In this document: positions 1-64,000 of the stretch, piece after piece
Layout of the letters: each line of letters begins with the position of its first letter
Position numbering within the stretch: position 1 is the stretch's first letter
Source: a virus
Lineage: Duplodnaviria; Caudoviricetes
IMG/VR virus record: IMGVR_UViG_3300028888_000134
Coordinates: 1,831 to 65,830 of that record
Reading direction: 5' to 3' (one strand)
Length of the DNA: 64,000 nucleotides
The notes under the pieces: generated by a model
What the model was told of the DNA's origin: nothing
Database searches by the model: none
What the model saw: only the letters and a program-made list of their open reading frames with translations
Program-made: the position numbers and the translations under genes

Positions 1-4
1 TATT

Positions 5-535
5 TTAAACTCTTATTTCGTCTAAATTCTCATCACTGTCATTGGGTAATTCGTCAACAGTTTCCAACTTGTGTTTAATATTGAGTGATGTTAGTAGATT
101 AAGAATTGAAAATTGTCCCTCAATGCCTCTGAATAACGTTTTCTCACCGAGAACAATAATAAATTCGCCTGTTTTTTCATTTACTTTTATGGTATATACT
201 AAATCACCCAATTTTTGTTCATCATTTTCTTTCAATTCATTTTTGAAAGACTCTTGAAGTTCATTCAATTTATCCAAATCAGTATCAGATAATCTTACAG
301 CATCATATTTTTTTATTAATTGGTTAAATGCTTTGCCTGTTGATTGCGCTGTTTTGAAACGCACATAATCATTTACATCAACATTCCTATAAACATATGT
401 TCTCCCTTGTTTGAACACAATCTTGACTGTTCTTGTTGGGGAACTTTGTGCATCATAACATTTACTATAAACAATGTTTGACGAATCATACCATACATGG
501 TCTTCTTGATTTACATAACGATTATAAACTATCAT
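5..535 (-). CDS. KTSC-domain protein
   Basis: N-terminal pattern SSNIVYSKCYD...IVFKQGRTYVYRNV...AQSTGKAFNQLIKKY matches the KTSC signature (SSxI...YD...VxFxxGxxYxYxxV...AxSxGxxfn). Confidence 0.7.
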   Translation of the reverse strand: MIVYNRYVNQEDHVWYDSSNIVYSKCYDAQSSPTRTVKIVFKQGRTYVYRNVDVNDYVRFKTAQSTGKAFNQLIKKYDAVRLSDTDLDKLNELQESFKNELKENDEQKLGDLVYTIKVNEKTGEFIIVLGEKTLFRGIEGQFSILNLLTSLNIKHKLETVDELPNDSDENLDEIRV

Positions 536-633
536 AATGATTGAATATTGGATTAAACAAAACTTATTAATCCAATATAATACAAATATTGCTATTTTCC
601 AAAATATTTATAAAAAAAATAAAGATTCAAAAT

Positions 634-1683
634 ATGAAGCATTTAGGACAGATAATTTCAGAGCGTGTTTATCGTCACTTTAAGAGATTATGTGAAGTAA
701 GGTACATTGACACAAAGAGCGAGAAGTATAGGGGAAGGGTTTACAAAAAAAATCCATTTGATGTATATAATCAGGAACCAATAAAAAACAATGAGAAAAT
801 AAGGGTGTATCACGGTTGCTCATTGAAAACTGCTGTTGATTGGGCTATTAATGGTACAAGTGGCAGAGTGTATCATCCACGAAAATATTCTTATGAAAGT
901 GGTATGAATCCGCTTGGTGTTTTTGTGACTGTTGATTTTGAAAAAGCAAAGGGTTTTGGTGATGACTATGAATGTCCTTGCGTTGTAGAATTCACTGCAT
1001 CAGCAAGTGATTTGGAAAGTCCTGTATGGAATGGTAGTGACAGTTATTTTGTGCAAGGCTCTAATCCTCAACCATTTAAAGACAAACAAGAACGTGATGC
1101 TCAGAAACAAAAATATGATGCTGATGCAAGAAGTATAAAGGATGATACATATTGGGATTATAGAAAAAACAAAGAAGTTAAAATTTCATATGACCACATA
1201 AGGAATTCTGACAAACCAGCAATGGCAATGAACATTTTCAACAACTATGAGCACCAAGCATTGTTTATGGGAAATTTGAATCCAAATCAGATAAAACGCA
1301 TTTGGATTAATCCAAAAGATGAAAAAACAGGTTATGTCAGCACTGAGAAGTCATATATACCTTTAACAGTAAGGGAGTTTCTTAAACGTTACAGAGATAA
1401 GGAATTCAGTGTCGAAGGAAGTTATGGAAAAAAACAGAGGATACAAAGAAACAAATATTATCTTCCAAATGAAGATTTCAAGGGTTTTGATGACTTTTTC
1501 GACCGTCTTGGAAAAGAACATGGGTGGGAATTCACAAAAAAAGAGAGAGAAGACAATTTAAGGAATATAATGCAATATGACCATTATAAGGAAACTGTTA
1601 CAAATCATATGTGGCCAAGACAGATAATACAGGCATTTGGGCAAGATTTCTTTGATGAATATTTCAATAGATTTGGACAATAG
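634..1683 (+). CDS. Putative ADP-ribosyltransferase-fold protein, possibly virion-packaged
   Basis: RVYHGCS ... LGVFVTVDFEKAKGFG ... VVEF resembles the ART core strands. Start moved to ATG 634, just after a TATTTATA motif at 605-612. N-terminus carries ISE/LCE sites. Confidence 0.5.
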   Translation: MKHLGQIISERVYRHFKRLCEVRYIDTKSEKYRGRVYKKNPFDVYNQEPIKNNEKIRVYHGCSLKTAVDWAINGTSGRVYHPRKYSYESGMNPLGVFVTVDFEKAKGFGDDYECPCVVEFTASASDLESPVWNGSDSYFVQGSNPQPFKDKQERDAQKQKYDADARSIKDDTYWDYRKNKEVKISYDHIRNSDKPAMAMNIFNNYEHQALFMGNLNPNQIKRIWINPKDEKTGYVSTEKSYIPLTVREFLKRYRDKEFSVEGSYGKKQRIQRNKYYLPNEDFKGFDDFFDRLGKEHGWEFTKKEREDNLRNIMQYDHYKETVTNHMWPRQIIQAFGQDFFDEYFNRFGQ

Positions 1684-1744
1684 GTTTGAATAAACCATTA
1701 AAATTTTTTATCTTTATAAAAGGATTTTTTTATAGTTTTGTTAA

Positions 1745-4288
1745 ATGGCAGAAAAAAAATTTACAAACGAGTTAAAACAGACATTTGACTATATACAAAA
1801 CACCATATTGAAAGAATATGATTGTGACAAGATACCAACGGAATATTTCATATTGTCAGTATTGGAAAATAATGATTCAATAGCAAATAAGGTCTTGTCG
1901 AAAATAATGCTTCACAATAATATTGAGGAATGTAAATTACATTTTTACCAATGGTTGTCACAAAATGCCAAGAGCATGGGTGGTGTAAAAGCATATGATG
2001 AAGTTTTTGACAAAAGCATCAATGATGCAAATTTGCTTGCAACACAACAAAAATCAAAAACAATAAATTCAGGACATGTTCTTCTGTCAATAATCAATAA
2101 TAATTCTGAAATAAGGAGTTATTTTAAAACAATGGGTGTTACCGTTGGACAAATAAACACACAAGTCATAGAGGAAACCAACACAATAAATGAAGATGAA
2201 AAAAATAAAAATGAGAGTGATTTTACAAGAGAACAGCCAGTAAAACATGTTAAAAAACCAAAAAAAAGCAATGTAGTTCAACAACCAACACATACAATTG
2301 TTATCGGTGACGGTAATGATGTTATTATGGCTGCGTTGACACAGCAGATGGGAAAACAGAATTCAGTTGGTGAATGTGAGAGGACTTTTGTCAATCTGAA
2401 TGAAAAAGCAAAGAAATTCCAAATAGACACAATATGCGGAAATGATGATGTATATCAGGAGATTTTCAGTATATTGTCAAAAAGGAATAAAAATAATGTA
2501 ATCATTACAGGAAAAAGCGGTGTTGGAAAATCAGAAACTGTCAGAAATCTTGCAAACAAATTAATTGATGGAAGTGTTCCAAAAAGTTTTAGTGACAAGA
2601 CACTTTTAGAAGTTGATTTTGGTGCATTGTTTGCCAATACTGGAATGAGGGGTGCATTTGAAGCAAAATTCAAGGCAATAATGTCAGATGCAATTGAAAA
2701 AGGAAACTATATTTTCTTTATGGATTCAATACACTCTGTTTTGAATAGCAAATTTAACGAGAGTGACGTTGAATCATTCATTGAGGCTGTTATGAAAGAG
2801 AAAAACATAATGCTGATATGCACTTGTTCAGAAAAGGGATATACAAAAGAAATTTCAGATTACCCAGAATGGGAAAGATTTTTTGAAAAAATCGTTTTGG
2901 AAGAACCAAATGATGAACAATGCTTGGACATTTTAAAACATCATGCACAGAAATTGGAGTTTTATCATAATGTAAGATATGATGATGATGTGTTTGACAC
3001 TTGTATCAAATATTGCAAAAGATATATAACAGAAAGGAATTTACCAGATTCCGCAATTGACATTTTGGATAAGGCAGGTGCCAAAATGAGTCTTAAAGAG
3101 ATTGAAAATGAGAATATCAGAATAGCAAGGCAAAAACTGTTTGATTTGAGAAAGGAAAAGGAACGTTTGAAGTTGTCAACACTGAAAAAAGACTATGACA
3201 AACTTGATGAAGTCACAAGAGAGGAGATAAATCTGCAAAGCATTTTGGATTTTGCCATTAAATCACATAACTTGGAAAGACAACCATTTGTCATAACATC
3301 AAATGACATAAAAGAATGTGTGTCAGAGAAAACAAATGTTCCAACAAAAGACTTAAGTGCTGATGACAAAGACAAATTGAAAAACCTAAATGAGAGGATT
3401 AAGAAAATTGTCATTGGGCAAGATGAGGCTGTTGATGTTGTATGCAAGGCGATAAAAAGACAAAGAATCGGTATAAGCAACCCAAATAAACCTGTTGTTT
3501 TTTTGATGGCTGGTAGTACAGGTGTTGGAAAAACCTATCTTGCAAAGACAATAGCAAAAGAAGTGTTCGGTGATGAGAGGAAAATGGTAAGGCTTGATAT
3601 GTCAGAGTATGCTGACAAAACAAGTGTTAACAAAATTTTAGGAAGCAATCCTGGTTATATCGGATTTGAAAATGGTGGCATTTTGACTGAAGCAGTTAAG
3701 AAAAACAAACATTGTGTGTTGTTGCTTGATGAAATAGAAAAGGCTGATGAAGAAGTTCATAATACGTTTTTGTCATTGTTTGATGAAGGAAAATTGACTG
3801 ACAATAAGGGTGTGAGCGTTGATTTTAGAAATGTAATTGTCTGTATGACATCAAATGTCGGTGCAAAGGAAGTTGATGAAAGAGGAAATGGAATCGGTTT
3901 TGCTACGATTGATGAGGATGATTTGAAAAGAGAAATAATCGAAAAGGAGTTGAAAAGAAAATTCAAACCAGAGTTCATTAACAGAATTGACAAAATTGTC
4001 TATTTTAACAAACTTAATGATGAAAACATACAAAACATAATCAAATTGGAAATTGACAAGGTGAGAAAAAGACTTGAAGACATTGGGTTTGGCTTGGAAA
4101 GTGATGAAAATTTAATAAATCTTATTGACAATATATATAATAAGGTGAAAGAACAAAAAAACATGGGTGCAAGACCAATAATAAGAGAAATCCAAACACA
4201 ATTGGAAGACAAAATCACAGATTATGTCATTGATAATGATATTGAAAAAGGATATTTTTTCAAAGAAAGTGATATTTATAATAAATAA
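1745..4288 (+). CDS. clpC: ClpC-like Hsp100 AAA+ unfoldase with degenerate NBD1
   Basis: Clp N-repeats; NBD1 Walker A GKSGVGKS; short coiled-coil M domain; NBD2 GSTGVGKT, GYIGF pore loop, LLLDEIEKA, GARP sensor-2; ClpP-docking loop GIGF. Confidence 0.9.
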   Translation: MAEKKFTNELKQTFDYIQNTILKEYDCDKIPTEYFILSVLENNDSIANKVLSKIMLHNNIEECKLHFYQWLSQNAKSMGGVKAYDEVFDKSINDANLLATQQKSKTINSGHVLLSIINNNSEIRSYFKTMGVTVGQINTQVIEETNTINEDEKNKNESDFTREQPVKHVKKPKKSNVVQQPTHTIVIGDGNDVIMAALTQQMGKQNSVGECERTFVNLNEKAKKFQIDTICGNDDVYQEIFSILSKRNKNNVIITGKSGVGKSETVRNLANKLIDGSVPKSFSDKTLLEVDFGALFANTGMRGAFEAKFKAIMSDAIEKGNYIFFMDSIHSVLNSKFNESDVESFIEAVMKEKNIMLICTCSEKGYTKEISDYPEWERFFEKIVLEEPNDEQCLDILKHHAQKLEFYHNVRYDDDVFDTCIKYCKRYITERNLPDSAIDILDKAGAKMSLKEIENENIRIARQKLFDLRKEKERLKLSTLKKDYDKLDEVTREEINLQSILDFAIKSHNLERQPFVITSNDIKECVSEKTNVPTKDLSADDKDKLKNLNERIKKIVIGQDEAVDVVCKAIKRQRIGISNPNKPVVFLMAGSTGVGKTYLAKTIAKEVFGDERKMVRLDMSEYADKTSVNKILGSNPGYIGFENGGILTEAVKKNKHCVLLLDEIEKADEEVHNTFLSLFDEGKLTDNKGVSVDFRNVIVCMTSNVGAKEVDERGNGIGFATIDEDDLKREIIEKELKRKFKPEFINRIDKIVYFNKLNDENIQNIIKLEIDKVRKRLEDIGFGLESDENLINLIDNIYNKVKEQKNMGARPIIREIQTQLEDKITDYVIDNDIEKGYFFKESDIYNK

Positions 4289-4366
4289 TGTTTGATTATA
4301 ATGTGGTATATCTGTAAATGACGGGTAAGGGATATATCATATATCAATGAGTATAAAAATATAGAT

Positions 4367-5497
4367 ATGATACCAGATATTTCTGAAATAGGTGAATTTT
4401 CATATTCATGGGATTTTGACCAAGATGAATATGAAGAATATATTCAAGAAAATGATTTGGAGAAAAACCAAGAAACATTGCTTGAATATATAAAAAACTA
4501 TGTATCATTTGATTTGGAATTTTATGATAATGTCTATTTTCATAGATTTGACGGTAATACGATGACACTTGAAGAGATATCTGATGAATTCGGTGACGCA
4601 CTTGCAAACAGAATACTTTCTGATTGTTCGGAAGAAAACGAAGGAAGATGTGAAACGTGTGAAATAATTGATGATGAAATTGATATCAATAATTCAGATG
4701 AACTGAATGCTTTGGCAAAAAAAATGTTGCAACATGGAGAATATTATAAAGATTGCAGAGGTTTCATTTTGTCTGATGGTGAGGTTGTATATACGCCAAA
4801 TGAACATAACGAATGTACAAGAATAAACGGAATAAACAATAAATTCCAATTCATTTCACTTGGAAACATAAGAGTGCTGCCGAATTCCATTGACATAGGA
4901 AAAGAACCAACACAACAGCAAAGAAACGTTCTTAGGCAAGTAATAAATTCATATGCAAACGATGAATTATATTTGGATATTTTTGATAACAATAAAGAAT
5001 TTTCCTGTCAATACATTAATCCACAATGGAGATATGTATTAGGTGAAATAGACAGATATTATAATGAGGGGATAAAACCAATTGGAAAAGTTTTTTATAA
5101 TGAAAGCAAATCAAAAAACAAAACAATTATAATTGATGAGGATAAAGAACAAGAAATCATTGGCAATATACTGAATGAGGTTTTTTATCCAACAACCGAA
5201 AAGGTGTTGTATATTACAAAATATCTTGATAGAAATTTTGCAAAACAACAACTGGATAGCCTTGATGATAATGGATATCCAACAAAAGAAAAAACAGTTG
5301 TGTTGCTTTCAAATGAAAAACAACCCTTGAAAACACTTAATATGAAGGAATTTCTGAGGTTGCTTGATGATAAATTCCAAAAAATCATTAAAGACAAAGA
5401 AGACAGAAGAAAATTCCTTAAGCAAGTTATAAAGGATTGGTATTTGAAAAACAATGGAATCAAAACAGGAATGTTAAGTGTTAATTTCATAAAATGA
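4367..5497 (+). CDS. Hypothetical multidomain protein with internal leader/processing motif
   Basis: 376-aa ORF; acidic N-domain; internal KTIIIDEDKEQEIIGNILNE motif precedes a C-terminal domain. Confidence 0.75.
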   Translation: MIPDISEIGEFSYSWDFDQDEYEEYIQENDLEKNQETLLEYIKNYVSFDLEFYDNVYFHRFDGNTMTLEEISDEFGDALANRILSDCSEENEGRCETCEIIDDEIDINNSDELNALAKKMLQHGEYYKDCRGFILSDGEVVYTPNEHNECTRINGINNKFQFISLGNIRVLPNSIDIGKEPTQQQRNVLRQVINSYANDELYLDIFDNNKEFSCQYINPQWRYVLGEIDRYYNEGIKPIGKVFYNESKSKNKTIIIDEDKEQEIIGNILNEVFYPTTEKVLYITKYLDRNFAKQQLDSLDDNGYPTKEKTVVLLSNEKQPLKTLNMKEFLRLLDDKFQKIIKDKEDRRKFLKQVIKDWYLKNNGIKTGMLSVNFIK

Positions 5498-5530
5498 AAA
5501 AATGGGTAAAAAAATTATCCATTTTTTTTA
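5497..5530 (+). terminator. Intrinsic terminator
   Basis: aaaaaatgggtaa / ttatccatttttt stem followed by a T run directly after the stop codon. Confidence 0.6.
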
Positions 5531-5606
5531 TTTTTAATAAATCCATCATATTTATATTATGATAACAACAAAAAAATAATATAATAATTTTTAAAAACAT
5601 TTTAAA

Positions 5607-7340
5607 ATGGCTGTTTTAAAGAAAATTAAATTTGGTGCATCAGGTACTGCGACTCCTATCGCAAAAACCGAAGTTACCGCAAAATCAGGTGGCGTAATGT
5701 CAGTTGCTGCACCTACAGGTGTGACTAATGGAATTGATGAAAATGCCGATTATCAGTATGAACTTGACGTTAACGTTGACGGTAGTACTATCGTAAAGTC
5801 TAATGGCAGTCTTGCTGTCGGTACTGTTCCCGCTGCAAACGTAAGTGTTGCTGCTGGTGGTCACAACCCAAGTGCTGACCCAGCAGACAATAAAACTTTT
5901 GAAGCAACAACAGTTGAGGGTGTCCTCACTGAGTTGAACAGCAAGATTTCCGCATCGGTTGCAACTTATACAATTGCAAAGGAAACCACAAACCTTGACA
6001 CAAACGTCAAAGAGCAATACAAGTTAAATCAGACTATCAATGGGACAACCACACAGGTTGGTGAAACAATCAAGATTTACAAGGATTCTTCTTTGTATAG
6101 TGCATATCTTGGTCATGTGGATGACACTATTACAAGTACAAGCGATCCTACTGTAATTGATGGTAGTGGATCTGAAGCACTTTGTTTCATATATTTGAAA
6201 ACTGATGGTACTTATGAGTTGGTTGCTGTTAATGTTGAGTCTTTCTTACAGGAATCTGAGTTTGGTGATGGCTTACAAGCAGATTCTTCCGCACACGTTG
6301 TTTCCGTAAAGAAAGATACATCGTCTGGTAAAGTCCGTACAGCAGCAGGTACTGGTGACACAGGTATGTCTGATGTCTTGACAGTTTCTTCAAGTGGTGT
6401 GAAGGTTGACAACATTCAGGCTGCTATTGATTATGCTGTTGGTGCTCTTGCAATCAGTGCTGCTGGTGACAACTATATCACAGCTGCTGTTGATACAAAT
6501 GATAACAAGAAAATCAATGTAACCGCTGATGTTCAGGCTTTGACTGCAACTGCTGGTACTCCAGGTACTTATAATTCGACAACAGGTGCACAAACTGCTG
6601 CTCCAACCGCAGGCACATTGACAGGTGTTGCTGACAGTCTTGCTGACGGTTCTGATATTGCAACTAAGGTCAAGACTTATGTTGATGGTGCTATTGCTAT
6701 TGAGGCTGCACGTGGTGATGCTCAGAACAAGGCTGACATTACTGCTGCAATTGCAGGTCTTGACGATACTGACACAGCATCAGCTGGACAGGTTGTAACC
6801 GCTGTTTCAACTGCTGATGGTATTGCAAACCCAACAAAGGCTGACCTCGCAGGCATCACTCTTGGTGGCTTCACAGCTGATGCAACCGCAAGTGGAAATA
6901 TTGCTTCAACTGATACACTTGGTGGTGCATTGAACAAATTGAGCAATGCAATTGCTGCTGCTGAAAGTGCTGCAAGTGCTGCACATACAATTGTTGACCA
7001 TGCAAGTGATAATACACACGTAACAGTTAGTGCTTCTCAACCAGACGCAACAACAGGTGCTGTTACTTATACCGTTACTGAAACTGATATTGCTTCTGCT
7101 TCTGATTTGGGTAGTGTTGTAAGCACTGTTGGATTGGGTGGAACTGCTGGTTCACGTTCAATTACCCCAACAACAAACTACGGTAATAATGCTACTACTG
7201 TAATGGGTAATATGCAGAACCTTGATACGCAAGTCAAGGCTAATGCAGATGCTATTGCAGCACTTCCGACAATTCAGTATGGTATCAGTGGTACTGAACT
7301 CACATTCTACGGAATGAGTGAATATGTTGCTGCACCTTAA
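5607..7340 (+). CDS. Ala/Thr-rich virion fibre or decoration protein
   Basis: 577 aa with capsid-like codon bias (ggt, gct, aac). Shares the KEQY...IxIYKxSSL...DGxGxxAL...NVxSFLxESE.DGL domain with 56102..57571. TATTTATA at 5551-5558. Confidence 0.7.
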   Translation: MAVLKKIKFGASGTATPIAKTEVTAKSGGVMSVAAPTGVTNGIDENADYQYELDVNVDGSTIVKSNGSLAVGTVPAANVSVAAGGHNPSADPADNKTFEATTVEGVLTELNSKISASVATYTIAKETTNLDTNVKEQYKLNQTINGTTTQVGETIKIYKDSSLYSAYLGHVDDTITSTSDPTVIDGSGSEALCFIYLKTDGTYELVAVNVESFLQESEFGDGLQADSSAHVVSVKKDTSSGKVRTAAGTGDTGMSDVLTVSSSGVKVDNIQAAIDYAVGALAISAAGDNYITAAVDTNDNKKINVTADVQALTATAGTPGTYNSTTGAQTAAPTAGTLTGVADSLADGSDIATKVKTYVDGAIAIEAARGDAQNKADITAAIAGLDDTDTASAGQVVTAVSTADGIANPTKADLAGITLGGFTADATASGNIASTDTLGGALNKLSNAIAAAESAASAAHTIVDHASDNTHVTVSASQPDATTGAVTYTVTETDIASASDLGSVVSTVGLGGTAGSRSITPTTNYGNNATTVMGNMQNLDTQVKANADAIAALPTIQYGISGTELTFYGMSEYVAAP

Positions 7341-7433
7341 TTTCATTTGAAAACATATGGTTAAGTTGGTTACTGTTATATAAATGGTAACTTACTTAAC
7401 CATAATTTAATAATCAGATAATTTTAAATAGAA

Positions 7434-7886
7434 ATGCCAGAAAATAATACAAACGCAATTACTTTACCTTCAACGGGTGTTATAACTACAGTAAGATTTG
7501 GAAGTGGTACACCACATGAAATTGGTCTTGGGACAAGTACACGTCAGGCAATAGAAGCGATGTTTGATGCTGTAAACACTACAATTGAAGATAATGAGGA
7601 AGTTGTGTCGAATTCTCTGAATGATTTGGAGGAACGTAAGGCTGATAAAAGTGGGTTGTCTGATTATGCTACTAAAACATGGATTGCTGACGAATATTAT
7701 TCAAAAGATGAAATTGATGATGCTGATAAGGTTGTCTCTTCTGCCTTGAATGTTTTGGAGCAAAACAAGGCTGACAAGGAGGACATACCAATACTTTATA
7801 ATACTACTGGTAGTGCAACTGATGGTACAATGACTCAAAATGCTATTACACAAGAATTACAAGTAATTAATTGTGGTAGTTATTAG
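7434..7886 (+). CDS. Small fibre-associated protein
   Basis: Two VxSxLNxLExxKADK repeats, a TGSATDGTMTQNAIT motif, and C-terminal INCGSY similar to the ends of the fibre genes at 51.6-57.6 kb. Confidence 0.65.
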   Translation: MPENNTNAITLPSTGVITTVRFGSGTPHEIGLGTSTRQAIEAMFDAVNTTIEDNEEVVSNSLNDLEERKADKSGLSDYATKTWIADEYYSKDEIDDADKVVSSALNVLEQNKADKEDIPILYNTTGSATDGTMTQNAITQELQVINCGSY

Positions 7887-7940
7887 TTTAAAGTCCATGT
7901 TCAAAACCATATAATAAGAATTAAACTTAATGTAAAAAAA

Positions 7941-8441
7941 ATGAATTTATTGTATTCAAGAGCAGAAGACGAAAAAAACATATGGAATTATGGTGGTGAA
8001 ATTGGCATCATACCTAAAAGTAGTGGTGGTGGTAGTTCTGAGAAGGATGCTGAACAGGATCAGAAAATAGATAGCAATACTCATGAAATTGAGGATGTTA
8101 AGCATTCTCTTGAAGAGAATGAGAGTCGTGATGATGAGCAACAACGTCAAATAGATGCGAATGCACAAGCAATTGCTGATAATAACGAAGTTGATAGGCA
8201 ACAACAGGGGCAACTTGATGCTAATGACGCACTTGATGTTCAACAGCAATCACAGATTGACTATAATCGAAGTGAATTAGAAGACACGATCAGAAGACTA
8301 AATGAAAACATTGCGAATGATTCGCTTCAACAAGACCAAATCAACGCCAATTCCTCAAATATCATACGTGTTGAGGGTGAGTTACCTACATTGGATATGG
8401 AGGGAACTACATTGGTTATTGGCAAAAAAGGTGAAACTTAA
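7941..8441 (+). CDS. Coiled-coil fibre-like protein
   Basis: Repeated D-x-x-QQ-x-Q-[IL]-[DN]-x-N units (DEQQRQIDAN, DRQQQGQLDAN, DVQQQSQIDYN, DSLQQDQINAN). Confidence 0.6.
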   Translation: MNLLYSRAEDEKNIWNYGGEIGIIPKSSGGGSSEKDAEQDQKIDSNTHEIEDVKHSLEENESRDDEQQRQIDANAQAIADNNEVDRQQQGQLDANDALDVQQQSQIDYNRSELEDTIRRLNENIANDSLQQDQINANSSNIIRVEGELPTLDMEGTTLVIGKKGET

Positions 8442-8468
8442 CTTTTGCTTTAACTCAGATATAAAAAC

Positions 8469-8510
8469 AATGGGATAGAAAGTCTAAAACCTACTATCCC
8501 ATTTTATTTT
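8469..8510. terminator. Bidirectional terminator between convergent genes
   Basis: aatgggatag / ctatcccatt 10-bp stem with A and T flanks. Confidence 0.7.
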
Positions 8511-9420
8511 AGAAATACATTTTTAAGTTTTCAACTATTAATGGATTGTGTGTAATGAATTCATTACAATAAGGCTCAATGTATTTTATTTTGTTATCAA
8601 CTTCCTTTATATATCTTTTTGCATATTTTTTAGAAGATGTGTGATACCTAATTAAACCATATTCTTTGAATAATTTATCCTCTTTTATCTGACGTATTAA
8701 ATCCATTAAGAAATCATCATTATTGTCTTTTTCACCAAAGTGACAACAAGGTAAATATTCACGATTTTCATTTAGAAAAATTGAACACCGTATGAAACAA
8801 TCGAAATTATTTTTATAATGTAATTTAAAATGTAGTTTGAATTCTTCAAGAGAGATGTTATCATTTATTATGATGTGTTCATCATCAAAATCTTGCCACT
8901 TTAAAGACGTTTCAGACAAATGATTAGATACGTCTGATATATTTGGTCTTACAATAAAGAAAACCTCACCAGAACGTTCTAAAATGGCTTCTCGCTCATT
9001 TGGAAACCTTACATCATCAATGGCAATTAGTCTGTCTTCACCATAACTTTCGATTTCTTCAATCATTTGTTTGACATGCCAGTCCTCATTGTATTTTCTG
9101 ATTAAATCAGTTCCGATTACTTGTAGTAGTTGCCTGATATTCGTTATATGGATGTTTTCAATTTCCTTTTTAATGTTGTCAATTGAGATACCTGTTTTAA
9201 TGTTTATTATATGAAACCATTTTTCATTTGGTACAACATCAAATGTATATCCGTTATCTTTTTTCTCTATTAGTTCTTGATATGAAATTCCCATTAAATC
9301 ACAGCAAAGATATTTGAGATAGTTTGCTATTGTGATTACGATGGCATTTTCCTCTTCTTGCAATAATTTTGCAAGAGAGGTTTTGCCACATCTTTTACGT
9401 CCAGCGAATGCCAATATCAT
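8509..9420 (-). CDS. Deoxynucleoside monophosphate kinase (T4 gp1-like)
   Basis: AFAGRKRCGKT P-loop, RQLLQVIGTDLIR, IDDVRFPNE motifs. Confidence 0.85.
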   Translation of the reverse strand: MILAFAGRKRCGKTSLAKLLQEEENAIVITIANYLKYLCCDLMGISYQELIEKKDNGYTFDVVPNEKWFHIINIKTGISIDNIKKEIENIHITNIRQLLQVIGTDLIRKYNEDWHVKQMIEEIESYGEDRLIAIDDVRFPNEREAILERSGEVFFIVRPNISDVSNHLSETSLKWQDFDDEHIIINDNISLEEFKLHFKLHYKNNFDCFIRCSIFLNENREYLPCCHFGEKDNNDDFLMDLIRQIKEDKLFKEYGLIRYHTSSKKYAKRYIKEVDNKIKYIEPYCNEFITHNPLIVENLKMYF

Positions 9421-9422
9421 AT

Positions 9423-9785
9423 TTAATCTTCTTCAATAAAATCATAGACATTTATTTCTTCCTCTTCGGGGATAAATGACAGATTATCATCCATATCACC
9501 ATTTTCCAATGTGTTTATTGACTTGATGATATTTTTAAAACTTTCTTTGTCTTTCGGCAATTCTTTTTGCTTCTTATTGTTTGGTGTTGTTACAAATTCA
9601 GTTATTACCTTAACATTGGAAATCTTTTTCTTGATGTGTGCTTTTTCAAGAACTTCATCATCAAACTGATAACCGTTTTTAATAAGGTTAAAAATTTCAC
9701 TTTTAGTTTCAACAAGTTCAGAAACTTTTGCTTTCTTGTTTTTTCCCAATTTAATTGAATCGCTCAATTTATAAATCTTGTCCAT
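9423..9785 (-). CDS. Hypothetical protein
   Basis: 120-aa ORF co-oriented and tightly packed with the kinase gene. Confidence 0.7.
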   Translation of the reverse strand: MDKIYKLSDSIKLGKNKKAKVSELVETKSEIFNLIKNGYQFDDEVLEKAHIKKKISNVKVITEFVTTPNNKKQKELPKDKESFKNIIKSINTLENGDMDDNLSFIPEEEEINVYDFIEED

Positions 9786-9815
9786 AATTTTAATAATTTT
9801 TTTGTATCATATTTT

Positions 9816-11048
9816 TTATGCTGCCTTTTTATCTTGTTTATAATTATCAAGATATTTTTGTACCATATCTTTAGTGATATTTAAACTTACTTTTTTCTCA
9901 TTATAACCACCATAATCAAACATTAGGTCAGCAAGAACCTTATCAAGCACACCTCTCAATGCCCTTGCACCAGTTTTCTTTTCAGAAGCATTCTTTGCAA
10001 TAAGCCTAAGTGCATCTTCATCAAAAGTCAATTCAATATTATCAATCCACATCATTTTCTGATATTGCTTAATGATTGAATTTTTAGGTTCTGTAAGAAT
10101 TTGATATAATTGTTCCTCAGTAAGAGGTTTGACATGTGTTACAAGCGGAAATCTTCCAATAAGTTCTGGAATAAGTCCAAATTTTTTAAGGTCTTCTGTT
10201 GTGATGTCAGAAAGCAAATCTTCTTCAGAACTTTGTTTTCCGTCAGTATTGAAACCTAACGTTCTTTTGTTCTTTCGTTTCTCAATAATCTTATCAAGTC
10301 CTTCAAATGCGCCAATACCAAAAAACAAAATATTTGTTGTATCAACTTCAATACATTGTTGTTCAGGATGTTTTCTCCCGCCATTTGGTGGAACTTGCAC
10401 TTTATGTCCTTCAACAAGTTTAAGAAGTGATTGCTGTACACCCTCACCGCCAACATCACGGGTGATTGATGTATTTTCACCTTTTCTTGAAAGTTTGTCA
10501 AATTCATCAAGCACAATAATCGCATGTTGTGCTGCTTGTACATTGAAATTGCAATCACGTAATGCTCCAAGCACACAATTTTCAACATCATCTCCTACAT
10601 AACCTGCTTGTGTCATACTTGAAGAATCACTGATATAGAAAGGTATGTTTAGATATTTTGCCAACATTCTTAACATAAACGTATTATGACTTAAAATTCC
10701 ATTTGTATAATATTTATGTTTACTTTCTTTACACAATTCAAAATCATACATATTTTCTGTTGTATTGGTTTTTTCTATTGATACGATTTCTTCTATCCCA
10801 TCACATGTAATGATTTTGTCTTTCTCTTTTAATTCATCAACAAACATTTCTTCGTTTTTTTCATTAAAAACAATATGTTTGTCTGCACATTCAAGAATTT
10901 TGTTTGTTGTTTTAATTATGTACTTTTCATATGGTATTGTTTGATGCAAATTAATAACATCAACAAAACCTTCATCGGTCATAATTTGTAAATCTTCTAA
11001 TTTCCACGTTTTTGTAAATTTTTTTAATGTTTGTTCTGATTTTTGCAT
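9816..11048 (-). CDS. clpX: Split-intein IntC (122 aa) fused to ClpX C-terminal extein
   Basis: Intein block B (ECADKH), block F (MYDFEL), block G (YYTNGILSHN), then T-FMLRMLA, QAGYVGDDVE pore-1, IIVLDEFDKL Walker B, RDVGGEGVQQSLLK, GGRKHP, LGF loop, TGARALR. Confidence 0.93.
   Translation of the reverse strand: MQKSEQTLKKFTKTWKLEDLQIMTDEGFVDVINLHQTIPYEKYIIKTTNKILECADKHIVFNEKNEEMFVDELKEKDKIITCDGIEEIVSIEKTNTTENMYDFELCKESKHKYYTNGILSHNTFMLRMLAKYLNIPFYISDSSSMTQAGYVGDDVENCVLGALRDCNFNVQAAQHAIIVLDEFDKLSRKGENTSITRDVGGEGVQQSLLKLVEGHKVQVPPNGGRKHPEQQCIEVDTTNILFFGIGAFEGLDKIIEKRKNKRTLGFNTDGKQSSEEDLLSDITTEDLKKFGLIPELIGRFPLVTHVKPLTEEQLYQILTEPKNSIIKQYQKMMWIDNIELTFDEDALRLIAKNASEKKTGARALRGVLDKVLADLMFDYGGYNEKKVSLNITKDMVQKYLDNYKQDKKAA
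10683..11048 (-). mobile_element. IntC half of atypically split mini-intein
   Basis: 122 aa from the initiator Met to terminal His-Asn; +1 residue is Thr; no endonuclease domain. Confidence 0.88.
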
Positions 11049-11157
11049 AATAAAAAATTTTTACATTGTTCAATTATTTGTTCTTTTTGATTTTTATAAT
11101 CATTTTCCCATATTATGAGTTCTTCGAAACAAATATTGGCTGAACAGGCAATATATT

Positions 11158-11262
11158 TCAAATATTATTATTCAACAATTTTATCAAATCACTGATTTTC
11201 AATGTTTTAATCTCATTTGTTTTTTTGTTTTTTAATATAATTTCCGTATTCTCCGAAACGCA
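11158..11262 (-). mobile_element. IntN half (34 aa) of atypically split intein
   Basis: Starts with Cys1 immediately after the Walker A Lys: [34 protein letters not shown]-stop. Confidence 0.88.
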
Positions 11263-11550
11263 CTTTCCGCATCCAGACGGACCTGCACATATAACATTCG
11301 ACTTCTCAATAGTGACATCTTTGAAAGGATTGTCTTCAATGTCATTAGTGAAACCGTAAATCGAATCACAAAAACGTTTGTAATGGTTGTAAACCGCAAC
11401 GGAAATCAATTTTTTGGCTTCCTCTTGCCCAATCACATGTTGATTAAGGTAATCATACAAATGTTTTGGTGTCACAACATTCATCATTTCACGCATTTGT
11501 TTCTTGATTTCCTCAATTTCTTCTTTTTGCTTGTCTGTATTGTTTACCAT
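11158..11550 (-). CDS. clpX: ClpX N-terminal extein fused to split-intein IntN
   Basis: [33 protein letters not shown] ... [16 protein letters not shown], then CVSENTEII... and TGA. No N-terminal C4 zinc domain. Start moved to ATG 11550, downstream of a Bacteroidetes-type promoter. Confidence 0.92.
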
Positions 11551-11581
11551 ATTTTTTAATGATTTATTGATTTTACGTTTG

Positions 11582-11613
11582 CAAAGGTATGTATATTTTT
11601 TGAAACTACCAAA
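11582..11613 (-). promoter_or_regulatory. Bacteroidetes housekeeping-type promoter for clpX
   Basis: Minus strand TTTG-N20-TACCTTTG matches the TTTG-N19-21-TAnnTTTG consensus. Confidence 0.75.
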
Positions 11614-11655
11614 TGTTTTGATATTTATTTTTGAGGTATTTTGTTTTTTTAACAA

Positions 11656-13563
11656 ATGAGGATGAGAAAAAAGATGATAAATGAATGGAAGCCATCTAAT
11701 AATGGTGTTGAATATTACGGTATATTTCTTGATGAGAAATCAAAGGAAATATTAAAGAGGTGTTTTGTGCCGCAAAATGCGGTAAAAATATATTGTGACC
11801 ATATGACCATTGCCCGTTGTTCGCAATTTACCGATGAAATCATCGAAAAATGTGAGTATTTGGTTGGAAAACAGATTCCTTTATATGCCACATCAATAGG
11901 TATATCAGAAGATGTCGTGGCTGTTGGAATTGAGACCGATTGTTTTAGTGTTAATAAGCACAAACACATAACTCTTTGTACTTTGAATCCAAGTGCGAAG
12001 CCTGTTCAATCAAATTATATCACTGATTGGAGAAGTTTGGAAAAGCCAATATTATTAAATGGTGTGGTAAGAGGGTTTAAAAAACGTGGTTTGCAAGAAA
12101 ATGATAAGAAAAAAAGATATGTAAGACAAGACATAATGTTAAATGCAACCACAGGTGACTGCTGTATGGAAGAGCAAATCAATGAGGTTGAATCAGATGA
12201 CATTAATCTGAAATCTTTTGAGGTGAAAGATGAGTTGAATCCTAAATTTTGGATAAATGACAAAATAAATTCAAGGGTAAGACTAAAACTTTTGGATTTG
12301 GCTGATGAATTCTATGATTCATTGAACATCAAATGGGTAAAGCCAAAGGACATTGTTCTAACAGGCTCAATTGCCAATTATAATTGGTCGAAATATTCTG
12401 ATGTTGACGTTCATATCTTGGTTGATTATAAATCAGTGTGGAAAAAGACTGATTTTGTTGAGGATTACTTCAACAGCAAAAAGGCATTGTGGTTGCAGGA
12501 ACATGGTGATTTGAAAATATATGGTTTTCCAGTTGAAATGTATGTTGAGGATTCAAATAAAAAGAACCATAGTTCGGGTGTATACTCATTAAATAAAAAC
12601 AAATGGATTGTTGAACCAAATGATTTTCAAGATGCTGATTTGAATGAGGATTATATCAAAGAAAGGTCGGCTAAGATAATAACAAAAATTGATGATATCG
12701 AAAACACACTAAAAAAAGAAAAGGACAACCACAAATTGGAGATGTTAAGCACGAAAATCAAAAAACTTTTTGACAAACTTCATAAACAAAGGAAAGAATC
12801 TTTGAACAAACACGGAGAAATGGGAACGTATAACATAATATGGAAAGTCCTAAGAAGAACAGGATATTTGGATAAAATGTGGGATATTATTAATACTATT
12901 TATAATAAAGTTAATAGTATAAAGGAAAATAAAAAACATTCCAACAGTAACAAATTAAATGAAGCAATGAAGGATTCTTTTGATTTTACTGTTTTGGAAA
13001 ATTGTAAAGACTATGGACAAATGGTTAATTATTGCCGTGAGCAACTTGGACCAGAGATTGGCCGTGGTAGTTCAAGAATGATTTTTCAAATTGATGATGA
13101 GCATTGTCTAAAATTGGCATATAACGAATATGGATTACAGCAAAATAAAGTTGAAGAAGAAACAAAATTTTATAAATCACCGTTGTTTCCATATATTATT
13201 GATTCAAGTATTGATTATTTGTGGATTGTGAGTGAAGTTGTTTTGCCAGCAGAAGAAGATGATGTTGAGCATTGTTTGGGAATGGATTGTGAAAAATTTT
13301 TTAATATTATTAAAACTTTTAAAAGAACAAAACGTTATCCTGACGCAATGCAATATGCCCAAAAGTTTATGGACGAAGATAAGACGGGAACATTAAGGCA
13401 TTTATACGATTATATTATAACGTATGACATACCAATTTGTGATATGCTTTCTTTGGAAAATTGGGGCATGACAAGGAGAAATGGAAAAGATTATCTTGTT
13501 TTATTAGATGCTGGATGGAATAAGGAAACTTTGAAAATGTACGGTTGGACACCAAGTGCTTAA
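11656..13563 (+). CDS. Polyprotein: 2H phosphoesterase + Pol-beta-type nucleotidyltransferase + kinase-like domain
   Basis: 2H motifs DHMTI and KHITL; NTase [21 protein letters not shown]; kinase-like [10 protein letters not shown]...LKLAYN...QNKVE...ENWG...LLDAG. Domains are separated by INE/LQE/LNE sites. Confidence 0.75.
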
Positions 13564-13635
13564 TTTTTGAAAACTTTTTGATATTTCAATATATTTATAA
13601 AAAAGATATAACTATAGTTTTTAAAATATTAAATC

Positions 13636-15318
13636 ATGATTAGAAAACAAACGCCAGAAGAGCAAATTGCTAAAATGCAACACCTTATAAAATTTGGTGT
13701 TAATGAGGATACAACAAGGGCTTCAGTTCCTGTTGTCGAATTTAAGAAAAAGGCTGCAAACGGAAAAACTTATGGCATAATTCGTGATGCCACAAAATAC
13801 TATATAATGGAAGCGCCTGAAAAAGATACCGAAATTCTTGCCGAGGATTTTGATTACATCGGTGGATACAACAACAGAAAGGAAAATGAATACAGTTCTT
13901 ATTCGAAAGCTTCAAATGCACTTGATTTGCAAATAATGGCAATCAATGAGGTTGTTGACAAAAAAGACAGAGTTCAAATTGAAAAACCTGTTGTTAAAGC
14001 CGAATGGGAGAACAATATCACTGAGGGTATGAGAAAGGAAATTGACAGATTCAAAACTCTTACCGAGAATATCAACAGCATTCTTACCGAAGGTGAAATC
14101 GGTAAGTCAGCAGGCAGTGTTCCGTCTGAACACACTTTGCCAGAAGCACCAGCCAAAAATCCAAGTGACAAAAAGGTTAATGCACCGTTCACACAGTCAG
14201 GCGTTGCCAAAGGTGACAAGGATTTCAAAGTGGAAGAACACAACCACGAAACAGCTGGTTCCCCATTTGATAAGGATGGAAAATCTTCTGTTGAGAAGAA
14301 TATGCGTTCTGACAAAAAACCAAGAATTAAGACTGATGCTGAGTATTTGACAAATGAGAAGACTTATGAACCAGATGATAATATTGCTTCTAAAAAGCCA
14401 AGCGGTGGAAAAGTTGTTCGTGTGAACGAGAATAATGGTAAAATTCGTCTTAAACTTACAGAAGAGCAAGTTCTTGCATGGAATAGAGACAATGAGAACT
14501 ATATGGATAAGTCGCATGGTACGAAAATAGGTTCTTCTGACCCATTCGATGATGAACTTGGAAAAGAAAGTAATCAGACAGAAGCACCAACCGAACCAAT
14601 ACGTGAGGGAAATGGAAGTTCTGTTGTATATGACCATCCTAATGACCAAAATAAACCGACACCAGGAACAAGAGATGTTGAAACTGAAGATGGTGACCCG
14701 TTCATTGAAATTGTCACGGAAAGTGATGAGATTGATATTGATGACGTGGCAGGTTTCGATGAAGATTATGATGACGTTCCGTTCCCAGAAGTTGAAGATG
14801 ATATATATGATGAAGAAGATTGGGAGAATAGTCCAAATACAAAATTTGACAGAGATTATTCCGACTTTGAGGACAGATTGGAAAGAGAACAAAATCCAAA
14901 TTATGAAATCGAATTAGACAATGACCCTTATGGTGATGATGCAGATGACTTGCTCATTACACCTGATATGTATGATATAGATTATGATGATGACGAATCA
15001 TCACACACATATGGTCACGGTGATGAAAGAGTTGATTTTGATGATGAACTTGATGAGAGCCGTAGAGCAAGAAGATTGTCTGAAGTCAGATTGAATGATT
15101 TCGGTAAGCATCCTGCATACAGGAAAAGACCAATGACATTGCCACCGAACAAAGAAGTTGCAATAAATGGAGCAAGGGAATGGGATGACGAATCAGTTCA
15201 AGGAGAAGAGCCTTTTGGCAAAAAAATAGGTGATTCTGCACCATTTGATGAGATTGTTGACTCTGTTATGGAATCATACAAGAGAAAATTTTATAGGAGG
15301 AATAAAAAAAAACATTAA
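13636..15318 (+). CDS. Acidic prohead core or internal-head protein (putative)
   Basis: Many [LIV]-x-E sites (VNE, ITE, LTE, IRE, LDE, LSE), an acidic tract and about five PF[DTI] repeats. TATTTATA at 13592-13599. Confidence 0.6.
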   Translation: MIRKQTPEEQIAKMQHLIKFGVNEDTTRASVPVVEFKKKAANGKTYGIIRDATKYYIMEAPEKDTEILAEDFDYIGGYNNRKENEYSSYSKASNALDLQIMAINEVVDKKDRVQIEKPVVKAEWENNITEGMRKEIDRFKTLTENINSILTEGEIGKSAGSVPSEHTLPEAPAKNPSDKKVNAPFTQSGVAKGDKDFKVEEHNHETAGSPFDKDGKSSVEKNMRSDKKPRIKTDAEYLTNEKTYEPDDNIASKKPSGGKVVRVNENNGKIRLKLTEEQVLAWNRDNENYMDKSHGTKIGSSDPFDDELGKESNQTEAPTEPIREGNGSSVVYDHPNDQNKPTPGTRDVETEDGDPFIEIVTESDEIDIDDVAGFDEDYDDVPFPEVEDDIYDEEDWENSPNTKFDRDYSDFEDRLEREQNPNYEIELDNDPYGDDADDLLITPDMYDIDYDDDESSHTYGHGDERVDFDDELDESRRARRLSEVRLNDFGKHPAYRKRPMTLPPNKEVAINGAREWDDESVQGEEPFGKKIGDSAPFDEIVDSVMESYKRKFYRRNKKKH

Positions 15319-15338
15319 GTGAGCGAAAAGTTCTTAAA

Positions 15339-16043
15339 GTGAACAACGGTTCACAAAACATTCCTATGCAACAGGACACACCACCTATGGACATGCCACA
15401 AGACATGAACAACATGGGTGGTGATTTCATGCCACAAGGGGATATGGGAATGCCACAAGGTCAAATGGGTGGAATGGATATGCCACAAGACGATATGGGA
15501 ATGAATAGCCAAAGTCAATTTGACACCAATTTTGATGCTGGTGTTGAAGCGGATGAAGAACAGGATCCAAAGAAATTCATACAGCAACTCACAGGTAAAT
15601 TGAGTCAGTCATTAAGAAAATACAATGATGACAATGGTCAGCCTGATGTGGATTTAAACAAATATGTTGCTGGCATGATAGTGAAGCAAGCAATGGATGG
15701 ACTGTCGCCAGAGGATGCAGAAGACATTATAGACAAGGTAAAGGCTGATGAAGATTTTGAAATGGATGACATGGGTCAGCAAGACATGGAACAAATGCCT
15801 CAAGATGATGAACAAATGCCACAAGAAATGAACCAACAACAAATGGGTGGTGATATGAATATGCAACAGCAGCCAATGAACGAGAAAAATATGAGAAAAT
15901 ACAATATGCAAATAAGAGAAATTGTAAATGGTGTGCTTGATGATTACAAAAAGGAAAACGGTTCACAACAAAAAGGAAATGAAAAGCAAAAAAGAAGTTT
16001 CAGAACCAAACCTTTTGGAACAAGGGACTTTAAAAAAAATTAA
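15339..16043 (+). CDS. Low-complexity Met/Gln/Asp-rich protein
   Basis: MPQD/MPQG repeats flank a central FDAGVEADEEQDPKKFIQQLTGKLSQSL domain; GTG start. Confidence 0.7.
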   Translation: MNNGSQNIPMQQDTPPMDMPQDMNNMGGDFMPQGDMGMPQGQMGGMDMPQDDMGMNSQSQFDTNFDAGVEADEEQDPKKFIQQLTGKLSQSLRKYNDDNGQPDVDLNKYVAGMIVKQAMDGLSPEDAEDIIDKVKADEDFEMDDMGQQDMEQMPQDDEQMPQEMNQQQMGGDMNMQQQPMNEKNMRKYNMQIREIVNGVLDDYKKENGSQQKGNEKQKRSFRTKPFGTRDFKKN

Positions 16044-16061
16044 AAACATAAACATAAAAAT

Positions 16062-18455
16062 ATGGCAAAAATCAGTGCAGAAGAAGCTAAAGCAAGATTG
16101 CAATCAAAGCCTTTGGAACAACAATCTTCGAAAAAACAAAAAAGATTGCAAACATTGATGACATCTTCAATTGAGGAAAAGGAAGATGAAATAGAATTAG
16201 TAGACATAATAAATGATAATCTTTTTATTTTTAAAAAGAATGATTCATATGTTTTGTCACCAGCAGATGATGCGTTGTCACCAGTTATTGGAGAATTTGA
16301 AAAAGTATCTGATGATGATGAATTACCACCAAGTTTCAAGGATTGGCTTGACACTTATTCAAAGGAAATTGATTTTTTTCAAAAAAACGAAGAATTTCTA
16401 ACAGCAGATAATAACGAAACATCAGACAGCGCAGATGCCGTTGAAATGGTTGATTTGGGTTTGTCTGTAAAATGGGCAAAATGCAATTTGGGTGCATCAA
16501 AACCTGAAGAGGTTGGAAATTATTATGCTTGGGGTGAAACAGAAACAAAGGTAAGTTATACAACTGCAAATTACAAGTTTTATGACCGTTCAACAAAATC
16601 TTTCACTTATATTGGCAGTGACATAAGCAAAAACAAGGAGTATGATGCAGCATTTAAAGTAAATCAGAAAGTATGTATGCCCACAAAAGTTCAACTTGAA
16701 GAATTGCTTGAAGAATGTACATGGACAAAGAAGCAATTGAACAATGTAACAGGATGGGAAGTTAAAGGCAAAAACGGAAATTCAATTTTTATACCACTAA
16801 ATGGGTGTAAATCTGAAAGTTCAAAAGTCACTTATGAGGGAAATTGCTACCTTTGGACTTCAAATAATTATGAGCCAAATGTTTTGCAAGCATATACATT
16901 CAGAACACAGACCAAACCTGACTTTTTTGCAATGTATAGAAGAACTGGTGCAGGAATAAGACCTGTTTCAGTTAAAACGAAAGATGATGAAAAGGAAAAA
17001 TTAGTTGATTTAGGTTTGACTGTTAAATGGTCAAGTGTTAACTTGGGTGCTGAAGAACCACATGAATTTGGTGATATGTATGCTTGGGGTGAAACTGAAA
17101 CAAAGAGCGTTTTCAGTTGGGAAAATTATGACCATTACATTTCTTCAACTAAGAAAATCGAAGACATTGGAAAGAGTATTTCTAAGACAAAGTATGATGC
17201 TGCATATAATTTGAATCAAAACCTTTGTGTTCCAACACCAGAACAATGGGAAGAATTGATTGGAAAATGCAAATGGACACCAAAAACAATAAATAATGTT
17301 AAAGGAGAAGAAGTTAAAGGTCCTAATGGGAATACAATATTCATACCATATGCAGGATACAAGGTGGAAAGCACTGATTATAAAATAGGTCAGCGTGGTG
17401 TATACATGACATCAGACACATATTCCAAGAATACAACGGAATACAATAGAGATGTTGCACTTACGGATGAGAAAAATTCAGTTGCTTACTCAAGAAAAAT
17501 GTTAGGCAGATATATTAGACCCGTAAGTTCTGAATTAAATGAGGATGTCAATAAAAAGAAAACAATTAAGCCATTAATACCATACCAATGGAGTCAAAGA
17601 GCACCTTACAACAATCTTTTGTTAAAAGACCCAGTGACAAATGAAACTGTAGTTACAGGATGCACTAACACCGCATTGGCAATGATTATTGCTTATTATG
17701 GCTGCATTGGCGTAAAAGGCGTGAAATACAAAGGTGGCTGTACGAAAACAAGTGCATATACAACATCAAAGAGAAAAATGAAAATCCCATCACTTGAGGC
17801 AATTGATGAGTTTGATTTTGATAATTTGAATTTTGTCAAAGTGAAAGACTTTAAAACAACAAAGTCAAAGAATGCAGTCGCAACACTAATGAAATATGTA
17901 GGATACGCAAGCAAGGCAAATTACAGTTCAGAAGAAACGACAACTAATTTGACAAATTGTCTTAATGCGGCAAAGAACAACCTTGGTCTTGGCTCTAATG
18001 CGAAAATGTTGTATGCTTCATCTGGTATTGAAAATTTCAAAGAACAAATCTATAAGGAATTGTCTGATGGTTATCCATTGCATATGTCAGGATGGAATAA
18101 GGCAGGTACAAGTGGACATTCATTTATCTGTGATGGATATGATGCAGAAAATGACAAATACCATTGCAATTGGGGTTGGTCAGGCTTGTATGATGGATGG
18201 TTCGATTTGAATTTGTTCAAACCTTCTGACTTGTATGATTATACCTATAACAAACGCTGTATTGTTGGTCTGCATCCAGATGCCATTATTGGTGACACAA
18301 ATAATGATTTGAATTTGAACATAACGGATGTTATGAACATCGTTCAGTCAATCATTGACAATAAAGAATATGAAAGAAAATATGATGTAAATTCAGATGG
18401 CAAAATAAACGAACAGGACGTTACTGATTTAATCAATTATATTCTTGGAAAATGA
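16062..18455 (+). CDS. Peptidase C10 (streptopain-like) with propeptide, two VDLGL repeat domains and C-terminal dockerin
   Basis: Propeptide (SPADDALSPVIG...LPPSFKDWL); two VDLGL[ST]VKW domains; catalytic WSQ, TGCTNTA, GHSFICDG, CNWGW; dockerin GDTNND...DVNSDGKINEQDV. Confidence 0.85.
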   Translation: MAKISAEEAKARLQSKPLEQQSSKKQKRLQTLMTSSIEEKEDEIELVDIINDNLFIFKKNDSYVLSPADDALSPVIGEFEKVSDDDELPPSFKDWLDTYSKEIDFFQKNEEFLTADNNETSDSADAVEMVDLGLSVKWAKCNLGASKPEEVGNYYAWGETETKVSYTTANYKFYDRSTKSFTYIGSDISKNKEYDAAFKVNQKVCMPTKVQLEELLEECTWTKKQLNNVTGWEVKGKNGNSIFIPLNGCKSESSKVTYEGNCYLWTSNNYEPNVLQAYTFRTQTKPDFFAMYRRTGAGIRPVSVKTKDDEKEKLVDLGLTVKWSSVNLGAEEPHEFGDMYAWGETETKSVFSWENYDHYISSTKKIEDIGKSISKTKYDAAYNLNQNLCVPTPEQWEELIGKCKWTPKTINNVKGEEVKGPNGNTIFIPYAGYKVESTDYKIGQRGVYMTSDTYSKNTTEYNRDVALTDEKNSVAYSRKMLGRYIRPVSSELNEDVNKKKTIKPLIPYQWSQRAPYNNLLLKDPVTNETVVTGCTNTALAMIIAYYGCIGVKGVKYKGGCTKTSAYTTSKRKMKIPSLEAIDEFDFDNLNFVKVKDFKTTKSKNAVATLMKYVGYASKANYSSEETTTNLTNCLNAAKNNLGLGSNAKMLYASSGIENFKEQIYKELSDGYPLHMSGWNKAGTSGHSFICDGYDAENDKYHCNWGWSGLYDGWFDLNLFKPSDLYDYTYNKRCIVGLHPDAIIGDTNNDLNLNITDVMNIVQSIIDNKEYERKYDVNSDGKINEQDVTDLINYILGK

Positions 18456-18488
18456 GCGAATTCTTGTGAAAAACATATAGTTTTAGTT

Positions 18489-18522
18489 AAAAATCGTTGA
18501 TTGTTTTTCAACGATTTTTTTG
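18489..18522 (+). terminator. Intrinsic terminator
   Basis: aaaaatcgttga / tcaacgattttt stem plus T tract. Confidence 0.75.
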
Positions 18523-18576
18523 TTTTGTTTCAACTCCTTATATTTATATATAATAAATGTATTTTTAATTAAAATT

Positions 18577-18954
18577 ATGGGTAGAAAATTTTGCATAACA
18601 GAGAAACAATACAGAATGGCATTAAAAGAGGGCGTTTTGCCTTATGGTCAAAAATTTAAAGTCCAACCACAAAAAACAAATAGCACAACATCAAGCAATG
18701 TCAAGGATATCCAAAAGAATGTTGAGGACACGATGAACAACTTGAAGAAAATTGCACCTGATGCAGAAAACAATTTTGAGGTTGTTGGAAATGACCCCAA
18801 TTCTAACACTGAAATTGTGAGCAAATCAACAAATGACGTAAAGGAAAATAGAGTTATTTCAAAGAAAAAATTACAAGAAAACCGTCTTAAAAAGTTAAAG
18901 AAACATTCTGAACTTTATACTGTAAAAGATTTCATCAATAAAATCAAAAAATAA
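18577..18954 (+). CDS. Small putative head-internal protein
   Basis: Leader MGRKFCITEKQYRMALKEG. Start moved to ATG 18577, after TATTTATA at 18541-18548. Confidence 0.7.
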   Translation: MGRKFCITEKQYRMALKEGVLPYGQKFKVQPQKTNSTTSSNVKDIQKNVEDTMNNLKKIAPDAENNFEVVGNDPNSNTEIVSKSTNDVKENRVISKKKLQENRLKKLKKHSELYTVKDFINKIKK

Positions 18955-18975
18955 TGAATTTTAAATTTTGATAAA

Positions 18976-20349
18976 ATGCCAAGTTTGCCAAAACATATAT
19001 TGAATTTATTGTCAACCAATAAAACATCATTAGGGAAGCATCCTGCATTTCCGCCAGATAGGGATGATATGTTTACGACATATCTTCTTCAGGAAACATT
19101 TGACGAATTGTGTGATAAGGTTGATGATATTGATTATAAGACAATGAAGGATGAACTTGCGAGGATAATCGGTGAATGCAAAAAAATAGAAAGGAAAAAC
19201 AAAGAAGCACTTGAACAGTTGTGTGGTAAAATAATAAATGACATATTTCAAATACCCAATGATTGTATAGACTTGCAGATATTCCTTGTTGACAACGTTG
19301 ATGTTTCAAACCAGAGAATTTTACCTGAAAAAACAAATGACTTTTCATTTGATAATATACAGGATATGAACAACTTGTCTTCTGAAATATATAAAAGGAG
19401 AATTCTTAATTCTTTGGTTGAGGGAGCATCCATGTATTATATGAATTATTTCAAAAAATACATAAATGAACTGTACGAAATTAATGCTGACTTACCTTCA
19501 TTATACAAAAAAATAATTGATTATAACAACATTTTGATATATTGTGAAAAAGACCACATCAATAAGGAAAACATTGGGAATGCAGGAAAAGTTGATGTTG
19601 TTATCAGTTCAAGAGATACATATCCATCAATAAAGGCTGAAGGAATTTTAATGCCAATCCTTTTGGAAGAGACAATAAAAGGATTATTGGAACTATCAAT
19701 TTCAAACGGTTTACCAGAAGATTTTGAAAAAGCCAAATATGTGATTTCAAAATCGGATTTCAAACTTGCTGAAATGTGGGATATGAGAATTGGTTATCCA
19801 CTTTGGAAATTGATTGAAAACGGTATGAAAGATTGTGGATATGAAATGACTGAAGTAGGAATAAATTTCTTTTTGATGCAACTTTCTGAAATGGATTATG
19901 AAACTTTGAATAATTCTTTGCAAGAAATATTTGCGAAAACAAAAAAAGGAAAGGAAATATTATCGGATATTGCGGATGAAATTCTTTATGAAAAGGACAA
20001 GGATGAATTTGATGATTACATAAGGACAAAGAATGATTCAACCGTGCAACTGAACGATGATGATTGTTTTGATGCGGAAGAATTGCTGTGGGATAATGAT
20101 GATGAGGAATGTTTTACGGCAGATGAACTGATTAATGATGATATTGGTCATAATCTTTCACCGAGAATAAACCAAAAAAATAATTGGGATTGGATAGAAA
20201 GTGAAAAACCAAGAAAATATAGAACATTTGATGAAAGATTGGATGAAGTAAAAAAAAACTTAACTGAAGCCGAATGGAATTATCATTTTAGTGGTAAATC
20301 AAATAGAGAACATGATATGAGGCCAACATACGTTCCTTTATTAGTTTGA
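18976..20349 (+). CDS. Hypothetical protein in head morphogenesis region
   Basis: 457-aa ORF; GKHPAF motif also present as GKHPAY in 13636..15318. Confidence 0.75.
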   Translation: MPSLPKHILNLLSTNKTSLGKHPAFPPDRDDMFTTYLLQETFDELCDKVDDIDYKTMKDELARIIGECKKIERKNKEALEQLCGKIINDIFQIPNDCIDLQIFLVDNVDVSNQRILPEKTNDFSFDNIQDMNNLSSEIYKRRILNSLVEGASMYYMNYFKKYINELYEINADLPSLYKKIIDYNNILIYCEKDHINKENIGNAGKVDVVISSRDTYPSIKAEGILMPILLEETIKGLLELSISNGLPEDFEKAKYVISKSDFKLAEMWDMRIGYPLWKLIENGMKDCGYEMTEVGINFFLMQLSEMDYETLNNSLQEIFAKTKKGKEILSDIADEILYEKDKDEFDDYIRTKNDSTVQLNDDDCFDAEELLWDNDDEECFTADELINDDIGHNLSPRINQKNNWDWIESEKPRKYRTFDERLDEVKKNLTEAEWNYHFSGKSNREHDMRPTYVPLLV

Positions 20350-20576
20350 TAAATCAGACAAAATCATATTATTGGGTGAATTATTCATCAAAAAAATGCT
20401 CAATTTTAAAAGAAATGTTATGGAGAGCAGAATTTGATTGGGATTTGTCAGTGGAAGAAGAAAATAAGAAAAGAAAAGAATATCTTGAGATGTTGTTGGG
20501 TTATCTGAATAGAGACTTGACACCAAAAGAAAAAGAATATATTGAAGACGGATATTATAATGACTATGAAGAATAA
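20346..20576 (+). CDS. Small hypothetical protein
   Basis: 76-aa ORF overlapping the upstream stop (ATGA). Confidence 0.55.
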   Translation: MINQTKSYYWVNYSSKKCSILKEMLWRAEFDWDLSVEEENKKRKEYLEMLLGYLNRDLTPKEKEYIEDGYYNDYEE

Positions 20577-20697
20577 AGGAGAAAAAACTATGAAACAGAA
20601 ATTATATAATTATTGTGCTAATGCATTTATTTATAACCACCTTATTATGAATGTGGTACTATTTATATGTACGATAATAGGGTAAAAAGAAGTATGA

Positions 20698-22596
20698 ATG
20701 CTGAATTATAAAGAAGAATACATAAAATGCTTTAAAGATAAAACAAGAATTTATTTTATAGAACACTATCTTTCCACTTTCAACGCAATGGAAAGGAAAG
20801 AAGTTCCATTTAAACTATTCCCAAGACAGAAGGTTTTTTTGAAAAGTTGTGCTGAATATTCAAACACGATTGCAATCAAGCACAGACAAAGCGGTGTTAC
20901 CACAATTAGTGCTGCTTGGTCATGCGCACAATGCGTATTTGCAAAAAAGGATTCACCAGAAACAATATTGTGTATTGCGAACAAACTTGACCAGGCAGTT
21001 GAATTAACAAATAAAATTGTCTATTTTCTCGACCAAGTTCCAAGATGGATGTGGGGGCCTGATTTTTATTCAACAGATGAAAACAGTGAAAAAAACAAAA
21101 AATCCATATTCATTAAAAGGAATAAAGGTTATATTGAATTGTTCAATGGATGTAAGATTTACGCACGTGCATCAACACCTCATGCCTCCCGTGGTATTTC
21201 CGCTGTTGGTATATTGATACTTGACGAGGCTGCATATATTGAGAATTCGATGGCAAGTTATACAGCAGCAATTGCAGCACAAAGTACGGTGAAAAACCCA
21301 AAGTGTTTGATGGTGTCAACTCCTAACGGAAAAGACCAACTATATTATAAAACATACAATCAAGCAATAAAGGGGGAAAACAACTTTCATCCTGTTGATT
21401 TCAGATGGTTTCAAGACCCAAGATATAACAGAAACCTTAAATGGTATAAGAAAAATACTAAAAACGGTGAAATAGAATGGGATGTTGATACTGTCGTTGA
21501 TAAACAAGGAAATATCTTATATGATGAGGAACGATGGAATAAACTTGAAAAAGAAGGGTGGACACCTACATCACCGTGGTTTGAGAACATGTGCAAATCA
21601 TTCAATAATGATTCACAGAAAATAGCGCAAGAACTTCTTGTTTCATTCTTGGGTTCTGCTGACAATGTTGTTCCTGTTGATGTGATAGAAGCACAAGAAA
21701 AACAAAATGTGATTAAAATAACCGATGATTGGAATTTGCGTGATATGCTAATCAAGGAAACATGGATATGGAAAGATCCTAATCCAGAACATAGGTATAT
21801 TATGGCAATAGACCCATCATCAGGAAGCGGTGATGATGCTTCTTCAATTGAGATTATTGATGTTGATGCTGTTGATGAAAAAGGAATGCCGTTTTTCGAC
21901 CAAGTACTTGAATATAACGGAAAACTTAATGGTGAGGAAATTGGCGCATTGGCAGATAGATACGGAAGAATATACAACAACGCACTTGCAGTTGTGGAAT
22001 GTATTGGAGGTTATGGTGACACTGTTGTATTGACGTTGCAAAATTTAGGTTATCCAAATCTTTATTATGATGAAACAACAGCACTTAAAACATATACCAA
22101 CGATTATGCAAAAAAATTGTTCAATAAAAAAGACGATGATAAATTACCTGGTTTCAGAAGCAATGCACTTAGAATACAGATGATTTCAAATTTTGTTGAA
22201 TTACTTAAAAACAATGTTTTCAAAGTTAGAAGTGAAAGAACCATATCAGAACTCGATACTTGGATATTTAAGAATGGCAGACCAGATCATATGGATGGGT
22301 GTCATGATGACAATTTGACTTGTCTTGCAATGGGTTTGTTTGTCTTGCAATATTATATGTTAAAAAGTGATAAAATGAAGAAAAAAGACGGCGCAATTGC
22401 GAAATCATGGTATATAAACAACGCAAACAACACGGATTTGTCAACCAAACATTTAAGAAATGAGGTTGATATATCAAATAGAAAGGAAATGGCAAGGGCA
22501 TTCAATAATATGTTGTTTTATGATGATACTAAAAAGAATGAAAAGGATTTCTTGAAAGCATGTGTAATGCTTGGTGGGTATAATTTAAGAAAATAA
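20698..22596 (+). CDS. terL: Terminase large subunit (T4 gp17-like)
   Basis: KHRQSGVTT Walker A, LILDEAAYI Walker B, STPNG coupling motif, nuclease IDPSSGSGDDAS and HDDNL. TATTTATA at 20660-20667. Confidence 0.95.
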   Translation: MLNYKEEYIKCFKDKTRIYFIEHYLSTFNAMERKEVPFKLFPRQKVFLKSCAEYSNTIAIKHRQSGVTTISAAWSCAQCVFAKKDSPETILCIANKLDQAVELTNKIVYFLDQVPRWMWGPDFYSTDENSEKNKKSIFIKRNKGYIELFNGCKIYARASTPHASRGISAVGILILDEAAYIENSMASYTAAIAAQSTVKNPKCLMVSTPNGKDQLYYKTYNQAIKGENNFHPVDFRWFQDPRYNRNLKWYKKNTKNGEIEWDVDTVVDKQGNILYDEERWNKLEKEGWTPTSPWFENMCKSFNNDSQKIAQELLVSFLGSADNVVPVDVIEAQEKQNVIKITDDWNLRDMLIKETWIWKDPNPEHRYIMAIDPSSGSGDDASSIEIIDVDAVDEKGMPFFDQVLEYNGKLNGEEIGALADRYGRIYNNALAVVECIGGYGDTVVLTLQNLGYPNLYYDETTALKTYTNDYAKKLFNKKDDDKLPGFRSNALRIQMISNFVELLKNNVFKVRSERTISELDTWIFKNGRPDHMDGCHDDNLTCLAMGLFVLQYYMLKSDKMKKKDGAIAKSWYINNANNTDLSTKHLRNEVDISNRKEMARAFNNMLFYDDTKKNEKDFLKACVMLGGYNLRK

Positions 22597-22618
22597 CAAG
22601 TTATTTTTATCATTTTGA

Positions 22619-22663
22619 ATTATATATGATTGTGGAACGAAAGTATATACTTTGACAGTATAG
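22619..22663 (+). pseudogene. 3'-end relic of a Hef-like homing endonuclease gene
   Basis: Encodes IIYDCGTKVYTLTV-stop. 22622-22649 is 27/28 identical to the reverse complement of 60482-60509, the C-terminal IYDCGTKVY of the intact endonuclease gene. Confidence 0.75.
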
Positions 22664-22687
22664 TCATTATGCAAAAAATCCATAAAC

Positions 22688-22722
22688 AAAATCACCAAAA
22701 TCAAAATTTTAGTGATTTTTTG
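22688..22722 (+). terminator. Intrinsic terminator after terL
   Basis: aaaatcaccaaaa / ttttagtgatttt imperfect stem plus T tract. Confidence 0.55.
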
Positions 22723-22824
22723 TTTTAAAAATGATATTTATATAATGAATTAGTGTCTAATCGCTGATTTTTTGTATTTTACAATATATTTATAATTAAA
22801 ATAAGAAAAATATCATATAATAAT

Positions 22825-24246
22825 ATGGCAGTTAGAAGTAACTATATTAAAAAACTCATGGAAAACAAAGATTCTCTTGAGAAACAGTATCAAGAGGTTG
22901 TCGCAGAATCCATGAAAAACATCATTGGTGAAAACACCAAGGATGAGGTAAGAAAACTTCTCAAGGAAGCAGAGGATGAGGATTCATACGAAGAGGAAGA
23001 AGTCGAAGAACCAACAGACAACGTTGATGACGAGGTGGATACGGAAAGCGGTGACGAAGCCGATGATGAATTGTGGGATGACCTTGAAAAATGCAAAAGT
23101 GCTGACGGTGAATACGATTGTAGAGGAATGGAAGATGGTAAACTTATTAACATCTTGAAAGCAATGGGTCCTGAAGATGGTATCCGTGTTATGTCTAACG
23201 GTGACGGTACTGTTGCTGTTGAGGTTGACGGTGACGCAATCAACGGTGATGCTGAATATATCATTGATATTGATGATATCATTAATGCCGGTGATGATGT
23301 TGATGACATTGATGATGACATCGAAGCAGAAGACGGTGATATTGACGTTGAACTTGAAGATGATGAGGACGTTGATGATGATTTGGATGTCGAACTCGAA
23401 TTGAATGAGGAAAATTTAGGTTATAAAGGTCATCCAGGAAACGGTGGATATCAAGGCAAAACAGCAATGACAACACCAAAGAACGACAGATTGTCAACAG
23501 ACAGAAAAAAGGTTGGTCACACCTGGGAACCACAACTTGACGATGCTGACATTGACAAGGGAAAAGACGGTGACAGACAGCCTTACAAGAAAAACATTAA
23601 AGAGGAAGTTGATGAGTGTGGAGACACCGTGTTTGAGATTGAAGAAGAAGATGGTGAAATGATTGACGAAGTAATGTCAAGCACCGAAAACAACCCAACC
23701 GTAAGGGGTACTGGAATGACGCATCAAAACACCAACAAACGTTTTGGGAAGAAAAATTTCCGTAACGGAAGAACTGGTGAGGGTGGACAAGTAAAAGGTA
23801 CTGGATACAACAGTTATAGCGGTGACGAAACCAATGAATCTGTTGCTTTAAAGAGAAGTGTTAACCAACTTTTCAGAGAGAACAAGCAAATGAAGTCAAT
23901 TATTCCTCAACTCAATCAGAAATTGACTGAATCAATGGTAATCAATGCAAGTATGGGTTATATTGTCAGACTTCTCAACGAGAACACAACTACTGTTGAT
24001 GAGAAAAAGCAAATCAGTGACCGTTTTGCAAAAGTCAACACCCTTGAAGAAGGAAAGAGACTTTACGAAACAATTTCTGAAGAACTCAGAAGGGCAAACA
24101 AGAGAACTGATTTTGCAAAGACAATCAACGGACAACTCGCAGAAGGTAAACAATCGAAGCAAAATCTTGTTGAAACCACAATGTATAAGTCAGAAAAGGT
24201 GAATGAGGCACTTGATTTTATGAAAAGACTTGATAAAATTCAATAA
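22825..24246 (+). CDS. Prohead core scaffold protein (gp22-like)
   Basis: Acidic, coiled-coil C-terminus, many [LIV]-x-E sites, directly upstream of the capsid gene. Two TATTTATA motifs at 22735 and 22787. Confidence 0.7.
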   Translation: MAVRSNYIKKLMENKDSLEKQYQEVVAESMKNIIGENTKDEVRKLLKEAEDEDSYEEEEVEEPTDNVDDEVDTESGDEADDELWDDLEKCKSADGEYDCRGMEDGKLINILKAMGPEDGIRVMSNGDGTVAVEVDGDAINGDAEYIIDIDDIINAGDDVDDIDDDIEAEDGDIDVELEDDEDVDDDLDVELELNEENLGYKGHPGNGGYQGKTAMTTPKNDRLSTDRKKVGHTWEPQLDDADIDKGKDGDRQPYKKNIKEEVDECGDTVFEIEEEDGEMIDEVMSSTENNPTVRGTGMTHQNTNKRFGKKNFRNGRTGEGGQVKGTGYNSYSGDETNESVALKRSVNQLFRENKQMKSIIPQLNQKLTESMVINASMGYIVRLLNENTTTVDEKKQISDRFAKVNTLEEGKRLYETISEELRRANKRTDFAKTINGQLAEGKQSKQNLVETTMYKSEKVNEALDFMKRLDKIQ

Positions 24247-24272
24247 GTCAGGACTTTTTTGAAATTATATGA

Positions 24273-24280
24273 TATTTATA
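24273..24280 (+). promoter_or_regulatory. Putative late promoter TATTTATA for major capsid gene
   Basis: The same 8-mer precedes at least 18 genes on their sense strand (see finding). Confidence 0.65.
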
Positions 24281-24319
24281 ATTTATAAAGATAATAAAAA
24301 GTATATTTAAACAAACAAT

Positions 24320-26209
24320 ATGCGTGAGATTTTAAACAGCAGTGTTTTCGGTAACATCGAAATCGAAGCACAGAAGAAAATTAGAAAAGACATTAACGAG
24401 CGTTGGGACAGGCTTGGTCTTTGCGAGGGTCTTGACGGCCATCTTAAGGAAACTGTTGCAACCCTTTATGAGAACCAGGCAAAGCACCTCATTTATGAGG
24501 CTACCGCTTCTGACAACAGTGGTTCTTTCGAAACCGTGGTATTCCCACTTATCAGACGTGTGTTCAGCAAACTTCTTGCTAACGACATCGTTTCCGTGCA
24601 GGCAATGAACCTTCCTATCGGTAAGTTGTTCTTCATCAAACCTGTCACATCTGAACGTGAATGGGACTCTGAAAACCTCATTGATGGTGCAACTGGTCGC
24701 CACTATGGTCTTATGGGTTATGAGCGCAGACAAAGACATGACACATCTTACATTGGTAAAGATGGTGAGAAACAAGATGTTGCAGCAGGTGAAGTTCGCA
24801 ATCGCTACTATCTTCCTGATGAGGTCGTTCAGCCATCTCAAGACGGTGAGGGTGGAACACTTCCAAAGGTCACTCAGTACATGAAGAAGACTCTTTATGA
24901 CCTCTTCTACAATGATTTCCTCTTTGACAACTCAAAGGGTAAAATCACCATCAAAATCGGTAGTGCTACTCCTGTGCAAATTGCACCAGATGGCTCTTAC
25001 GTAGAAATTGATGACATCACCAAGTTTGTCAACACACAGGACGGTTCACTTAGCCATCTTATGCTTCAAGTCGGCGGTTTCTCATCCTACAATGCAGGTC
25101 GTTTGACTGGTCCTGACGGTAATGAGATGGACAGCGAGGCATTCCTTGCTTCCCTTAAAGTTATCTATGCAGGTGAAGATATGGAAGACAGTGAGGATTT
25201 CACCACTTTCAAACAGTACGAAAGCGTTCCTTTCCGTGTCGTAACTCAGAAGTACGGTGCTCAATTGGTTGACTACGGAGAGAACATCTGTGACGGACAA
25301 GGCAAAATCTATATTGAACTTGACCTTACAAAGCCTTGCAAGAAACAAGGTAAGACCATCAATGGTTACATTGGCGTTGACCCAGAAGTTGCTGGTGAAT
25401 GGGAAATTGATACAGTATTCAACATTGCTTGGGCACAGTATGATTCACTTGAACTTGAAACCGAAATGGGTGAGGTTTCGTTCCAACTCACTTCAGCTAC
25501 TGTAAGTGTTGAGGAAAGAAAACTTCGTGCAACTTGGTCACCTGAACTTGCTCAGGACGTTTCCGCATTCCATAACATTGATGCAGAAGCAGAGTTGACA
25601 GCCATTCTTTCAGAGCAGATTGCCGCTGAGATTGACCGTGAGATTCTTCGTGACTTACGTAAGGCAGCACCTTGGCAAGCACGTTGGGACTACAATGGTT
25701 GGCAGAGATTGGCTACCACTTCTACTGTTTACACTCAGAAGGACTGGAATCAAACTCTTATGACAAAGATTAATCAGATTTCCGCTCAGATTCAGAAGTC
25801 AACTCTTCGTGGTGGTGCTAACTGGATTGTTGTTTCCGCTGAAATTTCGGCAGTCCTCAATGACCTTGAGTATTTCCACGTAACTGACGCAAATGCAGAG
25901 GCTGACCAATACAATATGGGTATTGAGAAGATTGGTTCACTTCAAGGACGTTATCAAGTCATCGTTGACCCATATTCACCACACTGGTCACTTATTATGG
26001 GACACCACGGTACTTCTCTCCTTGATACAGGTTACATCTATGCACCTTATGTGCCAATGGCTCTTACTCCTACAATGTACAACCCGTTTAACTTTGCACC
26101 AATTAAGGGTATCTGCACACGTTATGCGAAGAAACTTGTTAACAACAAGTATTACGGTGCTATCAAAGTGGATGGTCTCGTGTATTGGAATCCTAACGAA
26201 CTTAGATAA
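24320..26209 (+). CDS. gp23: Major capsid protein (T4 gp23-like)
   Basis: ATLYENQ, SVQAMNLPIGKLF, RKLRATWSPELAQDV, ELTAILSEQIAAEIDREI, YIYAPYVP, TRYAK. Probable maturation site LIYE60/A61. Confidence 0.95.
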   Translation: MREILNSSVFGNIEIEAQKKIRKDINERWDRLGLCEGLDGHLKETVATLYENQAKHLIYEATASDNSGSFETVVFPLIRRVFSKLLANDIVSVQAMNLPIGKLFFIKPVTSEREWDSENLIDGATGRHYGLMGYERRQRHDTSYIGKDGEKQDVAAGEVRNRYYLPDEVVQPSQDGEGGTLPKVTQYMKKTLYDLFYNDFLFDNSKGKITIKIGSATPVQIAPDGSYVEIDDITKFVNTQDGSLSHLMLQVGGFSSYNAGRLTGPDGNEMDSEAFLASLKVIYAGEDMEDSEDFTTFKQYESVPFRVVTQKYGAQLVDYGENICDGQGKIYIELDLTKPCKKQGKTINGYIGVDPEVAGEWEIDTVFNIAWAQYDSLELETEMGEVSFQLTSATVSVEERKLRATWSPELAQDVSAFHNIDAEAELTAILSEQIAAEIDREILRDLRKAAPWQARWDYNGWQRLATTSTVYTQKDWNQTLMTKINQISAQIQKSTLRGGANWIVVSAEISAVLNDLEYFHVTDANAEADQYNMGIEKIGSLQGRYQVIVDPYSPHWSLIMGHHGTSLLDTGYIYAPYVPMALTPTMYNPFNFAPIKGICTRYAKKLVNNKYYGAIKVDGLVYWNPNELR

Positions 26210-26234
26210 AAATAAATTATTTTTATCACCATAT

Positions 26235-26272
26235 AAAGTGCTGAGTTTCAATAACTTAGCACTTTTTATTTT
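26235..26272 (+). terminator. Intrinsic terminator after capsid gene
   Basis: aaagtgctgagt / acttagcacttt stem plus T tract. Confidence 0.8.
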
Positions 26273-26290
26273 AAAAATGTCATTAAATAT

Positions 26291-26321
26291 TTTGTTAATT
26301 ACTTAAAAAATATTATATTTG
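26291..26321 (+). promoter_or_regulatory. Bacteroidetes-type promoter for the endonuclease gene
   Basis: TTTG-N19-TATATTTG; TATTTATA follows at 26347-26354. Confidence 0.6.
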
Positions 26322-26372
26322 CATTAGTTTTTTGGAACGTTAATGATATTTATAATAAAATGGTATTGTATT

Positions 26373-28379
26373 ATGGAACGTAAACGACTTGAAAAGTTAA
26401 TAGGAAAGGCTAAAAAAATACATGGTGATAAATATGATTATAGTAAGTCAGATGTACCCACATGCAAAGACAAAGCAATTTTTATATGTCCCATACATGG
26501 TGAATTCGAACAGACATGGGATAATCATATAAATGGTAAAAGCGGTTGCCCAAAGTGTACAAAATGTCATAAATACACCAATGAAGAATGGATTGAAGAA
26601 GTATCAAAAAAACATAAGAACAAATATGATTACAGTAAAACACATTATACCAAAGCAAAAGATAAGGTAATAGTGATATGTCATAAAAAGGATGAGTTTG
26701 GTGATGAACATGGTGAGTTTGAAATAAGGGCAGGAAACCATATGGCAGGTGTAGGATGCCCTAAATGTGCCAAAAAATATCGGCCAACAACAGAAGAATG
26801 GATAAAAAGAGCAAGAAAGGTTCATGGTGATAAATACATTTATGATAAAGTACAATATACTTATTCAGATAAAAAAGTTTGTATTATTTGTCCAGAACAT
26901 GGTGAATTTTGGCAAGAAGCAACATCACATTTAAGTGGTGTTGGTTGTCCAAAATGTAATGGTGGTGTTGAACTTACAACAGAAGAATATATTAACAAAT
27001 TAAAGAAGGTTCATGGTGATAAATATGATTACTCAATGGTTAAATATGTAAATGCTAAGAAGAAGATTGATATTATTTGTCCGAGACATGGTGTATTTAA
27101 ACAATTACCTTATCAGCATTTAAAAGGACAAGGTTGTCCTAAGTGTAAATCCTCTAAATTAGAAAATATATTGATGGGTTTATTTGAAAAGAATAATATA
27201 AAATATACTTATCAATATAAGATAGGTGCGAACAAAAAATTATCTTGTGATTTTTTCTTAGATGAATATAATATTGTTGTTGAGTGTCAGGGTGAACAAC
27301 ATTTTATCCCTACTTCATTTGATAGTGATAAAAGTGAAGATAAATGTGAAAAAAGTTATGAGAAAGTTTTAGAATATGACAAATTAAAATATGATATGTG
27401 TATAAATAATGATTTGGAAATCATATATTTTACCATACCTAAATATTTTAATTCAAGTGATGTCAAAATTGATACTGAATTTTATTCAGATAAGATATTA
27501 ATTACAGATACTAAAAAACTATTGGAATATATTTCTTCAAAAGAAAAGGTCAAAATCTGTGATGGCTTTAGTGAATTTTACAAAGACATAAGAAAAAATA
27601 TCAATAAAAATATAATTAACATTAACGGTATTATTAGATATAAAGACTATGTTGTAATTTATGTTCCGCTTATTCCCAACAAGCGTAATGAACTAAATGA
27701 TAAGAGAAGACATTATGCAAAAAGGGGATATAAAGTAATAATAGTGTTTGAAGATGAATATATAAACAATAGGAAAATTGTATTATCTAAAATAAGACAT
27801 TTATTTAAATTAGATAAAACATCAAGAATTATGGCAAGAAAATGCACGGTGAAACCAATCGGAAAAAGTGATGCTGAAGTTTTTCTTAATAGTAATCACA
27901 TACAGGGCTTTGTTAATTCAAGTATATATTTGGGTGCATATTATAATAATAGTTTGGTTGCTGTAATGTCATTTATAAAAGAAACCAATAACAATTGGAA
28001 TTTAACACGATTTGCATCAGATAACAATTATGTTTGTTGCGGTATTGGTGGCAAATTGTTTAAATATTTTACAAGGAACTATGATTTTAACACTGTAAAG
28101 TCTTTTGCAGATAAAAGATGGACTTATGACACAAAGAAAAACATATATTTGGACTTGGGTTTCAAGCAAGAAAAAAATATGATGTCAGAATATCGTTATA
28201 TTAAAAATGGAGAAAAAATAAGGCATCATAAGTTTGGGTTTAGAAAACATTTATTATCAAAAAGATATGGATTAGATATTAATCTTACAGAAACAGAAAT
28301 GACAAAGGAATTAGGTTATGACCGTATATGGGATTGTGGGTTAATAAAGTATGTTTATAGTAATCCTAAATTAGACTAA
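26373..28379 (+). mobile_element. Free-standing Hef-like homing endonuclease gene
   Basis: Four HGDKYDYS...C...HGEF...H..G.GCPKC zinc repeats, a PD-(D/E)XK/Vsr-like domain (CDFFL...VVECQGEQH), and a C-terminal NHIQG...RFA...FADKRW...RIWDCG domain. Confidence 0.85.
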
Positions 28380-28390
28380 CAAATTATACA

Positions 28391-28425
28391 AATGTCACTC
28401 AATAACAATTTGAATGACATTTTTT
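28391..28425 (+). terminator. Intrinsic terminator (AATGTCACTC type, copy 1)
   Basis: aatgtcactcaa / ttgaatgacatt plus T tract; near-identical arms at 28887. Confidence 0.65.
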
Positions 28426-28479
28426 GTTTTTCTTTGCACTATTTATAATTAAGATAATAAAATAATCAGTTATACACAT

Positions 28480-28872
28480 ATGAAACAAACAATTAGATTA
28501 ACAGAAAGTGAACTTAGACGGATGATTTTTGAATCTGTGAAGAGAGTATTAAATGAATCCTCATCAGATGAATTTGAATATAGTGATTCTTATGATTTGG
28601 GTAGAGGAAAACATCGTCAAGAAATCATATATAATGGAAAGGAAATAGGGTATTTATTAACTATTGAGAAAAATTGGTTAGCACCACTTGAAGAAAAATA
28701 TATATTACCAGATATTGAAACTGGTATGAGTGAGCCAACTCAGGGTATGTTGGATGGTAAGAAAGGATGGATTGATTTTAAGGTCTTCAATAACTATGAA
28801 GAGGCATTTGCATATGCAAAACAAAATTTTGAAGAGTTAGCATATTTGTTTGAATATGGTGATTATGATTAA
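28480..28872 (+). CDS. Small putative head-internal protein with leader motif
   Basis: MKQTIRLTESELRRMIFESVKRVLNES. TATTTATA at 28440-28447. Confidence 0.8.
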   Translation: MKQTIRLTESELRRMIFESVKRVLNESSSDEFEYSDSYDLGRGKHRQEIIYNGKEIGYLLTIEKNWLAPLEEKYILPDIETGMSEPTQGMLDGKKGWIDFKVFNNYEEAFAYAKQNFEELAYLFEYGDYD

Positions 28873-28886
28873 GTGTCTATCAATTT

Positions 28887-28925
28887 AATGTCACTCTATG
28901 AAAAAATAGGGTGACATTTTTTATT
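28887..28925 (+). terminator. Intrinsic terminator (AATGTCACTC type, copy 2)
   Basis: aatgtcactcta / tagggtgacatt plus T tract. Confidence 0.7.
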
Positions 28926-28975
28926 TGTAGATGATATTTATAAGAAAATAACAGATTAAACCTTTTTTATAAACA

Positions 28976-29050
28976 ATGGGAAAATATATAAAGAAATTCG
29001 CCACACATGGAGCATATAACACATGTATGGTCTTGTGGCCTGAAAGATAA
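28976..29050 (+). pseudogene. 24-codon stub of a KYxKxFxTHxxY-family gene
   Basis: MGKYIKKFATHGAYN resembles the N-terminus of 57592..58527 (EYLKYFETHTEYE). TATTTATA at 28935-28942. Confidence 0.45.
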
Positions 29051-29074
29051 AAATGCCTTATCATTTATTGTATT

Positions 29075-29593
29075 ATGAAACAACAAATAAGATTAACAGA
29101 ATCAGACCTTATAAGGATAATTGTTGAGAATGTCCGCAATATTGTTGAGGAAATGGATATTGACCCAAAGAACAAGGGCAAATTCACGGCAACACAGAAG
29201 AGAACAGGTAAGTCAACTGAGCAACTTTGTCATTCAAAAAATCCATTGACAAGAAAAAGGGCAAACTTTGCTAAGATGGCAAAAAGACATTGGAAGCCGT
29301 TAAATGAAGGTATTTTTGATTTCTAAAAAAAAAAGAAAAATAAACCAACAGAAGAAAAAGTTGAAGAAGAACCATATCATATTTATTCTGTAAAGGAATT
29401 ACAATCACTTTATGATAATCAATTAAACATAACCCCATTTGAATGGAAAGTTTTAAACGCTGCATTATGGGTAAGAGCAAGACTTGCAAATTATAATGGA
29501 TATGTAAAACAATGGCAAAATATAATGGTAAAAGATGGGGAATTTTTTTATTGGAAAAATGGTAAATTGACAAGAATTCCATATATAAAATAA
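29075..29593 (+). pseudogene. Leader-motif protein interrupted by one in-frame TAA
   Basis: MKQQIRLTESDLIRIIVENV...LNEGIFDF, TAA at 29324-29326, then 88 further open codons in the same frame to TAA 29591-29593. Confidence 0.6.
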
Positions 29594-29615
29594 CAATTTT
29601 AACATATTCAATAAT

Positions 29616-30638
29616 ATGAAACGTACACGGAAACGCACCAAAAATGAATTAAGAAATATTATACATGAAAGTGTGTTAAGCATCATTAATGAAGCATTCA
29701 AATCAAGCGAATTAAGAAATTGGGCAAAACGTCATGGTGGTATAAAAAAGACATATGCTGATGAAGGTTATCCAAATACAAATGTCAGGCAGGATGCACT
29801 TGGTGATATAACAGATAACGATATAACATATTTTCAGGAATTTCCGTCATTTAACGAAGCGAATGAAAAAAGGCGTGAGTTAATGAGCGAAAAAACTGCA
29901 TATGGAAGACGCAGCAAGTATGATATGCAATCATACTTTACAATATACAGAGCAAAAGATGGAACTTGTGCTCTTGTTGGAATAAATAGAAAAAGTATCA
30001 AAACAGGTAGTACATGGGGTGGAGAGGTTTCACGGAAAGCAGCAGACAGATTTTGGAGAGATGAGCATTCTCCATTTCCTCATTGGCAAACAAATAGATA
30101 CACTGATGATAGAGATACTTACTACTATAGCAGAAAAGGACGAGATTTTGGTATGAGAACAAACCGTAATTTTCAAGGAAGAGCAAATGATAATAGAAAG
30201 ATAAGAAGCAGAATGAGTGATGAACAGTGGCAAGAGTATCAAAAAGCAAGATTGAAAGATATGGATGACTATTTAAATAGACATTACGGTAAGGGTATTT
30301 CAAAATCAAGAGTTAATGAAATCATCAATAAAACAGTAAAGAATATGTTGTTTGAATCTGATGAACAATGGGTTGTTTATAGAAAAGCAGAACAAATACT
30401 GGGACAACTTGGTTATGAAAAGTGGGGAAGTGATAGAAATAATCCTTATGTGTTAATCGTTAAAATCAATGGTTATCAAGATATTAATAGAATTGAGTCA
30501 ATTCTCTCAAGACGTTTAGGCGTAAGTGACCCAATGTCATTTTCAGTAAAATATGACAGCAATATGATTGGTAATGACCAACGTGCTGTAATACATTTAC
30601 CTTCATTTACTCATTTAAACGAAAACATTATAAATTAA
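29616..30638 (+). CDS. Putative head-internal polyprotein
   Basis: N-terminal ELRNIIHESVLSIINEA and internal VNEIINKTVKNMLFES motifs. Confidence 0.75.
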   Translation: MKRTRKRTKNELRNIIHESVLSIINEAFKSSELRNWAKRHGGIKKTYADEGYPNTNVRQDALGDITDNDITYFQEFPSFNEANEKRRELMSEKTAYGRRSKYDMQSYFTIYRAKDGTCALVGINRKSIKTGSTWGGEVSRKAADRFWRDEHSPFPHWQTNRYTDDRDTYYYSRKGRDFGMRTNRNFQGRANDNRKIRSRMSDEQWQEYQKARLKDMDDYLNRHYGKGISKSRVNEIINKTVKNMLFESDEQWVVYRKAEQILGQLGYEKWGSDRNNPYVLIVKINGYQDINRIESILSRRLGVSDPMSFSVKYDSNMIGNDQRAVIHLPSFTHLNENIIN

Positions 30639-30658
30639 ATAATTAAAGGAATAAAATT

Positions 30659-31987
30659 ATGAGAATATTAAAATCACCAAATGATTTTTTTGATTTGTTG
30701 GATAAAATAGGTAACAACAAATTTGTTGCAATAGGATATGTAACTGGTGCGAATCTTGATGTGCCAAAAGTAAAAAGGAAAAATCCATTGACCAATCGTA
30801 TGAAAAGTTACGATGATTACACCGTATTTAGTGCGGAAGGAGAAGATGAAATTGGCGCACTTGTTAAATTAACAAGTTATAATTTCAGATATACGAATAG
30901 AAAAACCGTTAGTAAAAACTATGGTAAATATAAGAATGACGTAAATGGCATAAGACAAGAATTTGGATTAGAGCCAATGCAAGACAGAAATAGTTACAAA
31001 CAAGCAAATAATTTTGGCGTAAATGGTATAGAAAACTATAGTGGTGAAAATGAAAAACTGTTTGGCCATACATATAATCCCCAAAATATATACGGAGCAA
31101 GACATCCAAGTATTACATATGCTGTGAACAAAGAAGGAAGAATTATTAAAGCATTAACAGAGGAACAAATTCTGCCATATTTAAAGAAGAAAAATCAAGA
31201 ACCCTCTGGTGTAAAGGCTTTAAGGGAAATGAATGTAGAAGAAAAAGTTATTGCACAATATATACAAAAAATCAAAGACCTTAAATTTAAGTATATTAAT
31301 TTTGAGAGTGATTCAATTCTTTACATGGCAGCAACAGTTGATGGGGAGAAAATTGCGTACATTAATGATAACTTAAAGAGAATCATTAATGAAATTAATA
31401 TTCAGCCGCAAGATTTTGTTAAAATTGCACGTGAAAGATATCAAATTGATGTTAATAATCTTCAAGAAACATATAATCGAATGATAAAAAAAGTTATACA
31501 TTTAAAGGAAAGTGATTTGAGACATATGGTATATGAAACTGTAGCAAGAATCTTAAATGAAGGTCGCAATGCACATCGTTATAGTTATATTTCTCATAAT
31601 GGAAATGGCATGATTGGCGGAAAATGGGAAAGTTGGGAAATAAATGGAAGTGGAAACATATTGAAAAAGTTTATTCAAAATCTTGAACGAAGGATTGGCA
31701 ACAATGAAGAACTTGATAATTTCATAGATTATTGTTATGATAATGAAGATGTATTTGATGTTTATGCCAATATTTCAGGTTCATATGATGAATCTAGTGG
31801 TTATGGAAGTACCTATATGCCATTATATCAGATTGAAGAAATTGAAGATACTTCCGATATGGAAGAATATGTAATGAACTATCCATCTAATAAAGGATTT
31901 AAACAAGTAGTTTTAAAAATTCTTGATGATACGTTAAATTCATTGGATGTTGATGATTTTAATGTTGATGAAGAAAGTGAATGGTAA
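30659..31987 (+). CDS. Putative head-internal polyprotein
   Basis: Internal KKVIHLKESDLRHMVYETVARILNEG separates a basic N-domain from an acidic C-domain. Confidence 0.75.
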   Translation: MRILKSPNDFFDLLDKIGNNKFVAIGYVTGANLDVPKVKRKNPLTNRMKSYDDYTVFSAEGEDEIGALVKLTSYNFRYTNRKTVSKNYGKYKNDVNGIRQEFGLEPMQDRNSYKQANNFGVNGIENYSGENEKLFGHTYNPQNIYGARHPSITYAVNKEGRIIKALTEEQILPYLKKKNQEPSGVKALREMNVEEKVIAQYIQKIKDLKFKYINFESDSILYMAATVDGEKIAYINDNLKRIINEINIQPQDFVKIARERYQIDVNNLQETYNRMIKKVIHLKESDLRHMVYETVARILNEGRNAHRYSYISHNGNGMIGGKWESWEINGSGNILKKFIQNLERRIGNNEELDNFIDYCYDNEDVFDVYANISGSYDESSGYGSTYMPLYQIEEIEDTSDMEEYVMNYPSNKGFKQVVLKILDDTLNSLDVDDFNVDEESEW

Positions 31988-32030
31988 AAGAACTATATAA
32001 CGGTTGTCATCGAATTGGGTTAAATAGCAT

Positions 32031-32064
32031 AAAAATGGGGAAAATCATTTTATTCCCCATTTTT
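32031..32064. terminator. Bidirectional terminator
   Basis: aaaaatggggaa / ttccccattttt perfect 12-bp stem between convergent genes. Confidence 0.8.
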
Positions 32065-32091
32065 GTTATTTTTTAAATAAAAAGTGTTCTT

Positions 32092-33528
32092 TTAGACTAA
32101 ATTATCAGTAACATCGTTTATTATATCAAATTGTAAAATTTTTGGATGATTAATTAATTCCATGTTTCTGTGAATTCTTAAATCAAGATAATATCTTGAA
32201 GGAATTAGTTCATTTGTATTAATTAGGAGATAGTTTTCATTATATGCTCTTTCTGCTTTTGTCCAAGAAATGACATCATATTGTTTTAAGCCTTCCATTA
32301 CATATAATCTATAATCAATTCCTTCGGCAGATAAAACTTGCTGATTTGTGGTGTATGGGATTCTGCATTCTATGTTTATTTTTCTTATATCACCTCTTTT
32401 TATTTGTTCATGGTCATCAATTCCGTATATGGAAGGAATAAATTCAGTGTCTTCGTTTTGCTTCGGTAATCCAAAGTTGAAATAATCAGTTTCAGATTTT
32501 GTTACAAATGATAATTCAACGTCTTTTATTTGCTTTCCGTTGTATTTTAAATTTGACCAAACATCATATAACATTGTATCACTTTCATATTCTTCTGAAG
32601 AAAGATTAACATCAACATAATAAACACCCTTTGTGGCTTGTTTAGAAGCGTTCTGTGAGCCGTTTATGGTACAGGTGGGTAACTCATCCAAATTGACGTA
32701 TTTATTGCCTACAACAGCGTAAAAATACAATTTATTGTCTTTGTCAAGATAGAAATTTGTCCTATCATCCTCTATTGTTTCATTATATGTTGTTTCGATG
32801 TATGGTTCAAAGAAAGAATGTGTGTGTTGTGTGAAAAATCCAACATATTGTGTTTTTTTCTCCTCAATATTTTCATAAGATGGTGAGAATGCAATCCCAA
32901 TACCATAATTTGTCAAATCATTTGTGATGAATTTATTGAATGTATCAGTAATATCCAATTCAATGTGCTCATTACCGAAATCAAAATGTTGATAACCTAT
33001 TATTTTGCTTGAAAGATTCCCTTTTTTTGATGTGAATAAGTCAAATTCCTTTGATAAAGTATCATTTGAATATATTCCTTCTTCATCCCATTTAAGATAA
33101 TTTCTATATTGATACCAGTTTGATGATTCATTTGAAAATGCAATGTGTTCTCCTTTGTGCATATCTTTAACATAGTCGAAACCTTTTCCACAATCCCAAT
33201 CCTTATTAATTATAAAGAATATCAAATCGAATGATGTTGCACGTTCTTTGTAATCATTATAAATTATGTCGGTACATGGTCGGTGAATGTCTGGTTTGTT
33301 TAAAGATGCCGTGTTTGTCATTTTAAGTGTATGTTTCAATTTAGACAAAGACGGATATGTTTTGTCTTCAACTAACTTTTGTACTTTGGTGTGGTCAAAA
33401 TAAATCATTCCACGTGAAACTGATTTTCCATAATCAATGCTCATTATTGGATTTAGCCCAAGATTTGTACAACTATCTTTATAAATTGTGTTTGATTTGG
33501 AAATATATGTTTTAGTAACAATTGCCAT
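32092..33528 (-). CDS. Putative virion structural protein (baseplate region)
   Basis: 478 aa next to the spike gene; TATTTATA on the minus strand at 33551-33558. Confidence 0.55.
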   Translation of the reverse strand: MAIVTKTYISKSNTIYKDSCTNLGLNPIMSIDYGKSVSRGMIYFDHTKVQKLVEDKTYPSLSKLKHTLKMTNTASLNKPDIHRPCTDIIYNDYKERATSFDLIFFIINKDWDCGKGFDYVKDMHKGEHIAFSNESSNWYQYRNYLKWDEEGIYSNDTLSKEFDLFTSKKGNLSSKIIGYQHFDFGNEHIELDITDTFNKFITNDLTNYGIGIAFSPSYENIEEKKTQYVGFFTQHTHSFFEPYIETTYNETIEDDRTNFYLDKDNKLYFYAVVGNKYVNLDELPTCTINGSQNASKQATKGVYYVDVNLSSEEYESDTMLYDVWSNLKYNGKQIKDVELSFVTKSETDYFNFGLPKQNEDTEFIPSIYGIDDHEQIKRGDIRKINIECRIPYTTNQQVLSAEGIDYRLYVMEGLKQYDVISWTKAERAYNENYLLINTNELIPSRYYLDLRIHRNMELINHPKILQFDIINDVTDNLV

Positions 33529-33579
33529 TTTTGAAAAAAGTTTATTTACATATAAATATGTATTATAATTTCATTTTAA

Positions 33580-33617
33580 TAAAAATGCATCGTTTTAATA
33601 TATATTAAAATGATGCA
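33580..33617 (-). terminator. Intrinsic terminator
   Basis: tgcatcgttttaa / ttaaaatgatgca stem, followed by TTTTT on the minus strand. Confidence 0.7.
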
Positions 33618-33626
33618 AAATGAGTT

Positions 33627-34535
33627 TTAATTAATTCTTATTGAGGTTGATAGCATTTCATCAAGATTTGTTTTCAAAACATTATCTTGTGGTGTTGTAA
33701 AACACGGAGGATCCATTGAGAATTTATGTGTATGTGTCCTTATGACTTCTATTAGTTGTTTTAAGAAATCAATTAATTTGTCACCATATGGTAATGGGTG
33801 TGCTTTTTCAATTATTTTAAGAAGTTCCTCGTCAGTTATTAAAGAATCTGGGTCATTTAATGCAAATGGTGTTCTTGAATCATGTGACAAAAGATTAATT
33901 CTATCAGCAACAACGTTTATCGTTGAGTAAAATGTACGATTATTGATAGTATCTTTATAATATTTGTATTTCATTTGGATGTATGCCAAGTCCTCTCTAT
34001 TGAATACTAATGAGTTGTAGATAGTATCATATAAAGGGTCTACTCTACCCATTTTATCTCTATTAAGTCTGCCAATAGGCATTTTAAATCCGCATCTTAA
34101 TCTTACTTCATCTTTTTTAAGAATTAAATCCGCATTATCTCTTCCTTGTATTGCCACATCTTCTCTTTCTGGACAAGTTCCATTATTGTCAGGATTTAAT
34201 GACGGATTGCGAAATGCCTTTGTTATTGTTCCTTTTTCAAGCAGTGATTGAGCAGATAGATATGATTCGTTTGCAAGTCCATATTGTTGTGAAATAATTG
34301 GCCCAATGAACCATCTGTGACTATTTGCAATTTCAAGTTTGCTTGTTATAATCAGAACCATTTCACCTTGTTTTGGATTAATGTGGAAATGTCTTGGTAA
34401 GAGTGGATAGCACCAAGGAATGTTTTCAAGTGATTTACCGTTATCTTCTGGGTCTAGTTTTACTTTAATTCTAAGGCCGTCTTGTTCATCATATACTGAT
34501 ATAACTTCACATTCTCTAAAAATTCTTTCTTTCAT
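33627..34535 (-). CDS. Baseplate central spike (gp5/VgrG-like OB fold)
   Basis: N-terminal VISVYDEQDGLRIKV...PWCYPLLP...PKQGEMVLI and C-terminal THTH metal-binding motif. Confidence 0.7.
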   Translation of the reverse strand: MKERIFRECEVISVYDEQDGLRIKVKLDPEDNGKSLENIPWCYPLLPRHFHINPKQGEMVLIITSKLEIANSHRWFIGPIISQQYGLANESYLSAQSLLEKGTITKAFRNPSLNPDNNGTCPEREDVAIQGRDNADLILKKDEVRLRCGFKMPIGRLNRDKMGRVDPLYDTIYNSLVFNREDLAYIQMKYKYYKDTINNRTFYSTINVVADRINLLSHDSRTPFALNDPDSLITDEELLKIIEKAHPLPYGDKLIDFLKQLIEVIRTHTHKFSMDPPCFTTPQDNVLKTNLDEMLSTSIRIN

Positions 34536-34536
34536 A

Positions 34537-34935
34537 TTATTGCATAATACCTTTTATTGTCATTGCGATTGTGTTCAATGAATTTACAACCACAGGGCCC
34601 GATGCACTTGCACCAGTTCCTACGCTGTTTATTGTATAAGGTTGTATTGCACAAGTTATTAGTGCATTGTCTTTAAACTCTTTAACAATTTCTTCTGAAA
34701 TAATTCTAACAAATTGATTTATCTTGTTTGCTGAACCGTCAGGATTTGTGCCTGTTTCTATTCCTGCTTCTGGTAATCTTCTTATAATTGAACTTGAGAG
34801 TGCGATTGCTGAAAGACCTGGTCTTGATTGCACTTCACATAACAATAAAAGTGGTGGAATCACAGTTTTTAAATTTGGTCTTGCTGAATCAAATGCTCTT
34901 TCAATGCCTGTTGCTATTTTATTTATCCAACTCAT
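34537..34935 (-). CDS. Hypothetical protein (baseplate operon)
   Basis: 132 aa, tightly coupled to the spike gene. Confidence 0.7.
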   Translation of the reverse strand: MSWINKIATGIERAFDSARPNLKTVIPPLLLLCEVQSRPGLSAIALSSSIIRRLPEAGIETGTNPDGSANKINQFVRIISEEIVKEFKDNALITCAIQPYTINSVGTGASASGPVVVNSLNTIAMTIKGIMQ

Positions 34936-34959
34936 TTTGATTTAATTTTAAATTTGTTA

Positions 34960-37185
34960 TTAACATTCCGAATCTTTCGGTGATGTTTCACTTGGAAGTA
35001 TGTCTGCATAATCAACGGAATCAATATTGAAATCTATTGTATACCCATTTTGTTTTCTGAACCTGAAGCTATCTATCAATTTCTTTAATAGCCTTTGCCA
35101 ATATAATACTTGTTCAATATTTAATTTAAATGATATTTCCTTGACCAAATCATTAATAATGACCATAAGTTCTTTTGTTATATAGTCAATAATAATGTCA
35201 CGTATTGACCGTATAATGTCAGCAATCAACTGTCTGTATTGTAATAAAAATCCTTCAAGGTTGAAATTTGTTTCTCTGCCTATAATTTTAAGGTTTATTA
35301 ACAACAGAAGATAGACTTTTGGTGACAATACAGCCATTGTTATGACTTCTGCAAGACTGTTTAATATATTTTCAATAAAATTGATTTCTACGCCGTAATT
35401 TTCACTTTTTCCGTGAGTAAAATTGTGCCATTCACCTGTGTTATCCTCATGAGAATATTCCACACTTGACAATTCCTTGCTTAATTCAGTTATTGAGCCA
35501 CTTATTATTGATTGCACTGTTTCCTTGTCAGTATCCTTGTTGATTTCATTCAGTTTTGAGAATATTTTTTCCACATCAATTTTCACGGCACTTGTTTCGT
35601 CACCGTTAATTGTCAATAAACCTGCCTTTCTCAATTCCGCTTTTCTTGACATCTCATCATAATCCTTGTTTGAAAATGCGAAAAAACAATCCGATATGAC
35701 AACATCATCCGTTTCTGTTATCATTTGCACCATTTTTTTGACTTCATTCTTTATAAGTTGTGTTTTGTATGACAAATGCAAGTCAATTATAAGTGATGCG
35801 GTCATACAATCCAAAAGTCTTGCTGCAAGTGATTTTGCATCAAACAAATCAAGGGATGTTATATAGTCAATATTGAATTGTATAAGACTTTTGCCGTGGT
35901 AATAATTCCTTATCCCATTACTTGTCATAAAAGGAAAATACTGTGTTGTAGTATCATTTAATGTATCTTTTATTCCTTGAATAGCATAGTTTAATTTTGC
36001 TTTTGATTGATATGATAATTCTTTTTTTTCTTTTATTCTTTCAATTTCTTTTTCTAATTTTTTTATTTTTGAGGTATATTTGTTATATTCTTTTTGTAAA
36101 TCCTTTTCTGATGTGTATTTTTTTTCATAAAGTTTTGACCTTTCGGTTGATAGATTTTCTATTTCGATTGTTTTTTCTTGTATTTTTGCATTATATCTTT
36201 CTATTTTTTTATCTTCTTGTTGTAATCCATTTTCTTTTTTTGTTAGATTTTCAATCGAATTGTCTGTAATTTTTTCTCTTGTATCACCTATGAATACATG
36301 AAGACAATTTTGATGTGGCGTTTGCAGTGAGTATTTCTGTCCATATGCATCTTTCATTGATGTTGGCTTTTTATGATATTCAAGTGTTATGATACCATCT
36401 TCTTTCTTTAATTTTGCAACATCTTTAAGTTTCTTTTGAACAATTTTTAATTCTTTAGTTATTATTTTTTCTTCTTGTTCATTTGCATTTGCTAATGCAT
36501 CTTTATATTGTCTAACTAACTCTTCTAAATTATGTTTGATTTCATCAATTTTTTCTTCATTATCAGGATAATCATATCTAAATTCAGGTCCTTTTCTGTA
36601 TTTTTTTGGCTTCCATACGTATCTTTTTGATGCTTTATTTATCATAAACCATATTAAACAATTTAAATCATCTGATTTAATCAAGTCATCTGGCGTACCA
36701 GTTATAATTCCTCTTTTTAATTTTTTTCCTGTATTAGCATCTATACCTTTCAACTTAATCTCATAATTTCCTGTGTCAAAATAAAAATATTTTCCGATTT
36801 CGTCATCAAAAGGTGAGTATTTCAAAATGTCGGCAATATCTATTTCAGAGATGTTTAATACAATTCCTTCACGCAGTATTTCATCTGTTATGAATGGATT
36901 TACGGAACAAGAAATTATATCTTTTAATTTTGTTATCAACACTGTTTTTACTCCTGCTTCTATTACTGGCAGATTTAATGCTATAATTTTTGAAACAATA
37001 TCAATCATAACATTATATCCTGCTGTTCTTTTGAACAAATCCATCAAGAATGGCAATGGATTCATGGAACTATCAATTGACAAACTGACATCAGTTTGTT
37101 CCAAATCGGGAAATTTATTGATAATTGCCAATGCACTATCAATAATAGCCAATGTGTCTTTCTTAGTGTCTTTTATTTTTGCCAT
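34960..37185 (-). CDS. Large hypothetical protein with coiled-coil inserts
   Basis: 741-aa ORF with Lys/Glu-rich helical segments. Confidence 0.75.
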   Translation of the reverse strand: MAKIKDTKKDTLAIIDSALAIINKFPDLEQTDVSLSIDSSMNPLPFLMDLFKRTAGYNVMIDIVSKIIALNLPVIEAGVKTVLITKLKDIISCSVNPFITDEILREGIVLNISEIDIADILKYSPFDDEIGKYFYFDTGNYEIKLKGIDANTGKKLKRGIITGTPDDLIKSDDLNCLIWFMINKASKRYVWKPKKYRKGPEFRYDYPDNEEKIDEIKHNLEELVRQYKDALANANEQEEKIITKELKIVQKKLKDVAKLKKEDGIITLEYHKKPTSMKDAYGQKYSLQTPHQNCLHVFIGDTREKITDNSIENLTKKENGLQQEDKKIERYNAKIQEKTIEIENLSTERSKLYEKKYTSEKDLQKEYNKYTSKIKKLEKEIERIKEKKELSYQSKAKLNYAIQGIKDTLNDTTTQYFPFMTSNGIRNYYHGKSLIQFNIDYITSLDLFDAKSLAARLLDCMTASLIIDLHLSYKTQLIKNEVKKMVQMITETDDVVISDCFFAFSNKDYDEMSRKAELRKAGLLTINGDETSAVKIDVEKIFSKLNEINKDTDKETVQSIISGSITELSKELSSVEYSHEDNTGEWHNFTHGKSENYGVEINFIENILNSLAEVITMAVLSPKVYLLLLINLKIIGRETNFNLEGFLLQYRQLIADIIRSIRDIIIDYITKELMVIINDLVKEISFKLNIEQVLYWQRLLKKLIDSFRFRKQNGYTIDFNIDSVDYADILPSETSPKDSEC

Positions 37186-37186
37186 T

Positions 37187-37585
37187 TTATTTCAATTGAT
37201 ATTTTTCTATTTCTTCTTTGTTGTCATCACTTGTATCACTTAAAACGTTTTGCAGTGCTTGCCAGTCAGGTATTTGTCCTTCAGTTACAGCCAATTTAAC
37301 ATTGCCGTTGTATTTTAGTATTTCAGACATTAGTTTTGCAATATCAAGTTTTCTTCCTATTGCCTTGTCCTTATTGCTTATGTAATCATTCATTGCTTTT
37401 GCATATTTTGCCTTTGCATCGGTGATTTCTTCATTTAATTGAACAGAATTAGACAATTTGTTCATTTCATTTTGTATCTCAACAATGTTCTTGTCTGCCT
37501 CATCATATAGTTCTTGAAGCAGTTCTTCTATTTTTTCAACTGAATTGAGTTTCAGTTTGTATCTTTTTGAAATTTTGTTTGCCAT
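37187..37585 (-). CDS. Hypothetical coiled-coil protein
   Basis: 132-aa ORF coupled to the downstream gene. Confidence 0.7.
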   Translation of the reverse strand: MANKISKRYKLKLNSVEKIEELLQELYDEADKNIVEIQNEMNKLSNSVQLNEEITDAKAKYAKAMNDYISNKDKAIGRKLDIAKLMSEILKYNGNVKLAVTEGQIPDWQALQNVLSDTSDDNKEEIEKYQLK

Positions 37586-37616
37586 TGCTTTTTATTAAAA
37601 TAAATCCTAACTATAA

Positions 37617-38423
37617 TTATTCATTAATCAGATTTTCCTTTGTGAACAAATATAGTTCTTTGAATTTTTTCATTCCTTCCCTTATTTCTTTAGTGGAAAG
37701 GTCTGTATAATCCCTTATGAACTGTAGCACACAGGACTTATTGAATTTTCGGCTACCCATATATTTGAAAATATCTTCCCAGTTCATCATCATTTCCAAC
37801 AATGCATTACCTATTTTAATTTCAATTTCGTCAAGTGTGTTTTGATTTTCAGGTAATAGTATTTCTTGAAGTTGAGAAATTGTATTGTTAATTAATTCAT
37901 TATTGAATTCCATTAAGTTTTTGTTCTGATTAACATCAAGTCTGTTGTCATTCTCATTATTTGGGAATAACAAATCATATGACACTTGTTTTTGTATTTT
38001 CTTTGAATACTGTGTTCTTTTGAAGATTAAATAATTTTTACAAACAGTTCCGCAATATGAATATGCTTTATAATTTTTTGATGGGTCAAAATTATTAATT
38101 TTTGTTATGAGAAATGACATCGTGTCAAAGAAAGTTTCTTCAAAATCTTCATCAGGTGTAAAAAGTTTATATCGTCTAATGATACTTTCTATCATTTTGG
38201 AAAAAGGATAATACAATTTTTGAGCAAATATTTTATCTCTGAAATTTTTGTCTGTACTTGTCACATATTCAACAAAAGCTTTTTCCTCTTCCTCTCCGAA
38301 ATACACTTTTTTCTTTGATGAACCAGGTTTTCTTCCTCTTTTTTTCGGTACATTATCAGAAACAGTAGAATTGTTGGCTTCTACTGTTTCATTTGTTGGT
38401 TTTTGTTCTTTTTCTTCAATCAT
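37617..38423 (-). CDS. RNA polymerase sigma factor (gp55-like late sigma, putative)
   Basis: Sigma region-2-like FDPSKNYKAYSYCGTVCKNYLI, preceded by KLYYPFSKMIESII. Confidence 0.65.
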   Translation of the reverse strand: MIEEKEQKPTNETVEANNSTVSDNVPKKRGRKPGSSKKKVYFGEEEEKAFVEYVTSTDKNFRDKIFAQKLYYPFSKMIESIIRRYKLFTPDEDFEETFFDTMSFLITKINNFDPSKNYKAYSYCGTVCKNYLIFKRTQYSKKIQKQVSYDLLFPNNENDNRLDVNQNKNLMEFNNELINNTISQLQEILLPENQNTLDEIEIKIGNALLEMMMNWEDIFKYMGSRKFNKSCVLQFIRDYTDLSTKEIREGMKKFKELYLFTKENLINE

Positions 38424-38444
38424 TGTGAATTAACATTGGAAAAA

Positions 38445-39251
38445 TTATTTTAGTTGTTCGTTCTTAATTTTCTCAATATTTGTTTTTCTGTCTTCGGTGA
38501 ATACACATTCTATTTTTGCCAAGTCAAACCATTTCAAGATATCTTCATTTGAAAGTGTCTTATTGTATTCATCTGTCAGACTGTCTTCACGCCCAATAAC
38601 ATGTGTGTATCCCTCTTTTGGAACAACATATACCTTTAATTCTTTTTTTGTCATTCTAAGAAGTAATTCATAGTTGAATGCCACTTTTATTGACGGTTTG
38701 AAGCCACCTATTTTTTTGAAGTCATCTGTATTGAAAATGCCACCTGTTAAATTGAATGATGAATAATCCTGAAGACAATCAAAGTCTAAGAAACCAATTT
38801 CATTTGAAAAAGAACCAGACCATGCAATTTCATTTACATATTGAAATTGCTTATGCTCAAAATTTGTTAATATGTTTATTGGTAAAAACAGACTTACACT
38901 TTCATTGGTAAAATAGTAATCATGTGCCATTTTAAACCAATTGTCTGTATATGTGTCATCAAATTCAAGTATTGAAAAGTATTCGGTTTCAACACTGTTA
39001 TTGACTGCAAAGTTTACTTGCGAACAAAAATCAATGTTTTTACTGTAGTTTCTACATGCATGATAAAATTCTTCTCCTAAAATTTCCCCAATTTCTTCAA
39101 GAACTTCATTTGGTCCAACCAATAATGGTATAAGTTTCCCAAATGTGTATGATTCTTGGTTTTTCTTTATGCTTTCAAACGCTTTATTTAATAAATCCTT
39201 GATTTGTTCATTATATTTGTGAACTGGTATGATGATTGTAATATCGTTCAT
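38445..39251 (-). CDS. Glycosyltransferase family 2
   Basis: ITIIIPVH N-strand, ILEFDD DxD-like motif, YELLLRM. Confidence 0.8.
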   Translation of the reverse strand: MNDITIIIPVHKYNEQIKDLLNKAFESIKKNQESYTFGKLIPLLVGPNEVLEEIGEILGEEFYHACRNYSKNIDFCSQVNFAVNNSVETEYFSILEFDDTYTDNWFKMAHDYYFTNESVSLFLPINILTNFEHKQFQYVNEIAWSGSFSNEIGFLDFDCLQDYSSFNLTGGIFNTDDFKKIGGFKPSIKVAFNYELLLRMTKKELKVYVVPKEGYTHVIGREDSLTDEYNKTLSNEDILKWFDLAKIECVFTEDRKTNIEKIKNEQLK

Positions 39252-39258
39252 TTTGTTT

Positions 39259-40407
39259 TTATTTTTTACAATTTATTGTGTTTTTCACATCTTTGAATTC
39301 ATTGATTCTTTCATCAATATATTCTTTGATGATTTTGTCAACATTTTTAGAATACTCATCAAATGTATATAATTTATTAAGTTCATCCATATTATTATAC
39401 AATTCGGATGGTATTTTATCTTGCATCCAAGACCCCAACACACGTGACAATATATCTGGTATGAGGTTTATGTCATATGTCCATACACCGTTGTCAAACA
39501 AACCATTTTCATCACCCATCCATTCTGTAAGATGTTCAGGAACTTTTCCTATTACAATATTGCCACATCGAATTGCTTCTATTGCAGAATACCCGAAAGG
39601 TGTTTCATTGTCAATCCATATTGTGATTGCTGATTCTTGTAAAAACTCTGCGAATTTTTCTTTTGGGTAGCCACGTAAATCTCTGAATGAAATAAACTTG
39701 TACATTGGGTATTTCCAATAGAACTGTTTCATTATTTTATTTACATTTTCCGTGTGTTTTGATATTATATTCACGATAAGTTTCTTCGGTTTGATTGGTT
39801 TTCTGAAACAATCAGAAATATACGGTGACAATACTTTTGGTCTGACATAAGGGAAAACGTTTTTAATTAACTTTGAATGATAATCAGTGTTTGTTATGAC
39901 ATTACAGATACCATATGTTCCCCACTCATCATTGAAAGGTATGAATTCCGTTAGATAATCATAATTGTTCAATATTGCAATTCTTTTGCAAGGTGCTTTG
40001 TATTGATAAGTCTGTTTCATAAGGCTTGAAAATACCTCTGGTATGAATAAGAAATCAGAAGGTCCTACTTTCCATTCTTCCTTTGAGATATTCATATGTG
40101 GCAACTCCATGAATTGCATTCCAAGCCATTCACCAACGCCAGTGAATATACGTGACTCATCAATGGGCTTCTCTTTTCTCTTTAAATCTTCAAGTTCTTC
40201 TTTTGTATACTCATTTTCCAACTGATAAAGCATTTTAATTTTATAATTTTTGTCTTTCAATGCTTTTGCTAATTGATAAATGTATTGTATGCTTCCATTT
40301 GGAACGTTTTTACAGTCAACAACAAAAAAATAAAAGGTAAAGTTGTTGGTTTCTAGATTATTTATTGCCTCATCTATACGTTCAATTGCTTTTTTGTCAT
40401 CTGTCAT
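39259..40407 (-). CDS. GT-B fold (GT4-like) glycosyltransferase
   Basis: C-terminal ETPFGYSAIEAIRCGNIVIG matches the ExFG...EA..G signature. Confidence 0.7.
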   Translation of the reverse strand: MTDDKKAIERIDEAINNLETNNFTFYFFVVDCKNVPNGSIQYIYQLAKALKDKNYKIKMLYQLENEYTKEELEDLKRKEKPIDESRIFTGVGEWLGMQFMELPHMNISKEEWKVGPSDFLFIPEVFSSLMKQTYQYKAPCKRIAILNNYDYLTEFIPFNDEWGTYGICNVITNTDYHSKLIKNVFPYVRPKVLSPYISDCFRKPIKPKKLIVNIISKHTENVNKIMKQFYWKYPMYKFISFRDLRGYPKEKFAEFLQESAITIWIDNETPFGYSAIEAIRCGNIVIGKVPEHLTEWMGDENGLFDNGVWTYDINLIPDILSRVLGSWMQDKIPSELYNNMDELNKLYTFDEYSKNVDKIIKEYIDERINEFKDVKNTINCKK

Positions 40408-40784
40408 TATTCGAAATCATTTACTTCTTTTATTATTTTCTTGGCTAATAAACTGTTAAAAGCCAATTTTTGTCCGAAACTTAAATCCTTTAGATTAAAA
40501 GTTATAAGTTGGTTTAATTCATTGGTAAAAGTAACAAACAATATGTTTAATAGCGTTTTTATAAGATCATATCTCACATTGTTCATAACATCATTCATAC
40601 TTGATTTGTTTTCATTAACTTCCTTTTCAACGACTTCCTCACCATCTTCATTTTCCATCATTGAATAGGTCATTGTTGTTATGGTGTTAATGTTTTTTTC
40701 ATAAACAGGCGTGTCTGACACCCATTTCATTATTGCATCCAAATCAATTGCATAATAAACTCCATCAATTTCAAGCATTTTCAA
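40407..40784 (-). CDS. Hypothetical protein
   Basis: 125-aa ORF coupled in the operon. Confidence 0.7.
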   Translation of the reverse strand: MKMLEIDGVYYAIDLDAIMKWVSDTPVYEKNINTITTMTYSMMENEDGEEVVEKEVNENKSSMNDVMNNVRYDLIKTLLNILFVTFTNELNQLITFNLKDLSFGQKLAFNSLLAKKIIKEVNDFE

Positions 40785-41391
40785 TCAGATTTACTATTGT
40801 GTTATTTTCGTCATGGATTACATCCATCATTGAATCAAATTCATAGTCACCTTTGGCTTCCTTATTGTAAGGTGCTTTTATTTTAAACGATATTTTACCG
40901 TCAGGTTTGTTGTTTAACAAATTAGGGTTTGCAGTTATCATTATATCACATTTATCCCACATTGTTATACTGTCAATCGGAAAATGTATTTCCCTTATCC
41001 TTACACCAATTCTTGCAAGAAAAGACAAAGTTGACTGAATTGACAGATTCATTTCAAAAGGGCTGAACAAAATTAGTTCTGGTAATTTCTCATCATCGAA
41101 ATTTCTCATTGTGTTTTGTGTCCAAAGATTGAAATCGGCTGGCAACATTCTATCCATTGCCTCTGCTCTTCCATATATTTCAAAAGAGCAGTCTTCATAT
41201 TTAAATTTGTTATACAATAATGTGTCAGCATTTCCATCTTCGTTTAGAAATGGAAAAACATTCAAAAAATTAAAATCATCTATTTCCTCATATGGTATAT
41301 CAAAAGAGGGATTGATTGTTTTTTTGTACATATTGGCAAATTGCCTTGTGTAATCTCTTAACACATCATTTATATCAATTGCAATTCTCAT
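40771..41391 (-). CDS. HAD-family 5'(3')-deoxyribonucleotidase-like protein
   Basis: MRIAIDINDVLRD motif I variant, DIMITANP, IKAPYN. Start moved to ATG 41391. Confidence 0.65.
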   Translation of the reverse strand: MRIAIDINDVLRDYTRQFANMYKKTINPSFDIPYEEIDDFNFLNVFPFLNEDGNADTLLYNKFKYEDCSFEIYGRAEAMDRMLPADFNLWTQNTMRNFDDEKLPELILFSPFEMNLSIQSTLSFLARIGVRIREIHFPIDSITMWDKCDIMITANPNLLNNKPDGKISFKIKAPYNKEAKGDYEFDSMMDVIHDENNTIVNLIENA

Positions 41392-41395
41392 AATG

Positions 41396-41845
41396 TTAAC
41401 GTGTAAAAGCAGGTATTTCTTCACCTTTATTATTAAGGAAAGCAAGTCTTGGATAAGAAAACTCCAAATTGTAGATTTTACCACATTTGGCACATGTGTG
41501 CTTGCATACCTTTTCAAATGTAAATGGATTGAACATCGGAGGTGCGTTGCTTATAAGTTCCTCACCACATTCTTCACAAAAAGCATGTTTAACAATAACT
41601 TTGTCAACTTCTTCATCAGTTATAAGTTGTGAAGCAGTCATTTCTTTTTCGTTCATTTGTCTCATTTCAGATTTTTTCTTCAAATAAACCTGTTCAATAT
41701 CATTTGGGTTGTTTCTCAACTCATTTAGACATTTTTCATATTCTTCACGCTGTGTTTCTTGTAATTTACTTCCTTCAGGGAATGAATTGTCCTCATTTTC
41801 CCTGTCAATGGCTAATTGCGCCTTGTATTCATCTAAAATTCCCAT
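41396..41845 (-). CDS. Zinc-ribbon protein
   Basis: CEECGEEL ... CAKCGK. Confidence 0.7.
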   Translation of the reverse strand: MGILDEYKAQLAIDRENEDNSFPEGSKLQETQREEYEKCLNELRNNPNDIEQVYLKKKSEMRQMNEKEMTASQLITDEEVDKVIVKHAFCEECGEELISNAPPMFNPFTFEKVCKHTCAKCGKIYNLEFSYPRLAFLNNKGEEIPAFTR

Positions 41846-41846
41846 A

Positions 41847-42260
41847 TTATTTTATGTTATGATTTAATTTATATTCATTCAAATCAAAATATCTGAAACC
41901 TTGAAATCCTTTATAAGGAACTTTTTCTGTTAAATAATGAAACGGCCCACTTCTTTCAATGAATTTACCATCCCATTTCTTTTTCGTTGTTGAACAAGTG
42001 AATTGTTTCTCCGTAAACCCAACGATTTCCATCCATCCCTTAACAAAACCTTGATGAACTATGTAGCATTTGTCACCTTTTTCTATTCCTTTTGGAAAAT
42101 GTGGTACTTTGAAGTTGATTACTTGTTTGTAATTTTCCGTTTTTTTAAGTTCTTTTTCATAATCACTCCATTGAACTGTTGATGGAATGGTTATGATTAT
42201 TGACCTCTTGTTCTTGAAAATTTCCTCTAAAATAAGTTTTATGTTTGGCATTTCTATCAT
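41847..42260 (-). CDS. PUA/ASCH-like protein (putative)
   Basis: GDKCYIV...GWMEIV and terminal PYKGFQGFRY resemble PUA/ASCH/EVE-like folds. Confidence 0.4.
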   Translation of the reverse strand: MIEMPNIKLILEEIFKNKRSIIITIPSTVQWSDYEKELKKTENYKQVINFKVPHFPKGIEKGDKCYIVHQGFVKGWMEIVGFTEKQFTCSTTKKKWDGKFIERSGPFHYLTEKVPYKGFQGFRYFDLNEYKLNHNIK

Positions 42261-42414
42261 ATAATGATAAACAAATATTAAAATTTATTCAAAATAATCA
42301 CTTGTTTCTTTGTACTTTATATTCTTCATATGTTTTATTTTTGAAAAAAAGTTATACAATATTTCATTAAGAATTGTTTTAAAAACTCTTGTTTCGCAAG
42401 CATTTCTTTGAAAT

Positions 42415-43521
42415 TTAAATCAAATTATTTTCAATTAAGTATTTTTTAAGGCATTCTGAACATAATCGTTTTCCAAAAGTTTGTTCGGATATCTGCATAT
42501 CCATGAATTCCAAGACAAGTGGATTATCTTCTTTAATTTCCTCATTCGTTATATCTCTTCCTTCATATGTTTCAAGCCTATCAATCATTGCTCTGTCTAA
42601 TTTGACTTCTTTTCCACATTCACAACATATATAACTTTCAGATGTTAAATAATCATTAAGGTTTAATATGACTTCTTTCCTTTCTTTGTTTTTGTACTTT
42701 TCATCCATTGTTTTGGAATAATATTTTTTTGTCAAATCAATTGTATCCTGACGCAATGAAGCCTTAAATCTGACAATGTAATGACCATCAAATTCAACTA
42801 TTTCTTTAAACCATATATTTTTGAAAACAAATTTGACCAAATCATTCATTTTATATGCGTGTTTTGTTATAAATGACACTTCTTCATAATCAAGAATATC
42901 AGATTTAATCTTCTCATCATGTATCTTTTCGATTTCCCTCACAAAACCCTTTGATTTGAAATCCTTGTCATTTGGGTATTTTGACACATACATATCAAGA
43001 ATAACATGTGTGTCATCAAATCTTTTAACATCCAACCTTGTTATATATTCCTCAATTTTATAACGTGGAACGAAATTCCTTTTTATCTTTATTCTGTATT
43101 CAGTTCTTTTTCCTCTTCCACCGATTTGTTCAAACACTTCACCAATTGTTTCAACTATAAAATCATTTGGTTGTATTGTTATCAGTTCAAGACCATCACT
43201 ATCATCATATTTCATAAATTTTGTGTCTTGCTTGTCATCTTTTATCGCAAGTGTTGGTGAATAATATTCATATGTCTTTGCTTCTTGGTCAACCTTATAA
43301 GTGCGATATCTTAATTCTTGAACTTCTTGTGTAATCTCACCCTTTAATAGTGCTTTTGCAACACGTTTGTCCTCAATTTCTTTTATAATTGAAGTTCCAC
43401 CACCAACATTGCTAATTCCTGTCTGACGAAAAATGTTGTCTTCTGTGTTTTTCATTCCATAAAACAAGGAATAAAAAAACAATCTGATATCATCAAACAA
43501 ATTAATTAGAAAACGTTTCAT
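42415..43521 (-). CDS. Hypothetical protein with C-terminal Zn motif
   Basis: 368 aa; CCECGK ... LCSEC. Confidence 0.7.
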   Translation of the reverse strand: MKRFLINLFDDIRLFFYSLFYGMKNTEDNIFRQTGISNVGGGTSIIKEIEDKRVAKALLKGEITQEVQELRYRTYKVDQEAKTYEYYSPTLAIKDDKQDTKFMKYDDSDGLELITIQPNDFIVETIGEVFEQIGGRGKRTEYRIKIKRNFVPRYKIEEYITRLDVKRFDDTHVILDMYVSKYPNDKDFKSKGFVREIEKIHDEKIKSDILDYEEVSFITKHAYKMNDLVKFVFKNIWFKEIVEFDGHYIVRFKASLRQDTIDLTKKYYSKTMDEKYKNKERKEVILNLNDYLTSESYICCECGKEVKLDRAMIDRLETYEGRDITNEEIKEDNPLVLEFMDMQISEQTFGKRLCSECLKKYLIENNLI

Positions 43522-43714
43522 CGAATCTACTTTTTATCTCATTTATTATAATGTCACGATATTCGTTGTATTTGTTTAATTTTCTTTGAATATCACCAGA
43601 TTGAACCATAGAATGCATGTTCATTTTTCCGTATCTTATTGTTTCATCAATAAGAACTTGAATCAAGTTGTAATAACTTTCTAATTCAGAGATTGTTAAT
43701 TTTTTGATTTCCAT
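43502..43714 (-). CDS. Small hypothetical protein
   Basis: 70-aa helical ORF overlapping the next gene. Confidence 0.6.
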   Translation of the reverse strand: MEIKKLTISELESYYNLIQVLIDETIRYGKMNMHSMVQSGDIQRKLNKYNEYRDIIINEIKSRFDETFSN

Positions 43715-43801
43715 ATAAAAATGTGTTTATATAAACAATAAACAAAAATATTGTGGAAATCAAACAAAAAAATGCAACCATTTCTGATTGCATTTCACTA
43801 T

Positions 43802-44002
43802 TTATTCTTTTTCTTCCTCTTGATATTCTTTGTACATATTTGGTGACGGATGTACAACATAAATATCTGAATGACAATTTGAACAATAAAGGCAATTCAC
43901 TACCCTATCATCTTCCTCTTCATAATCAATGCCAGTTAGTTCACTAAGCATCCAATCATTTTGCCAAACAGCCTGACTTCCACAATTAAAACACGTAATC
44001 AT
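43802..44002 (-). CDS. Small zinc-ribbon protein
   Basis: CFNCG ... CSNC. Confidence 0.65.
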   Translation of the reverse strand: MITCFNCGSQAVWQNDWMLSELTGIDYEEEDDRVVNCLYCSNCHSDIYVVHPSPNMYKEYQEEEKE

Positions 44003-44026
44003 TTCTTTTAATTCAGTTTCACATTA

Positions 44027-44521
44027 TTATTCTTTACCTGTATGTCCAAAACCACCGTCACCTCGTTCGGTTTGTTTTGTGATTTCTTTTATTTGTGTTA
44101 AATTTAAAAAATAACCGTTAAGCACATCACACAAAATTCCTTGTGCAATCCTGTCACCATTATTTATTGTCACAACATCATTGGAAAAGTTTATAAGTAT
44201 AACGCATAATTCCCCAATGTAACTTGAATCCAATGTTCCAGGAGTGTTTAGTACTGTAATGCCTTGCTTCAATGCCAAACCACTACGTGGTCTAATCTGT
44301 ATTTCCTTGTCATTAGGCAATTCAAAATACAACCCTGTATGAAATAGTTTTCTTTCAAAAGGGTTTAGAGTTACATAGAACTTATTTTGTGTCAAATCAT
44401 AGCCATTGCTATTTTCTTCTGTTATCCACGCCCTTATATCAAACCCACTACTGCCTTCATCTGCAAATGATGGATTTGGATTTGTTGAATTGTTTACAAA
44501 TTTTAAACTGATTTTATCCAT
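44027..44521 (-). CDS. dut: Trimeric dUTPase
   Basis: All five motifs: GSSGFDI, IRPRSGLA, GTLDSSYIGEL, RIAQG, RGDGGFGHTG. Confidence 0.95.
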   Translation of the reverse strand: MDKISLKFVNNSTNPNPSFADEGSSGFDIRAWITEENSNGYDLTQNKFYVTLNPFERKLFHTGLYFELPNDKEIQIRPRSGLALKQGITVLNTPGTLDSSYIGELCVILINFSNDVVTINNGDRIAQGILCDVLNGYFLNLTQIKEITKQTERGDGGFGHTGKE

Positions 44522-44525
44522 AATT

Positions 44526-45134
44526 TCATTTTTTGGTTTCTTTATGCTTTTGATATGTTTCTATGGCTGTTAATTGATTTGATATCTTTACTAGTTCTGC
44601 AAGAGGGGTGACAAATGAATTGTTTTTCTCATCATCCTTATCACATATTTTCATCGCATCATATTCCTCTTCAGTAAGTTTGATTCCATATTTCATACAT
44701 AAGAATATAGACCTCTCTCCCAATTTCAATGATGTTCCAAGGTGTTGGCTGAAATCATAGAAAATACCCTTGTTTATTTTCCATTGTTCAGTTGAAGCAA
44801 CAAACATTTCAGCTTTTGAAATGTGTTGCAACAATAACACTTTCATTAAGGATTTTTTATCAACATAAAGATATTGATGCTTTGTTTTTCCATTTCCGTT
44901 TACACCAAAAGCACTCTCATTAATATGTGTTGCAATAACACATAAATTATTCAACACAACATTCAATAAAGAACCCTGATAAGAAGCACCTGTTCCTTCT
45001 GTCATTGCAAAACTTCCATTCTTTATTTCATCACCATAGTCGTTAATCAATTCTTCAGAATAACAGTTGTACTTCTTTAAGTACTCAATCCACAATAAAT
45101 AATTTTTGTTAATTCTTTCTTCCGTAATGTACAT
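44526..45134 (-). CDS. Degenerate HD-domain-like protein
   Basis: ASYQGSLL...LLQHISKAE...GERS...YGIKLTEEEYDAM follows the phage HD-hydrolase scaffold but lacks the HD dyad. Start moved to ATG 45134. Confidence 0.5.
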   Translation of the reverse strand: MYITEERINKNYLLWIEYLKKYNCYSEELINDYGDEIKNGSFAMTEGTGASYQGSLLNVVLNNLCVIATHINESAFGVNGNGKTKHQYLYVDKKSLMKVLLLQHISKAEMFVASTEQWKINKGIFYDFSQHLGTSLKLGERSIFLCMKYGIKLTEEEYDAMKICDKDDEKNNSFVTPLAELVKISNQLTAIETYQKHKETKK

Positions 45135-45168
45135 AATAAAAAAAATTTGCATTGTTATTAATCCAATG

Positions 45169-45199
45169 CAAATATAGTTCAATAATAGATATTAACAAA
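45169..45199 (-). promoter_or_regulatory. Bacteroidetes-type promoter for the HD/dut operon
   Basis: Minus strand TTTG-N19-TATATTTG. Confidence 0.65.
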
Positions 45200-45205
45200 A
45201 TCTTT

Positions 45206-45877
45206 TCAATGCTTTTTTTTGCGTTTTCCTTTGTATTTCATTTCACATTCGAATACATTGTCATCATTGTCAACAAATAACCATTTATCTTTAAAGTTCA
45301 TTAACTTCATTGATGGTACATTCATTTGCTGATGCATAACACTTTCATTTATTTGTGACATTTTTCTATCAATACATTCTTCAATAATGTTTTTGATAAG
45401 TTCATAATCTATTATACCATTTGCACTTTTTGGTAATATATTCTCATTTATTTTGGCTTTTGATTGACGTTCTTTTTTGTCAACCTCATTGACACGCTCA
45501 AGTATGTTTGCTGCTGTCTTAATGCCTGGCATATTTCCTTTAATCCTATTTTCCAACTCATCCATTTTTGGGTCAATTGGCTTTAAGTCCAACGGATTAC
45601 TTAAAATTGATTCAACTATTCCACGTGGTATGTTTCTTCCTTCAAGATTCACTTTTTTTCTTCCACCATTGGCATCAATTTCCTTCAGCATATTCATTTC
45701 CTCTTGTGCGTTGTATGGTTTGTATTCACCTTCTTCGTAAATCGGTTCTTGAATAGGACCATAAACCTGTTTGTCAAAATTTTCAATCAACTTATCCAAA
45801 TCTTGCTTTGATGCAGAAATATTTCCGTTCTCAATCCTACTGTTGATTTCTAACATTCGCTCTATATCACTTGCCAT
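45206..45877 (-). CDS. Hypothetical protein
   Basis: 223 aa; INE sites. Confidence 0.7.
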   Translation of the reverse strand: MASDIERMLEINSRIENGNISASKQDLDKLIENFDKQVYGPIQEPIYEEGEYKPYNAQEEMNMLKEIDANGGRKKVNLEGRNIPRGIVESILSNPLDLKPIDPKMDELENRIKGNMPGIKTAANILERVNEVDKKERQSKAKINENILPKSANGIIDYELIKNIIEECIDRKMSQINESVMHQQMNVPSMKLMNFKDKWLFVDNDDNVFECEMKYKGKRKKKH

Positions 45878-45938
45878 ATTGTTTTTTTTTTAACTGTTTA
45901 TATAAAAATAAAACATTTTCACGTAATTTTCAAAAAAA

Positions 45939-46826
45939 TTAGTCTAATTCTTCTCTATTAAGGCTTCCTTTTCTGCTTAAATATCTTGTATCAGCAGCCT
46001 TTTGCCATCTTCTGTCTCTTCTTCTCATATTTCTTTGTTCTTTTTTCTGTTCTTCCTCATATTCTTTCATCTTTTGTGCCAAGTCAGCAAGTGTTATTGG
46101 TTTTCCACTTAATGCTTGTCTCAATGCATCCAATTCTTTTTCTTTCTCTTCATCGTATGGTCTTTCGGTTTGTGTTTGCTGTTTTTCAGTTTCTGTTTCA
46201 GAATTTGTTCTGTTAATGTCAGCATTTGTTTTTGGACCTTCTTCTTGTGAATATTGGGATTGGGGTTCTATTTGTTTGAAAGCATCATCTTTTTTAATAT
46301 CATCCAATTTTATTGGATGTGCAAGCTGTTGTCTGAAACGTTCCATTCTTTTTTCGGTTTCAGTTCTGAACACATCATCATTTGTCTTTGGTCTTGAATT
46401 CTCACTGTCTGACGTTGGCGGTGTTGCGGTATCACCAAATTGTGCGATTTTGTAAACAACTGACATAGTTTCGTCACCATTTGGATTGAATTCACCAAGT
46501 CCACTATAATAAAAGTCTGCTGGTCTGCTGAATGTTTGTTCCGTTGGTTTCCATGCTGAAATTCTGTCCAATCTGAAGAATTTCCAAGATGGTACACGTG
46601 TTGTTGTATCTCCGTAAGGTTGAAAACACCTTATAACAGGGTTACCTGCTTTGGTCAAACCATAAGCATAGACCTCAATAACCCTTGCACCTGTGTTATT
46701 ATTTTCACCTTTTGAGTGGTAATTTATTATGATTCTATTATGGTTATCAATTGCACTTTCCACATCGTTTACTGACACGGATTCATTTAGCAAAATATCG
46801 TTTAATATATCTTCAAGTAATTTCAT
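45939..46826 (-). CDS. WYL-domain protein with acidic, likely disordered tail
   Basis: IINYH...GARVIEVYAYG...IRCFQ...WKFFRLDRI; leader LLEDILNDILLNES. Confidence 0.75.
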   Translation of the reverse strand: MKLLEDILNDILLNESVSVNDVESAIDNHNRIIINYHSKGENNNTGARVIEVYAYGLTKAGNPVIRCFQPYGDTTTRVPSWKFFRLDRISAWKPTEQTFSRPADFYYSGLGEFNPNGDETMSVVYKIAQFGDTATPPTSDSENSRPKTNDDVFRTETEKRMERFRQQLAHPIKLDDIKKDDAFKQIEPQSQYSQEEGPKTNADINRTNSETETEKQQTQTERPYDEEKEKELDALRQALSGKPITLADLAQKMKEYEEEQKKEQRNMRRRDRRWQKAADTRYLSRKGSLNREELD

Positions 46827-46834
46827 ATAACCAT

Positions 46835-46865
46835 AAAAACCCTCTTATTATCATAAATAGGAGGG
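46835..46865 (-). terminator. Intrinsic terminator overlapping a TATTTATG motif
   Basis: ccctcttatt / aataggaggg stem followed by TTTTT on the minus strand. Confidence 0.6.
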
Positions 46866-46893
46866 AATTTTATAAAATATTATTATTTGGTGT

Positions 46894-47301
46894 TTAATTT
46901 AAAAGTTTGATACAGGTGCGCTTTGTTTTTGGTGTAAAGTTGTTGACAAATTGACCTTCTCTTACATTTGCACTGGTATCAACGAGAAGTGCCGAATAAG
47001 CCCTGTTAGAACCATTGTATAAACTACGTTGAATGGTTCTTGTACGTGCTGCATTGTCGCAATCATTACCAGCACCGCTGTCAATATTTGTATCAAAGTT
47101 TCTGTAATCTATAACACCAAGTTTTCCACGGCAGTTTGGAAGCCAATGTGTATGACCACCGTGACCAGTTCCCTTACCGTTACCACTTGATGCAAGTGCA
47201 TCTGGATGAGTTGCACTATATTGATTATTTCTTTGGTAATCACTTCTTGCTTCTTGTATGTGTCTGCTGTCCATTGACACAAATTCTAAACACGATTGCA
47301 T
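46894..47301 (-). CDS. Small putative virion protein
   Basis: 135 aa, Gly/Asn-rich; TATTTATA on the minus strand at 47331-47338. Confidence 0.65.
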   Translation of the reverse strand: MQSCLEFVSMDSRHIQEARSDYQRNNQYSATHPDALASSGNGKGTGHGGHTHWLPNCRGKLGVIDYRNFDTNIDSGAGNDCDNAARTRTIQRSLYNGSNRAYSALLVDTSANVREGQFVNNFTPKTKRTCIKLLN

Positions 47302-47366
47302 ATTATATATAATTTAATATCTTATTTTATTATAAATATTGTGATTTTGAATATTTTGTTGAAAAA

Positions 47367-49139
47367 CTACCATCTTTTATAGTGTGTTCTCCATACATCT
47401 TCCGTAAATCCACTATCAAGTAATACTATATGTGGCTCTCCATTTCTTTGTGTAAGTCCGTAATTGCATATTCTTACCATATCACCAACAACAATATGAC
47501 CATAATTTCCTATATAATCATCAAATGCTGCAAGGTCTTCATTGGTTTCCAATAATTCTTCCCATTTATCTTGTGGCATTGCATTCCACTTTAAATTAAT
47601 TCTATTGAACCTGTATGCTCCACAAGCATATATAAATGAACAAAATTCATTGAATGTCATATTAAAGCATACTTTAAAATCTTGTGCCTTTGCTGGTAAT
47701 ACAAATTCTGAGATGATCCATAAATCATCTGAATCAGAATCAAGTACTTGTGGAAATATATCATCACCGTAAGCCCTTTCTTCCTCACTATTCTGTGCAA
47801 CACCTTTTTCGTTCCATGCGAGTTTGAGTACCTTTTCGTCATCAATTTGAAATGTTGCTCTTGAACTTCCTTTTCCTATGTGTTTCCCGAGGTGTTGTGT
47901 GCAATATTTGAAAGCAGCATTGAAAGACCTTGAATTGGATAATTCTTCAAGTGAAAATGTATCATCCATTGCTTCTGTAAGCATTTTTGCTTGTTGTTCC
48001 GTGATAAATATTGTTTTTTTACTTTTGTGATTGATATTTTCCAATGTTGTATGTAAAACACCCGTGTAACGTCCATTTGTTATTTGTGATAATGATGAAC
48101 TACCACCTTGTATAAATATAGAAGCTAAATCACCTCTTTGGTGATAAACATCTAAAACTTTGTTAATTAATACCAACGTTTCTTCAGGAGTTGAGTTATT
48201 ATTGTATTCCATAAGAATTTTTTGTATTGGTTCTAAGCCATAATCACTCCAAGCATCCGACCCATCTGGCATTTGCATCCAATCATATAAGCCAAGTTCT
48301 TCAAGAAATTCAAATGCATTGTCTTCGTCCATCTCATCTAATTTTTCCGGAAAATGTATTTCAACAAAACTGATAAAGTCATCCATTGGAAAATAAGTTT
48401 TATGTCCTGCCAATGCAGTGTTTGAATCAAGTATAATAGTGTTTTTAAATATTATACCCATCCATTGATAAACATATTTTGTTGGAAATGATGTCAGTTT
48501 CCCATATTTTGTAAATTCTTCAAGTGCTTTTTGATACATGCTTGGGTTTATTAAAATACCCCAATCTTGTTTTCCGTTTCTATTATTCCAAAATTCTTCT
48601 AATACATAAGTTGGGTCATACTCATATATATAATCTTCCCAATCTATTGATTCCCTTAAAATAGTTTCATATTTCAATGTATTATTATCAATCATTTTCT
48701 TATTTGCATTCTTGGTATCAAATTTTGCTGTTGTCGGTTTGTTCTTTTTATTGTTTTGTCTGTCTTTTTCATGAGGTTTAATAAATGCATTGTTTATACC
48801 TGCGTCTTTTTTTGCCTGTTTGAAATCATGGATTGACTTTGTTGCGGTATATAACGTGTTGTTGACCCATGTTTTCATTGCATCACCTCCATTCAGTATA
48901 AATTCTGCTGATTTGTCACTTCCGTTATAGTTGTCAAAGAAGTTTTTGATACGTTTCATTTCATTATAAGCAATTCCATCCATTGACAGAATATTATTCA
49001 AACGCTTATAACCATCAATGGTTTTATCCCCATTATAGTTATTAAGTGTTCTTTGCAAATATTTCCTAACACCATCAGGTATTGGAAATTTTCTGTGCTT
49101 CAATTCATTGTTTTCAGTTAAAAAGTGCAACATTTTCAA
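47367..49139 (-). CDS. Polyprotein with C-terminal kinase-like domain
   Basis: Three domains separated by ILRES and FITEQQAKMLTEA; C-domain IGKGSSRATF...VLKLAWNEKGVAQN...GD...NYG...LLDSG. Confidence 0.75.
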   Translation of the reverse strand: MKMLHFLTENNELKHRKFPIPDGVRKYLQRTLNNYNGDKTIDGYKRLNNILSMDGIAYNEMKRIKNFFDNYNGSDKSAEFILNGGDAMKTWVNNTLYTATKSIHDFKQAKKDAGINNAFIKPHEKDRQNNKKNKPTTAKFDTKNANKKMIDNNTLKYETILRESIDWEDYIYEYDPTYVLEEFWNNRNGKQDWGILINPSMYQKALEEFTKYGKLTSFPTKYVYQWMGIIFKNTIILDSNTALAGHKTYFPMDDFISFVEIHFPEKLDEMDEDNAFEFLEELGLYDWMQMPDGSDAWSDYGLEPIQKILMEYNNNSTPEETLVLINKVLDVYHQRGDLASIFIQGGSSSLSQITNGRYTGVLHTTLENINHKSKKTIFITEQQAKMLTEAMDDTFSLEELSNSRSFNAAFKYCTQHLGKHIGKGSSRATFQIDDEKVLKLAWNEKGVAQNSEEERAYGDDIFPQVLDSDSDDLWIISEFVLPAKAQDFKVCFNMTFNEFCSFIYACGAYRFNRINLKWNAMPQDKWEELLETNEDLAAFDDYIGNYGHIVVGDMVRICNYGLTQRNGEPHIVLLDSGFTEDVWRTHYKRW

Positions 49140-49148
49140 TTCCTTTCT

Positions 49149-49748
49149 TTAATCAGCCTCATTTTCTAATTCATTTTTCCATTGGTTGGATATTTTCTTG
49201 TTGTTTCTTATGTCATTTTTCCATTTTCTTTGGATTCTGTATGGAGTGGAATCTGTATTCAATTCCTCAATAAGTTTATTAAGCACTATTGCCTTTTGTT
49301 TTGGCGATAAGTGTGACCTGTTTATTTCATCAAGCAAAATGTTTATCTTGTTTTGTATACCTTGTGGTATTTTGACAAGATTATCCTTTGTATCATTGTT
49401 TGTCAATGTATTCAGTTCTTTGTTTGTGCTGTTGAAGTTGGCATTAACTTCACCAGTATCGTCTGCTTGATTGGAATCATTCCCAACACTTACACCCTCA
49501 CTCATTTGTCTTGGCGTTATATTGCCATAAGTCCTGTATCTATTCCAAGTTTGTGGTGTAAGTGACATCTGTATCTCATCTGCGATAACAGGTTTTCCGT
49601 TCTTACCTGTTTCTTTTTTTCCGCTTGCGGAGACTACTGAACCATCACAATATTTTGTGTCATTGTCTGTTATGTAGGAAAAATCATTTTCAGATGTTTC
49701 CATTAATTTTCTGTATTGTTTTTCTGTTATTTTTATATTTCTTGCCAT
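49149..49748 (-). CDS. Putative head-internal protein with leader motif
   Basis: MARNIKITEKQYRKLMET. Start moved to ATG 49748. Confidence 0.7.
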   Translation of the reverse strand: MARNIKITEKQYRKLMETSENDFSYITDNDTKYCDGSVVSASGKKETGKNGKPVIADEIQMSLTPQTWNRYRTYGNITPRQMSEGVSVGNDSNQADDTGEVNANFNSTNKELNTLTNNDTKDNLVKIPQGIQNKINILLDEINRSHLSPKQKAIVLNKLIEELNTDSTPYRIQRKWKNDIRNNKKISNQWKNELENEAD

Positions 49749-49768
49749 AATGTAAGTTGACATAAACA

Positions 49769-49784
49769 TATTTATATATAAATA
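49769..49784. promoter_or_regulatory. Palindromic pair of TATTTATA motifs between divergent genes
   Basis: TATTTATATATAAATA is a perfect 16-bp palindrome between the starts at 49748(-) and 49801(+). Confidence 0.6.
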
Positions 49785-49800
49785 GGTTATAAAACGATAA

Positions 49801-51594
49801 ATGAGTAATATATTAAACCATAACAGACATATTTTTGAGTGTGACTTGAATAAAGAGGATTATTGGGACTTCCATATTTCGTTGGATGAGTATTCAGGCG
49901 GTTCATATGATGGGCTTTCGGAACGATGTTTGTCAGCATTTGTTGAATTAACTGATGATGAATGCATATGGTTTGATAATGTTTATTCAAAAAAGAACTT
50001 CAATTGGGAAAATGCTGTTAATGACAACACTTTGTCATTGAATAATTTCGGTTATACGTCAGTTGATAACGGAAGAACCTATTATGAAAAGGATAAAATA
50101 TCAAATAGGCAGTTTTTTAAACTTTTCACTGACACACATTTCTCTCCACAAGAAGATGATTTGAGATTGGAACTTAAAAAAGTCCGTGGAAATCAACAAA
50201 TATATGATTATTCGGCAGAAATTGTGAAATGGAACGATATAATTCAATGTGCCAAACTAAACGGTGGGTGGTATCAAGGATTTTTTTGTGCAAATGATGG
50301 AAAAAATTATAAAGTGCTTCCAACTGACATAAAAACAGGATGGAATCTTGAATTTGTATTAAATAAAGAGGATTTTGAGAATGAAAAACTTACTCTAAAT
50401 GACAAATATCCTGAAAATAAGGGGATTTTCTTTTATATTGGAATCAGAGCGGAAAATAAATGGTGGATTAAGTACTTGACAGAACATGATTTTGAGTGGT
50501 GCAGCAAAAATGTTTTCGATTCAGAGTATGCAAAAGGTGAATATTTTGAAAATAACCCCTTGAATGACCCATATTTCACAAAAATTGTTGAGGTTTATGA
50601 AAATGGTGGTTATTTTTCAGATGATTATATCGTTCAAAACGAAAATGAAGCCGTTTCCGCTTTTGAAAAAGGATATCTTGAAGACAATGAGGTTTGTGAT
50701 ACGTGTGATAATTACGTGACTGATGAATATTATCAAAAAGATATGCAAATTGATGAAAATATGACATTGGAAACTGACAATGGTTTTGATTTTTATCAAC
50801 CTAATGTTGAGGAAATCAAAACAGACAACAAATTTCTGATATTTGACAGAACACCAAATGGTGAAAAGGCAAATAAATGGGATGAAAACACTGATTTTTA
50901 TTTAAATTACGTAAAAAAGCCTGATATTGGAAACTATTTTACACTTTTTCATCGTGGAAAAGACGGTTATACAACAAAGAAGATACAGGAAGTGCTTGAT
51001 GTAAAAAACAAAGAGTATAATGTATTGAAAGACATATATAGAAATGCACTTGCCTTTCAAATAAAGGATGACGGTACAATTGGGTATAAATATTTAACCA
51101 AAGATTGTGAAAGTGAGGAGGAAAACTATAAAATAGAGAGTGAATTCACTCATTTTGCAGCAATACAAGATAAATTATGGTATACAATCAATGTAAAAAT
51201 AGTTCCTGTTACAAATATTAACAATTTTGACACAAAATGTTTGGTAAACACACCAACAACCGACAAAATGAGGATTTATTTCTATGTAAATGGCAAATTA
51301 GTACTTATTTCAAGGGAATTGCCTATGTTGAATCTCAAAATGCTTGACGATTTGGCTGAAAAACAGGAAGGTGTGCCTTTTAATTTGTCACTTGGAGGTG
51401 GAACACAAGGTCTTGCAGAGGTTGTTTATCTCAATTATCTTAAATTGCCAGAATATACATTGCCTCTTGAAAAAGAGTTTGGCGGTAGTTTCATAGGATA
51501 TATCAAAACGTTCAGATTTTACACATGTCCTCTAAATTATGCAGAAATATATGGAAATTACGTTTTTACGAAAAAACAAAACTATTTATATTAA
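49801..51594 (+). CDS. ConA/LamG-like virion protein (putative)
   Basis: C-terminal FYVNGKLV ... LSLGGGTQGL ... FIGYIKTFRFYTCPL beta-sandwich signature. Confidence 0.6.
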   Translation: MSNILNHNRHIFECDLNKEDYWDFHISLDEYSGGSYDGLSERCLSAFVELTDDECIWFDNVYSKKNFNWENAVNDNTLSLNNFGYTSVDNGRTYYEKDKISNRQFFKLFTDTHFSPQEDDLRLELKKVRGNQQIYDYSAEIVKWNDIIQCAKLNGGWYQGFFCANDGKNYKVLPTDIKTGWNLEFVLNKEDFENEKLTLNDKYPENKGIFFYIGIRAENKWWIKYLTEHDFEWCSKNVFDSEYAKGEYFENNPLNDPYFTKIVEVYENGGYFSDDYIVQNENEAVSAFEKGYLEDNEVCDTCDNYVTDEYYQKDMQIDENMTLETDNGFDFYQPNVEEIKTDNKFLIFDRTPNGEKANKWDENTDFYLNYVKKPDIGNYFTLFHRGKDGYTTKKIQEVLDVKNKEYNVLKDIYRNALAFQIKDDGTIGYKYLTKDCESEEENYKIESEFTHFAAIQDKLWYTINVKIVPVTNINNFDTKCLVNTPTTDKMRIYFYVNGKLVLISRELPMLNLKMLDDLAEKQEGVPFNLSLGGGTQGLAEVVYLNYLKLPEYTLPLEKEFGGSFIGYIKTFRFYTCPLNYAEIYGNYVFTKKQNYLY

Positions 51595-51622
51595 AATAAC
51601 TTTATAAAGAAAATACATATTC

Positions 51623-53551
51623 ATGAATGGTATAACATATTTCAGACTTAATTCGGCTTACGATGGTGATGTGACAAAGAATTGTGCATTGACTGGCTCT
51701 GAAGTTGATAATAATTTCTATACATTGGAAGGTAGGGATGTTAAGTCAGTTGAATTGGAGGACGGAAAGATAATTGTCAAACTTATGAATGGCAATATTC
51801 TGTCAACTGACAACATAACTGAAGATTGTTTGAAGGAATTATCAATTGATTTTGATGAGGTTAATGGTGTTTTAACTATAACAAAAAACGGTGTTACACA
51901 AACAATTGAGGGATTTGCAACAAATTATAATATAGCTGAAGCCGTTTGTGTTGATGGTACACTTAAAGGAAATGGACTGTCCACATCGCCAATAGGTTTA
52001 TCACCAATGGCAAAGACAGGACAATATAGACCTGTAAATAAGATAATAAATGTCATAGAGGGTGAAAAACTTCCGTGTTGTTCAAACGTTTCACCTGGTG
52101 ATAGGTTTCTTACAATAGAAAACGTCAATGAATTTGGTTATCTATATAACTATGAGGGCTTAAAGAAGATTGCTTGCAAACTTAATCAAACTCATTCTCA
52201 ATGGAGAGTTCCAACCAAAGATGATTGGGATGATATGCTAAATGCTGTAGAGCCTATTGATGATTTCAGGAACCATAATGATGCAAGGAGCAATAAGTTT
52301 TTGGGAAAATTTGCAGGAAAGTTCTTGAAATCTAAAAATTATTGGGAAGTAGGTGAAAATGATGATGATTGTTGTCATAATGACTGTTATGACGAATGTA
52401 ATCATTGCTGTAATCAATGTAATGATTGCAATAATGAGAGCAATAATGATTGTCATGAGGAAAATACAGAAAATACACATCAATGTGGCGAAAATCCTAA
52501 TCCTTGTATACCAAGTTATTGTGGTGAATATGGAAATTGCCATTATACCAATAATTGCAATTGCAATGGCATTGATAAATATGGCTTCAATGTGCTTCCC
52601 GCTGGTTATGCTAATGAAGCAAAGGATTATCTGTATTTTAAAGAACGTGCATATTTCTGGACAGCAACAAACCACGAATATCGTGATGCATACATAAAGG
52701 CATTTGCATATAACAAGTGCAATGTATTGCAAGATGTTATGGCAAGTGACAACTTTATGTCAGTTAGATTGGTAAAAGACTACACAGGTGACAATTTCAA
52801 TGAAAGAGAGGATATTCTTGGAAGTACATATTCAACAGTTCTTATGCCATCAATGAAAAAGGGCAGTGCTATTTGGACATCAGTAAACATTTGTGTCGGT
52901 GGCTGCAATTGTGACTGTGATTGTGAATGCAATTGCCATTTCGTCTTGCCCAATAACGGTGAAGGATATGAAAGTGTGAAAAAATTCTTTATCAATGAAT
53001 GGACAGGTAAAGAATGGTTAAGAAATGAAATAAAAGACGGCGAATCCGTTGTTGTAATAAGTAACGGTGAAACAAATGACTATATTGAATACCGTGTGAT
53101 GAATGGTGAACTTGTTGATGTGTCAACAATCACTTATGACAGTATAATTGGAAGAATACAGGAAATTATTGATGAATTAAATCAAAAAGTTGACAACGAA
53201 ATAGAGCGTTCAACAGAAAAGGATGAAGAATTAGAACAAAGTCTTGTTGATGTCAACGAACATCTTGATGAGATAGACAATAATATCAATAGTATTAATC
53301 AAACAGTCGAAGAACAACAAACCACACTTGACAATTTATCACAAATCATAGAGGATGAAATTTCAGAAAGACAAGCAGAGGATGCAAGACTTCAAGAAGA
53401 AATTAATGCAATCACAGGAAGCATTTCCGATGAATACATTATACAAGATGGAAGTGGTTTTAATAATGAAAGTGGCGTATTGACACTTAAGAGCAAGAGT
53501 GGTAATAATGATATAAATATTCAATTCAGTTTGAATTTCGGCACATTCTAA
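51623..53551 (+). CDS. Fibre-like protein with FISUMP (Fibrobacter major paralogous) domain and Cys-rich inserts
   Basis: LTGSEVDNNF N-motif; WRVPTKDDWDDML...GKFLKS...DKYGFNVLPAGY...YFWTAT; coiled-coil tail; ends LNFGTF. Confidence 0.75.
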   Translation: MNGITYFRLNSAYDGDVTKNCALTGSEVDNNFYTLEGRDVKSVELEDGKIIVKLMNGNILSTDNITEDCLKELSIDFDEVNGVLTITKNGVTQTIEGFATNYNIAEAVCVDGTLKGNGLSTSPIGLSPMAKTGQYRPVNKIINVIEGEKLPCCSNVSPGDRFLTIENVNEFGYLYNYEGLKKIACKLNQTHSQWRVPTKDDWDDMLNAVEPIDDFRNHNDARSNKFLGKFAGKFLKSKNYWEVGENDDDCCHNDCYDECNHCCNQCNDCNNESNNDCHEENTENTHQCGENPNPCIPSYCGEYGNCHYTNNCNCNGIDKYGFNVLPAGYANEAKDYLYFKERAYFWTATNHEYRDAYIKAFAYNKCNVLQDVMASDNFMSVRLVKDYTGDNFNEREDILGSTYSTVLMPSMKKGSAIWTSVNICVGGCNCDCDCECNCHFVLPNNGEGYESVKKFFINEWTGKEWLRNEIKDGESVVVISNGETNDYIEYRVMNGELVDVSTITYDSIIGRIQEIIDELNQKVDNEIERSTEKDEELEQSLVDVNEHLDEIDNNINSINQTVEEQQTTLDNLSQIIEDEISERQAEDARLQEEINAITGSISDEYIIQDGSGFNNESGVLTLKSKSGNNDINIQFSLNFGTF

Positions 53552-53587
53552 TTATTTATAATAAGAAATAAACAATATAAACGAAAT

Positions 53588-56068
53588 ATGAAGAATAACA
53601 ATTACAATTTGATACTTTTACATCATGAGGAAGTGTTCGAAACAAGAGAACTTGCATTGGAATATTTAAATGACTTCTATAAGCCAAACTCTCTTGAAGG
53701 TGAACCTGTATTGGTTAAGTACGGTAATAGCAGAAACCCAAGTGTTATTTTGGCATTTGGAACATCAGATGCATCACCAGGAAGTTTCTATGCCATTGAT
53801 ATGACAAAAGCAAATGAGAAAATTGAAGAATTATCAAATATAATCAACGGAGAACAAGAAGATTTTGATTATATCAGAGAAGTTCTTGGTGGAATAGTCA
53901 AGGCATCGGGTTTAATTTTAGATGACAATAAAATAACAGATAAGGTTACATATGAACCAGATCCAAGAGACAATGTTATAGGAAATGCTGTTAGCATTGC
54001 GGAAGCAATTGATTTGTTGTCAAAATATGCACAGGAAAACTTTACGGACACTGAATTAAGTGTTGAGGACACAAACAGTGTAAGACTTATATATGAGGTC
54101 AATCCAAATGGAGGAAAAAAATTAAAGGCTGAAATACAAGTTTCAGACGGTGGTGTTTCTGATGAATTGGAATTCAACAACAACATTATTGGCATAAAGA
54201 ATGACGGTATTTATGCCGCTTCAAATTTGTCTTATGATGACCTTAGACACGAATTAATATACACAACGAGCGGATATAGAAACGGACGTTTCCAAGATGA
54301 CGCAAAAGTTCAGAGAATAAGCCTTGGACAACACACAAGACTTGTGGCTGATAATGAAGGAAACAGTGTAAGACTTGTTATTGACAATGACACAGCAAAC
54401 TATACAGCAACAATAAGTGCAAATCTTCAGATTGCTAACAGAGAGGATAATATTCTTCAATTATCTGATGGTAAAGCATTTGTTGAAGGAAAAGCAAGGA
54501 ATATTTCATATGGAAATGGAACTGTTGAAGATGCCTTGTCCGATTTGACAACTGACATGGGTAAAAAAATAGAAAAAGTTGAAATTGTCAAAAACAGTCA
54601 GTCTGATTTGCAGTACATTCTTAAAGTTGACAATGTTGACGCTGGTGAAATCAATATACCAAAGGACAGATTCTTAAGCAGTGTGACTTATGACCCATCA
54701 ACAAAGGAATTGACATTCATATTTGAAACCACAACAGGCACAAGTGTGAATGTTATTAAAGTTGATGACCTTATTGACATATACACAGCAGGTAACGGTC
54801 TTGAAGTGGAAAACAATGAGTTTAGTGTAAGGCTGAATGAAGAATGTGAAGCATATCTAACGGTATCTGAAGAAGGTCTTAAATTGTTCGGTATAACTGA
54901 TGCACTCGCACAAAAGGCAAATGTTTCTGATGTGTATACAAAGGCTGAGTGTGATGCCAAATATCTGACGGAACACCAATCTCTCGCAGACTATGCAACA
55001 GTAAGTTCAGTTGAAACAATTGCTCAAAATGTTAGCCAAAACACACAATCTTTAGAAACATTAAATGGTAATGAATCAACACAAGGTTCTGTTAAAAATG
55101 CAATCAAAAAGTCAAAAGATTATACTGATGAAAAAGTTGCTGTTAAAGCAAATTCAGCAGATGTATACACAAAAACTGAAATTGACAACAAGGGTTATTT
55201 GACGGAACATCAAGACATCTCTAATCTTGCAACAAAAGCAAGTCTTGCTGAAACAGAAGCAAAAGCAACACAAAATGCTTCTGACATAGCAGAACTAACA
55301 TCAACAGTTGATGATATGAAATTTGTCACAAATGAGAGTGATACTGTTGTTATGACAATGGAAAAAGAAACCGGTGCTGAAACAAGAACGCTTACATCAT
55401 TTGTTAAAATTGACCAGTCAAATGCAACAAACATCATTAAAAGAAATGTTAATGGTATCTATGCAAATGTAAGTCTTAGTTATAACAAGGCAGAAAACAA
55501 AATAACATTCAATGACGGTAACGGGGATAAAGAATTTATCTTAAACAATTTTGGAATACTTGAAGATGCTTTTTATGACAGTGAAACACAAAGCATTGTA
55601 CTTGTTGTTAAAAAAGATGATGAATCAACCAAGAGAGTTACAATTCCTGTTAGCAGTCTTGTTAATACATGGACTGTACAGGAAAGTGCCACAAGTCCAG
55701 TTGTTTTGACCAAAACAACAACTACAAATGGTGATGTGTTAAGTGCTGATTTAAGGGTTGTAAACAGTCCGAAAAATCTATTATCCATTGACCAAGGTTA
55801 TTTGTTTGCTGACGGTGACTCAAATGCACACTACGCTTTGTGGGGAATGACGGAAACAAATGTTCAGGCAGTGTTGAACTTGATAAAACCAGAAATAGAC
55901 AAAATCCCAACAATAGAAAGAAATTTGGGAATTGTTCAAACACAAGCAGCCAACGCAGAACAAGATGCACTTGATGCAAAAACTTTAGTTAATCAAATGG
56001 CAGACAGACTTTCCCAAATAGAGGATATTCTTGCATCACTTATTGATTTTGGTACATATTCTGACTAA
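53588..56068 (+). CDS. Tail fibre-like structural protein
   Basis: FETRELAL N-motif, INIPKDRFL...YTAGNGL module, two VYTK...YLTEHQ repeats; ends IDFGTYSD. Confidence 0.7.
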   Translation: MKNNNYNLILLHHEEVFETRELALEYLNDFYKPNSLEGEPVLVKYGNSRNPSVILAFGTSDASPGSFYAIDMTKANEKIEELSNIINGEQEDFDYIREVLGGIVKASGLILDDNKITDKVTYEPDPRDNVIGNAVSIAEAIDLLSKYAQENFTDTELSVEDTNSVRLIYEVNPNGGKKLKAEIQVSDGGVSDELEFNNNIIGIKNDGIYAASNLSYDDLRHELIYTTSGYRNGRFQDDAKVQRISLGQHTRLVADNEGNSVRLVIDNDTANYTATISANLQIANREDNILQLSDGKAFVEGKARNISYGNGTVEDALSDLTTDMGKKIEKVEIVKNSQSDLQYILKVDNVDAGEINIPKDRFLSSVTYDPSTKELTFIFETTTGTSVNVIKVDDLIDIYTAGNGLEVENNEFSVRLNEECEAYLTVSEEGLKLFGITDALAQKANVSDVYTKAECDAKYLTEHQSLADYATVSSVETIAQNVSQNTQSLETLNGNESTQGSVKNAIKKSKDYTDEKVAVKANSADVYTKTEIDNKGYLTEHQDISNLATKASLAETEAKATQNASDIAELTSTVDDMKFVTNESDTVVMTMEKETGAETRTLTSFVKIDQSNATNIIKRNVNGIYANVSLSYNKAENKITFNDGNGDKEFILNNFGILEDAFYDSETQSIVLVVKKDDESTKRVTIPVSSLVNTWTVQESATSPVVLTKTTTTNGDVLSADLRVVNSPKNLLSIDQGYLFADGDSNAHYALWGMTETNVQAVLNLIKPEIDKIPTIERNLGIVQTQAANAEQDALDAKTLVNQMADRLSQIEDILASLIDFGTYSD

Positions 56069-56101
56069 TTATTAATAAAATAAAAATACAACATATATAA
56101 A

Positions 56102-57571
56102 ATGGCAGTTTTAAAACTTTTAAGAAACGAAAATTTGTTTGAAACACGTGAGGCTGCATTAAATGATATTGCTTCAAGGTCTGAGACTTTTGAGGACGGC
56201 ATGGTGTGGATTGCAAGTTATGGTGAAACACCAAATGCAAAAACACTTTTGGCAATAAAACGTGATGACGGTGTTACTGTTTTTGATAATGAAAACATGA
56301 GTGATGCAATAAATACACTTAATTATTCTGATGATGCTGTTGCAAAGAAATTTGTTACAAGTGTTTCTCAGACAAATGGATTGATAAGTGTTCAGCGTGG
56401 TGAAATAACATCTGACAATTCAATCAATTTAACTGACGGGTCAGATGGAGGTGTCAATTTTGGTGTTAACATAAAAAATGATGAAAAAGTGTTGAACTTA
56501 ACAAATCAAGGCTTGCAAACTGATATTTCTTTGAAGAAAATAACAACAGGATTGAGTGCAAACATCAAAGAACAATATCAATTGGTAGGTACTAATGACA
56601 CACAGTTAGGAAATGTGACAATTGATATCTACAAAAACAGTTCATTGCTTCAAGTTAAATTATCAACGACAGATGCAACATGGGATGCGGTAAATGAAAC
56701 TATTGTTGATGGAACTGGTGAGGATGCACTTGTTTTCGCTTATGAAGACAAAAATAGTGTTGTTCAATTGGTACATGTCAATGTCGGAAGTTTCTTGCGT
56801 GAAAGTGAAATCACAGACGGTCTTGAAGTTGTTAACCACGATGTTAAAGTAAAAATTGATACAACCTCAAATGATGCAGAAAATTTCTTGTCAGTCAGTT
56901 CAGACGGTGTTAAAATAAGTGGGATAAATTCAGCAATATCATCTAAGGTTGGAACGCTTGACGCAACTGTTAAAGCAAATCTTGATAATAGTGATGACAC
57001 AAAGGTAGAGGAAGGAAAACATTTTGGTATAAAAATCATCGAAACCGACGGTAAATTGACAAGTGTCAGTGTTGTTGAAGATAATATTGCAAGTCAAAGT
57101 TATGTGACTGAAATTGAACGTGTTACCGCTGAAGCACTCAATGATTTGAACGAAAGAATTGAGAATGTCTATACCAAAGAAGATATTGACGATAAAGGTT
57201 ATTTGACTGAACATCAGGATATAAGTGGTAAGGCAGATGTTTCAGTTGTTCAGAGAATTGAACGTGTAACGGCAGAAGCACTCAATGACTTGAACACAAG
57301 ACTTAGTGAAGAAATATCAACAAGACAAGAAGCAGACAATTCAAAAGCAGATGTAAGTGATGTTTACACAAAAGATGAAGTCTATACAAAGACAGAATCA
57401 GATGCCAAGTATCTCACTGAACATCAGGATATAAGCAGTAAGGCAGATGTTTCTGATGTTGAGAGAATTGAACGTGTTACCGCTGAAGCACTCAATGATA
57501 TTGAATTGAGGAAACTAAATAAAGAGGATATTGAAGAATATCTTTCAGAAATAGATTGTGATGAATATTAA
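56102..57571 (+). CDS. Tail fibre-like structural protein
   Basis: FETREAAL N-motif, domain shared with 5607..7340, three ERVTAEALND and two YLTEHQDIS repeats; ends IDCDEY. Confidence 0.7.
   Translation: MAVLKLLRNENLFETREAALNDIASRSETFEDGMVWIASYGETPNAKTLLAIKRDDGVTVFDNENMSDAINTLNYSDDAVAKKFVTSVSQTNGLISVQRGEITSDNSINLTDGSDGGVNFGVNIKNDEKVLNLTNQGLQTDISLKKITTGLSANIKEQYQLVGTNDTQLGNVTIDIYKNSSLLQVKLSTTDATWDAVNETIVDGTGEDALVFAYEDKNSVVQLVHVNVGSFLRESEITDGLEVVNHDVKVKIDTTSNDAENFLSVSSDGVKISGINSAISSKVGTLDATVKANLDNSDDTKVEEGKHFGIKIIETDGKLTSVSVVEDNIASQSYVTEIERVTAEALNDLNERIENVYTKEDIDDKGYLTEHQDISGKADVSVVQRIERVTAEALNDLNTRLSEEISTRQEADNSKADVSDVYTKDEVYTKTESDAKYLTEHQDISSKADVSDVERIERVTAEALNDIELRKLNKEDIEEYLSEIDCDEY
57112..57499 (+). 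repeat. Intragenic direct repeat
   Basis: 34-bp exact repeat aattgaacgtgttaccgctgaagcactcaatgat at 57112-57145 and 57466-57499, with a diverged copy near 57256. Confidence 0.85.
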
Positions 57572-57591
57572 AAAATTAATTAAATAAAGAT

Positions 57592-58527
57592 ATGAATGAA
57601 TATTTAAAATATTTTGAAACACATACCGAATATGAGGCGTATATCAATGGTGATGATGTGTTGCTTCCAAATGTAAGTTATTGTCAAGACAACTATGAAA
57701 CACATTACACTCCATATGTTGCAACTTATATTTCTATTACTATTTCGTCAGCAGGTGGACTGATTAAAATAACAAACATTGATAAATATGAACTCGATTC
57801 TGTTTTTGAAAAAATAGAAATTGATGGCGAAGTAATTCCATTTACAGAATTTTCACCAGGACCGTCCAATGGAAGTTATTTTTATTTTGATGAGGTTGGA
57901 CAAAATGGATGGGTGTTCGGACATGATATTGTCTTCACTTTTATAAAAAATGGAGAAATACCAAATAGTTGTTTTGAAAATTGTGAAAACATAATCAATA
58001 TAGAAATACCAGATAGTGTAACTTCTATTGGTGAATGGGCTTTCGGTGGTTGTGTTAACTTAACTGGTGTTACTTTACCCAAAAATTTTGATCCGTCATT
58101 TATTAAAAACGGTGCTTTTCAAGGTTGTACTTCGTTAAGTAGTGATGATTCTTTGTTATACATTGATAATTATGTTGTTGGTATAACACAAGAAAAATCA
58201 CCTTATACTATTAAATCTGGAACCACAGCAATTTGTGCTGGTGCCCTTTATACATATTCAAGCATTATAAATGAAATAATTTTACCTAATACTATCACGT
58301 TTATTGGTGATAATGCTTTTTCAGGATATAGTGAGCGCACATTGACTATTCAAGCAACTGTACCGCCAGTGATTGGGTTTAATATATTAGGTGATGATGT
58401 ACTTGGAAATGAAATACATGGAATGTTTAATGGCAGTATATATGTTCCATCAGAGAGTCTTGAATTGTATAAAACAGCAAATGGATGGTCTGATTATGCA
58501 GAAAATATTTATGCAATAACACAATAA
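57592..58527 (+). CDS. BspA-type leucine-rich repeat (LRR_5) protein
   Basis: IEIPDSVTSIGEWAFGGC, IILPNTITFIGDNAF, IYVPSESLELYKTANGW; N-motif YLKYFETHTEY...LPNVSYC. Confidence 0.85.
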   Translation: MNEYLKYFETHTEYEAYINGDDVLLPNVSYCQDNYETHYTPYVATYISITISSAGGLIKITNIDKYELDSVFEKIEIDGEVIPFTEFSPGPSNGSYFYFDEVGQNGWVFGHDIVFTFIKNGEIPNSCFENCENIINIEIPDSVTSIGEWAFGGCVNLTGVTLPKNFDPSFIKNGAFQGCTSLSSDDSLLYIDNYVVGITQEKSPYTIKSGTTAICAGALYTYSSIINEIILPNTITFIGDNAFSGYSERTLTIQATVPPVIGFNILGDDVLGNEIHGMFNGSIYVPSESLELYKTANGWSDYAENIYAITQ

Positions 58528-58549
58528 TTATACAATAGAACAAAACAAT

Positions 58550-58580
58550 AAAGGTGTGGATATTAACCACACCTTTTTTT
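58550..58580. terminator. Bidirectional terminator
   Basis: aaaggtgtgg / ccacaccttt stem plus T tract. Confidence 0.8.
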
Positions 58581-58593
58581 CTTGTTGAATGCT

Positions 58594-58728
58594 TTAGAAC
58601 AACGGTTCATCAGTAATCACATTGTCAGCAGGTTCAATTGAACCCAAGTCAATAGGATTTGACATAATGTTGTTCTTCACATTCATCTTGACAACCTTGG
58701 TTGTCGGCTTAAAATAATTCTTTTTCAT
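58594..58728 (-). CDS. 44-aa small protein absent from the ORF track
   Basis: MKKNYFKPTTKVVKMNVKNNIMSNPIDLGSIEPADNVITDEPLF; has its own promoter (58772-58803) and a downstream terminator. Confidence 0.7.
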   Translation of the reverse strand: MKKNYFKPTTKVVKMNVKNNIMSNPIDLGSIEPADNVITDEPLF

Positions 58729-58771
58729 TTCTTTAAAATTTTTAAAAATTGTTATTAACATAAATACTTTG

Positions 58772-58803
58772 CAAAAGTAATCTTTTTATTTTGAATAACC
58801 AAA
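58772..58803 (-). promoter_or_regulatory. Bacteroidetes-type promoter for the small ORF
   Basis: Minus strand TTTG-N20-TACTTTTG. Confidence 0.7.
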
Positions 58804-58835
58804 TAAATTTTGTTAATTTTCCTAAATTTTAGGGA

Positions 58836-60449
58836 TTAATCATCATTTTCTTCAGTTTCAAAAGTTTTATCCAATATATCATAAATAGTACCAAGTTTGA
58901 TTCCCCATTTTTTTGATTTAAAAATTCCTGTTTGGAAATCCTCATCAATAATATTTAGCAATTTATCAGGTAATATACCATTTTCCACCAATTCATCAAC
59001 ATCAGATTGTTTTAAGTTGTTGATAATGTTATCATATAATTCAATTTCTTTTTTTACATCTTTATTTTTTATTTGTTCTTGTCTTTCAATATAATCATTT
59101 TTGATTTCATCCCAATTCATACCGTCAATATTTTCAATATATGTTGGTACTTTATTGATTGATAGCCAAAATTTAATTTCTTTATCTTCCATTGTCATCA
59201 ATGCTTCATAAGTATCCTGATCTGTTATATTAAATGGTTGACCCGATACCAATTTACATTCTTCTTCAGTGAAACTTTTCCTATCTTTTGGATTTGAAAT
59301 TAAAATATTGTCTATTTCCTTACCTTTTTCATTAATCGTTGTCCTTACATTCCTGTCAAACACAACCAATAACGGTTTGATACGCTTGTTAAACATTTCA
59401 ATGTATTTTGCACGATTATATTCAAAATTTTCATCACAATAATGGTCTTCTTCGTCCTCAACAAGGTCATTTGACAACATTACACAGTTGAAAATTATCT
59501 CATCTTCATCAAAAATTGTTATATTTTTACCTTTAAATAGATAATTATTAGCAAAATCAAGCCTTGATTTAGCAAATTCAGAATCTGAATACTCTTTATA
59601 GTATTTTTTATACTCTTTTTCAATGTATTTTGTTAAAGAAATGACATTTCCTTTTCTGTCAAGCAGTTTTTCGCCATTTTCATCAGTTGCATAATCAATT
59701 TTTTTACCCTTTTCGTCAAGATAATAATACTTTGTGACACGTTTCACGTCACTTTCACCTTTCTTATTACCAGTATTGATGAAATATACCGAATCCCCCA
59801 TGTTTACATTGAGATTTTCCTTTATTGCAAGTTCATACCAAGCCTGTCTTGCTCTTTTTGTACCCGCTTTTGTCACTTCCTTGCATTTTTCCTTTTTTTC
59901 CCTTATACTTTTCTTTATTTTTCCAACAGAAGCAATGTCCTTCAAGGGAATTTGCATGTTGTATATCTTCTCAATATAATCATAATAGTATTCAATGAAC
60001 TCTTTGCCCTTATTATGAAGCAACAATTTTGCCGCTTCATTGATGAATTTCTCGATATAAATTGGCATTTTCTTCGATTTTAGGGTATTGCCAACCATTT
60101 TTATTTCTCCATTATCCAAAAGGTCAAGATAATTCTTTCTGGCACAAGTTATGTTTGATGGAATAACCTCATCTTCGTCTAATCCCATTTTTCCTCTCAT
60201 AAAAAGGTCATTGAACTCCATAATGTCACCCCACTCATCACAATATTCCTTACCCTTTTCAACAAGACGGTTCAACCCTTTGCCAATGTAAGGATGTTCT
60301 TTTGTATATCTGAACTCATTTGGCATTTGGAAATTGAATCCATCCGTATTGCTTAAAATATTGAGTCCTAATGCGTTTACAACAGTACCATCAAGACTTA
60401 TATCAAATACATATTCATTTGATTGGTAGTTTACTATTTTACTTTTCAT
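58836..60449 (-). CDS. polB: Split-intein IntC fused to C-terminal part of family-B DNA polymerase
   Basis: After 34 intein-like residues ending ILSN comes TDG (second half of motif C, DTDG), then RKNY, GNTLKSKKMPIYIEKF palm/thumb motifs. Confidence 0.85.
   Translation of the reverse strand: MKSKIVNYQSNEYVFDISLDGTVVNALGLNILSNTDGFNFQMPNEFRYTKEHPYIGKGLNRLVEKGKEYCDEWGDIMEFNDLFMRGKMGLDEDEVIPSNITCARKNYLDLLDNGEIKMVGNTLKSKKMPIYIEKFINEAAKLLLHNKGKEFIEYYYDYIEKIYNMQIPLKDIASVGKIKKSIREKKEKCKEVTKAGTKRARQAWYELAIKENLNVNMGDSVYFINTGNKKGESDVKRVTKYYYLDEKGKKIDYATDENGEKLLDRKGNVISLTKYIEKEYKKYYKEYSDSEFAKSRLDFANNYLFKGKNITIFDEDEIIFNCVMLSNDLVEDEEDHYCDENFEYNRAKYIEMFNKRIKPLLVVFDRNVRTTINEKGKEIDNILISNPKDRKSFTEEECKLVSGQPFNITDQDTYEALMTMEDKEIKFWLSINKVPTYIENIDGMNWDEIKNDYIERQEQIKNKDVKKEIELYDNIINNLKQSDVDELVENGILPDKLLNIIDEDFQTGIFKSKKWGIKLGTIYDILDKTFETEENDD
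60348..60449 (-). mobile_element. IntC half (34 aa) of a split intein
   Basis: MKSKIVNYQSNEYVFDISLDGTVVNALGLNILSN/T: block F (YVFDIS) and block G ending Ser-Asn, with +1 Thr. Confidence 0.8.
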
Positions 60450-60461
60450 ATTTTTTGCGTT

Positions 60462-62327
60462 TTAAAAATTATTTTCCCATTTATATACTTTTGTTCCACA
60501 ATCATATATTCTATACCATTTTTGTCGTTTGCAAAACTCTCGTTCTGTTATGTTATTTGGACAATTATATTTTTTTTGCAATATGCTTTTTCTAAAATTG
60601 AAACGATTCTTTCTGACTGTTCCTATAATATAAAAGTAATTAGGTTTTGAAAAATGTGAAAAATTAAATCCTAATTTTTCATACAAATTTCCAATAGACC
60701 ATCTTCTATCAGCATAACTCACAACGGATTTTGGGTTATATATTTTAATAAAATGTTTAAATAACTTACTTGCTCCACCTATTACATTTGTGTTAAGTTT
60801 ATTACAGAATCTTAATAATTCATATTCTGTTTCTCCATTGCCAATAAAATGTCTAGATTTTCCAAATGTCATTAAAGAAACTAATTCTTCATTATAATAT
60901 AAACCTAATTTAATTTGACTTGCACACCATCCTTGAATATGATTGTTCTTTAAAAATAAACTTGCTTCACTATTATCAACTTCTTTTATTTTACACTTTC
61001 TTGCAAATATTTTGATTTTGGTTAAACCTAAAATATTGTCTAACATAGATATCCATATTTTAGATTTGTGAAGCCACTCATCTTCAAAAATGTGAATTAA
61101 TCTAATGCCTTGTTTTTCACATTCAAGAGTTTTGTTAAGATGATATTCTTTTTCTTTCTTTAATTCACAATGCCAATATAAACCATCATATTCGATTGCA
61201 ATATTTTTTTCTGGTATGAAAATGTCTAATTCATTTCCCTTTAATACTTTTCTGTCATTTGCTATTGTGTTCGGAAATTTTTCTTTAATGTATTCATATA
61301 TTTTATTCTCATTAACTGAATAATTTAAATTATGGTATGGACACCCATGTCCCTGTAAAAATGAATTTGCTTCGACTTCAAATTCTCTTCCACAATCATT
61401 ACACCTTATCTGAATTTTTTCATCTGATGAAATATACTCTCCAATAACAGTATATAAATCACCATATAGTCTTTTTACATCTAACTCAAACTGTGCTTGT
61501 GTTTTAGTTTTATTTTGTGATATGCTTAATTTGCTACATTTTGGACATCCATTATATAGTTTGCTATATAAAAAAGCACCAGGTGTTCTTTCAAATATAT
61601 TCCCACAACAATTGCATTTAAATTTTAATTTTGTTGATGTGTTTAAGTATTCTTCCTTATTAACGACATCAATATTCGGATATTTTTCTTTTAAAAACTT
61701 TTCAAAATCAGAAAACGATTTCTTTTTAAAATCACCATTATGAGAACGTCCACATTTTTGACAAATATCATTACCGTTAAATAAATCACTTATATATTTT
61801 TCATATACACCATGTTTAGCACATAACAACTCTACTTTATCACTGTTTTTATTTTTAAAACCATCAAATGGAATAATTTCATTTTTTGTGTATAATTTTT
61901 TTAGTTCTTCATAACTTATCTGTTTTCCTTTCTGTTTTTCACAATTACAGCCTCCATAAGCAGAAGTGATAAAATCACACGCAACTTTTGTAAAAACATT
62001 ACCGCATAGATTGCATTTTACAGTAATTTTGTTATGACTTCCTTTGTATTCTTCATCTATATATGGAAATGAATATCTATCACCAAACCTTTGTTTGGAT
62101 TTTTCAACAAAAGAATAATTAGTTTTTCTTTCTTTATAACAGCATTTTGGACAACCATGCCCTAATAAATGATTATGTGGTGTCTGTTGAAAACGAGTTC
62201 CACATTCAGTATGTGTTATCCACATTTTTTCTTTTGTGTTAACATAAGATTTTTCTTCATAGATATAATCATCCCCATGTATCTCTTTTGCCTTTTTAAG
62301 GAAATCTTCAAATGATAATCTTTTCAT
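60462..62327 (-). mobile_element. Hef-like homing endonuclease gene upstream of the polB C-half
   Basis: CxxC/GCPKC zinc repeats, ELDIFIPEKNIAIEYDGLYWH nuclease core, NHIQG...ELLRFCNKL...RIYDCG tail. TATTTATA (-) at 62353-62360. Confidence 0.85.
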
Positions 62328-62450
62328 AATAAAATTTTATTTGTGTTATATCTATAAATATATATTTGAGGCAAAAAGTTCATCAAAATCTGATTTTATG
62401 TTACATATATAGTGTTTATTGTTTAAATAACAAAATAATAAATGCTAATT

Positions 62451-64000
62451 TTACTTAAAATTCCATTTATAAACCATTGTTCCACAATCATAAATTCTAT
62501 ATATTCCTTTTTCCAACATTATTTCGTGTTCGGTTTTATTTTTATCAAAACCTTGTTTAATCAGTTGTCCTTTTCTATATTTAAAACGGTTTTCACGTTC
62601 TTGTCCAAATATGTAGAAATAATTTGGTTTACTATCGTGTGTGTGTAGAAAACCTAATGTTTCATATAAATTACCAACAGACCATCTTTTATCCGCATAT
62701 GTTATTATTTCATTTGGTTTTATATCATCAATAAAATGTTTTAATAATTTACTTGCACCACCAATAACATTGGTGTTCAATTTATTACAGAACCTCAATA
62801 ATTCATATGTATTATTATAGTCTTTGTTGTATTTTCGTTGTTGTCTTGTGTGTCCGAAAGTCATCAGACTTACTAATTCATCATTATAAAATAGACCATA
62901 ATGATATTTTGCTTTACATCTGCCTTGTATGTGGTTTTTATCAAGAAATTCCATTGCTTCCTTTGATGAAACGTCTTTTACATTACATTTTCTTGCAAAT
63001 ATCCTATTTTCGGTATATTCTAAAATATTCCTTAACATTGACTTTATAATATCTGAGTGTTCCAACCATTCGTCTTCGAATATATGAATAAGTCTGATTC
63101 CTTTATTTTTACACTCATTTGTTTTTATAAGATGATAGTTTTTATCCCTATTGAATTTCTCAGAGTGCCATATAAGACCATTGTATTCAATTGCAACATT
63201 TTTAGAAGGTATGTATATATCAAGTTCTTTATTTTCGGATAATATATTTCTTACTCTTTGTTTTACATTATCTTTACCTAAAGTACTACAACAAAAATCA
63301 TATATTTCACTTTCACCGTTTGATATTATCTTAGCACAGTGAGGGCAACCTTGTCCTATTAAATGATTTCCGGGTGTCTGACAGAATTCACCGTGTACGG
63401 GACAGATTATACACACCTTGGTAGAATTGTTTTTATATTCAACCTTTGAGTAATCATATTTGTCACCATGTATTAATTTTGCCTTATAAATAAAATTCTG
63501 AAGTGTATCTCGTTGTGCGTTGTCCGTTCTATTTCTTGCACATTTTGGACAACCTTGTGGATTTGTTTTATGTAAGTGGTTATCTGGTGTCATCCAAAAC
63601 GAACCATGTTCATTACCATATTCATCCTTTTCGTGACAGATTATTTCGATTTTCTCATAACACTTTGTATATACTGATTTAGAATAATCATATTTATCAG
63701 AGTGTACTTCCTTTGCTTTATTTAAAAACCACTCGTTAGTGTGTGTCTTTGATAAAGATGATTTTTCATAACGACATTTTGGACATCCCTGACCTTGCAG
63801 GTGTTTTTGTGGTGTTTGTTCGAAATCTATATTATGTTTATTACAATGAATTATACCCTTTGTTTTTTTGTTTATAAAGTTAAAATTATCATAACTGTAT
63901 GCTTCTTCTCCATGAATCTTTTTTGCTTCTGCAATGAACAGTTCCTTTGTCATATATTTACCATTACATTTAGGACAACCATCACCTCTTTTTAAGTGAC
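62451..64000 (-). mobile_element. Second Hef-like homing endonuclease gene, 5'-truncated by the window edge
   Basis: Frame stays open to 64000 (HLKRGDGCPKCNGKY-MTKE); ELDIYIPSKNVAIEYNGLIWH core; same C-terminal domain. Confidence 0.85.

Follow-up and report, generated by a model that had tools for sequence, protein, structure and literature searches.

The open reading frame at 58836-60449(-), of 537 aa, in the window (the whole 64,000-nt stretch of DNA analysed here, from a large rumen/gut phage) very likely constitutes the downstream part of a fractured family-B DNA polymerase, which would be trans-spliced from the products of two genes flanking endonuclease genes; we assign this reading a probability of roughly 0.85. 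The two-gene split-intein layout is real and would probably function, and the element is a further member of the published class of split PolB inteins and fractured genes. Coordinates of its parts are collected in Table 1.

Table 1. Parts of the split polymerase locus in the window and on the overlapping locus L175
Feature	Position	Strand	Basis
PolB C-extein, 503 aa + stop	58836..60347	-	homology to L007 and model vs PolB structures
IntC, 34 aa, M1-N34	60348..60449	-	translation; alignment to contiguous inteins and split alleles
Spacer, 12 nt, E1 stop (TAA) to IntC ATG	60450..60461	-	sequence
Putative homing endonuclease E1, free-standing, 621 aa	60462..62327	-	phrog_559, E 7e-157
Spacer E2/E1, 123 nt, AT-rich	62328..62450	-	sequence
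Putative homing endonuclease E2, 5' open at contig end	62451..64000	-	phrog_559, E 5e-136
PolB-N + IntN, 837 aa	L175:355-2865	-	PF03104 at 5e-11, PF00136 at 2.7e-10, both above cut-off

The 537-aa product had no match in sequence searches of Pfam, PHROGs, NCBIfam or the PDB, and a profile of 32 sequences of the C-half found no match in the PDB. Since sequence and profile searches gave nothing, a fold search was the sole means of identifying the C-half: in Foldseek, an AlphaFold model of the ORF (pLDDT 81.8; residues 1-41, IntC included, disordered) matched the palm and thumb of the KOD, 9N, RB69, HSV, pol delta and pol alpha polymerases with a probability of 1.00 (E about 7e-6 to 5e-4 over 130-160 columns). 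It is confirmed that the ORF encodes an IntC and, behind it, family-B DNA polymerase sequence from the end of the palm through the thumb. Its C-extein opens with Thr+1 (T35, codon ACG at 60345-60347) and the D36-G37 of motif C, and further contains a KxY-type motif (R104-K105-N106-Y107), the thumb and a conserved C-terminal extension of about 300 aa. [quoted passage not shown] In three relatives the C-extein is interrupted by an insert, with a group I intron match in L050 only.

The first 38 residues of the ORF read MKSKIVNYQSNEYVFDISLDGTVVNALGLNILSN/TDGF. Translation bears out the 34-aa IntC ending in SN that had been described from the sequence alone; it comprises block F (YVFDISLDG) and block G (LNILSN) and ends in ...YVFDISLDGTVVNALGLNILSN, directly before T35. 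N34 followed by T35 corresponds to the C-terminal Asn and subsequent Cys/Ser/Thr nucleophile of class 1 inteins. Residues 13-34 align with blocks F and G, the final 22 residues, of the contiguous inteins that occupy this site in orthologous polymerases, one of which reads ...YVYDISANGTFVNALGMIVCHN/TDGFNF, and the window IntC was also aligned with about 40 distinct split alleles. The Asn-Thr junction is kept in every split and contiguous allele except one, which has Gln. The penultimate position of block G is Ser33, not His; most split alleles have Ser, Lys or Asn here, and contiguous alleles have His. Cyanobacterial DnaE split inteins likewise end in SN, so a penultimate His is not universally required.

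At the break, intact orthologues read ...P(I/L)VGD/TDGFNF..., and this site aligns with motif C (DTD) of archaeal PolB (LYADTDGLHATIP), the VGDTDG of the intact relatives lying opposite the YADTDG of 9N PolB. The break thus interrupts catalytic motif C at pol-c, a classical intein insertion site (YGD/TDS; PMC549080), in agreement with the original prediction of a Thr+1 followed by the DG of this motif. Both catalytic Asp residues of motif C are accounted for: the window provides D36, and the N-extein on L175, the locus considered next, closes with the first of the two (...LVGD).

The window ends at the end of its contig, inside E2, and the polymerase N-half with its IntN had been predicted to lie beyond position 64000. 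An exact 34-nt pattern from the window end located a viral record, G006 (locus L175), the first 139 bases of which overlap the last 139 of the window, with the last 126 identical; a metagenome scan for a 100%-identical contig returned none. On this record, the rest of E2 is followed by a 46-nt spacer and then by an 837-aa ORF, composed of a 651-residue polymerase N-half, a 186-residue IntN and a stop codon, so that the prediction holds. The two Pfam matches of this ORF represent the 3'-5' exonuclease and motifs A/B, both domains lying outside the window, and its N-extein shares 84.5% identity with the N-extein of L007, in line with the value for the window C-extein. The expected form of the junction, an xD followed by Cys1 and about 100 aa of IntN, was right as to the Asp (GD, then IntN and a stop), but the IntN (SFTGDTP...YRHKT...VTEDHSLF...) begins with Ser1 and owes its greater length to the vestige of a LAGLIDADG domain. 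S1 stands in block A, and block B has the TxxH motif as T-E-D-H. No C-half was found on G006, nor an N-half on the window's own record. G006/L175 thus appears to supply the N-half partner, linked to the window by the 139-nt overlap; as this overlap contains one indel, 13 nt from the G006 end, G006 could be a near-identical strain and not the same molecule.

Directly upstream of the IntC-PolB-C gene, E1 and E2 are putative homing endonucleases of the Hef-like (Vsr-like/EDxHD) type. The proposed tandem of Hef-like genes is upheld by their phrog_559 matches and by GenBank homologues annotated 'Hef-like homing endonuclease'; both genes are on the same strand, but E2 is only partly inside the window (515 of 569 codons) because the contig end cuts it, and its 54 absent codons read on L175:140-299(-). 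In E1, treble-clef zinc-finger repeats at the N-terminus precede a Vsr-like (EDxHD/Hef-type) nuclease in the middle and a GNAT/Mom-like domain at the C-terminus; in Pfam, the matches to DUF4379 and CapR exceed the cut-off and those to Mom and MTES_1575 are weak. The gene in the corresponding position of L008 shares 86.6% identity with E1. E2, of the same family, is 93% identical to residues 55-569 of its 569-aa orthologue in L008. A profile built from 17 members of the family matches the I-Bth0305I nuclease domain (3r3p, E 1.9e-6); in the endonuclease core, D368 and E379 never vary, and conservation is at least 90% at H386 and D416. Hef-type enzymes were placed in the EDxHD/Vsr-like family by Taylor (2011). 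An NCBIfam search with the endonucleases returned no name, and no RNA family reached the Rfam gathering score in the window. A paralogue at 26343-28379 repeats the zinc-finger modules of E2.

Contiguous inteins at the same polymerase site are 355-358 aa long and carry LAGLIDADG_3. The best PDB match of their profile is PI-PkoII, the KOD pol-c intein (E 2.6e-7); the Aes123 PolB1 intein 9HTH is also matched (E 1.8e-5), and the match to the Neq Pol IntC (NEQ528) is weak (E 0.34). Among 34 distinct split IntN with a median identity of 49%, S1, D5-T6-P7, R64-H65, T84, D86 and H87 are at least 97% conserved, an Arg-His 'NX' motif being characteristic of Ser1 inteins (PMC10189870), and conservation is 0.76 in the IntN core (residues 1-112) vs 0.35 in the tail. 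We take this conservation of the core and of the catalytic residues as a probable sign of selection on splicing. It also bears on the possibility that the intein halves no longer splice and just hold two polymerase chains together as a non-covalent clasp, as has been proposed for the split NrdA of phage Aeh1. Loss of the penultimate His (LSN, with Ser in its place) and the unusually long IntN with its degenerate tail fit such a clasp and count against trans-splicing, and T4-like phages are cited in PMC2677866 as having a two-chain PolB without splicing. Yet Ser1, the NX Arg-His, TxxH, the terminal Asn and Thr+1 are kept across these divergent IntN and about 40 IntC, and some 220 extra residues would be hard to fit between the two Asp of the DTD hairpin; we consider a clasp unlikely and trans-splicing the better reading.

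The occupancy of the site varies among relatives, where it is empty or holds either a contiguous LAGLIDADG intein or the split form, with about 40 changes of state on a 119-row C-extein tree; human-gut relatives L113-L123 carry the split form. DNA identity to L008 and L091 is 90-92% in the endonuclease genes vs 72-78% in the C-extein, and this difference, together with the site polymorphism, suggests that the endonucleases may cleave the element-free allele. The state of the site differs even between near-identical polymerases, some split and some intact, which argues against the C-terminal piece being a dead remnant of endonuclease invasion in a phage replicated by another polymerase. With a rated completeness of 18%, the fragmentary record of the window is silent on any other polymerase, yet the 537-codon frame is open, 59 columns of its alignment are invariant across 32 relatives, and the matching N-half is intact on the adjoining record. 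Moreover, an intact polB elsewhere, named in the original prediction as the mark of a relic, is not supported by a 392.8-kb relative rated 100% complete, in which the split polB is the only one, and a relic appears very improbable. Least probable is that the split arose in assembly, from contigs mis-joined in repeated endonuclease sequence: the contig does break within E2, with its zinc-finger modules repeated in the paralogue, but dozens of assemblies made independently have N-half plus IntN, endonuclease genes and IntC plus C-half in the same order within one contig, the loci L008, L091 and over 15 more being examples, and a sister locus was recovered gap-free from four runs of four studies.

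Under the trans-splicing reading, PolB-N (651 aa, ...LVGD) fused to the 186-aa IntN would form one precursor, and the 34-aa IntC fused to PolB-C (503 aa) the other, their genes presumably being co-transcribed. Together the intein halves would build a HINT fold, and trans-splicing would follow: Ser1 would attack the preceding peptide bond, the N-extein would pass to the hydroxyl of Thr+1, and cyclisation of Asn34 and an O-to-N shift would then yield a 1154-residue polymerase with a whole motif C (GD-TDG). The Hef-like/EDxHD endonucleases, if active and directed at this site, would cut intein-free alleles in co-infections, whereupon the whole cassette would be copied in. The split form probably originated from a contiguous LAGLIDADG intein at the pol-c site, the endonuclease domain of which was invaded by a free-standing endonuclease gene.

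This arrangement resembles the 'fractured genes' of Dassa, London, Stoddard, Schueler-Furman and Pietrokovski (2009; PMC2677866). There, a DNA-metabolism gene is broken by a split intein with a same-strand free-standing endonuclease between the halves, the loci are phage-borne, half of them carry the Vsr-like endonuclease family found here, and a model is presented in which an endonuclease gene invades the intein; in the window and L175, N-extein-IntN, endonucleases and IntC-C-extein likewise lie adjacent on one strand. The term PolB is absent from the text of that paper, so a family-B polymerase is apparently not among its eight enzyme types. Its IntN have 88-105 aa and Cys1, whereas ours has 186 aa, Ser1 and a LAGLIDADG vestige; in addition, two tandem endonuclease genes are present here, and contiguous LAGLIDADG alleles survive in relatives.

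The Nanoarchaeum equitans PolB split intein (NEQ068/NEQ528; Choi 2006, cited in PMC2677866; site in PMC549080) is also naturally split, at the same pol-c position and without a catalytic cysteine (PMC10189870), but that system is archaeal and thermophilic, and its halves are unlinked and lack an intervening endonuclease gene. Phage PolB genes split by Ser1-type inteins are known in Aes123 PolB1 of T4-like Aeromonas phages (PMC11923092) and in jumbo phage MIJ3 (PMC6892783); the latter also has a homing endonuclease gene between the halves, and VTEDHS in its block B and VYDIG in its block F are similar to their counterparts in the window/L175 intein. These, however, belong to other phage lineages and polymerase clades, and our C-half has no tblastn match in deposited phage genomes; moreover, the Aes123 IntN has 120 aa, and in MIJ3 the endonuclease is of the HNH type and the +1 residue is Ser. 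The contiguous pol-c inteins PI-PkoII (KOD, PDB 2cw7) and Mimivirus PolB (PMC549080) share the D/TD site, Ser1/Thr+1 and LAGLIDADG, but they are unsplit and come without a free-standing endonuclease gene. For the Jug (jumbo gut) phages, the main text (PMC12880540) contains no description of intein halves or of the site.

The locus adds a well-documented phage case of an essential replication gene that would have outlasted invasion by a selfish element through protein splicing. Among close relatives, the site may be empty, hold a contiguous LAGLIDADG intein or hold the split form with its vestige, and the invading endonuclease genes number one to three; the presence of all these stages gives direct support to the 2009 gene-breaking model. 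Cysteine-free naturally split inteins working at moderate temperature are described as very rare (PMC10189870, PMC11923092), and gut and rumen phages offer protein engineering dozens of natural Ser1/Thr+1 variants. As the C-half escapes Pfam and PHROGs, such genomes appear to be without a complete polymerase.

In at least 12 distinct sister alleles, the window's own excluded, among them those of L030 (near 10094-10110) and L091, a stop closes the IntC frame right behind TDG (...N-TDG-STOP); the C-extein is taken up again 5, 8 or 9 nt further on, just past a second Gly codon (for example GAT GGC TGA AT GGT TTC). The Gly codons at these junctions are GGC or GGT in 24 of 24 cases, the 500 codons downstream are intact, and the arrangement is unchanged in independent DNA runs and in one RNA library (partly covered runs counted only if one of their contigs spanned the junction). 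Such alleles would need a stop-hop or a frameshift just after TDG. The simplest reading is a stop-hop, and we tentatively suggest, at somewhat less than even odds, a programmed short hop of peptidyl-tRNA-Gly over the stop at the splice junction, travelling with the homing cassette. Re-initiation at an ATG past the stop was rejected, this ATG being out of frame and not conserved, as was a -1 slip of tRNA-Gly, which would re-pair poorly on UGG. If true, the hop would represent a natural analogue, over a short range, of T4 gene 60 bypassing, and the window's allele would serve as a hop-free reference for direct comparison.

A second split intein with a +1 Thr, likewise anticipated, is seen in ClpX at 9816-11655(-), with the junctions GPSGCGK/CVSENTE...stop and ...GILSHN/TFML. 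Being of the Cys1/Thr+1 type, atypically split and carried by the same phage, it may be an orthogonal partner for the polymerase intein.

The window covers bases 1831-65830 of a viral IMG/VR record that is 65,830 bases long. CheckV rates this record 18% complete, so the full phage genome should measure several hundred kb. The record stops at window position 64000, and sequence beyond this point is thus unreadable from it. Searches of Pfam, PHROGs, NCBIfam and PDB sequences with the 537-aa C-half of the polymerase gave no match, and its identity was settled by relatives instead. Related loci numbered 102 in a scan of viral contigs and 183 in a metagenome scan, and an all-against-all HMMER search collected 383 proteins at E ≤1e-3, many of them 1,050-1,650 aa long and matching the C-half query only C-terminally. 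The nearest relative (L007; 84-86% identity) is an uninterrupted protein of 1157 aa, which carries the Pfam domains DNA_pol_B_exo1 and DNA_pol_B and matches archaeal PolB structures (E ~1e-15), with LVGDTDGFNFQMP aligned opposite LYADTDGLHATIP, i.e. motif C. The AlphaFold model of the C-half (mean pLDDT 81.8; residues 1-41 disordered) aligns in Foldseek with the KOD, 9N, RB69, HSV, pol delta and pol alpha polymerases over their palm end and thumb (E ~7e-6, probability 1.00, 130-160 columns). Beyond the part aligned to these solved structures lies a C-terminal extension of ~300 aa, which is conserved and confidently modelled.

In the split relatives, the N-extein ORF always extends 175-192 codons past GD before its stop, with the pattern S(F/V)T.DTP...YRH...TEDHSLF...; downstream of it, between one and three E1/E2-family endonuclease genes on the same strand precede the IntC ORF. 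The nearest syntenic locus, L008, is 90% identical to the window at the DNA level across E2 and E1; its E2 has 569 codons and starts 56 nt past the IntN stop, from which the window record is predicted to end ~220 nt short of IntN. Using an exact 34-nt pattern taken from the window end, we located a viral record of 48,551 bases (G006) whose first 139 bases overlap the last 139 of the window; the last 126 bases are identical and a single indel lies 13 nt from the G006 end. Past the overlap this record completes E2 and, after a spacer, encodes 651 polymerase residues ending in ...RPLVGD, followed by a 186-aa IntN (SFTGDTPLFIKEKETGYINIKPIS...YRHKTDKTIY...VTEDHSLF...FVAGYNFIQC) and a stop. Its N-extein and the L007 N-extein share 84.5% identity, paralleling the window C-extein, and G006 carries no PolB C-half. 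Most likely, the two records represent neighbouring contigs from a single phage or from strains that are nearly identical. The original prediction of an IntN-bearing polB N-half beyond position 64000 is thus borne out, except that IntN is 186 aa long rather than about 100 and that, in place of the expected Cys after the Asp, it begins with Ser1.

Coordinates of the features discussed (slashes mark splice junctions)
Feature	Record	Position	Strand	Description
ClpX	window	9816-11655	-	broken in Walker A motif
Third Hef-like/EDxHD paralogue	window	26343-28379	+	678 aa; stands alone, not inside a broken gene
PolB C-half ORF	window	58836-60449	-	537 aa; N-terminus MKSKIVNYQSNEYVFDISLDGTVVNALGLNILSN/TDGFNFQMP
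C-terminal extension	window	58836-59730	-	residues ~240-537 of the C-half
E1	window	60462-62327	-	621 aa; PHROG 559, E 7e-157; stop 12 nt ahead of the IntC ATG
E2	window	62451-64000	-	5' end open; PHROG 559, E 5e-136
E2 remainder	G006	past overlap		54 missing codons, then 46-nt spacer
PolB-N + IntN ORF	G006	beyond spacer	same strand	837 aa; PF03104 + PF00136
TDG-stop allele	L009	~660
TDG-stop alleles	L022, L030, L043	~10065-10110
TDG-stop allele	L032	~640
TDG-stop allele	L091	~4710
TDG-stop alleles	L090, L092, L103, L105, L109, L145
Single-T insertion	L119	~10064-10075		right after the TDG Gly codon
Single-T insertion	L160	~10070-10080		right after the TDG Gly codon
Group I intron	L050	10299-10603		Rfam RF00028, 70.6 bits

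Among the related loci, the intein site lies between D and T of GD/TDG, at exactly the same place in all three states: an empty site with an uninterrupted polymerase reading frame; a contiguous intein of 355-358 aa with Ser1, TEDH, a LAGLIDADG_3 domain and an ...HN/T end; and a split intein, the state to which the window belongs. A profile of the contiguous alleles matches PI-PkoII, the pol-c intein of KOD polymerase (E 2.6e-7), as well as archaeal VMA inteins and the Aes123 PolB1 split intein (9HTH, 1.8e-5), and matches Neq Pol IntC weakly. This site corresponds to the classical "pol-c" allele YGD/TDS, shared by the Mimivirus intein, by PolB inteins of archaea and by the split PolB of N. equitans at its break (PMC549080). 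The window and G006 together have the same arrangement as the "fractured gene" of Dassa et al. 2009. Split PolB inteins are known from N. equitans, at the same site as in the window, from T4-like Aeromonas phages (Aes123 PolB1) and from jumbo phage MIJ3, where an HNH gene lies between the halves (PMC6892783); the PolB16 OarG intein from a sheep gut metagenome is atypically split and inserted after GDTD/S (PMC10189870). The fractured polB of the window is therefore real and well supported, but belongs to an already known class. According to the Jug phage paper (PMC12880540), endonucleases often split the polymerase genes of jumbo phages from the gut. A tight clade of loci from human gut assemblies (L113-L123; contigs up to 326 kb), all in the split form, has a distinct IntC (IVYDIQLDGT...NVAHN/TDG) in which the penultimate His is kept; these may be the Jug phages of that study.

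Conservation reaches at least 97% across 34 distinct split IntNs (median identity between pairs, 49%) at Ser1, at D5-T6-P7 and at the Arg-His pair known as the "NX" motif of Ser1 inteins (PMC10189870), as well as at T84, D86 and H87 in block B; the splicing core is far more conserved than the tail. The IntC alleles all keep the block F Asp and Thr+1, and all but one (Gln) the terminal Asn; at the penultimate position, Ser replaces His in the window and most split alleles. IntN of G006 and IntC of the window are inferred to splice in trans. An intact polB elsewhere, which would have made the split gene a relic, is not what the relatives display: a 392.8-kb record rated 100% complete contains exactly one polB N-half, in the split form, and four further large records likewise contain one split N-half each, so that in these records the split gene is the working polymerase gene.

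Both genes between the intein halves belong to a homing endonuclease family (PHROG 559), and a profile of 17 family members matches the nuclease domain of I-Bth0305I (3r3p, E 1.9e-6). This enzyme is the prototype of the Vsr-like "EDxHD" nucleases, a family originally predicted in fractured genes (PMC2677866, PMC3239194). Repeated treble-clef zinc fingers are found N-terminally and a GNAT/Mom-like domain C-terminally. The label "Hef-like" originally given to these genes is sound, since "Hef-like homing endonuclease" is the GenBank annotation of homologues such as those in Bacillus phage AR9 and Tenacibaculum phage PTm5, and Taylor et al. placed Hef-type enzymes in the EDxHD family. The zinc-finger modules of the third paralogue in the window share 71-96% DNA identity with those of E2 over short stretches, and such repeated modules of the endonuclease genes probably caused the assembly break. 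This paralogue directly follows a 629-aa ORF, which we guess from sequence to encode a major capsid protein.

Over residues ~1-112, the split IntN shares homology with the contiguous alleles in their N-terminal splicing region (E 1e-19 to 1e-29), and its last ~75 residues align to part of the second LAGLIDADG half, with the catalytic motif absent. This structure fits the Dassa et al. model, which has the endonuclease domain of an intein invaded by a free-standing endonuclease gene. In a tree of 119 C-exteins, four site states are thoroughly mixed, with ~40 changes, and almost identical polymerases differ in state (split L139 and intact L158; split L029 and intact L162; L009 and L093). Between the window and L008 or L091, DNA identity is 90-92% for the endonuclease genes and 72-78% for the C-exteins. 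The window is itself a mosaic: the intact L007 has the closest extein, L008 has the closest endonucleases, and the IntC most resembles the L011 type. One relative (L050) carries a group I intron inside the C-extein, ~85 codons past the splice junction and immediately ahead of the FSRKNY motif, and in some relatives a single polymerase gene thus hosts an intron as well as a split intein and endonuclease genes; inserts at the same place in L048 and L055 had no Rfam match at gathering score.

In at least 12 distinct split sister alleles, distinct from that of the window, the IntC frame ends in ...N-TDG-stop, and the extein resumes after a second GGY codon 5, 8 or 9 nt further on (GGT TA GGT; GGC TGA AT GGT; GGC TAG TTA GGT), with ~500 codons remaining open downstream. 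All 24 take-off and landing Gly codons are GGC or GGT; among uninterrupted alleles, 16 of 37 are GGA or GGG. The alleles are scattered over the extein tree, and the L030 junction was recovered gap-free and identical from its source run, from DNA runs of two other studies and from one RNA library. The junction is a candidate for a programmed stop-hop or frameshift at the splice site, and a Gly-to-Gly stop-hop would account most simply for these alleles together. According to a review from 2016, no natural short stop-hops were known (PMC5009743). Two unrelated split alleles (L119 and L160) share a single-T insertion, reading GGN TTT CAA CTT instead of the usual GGN TTC AAC TTC, so that a +1 shift on UUU-C would be required; the assemblies of both have low coverage, and the extra T may be a sequencing error.

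A second gene of the window, clpX, is also broken. Its upstream ORF reads GPSGCGK/CVSENTE..., with a 34-aa Cys1 IntN and then a stop, and its downstream ORF starts with ~122 aa ending in ...GILSHN, followed by /TFML..., a layout that would fit an atypically split Cys1/Thr+1 intein.
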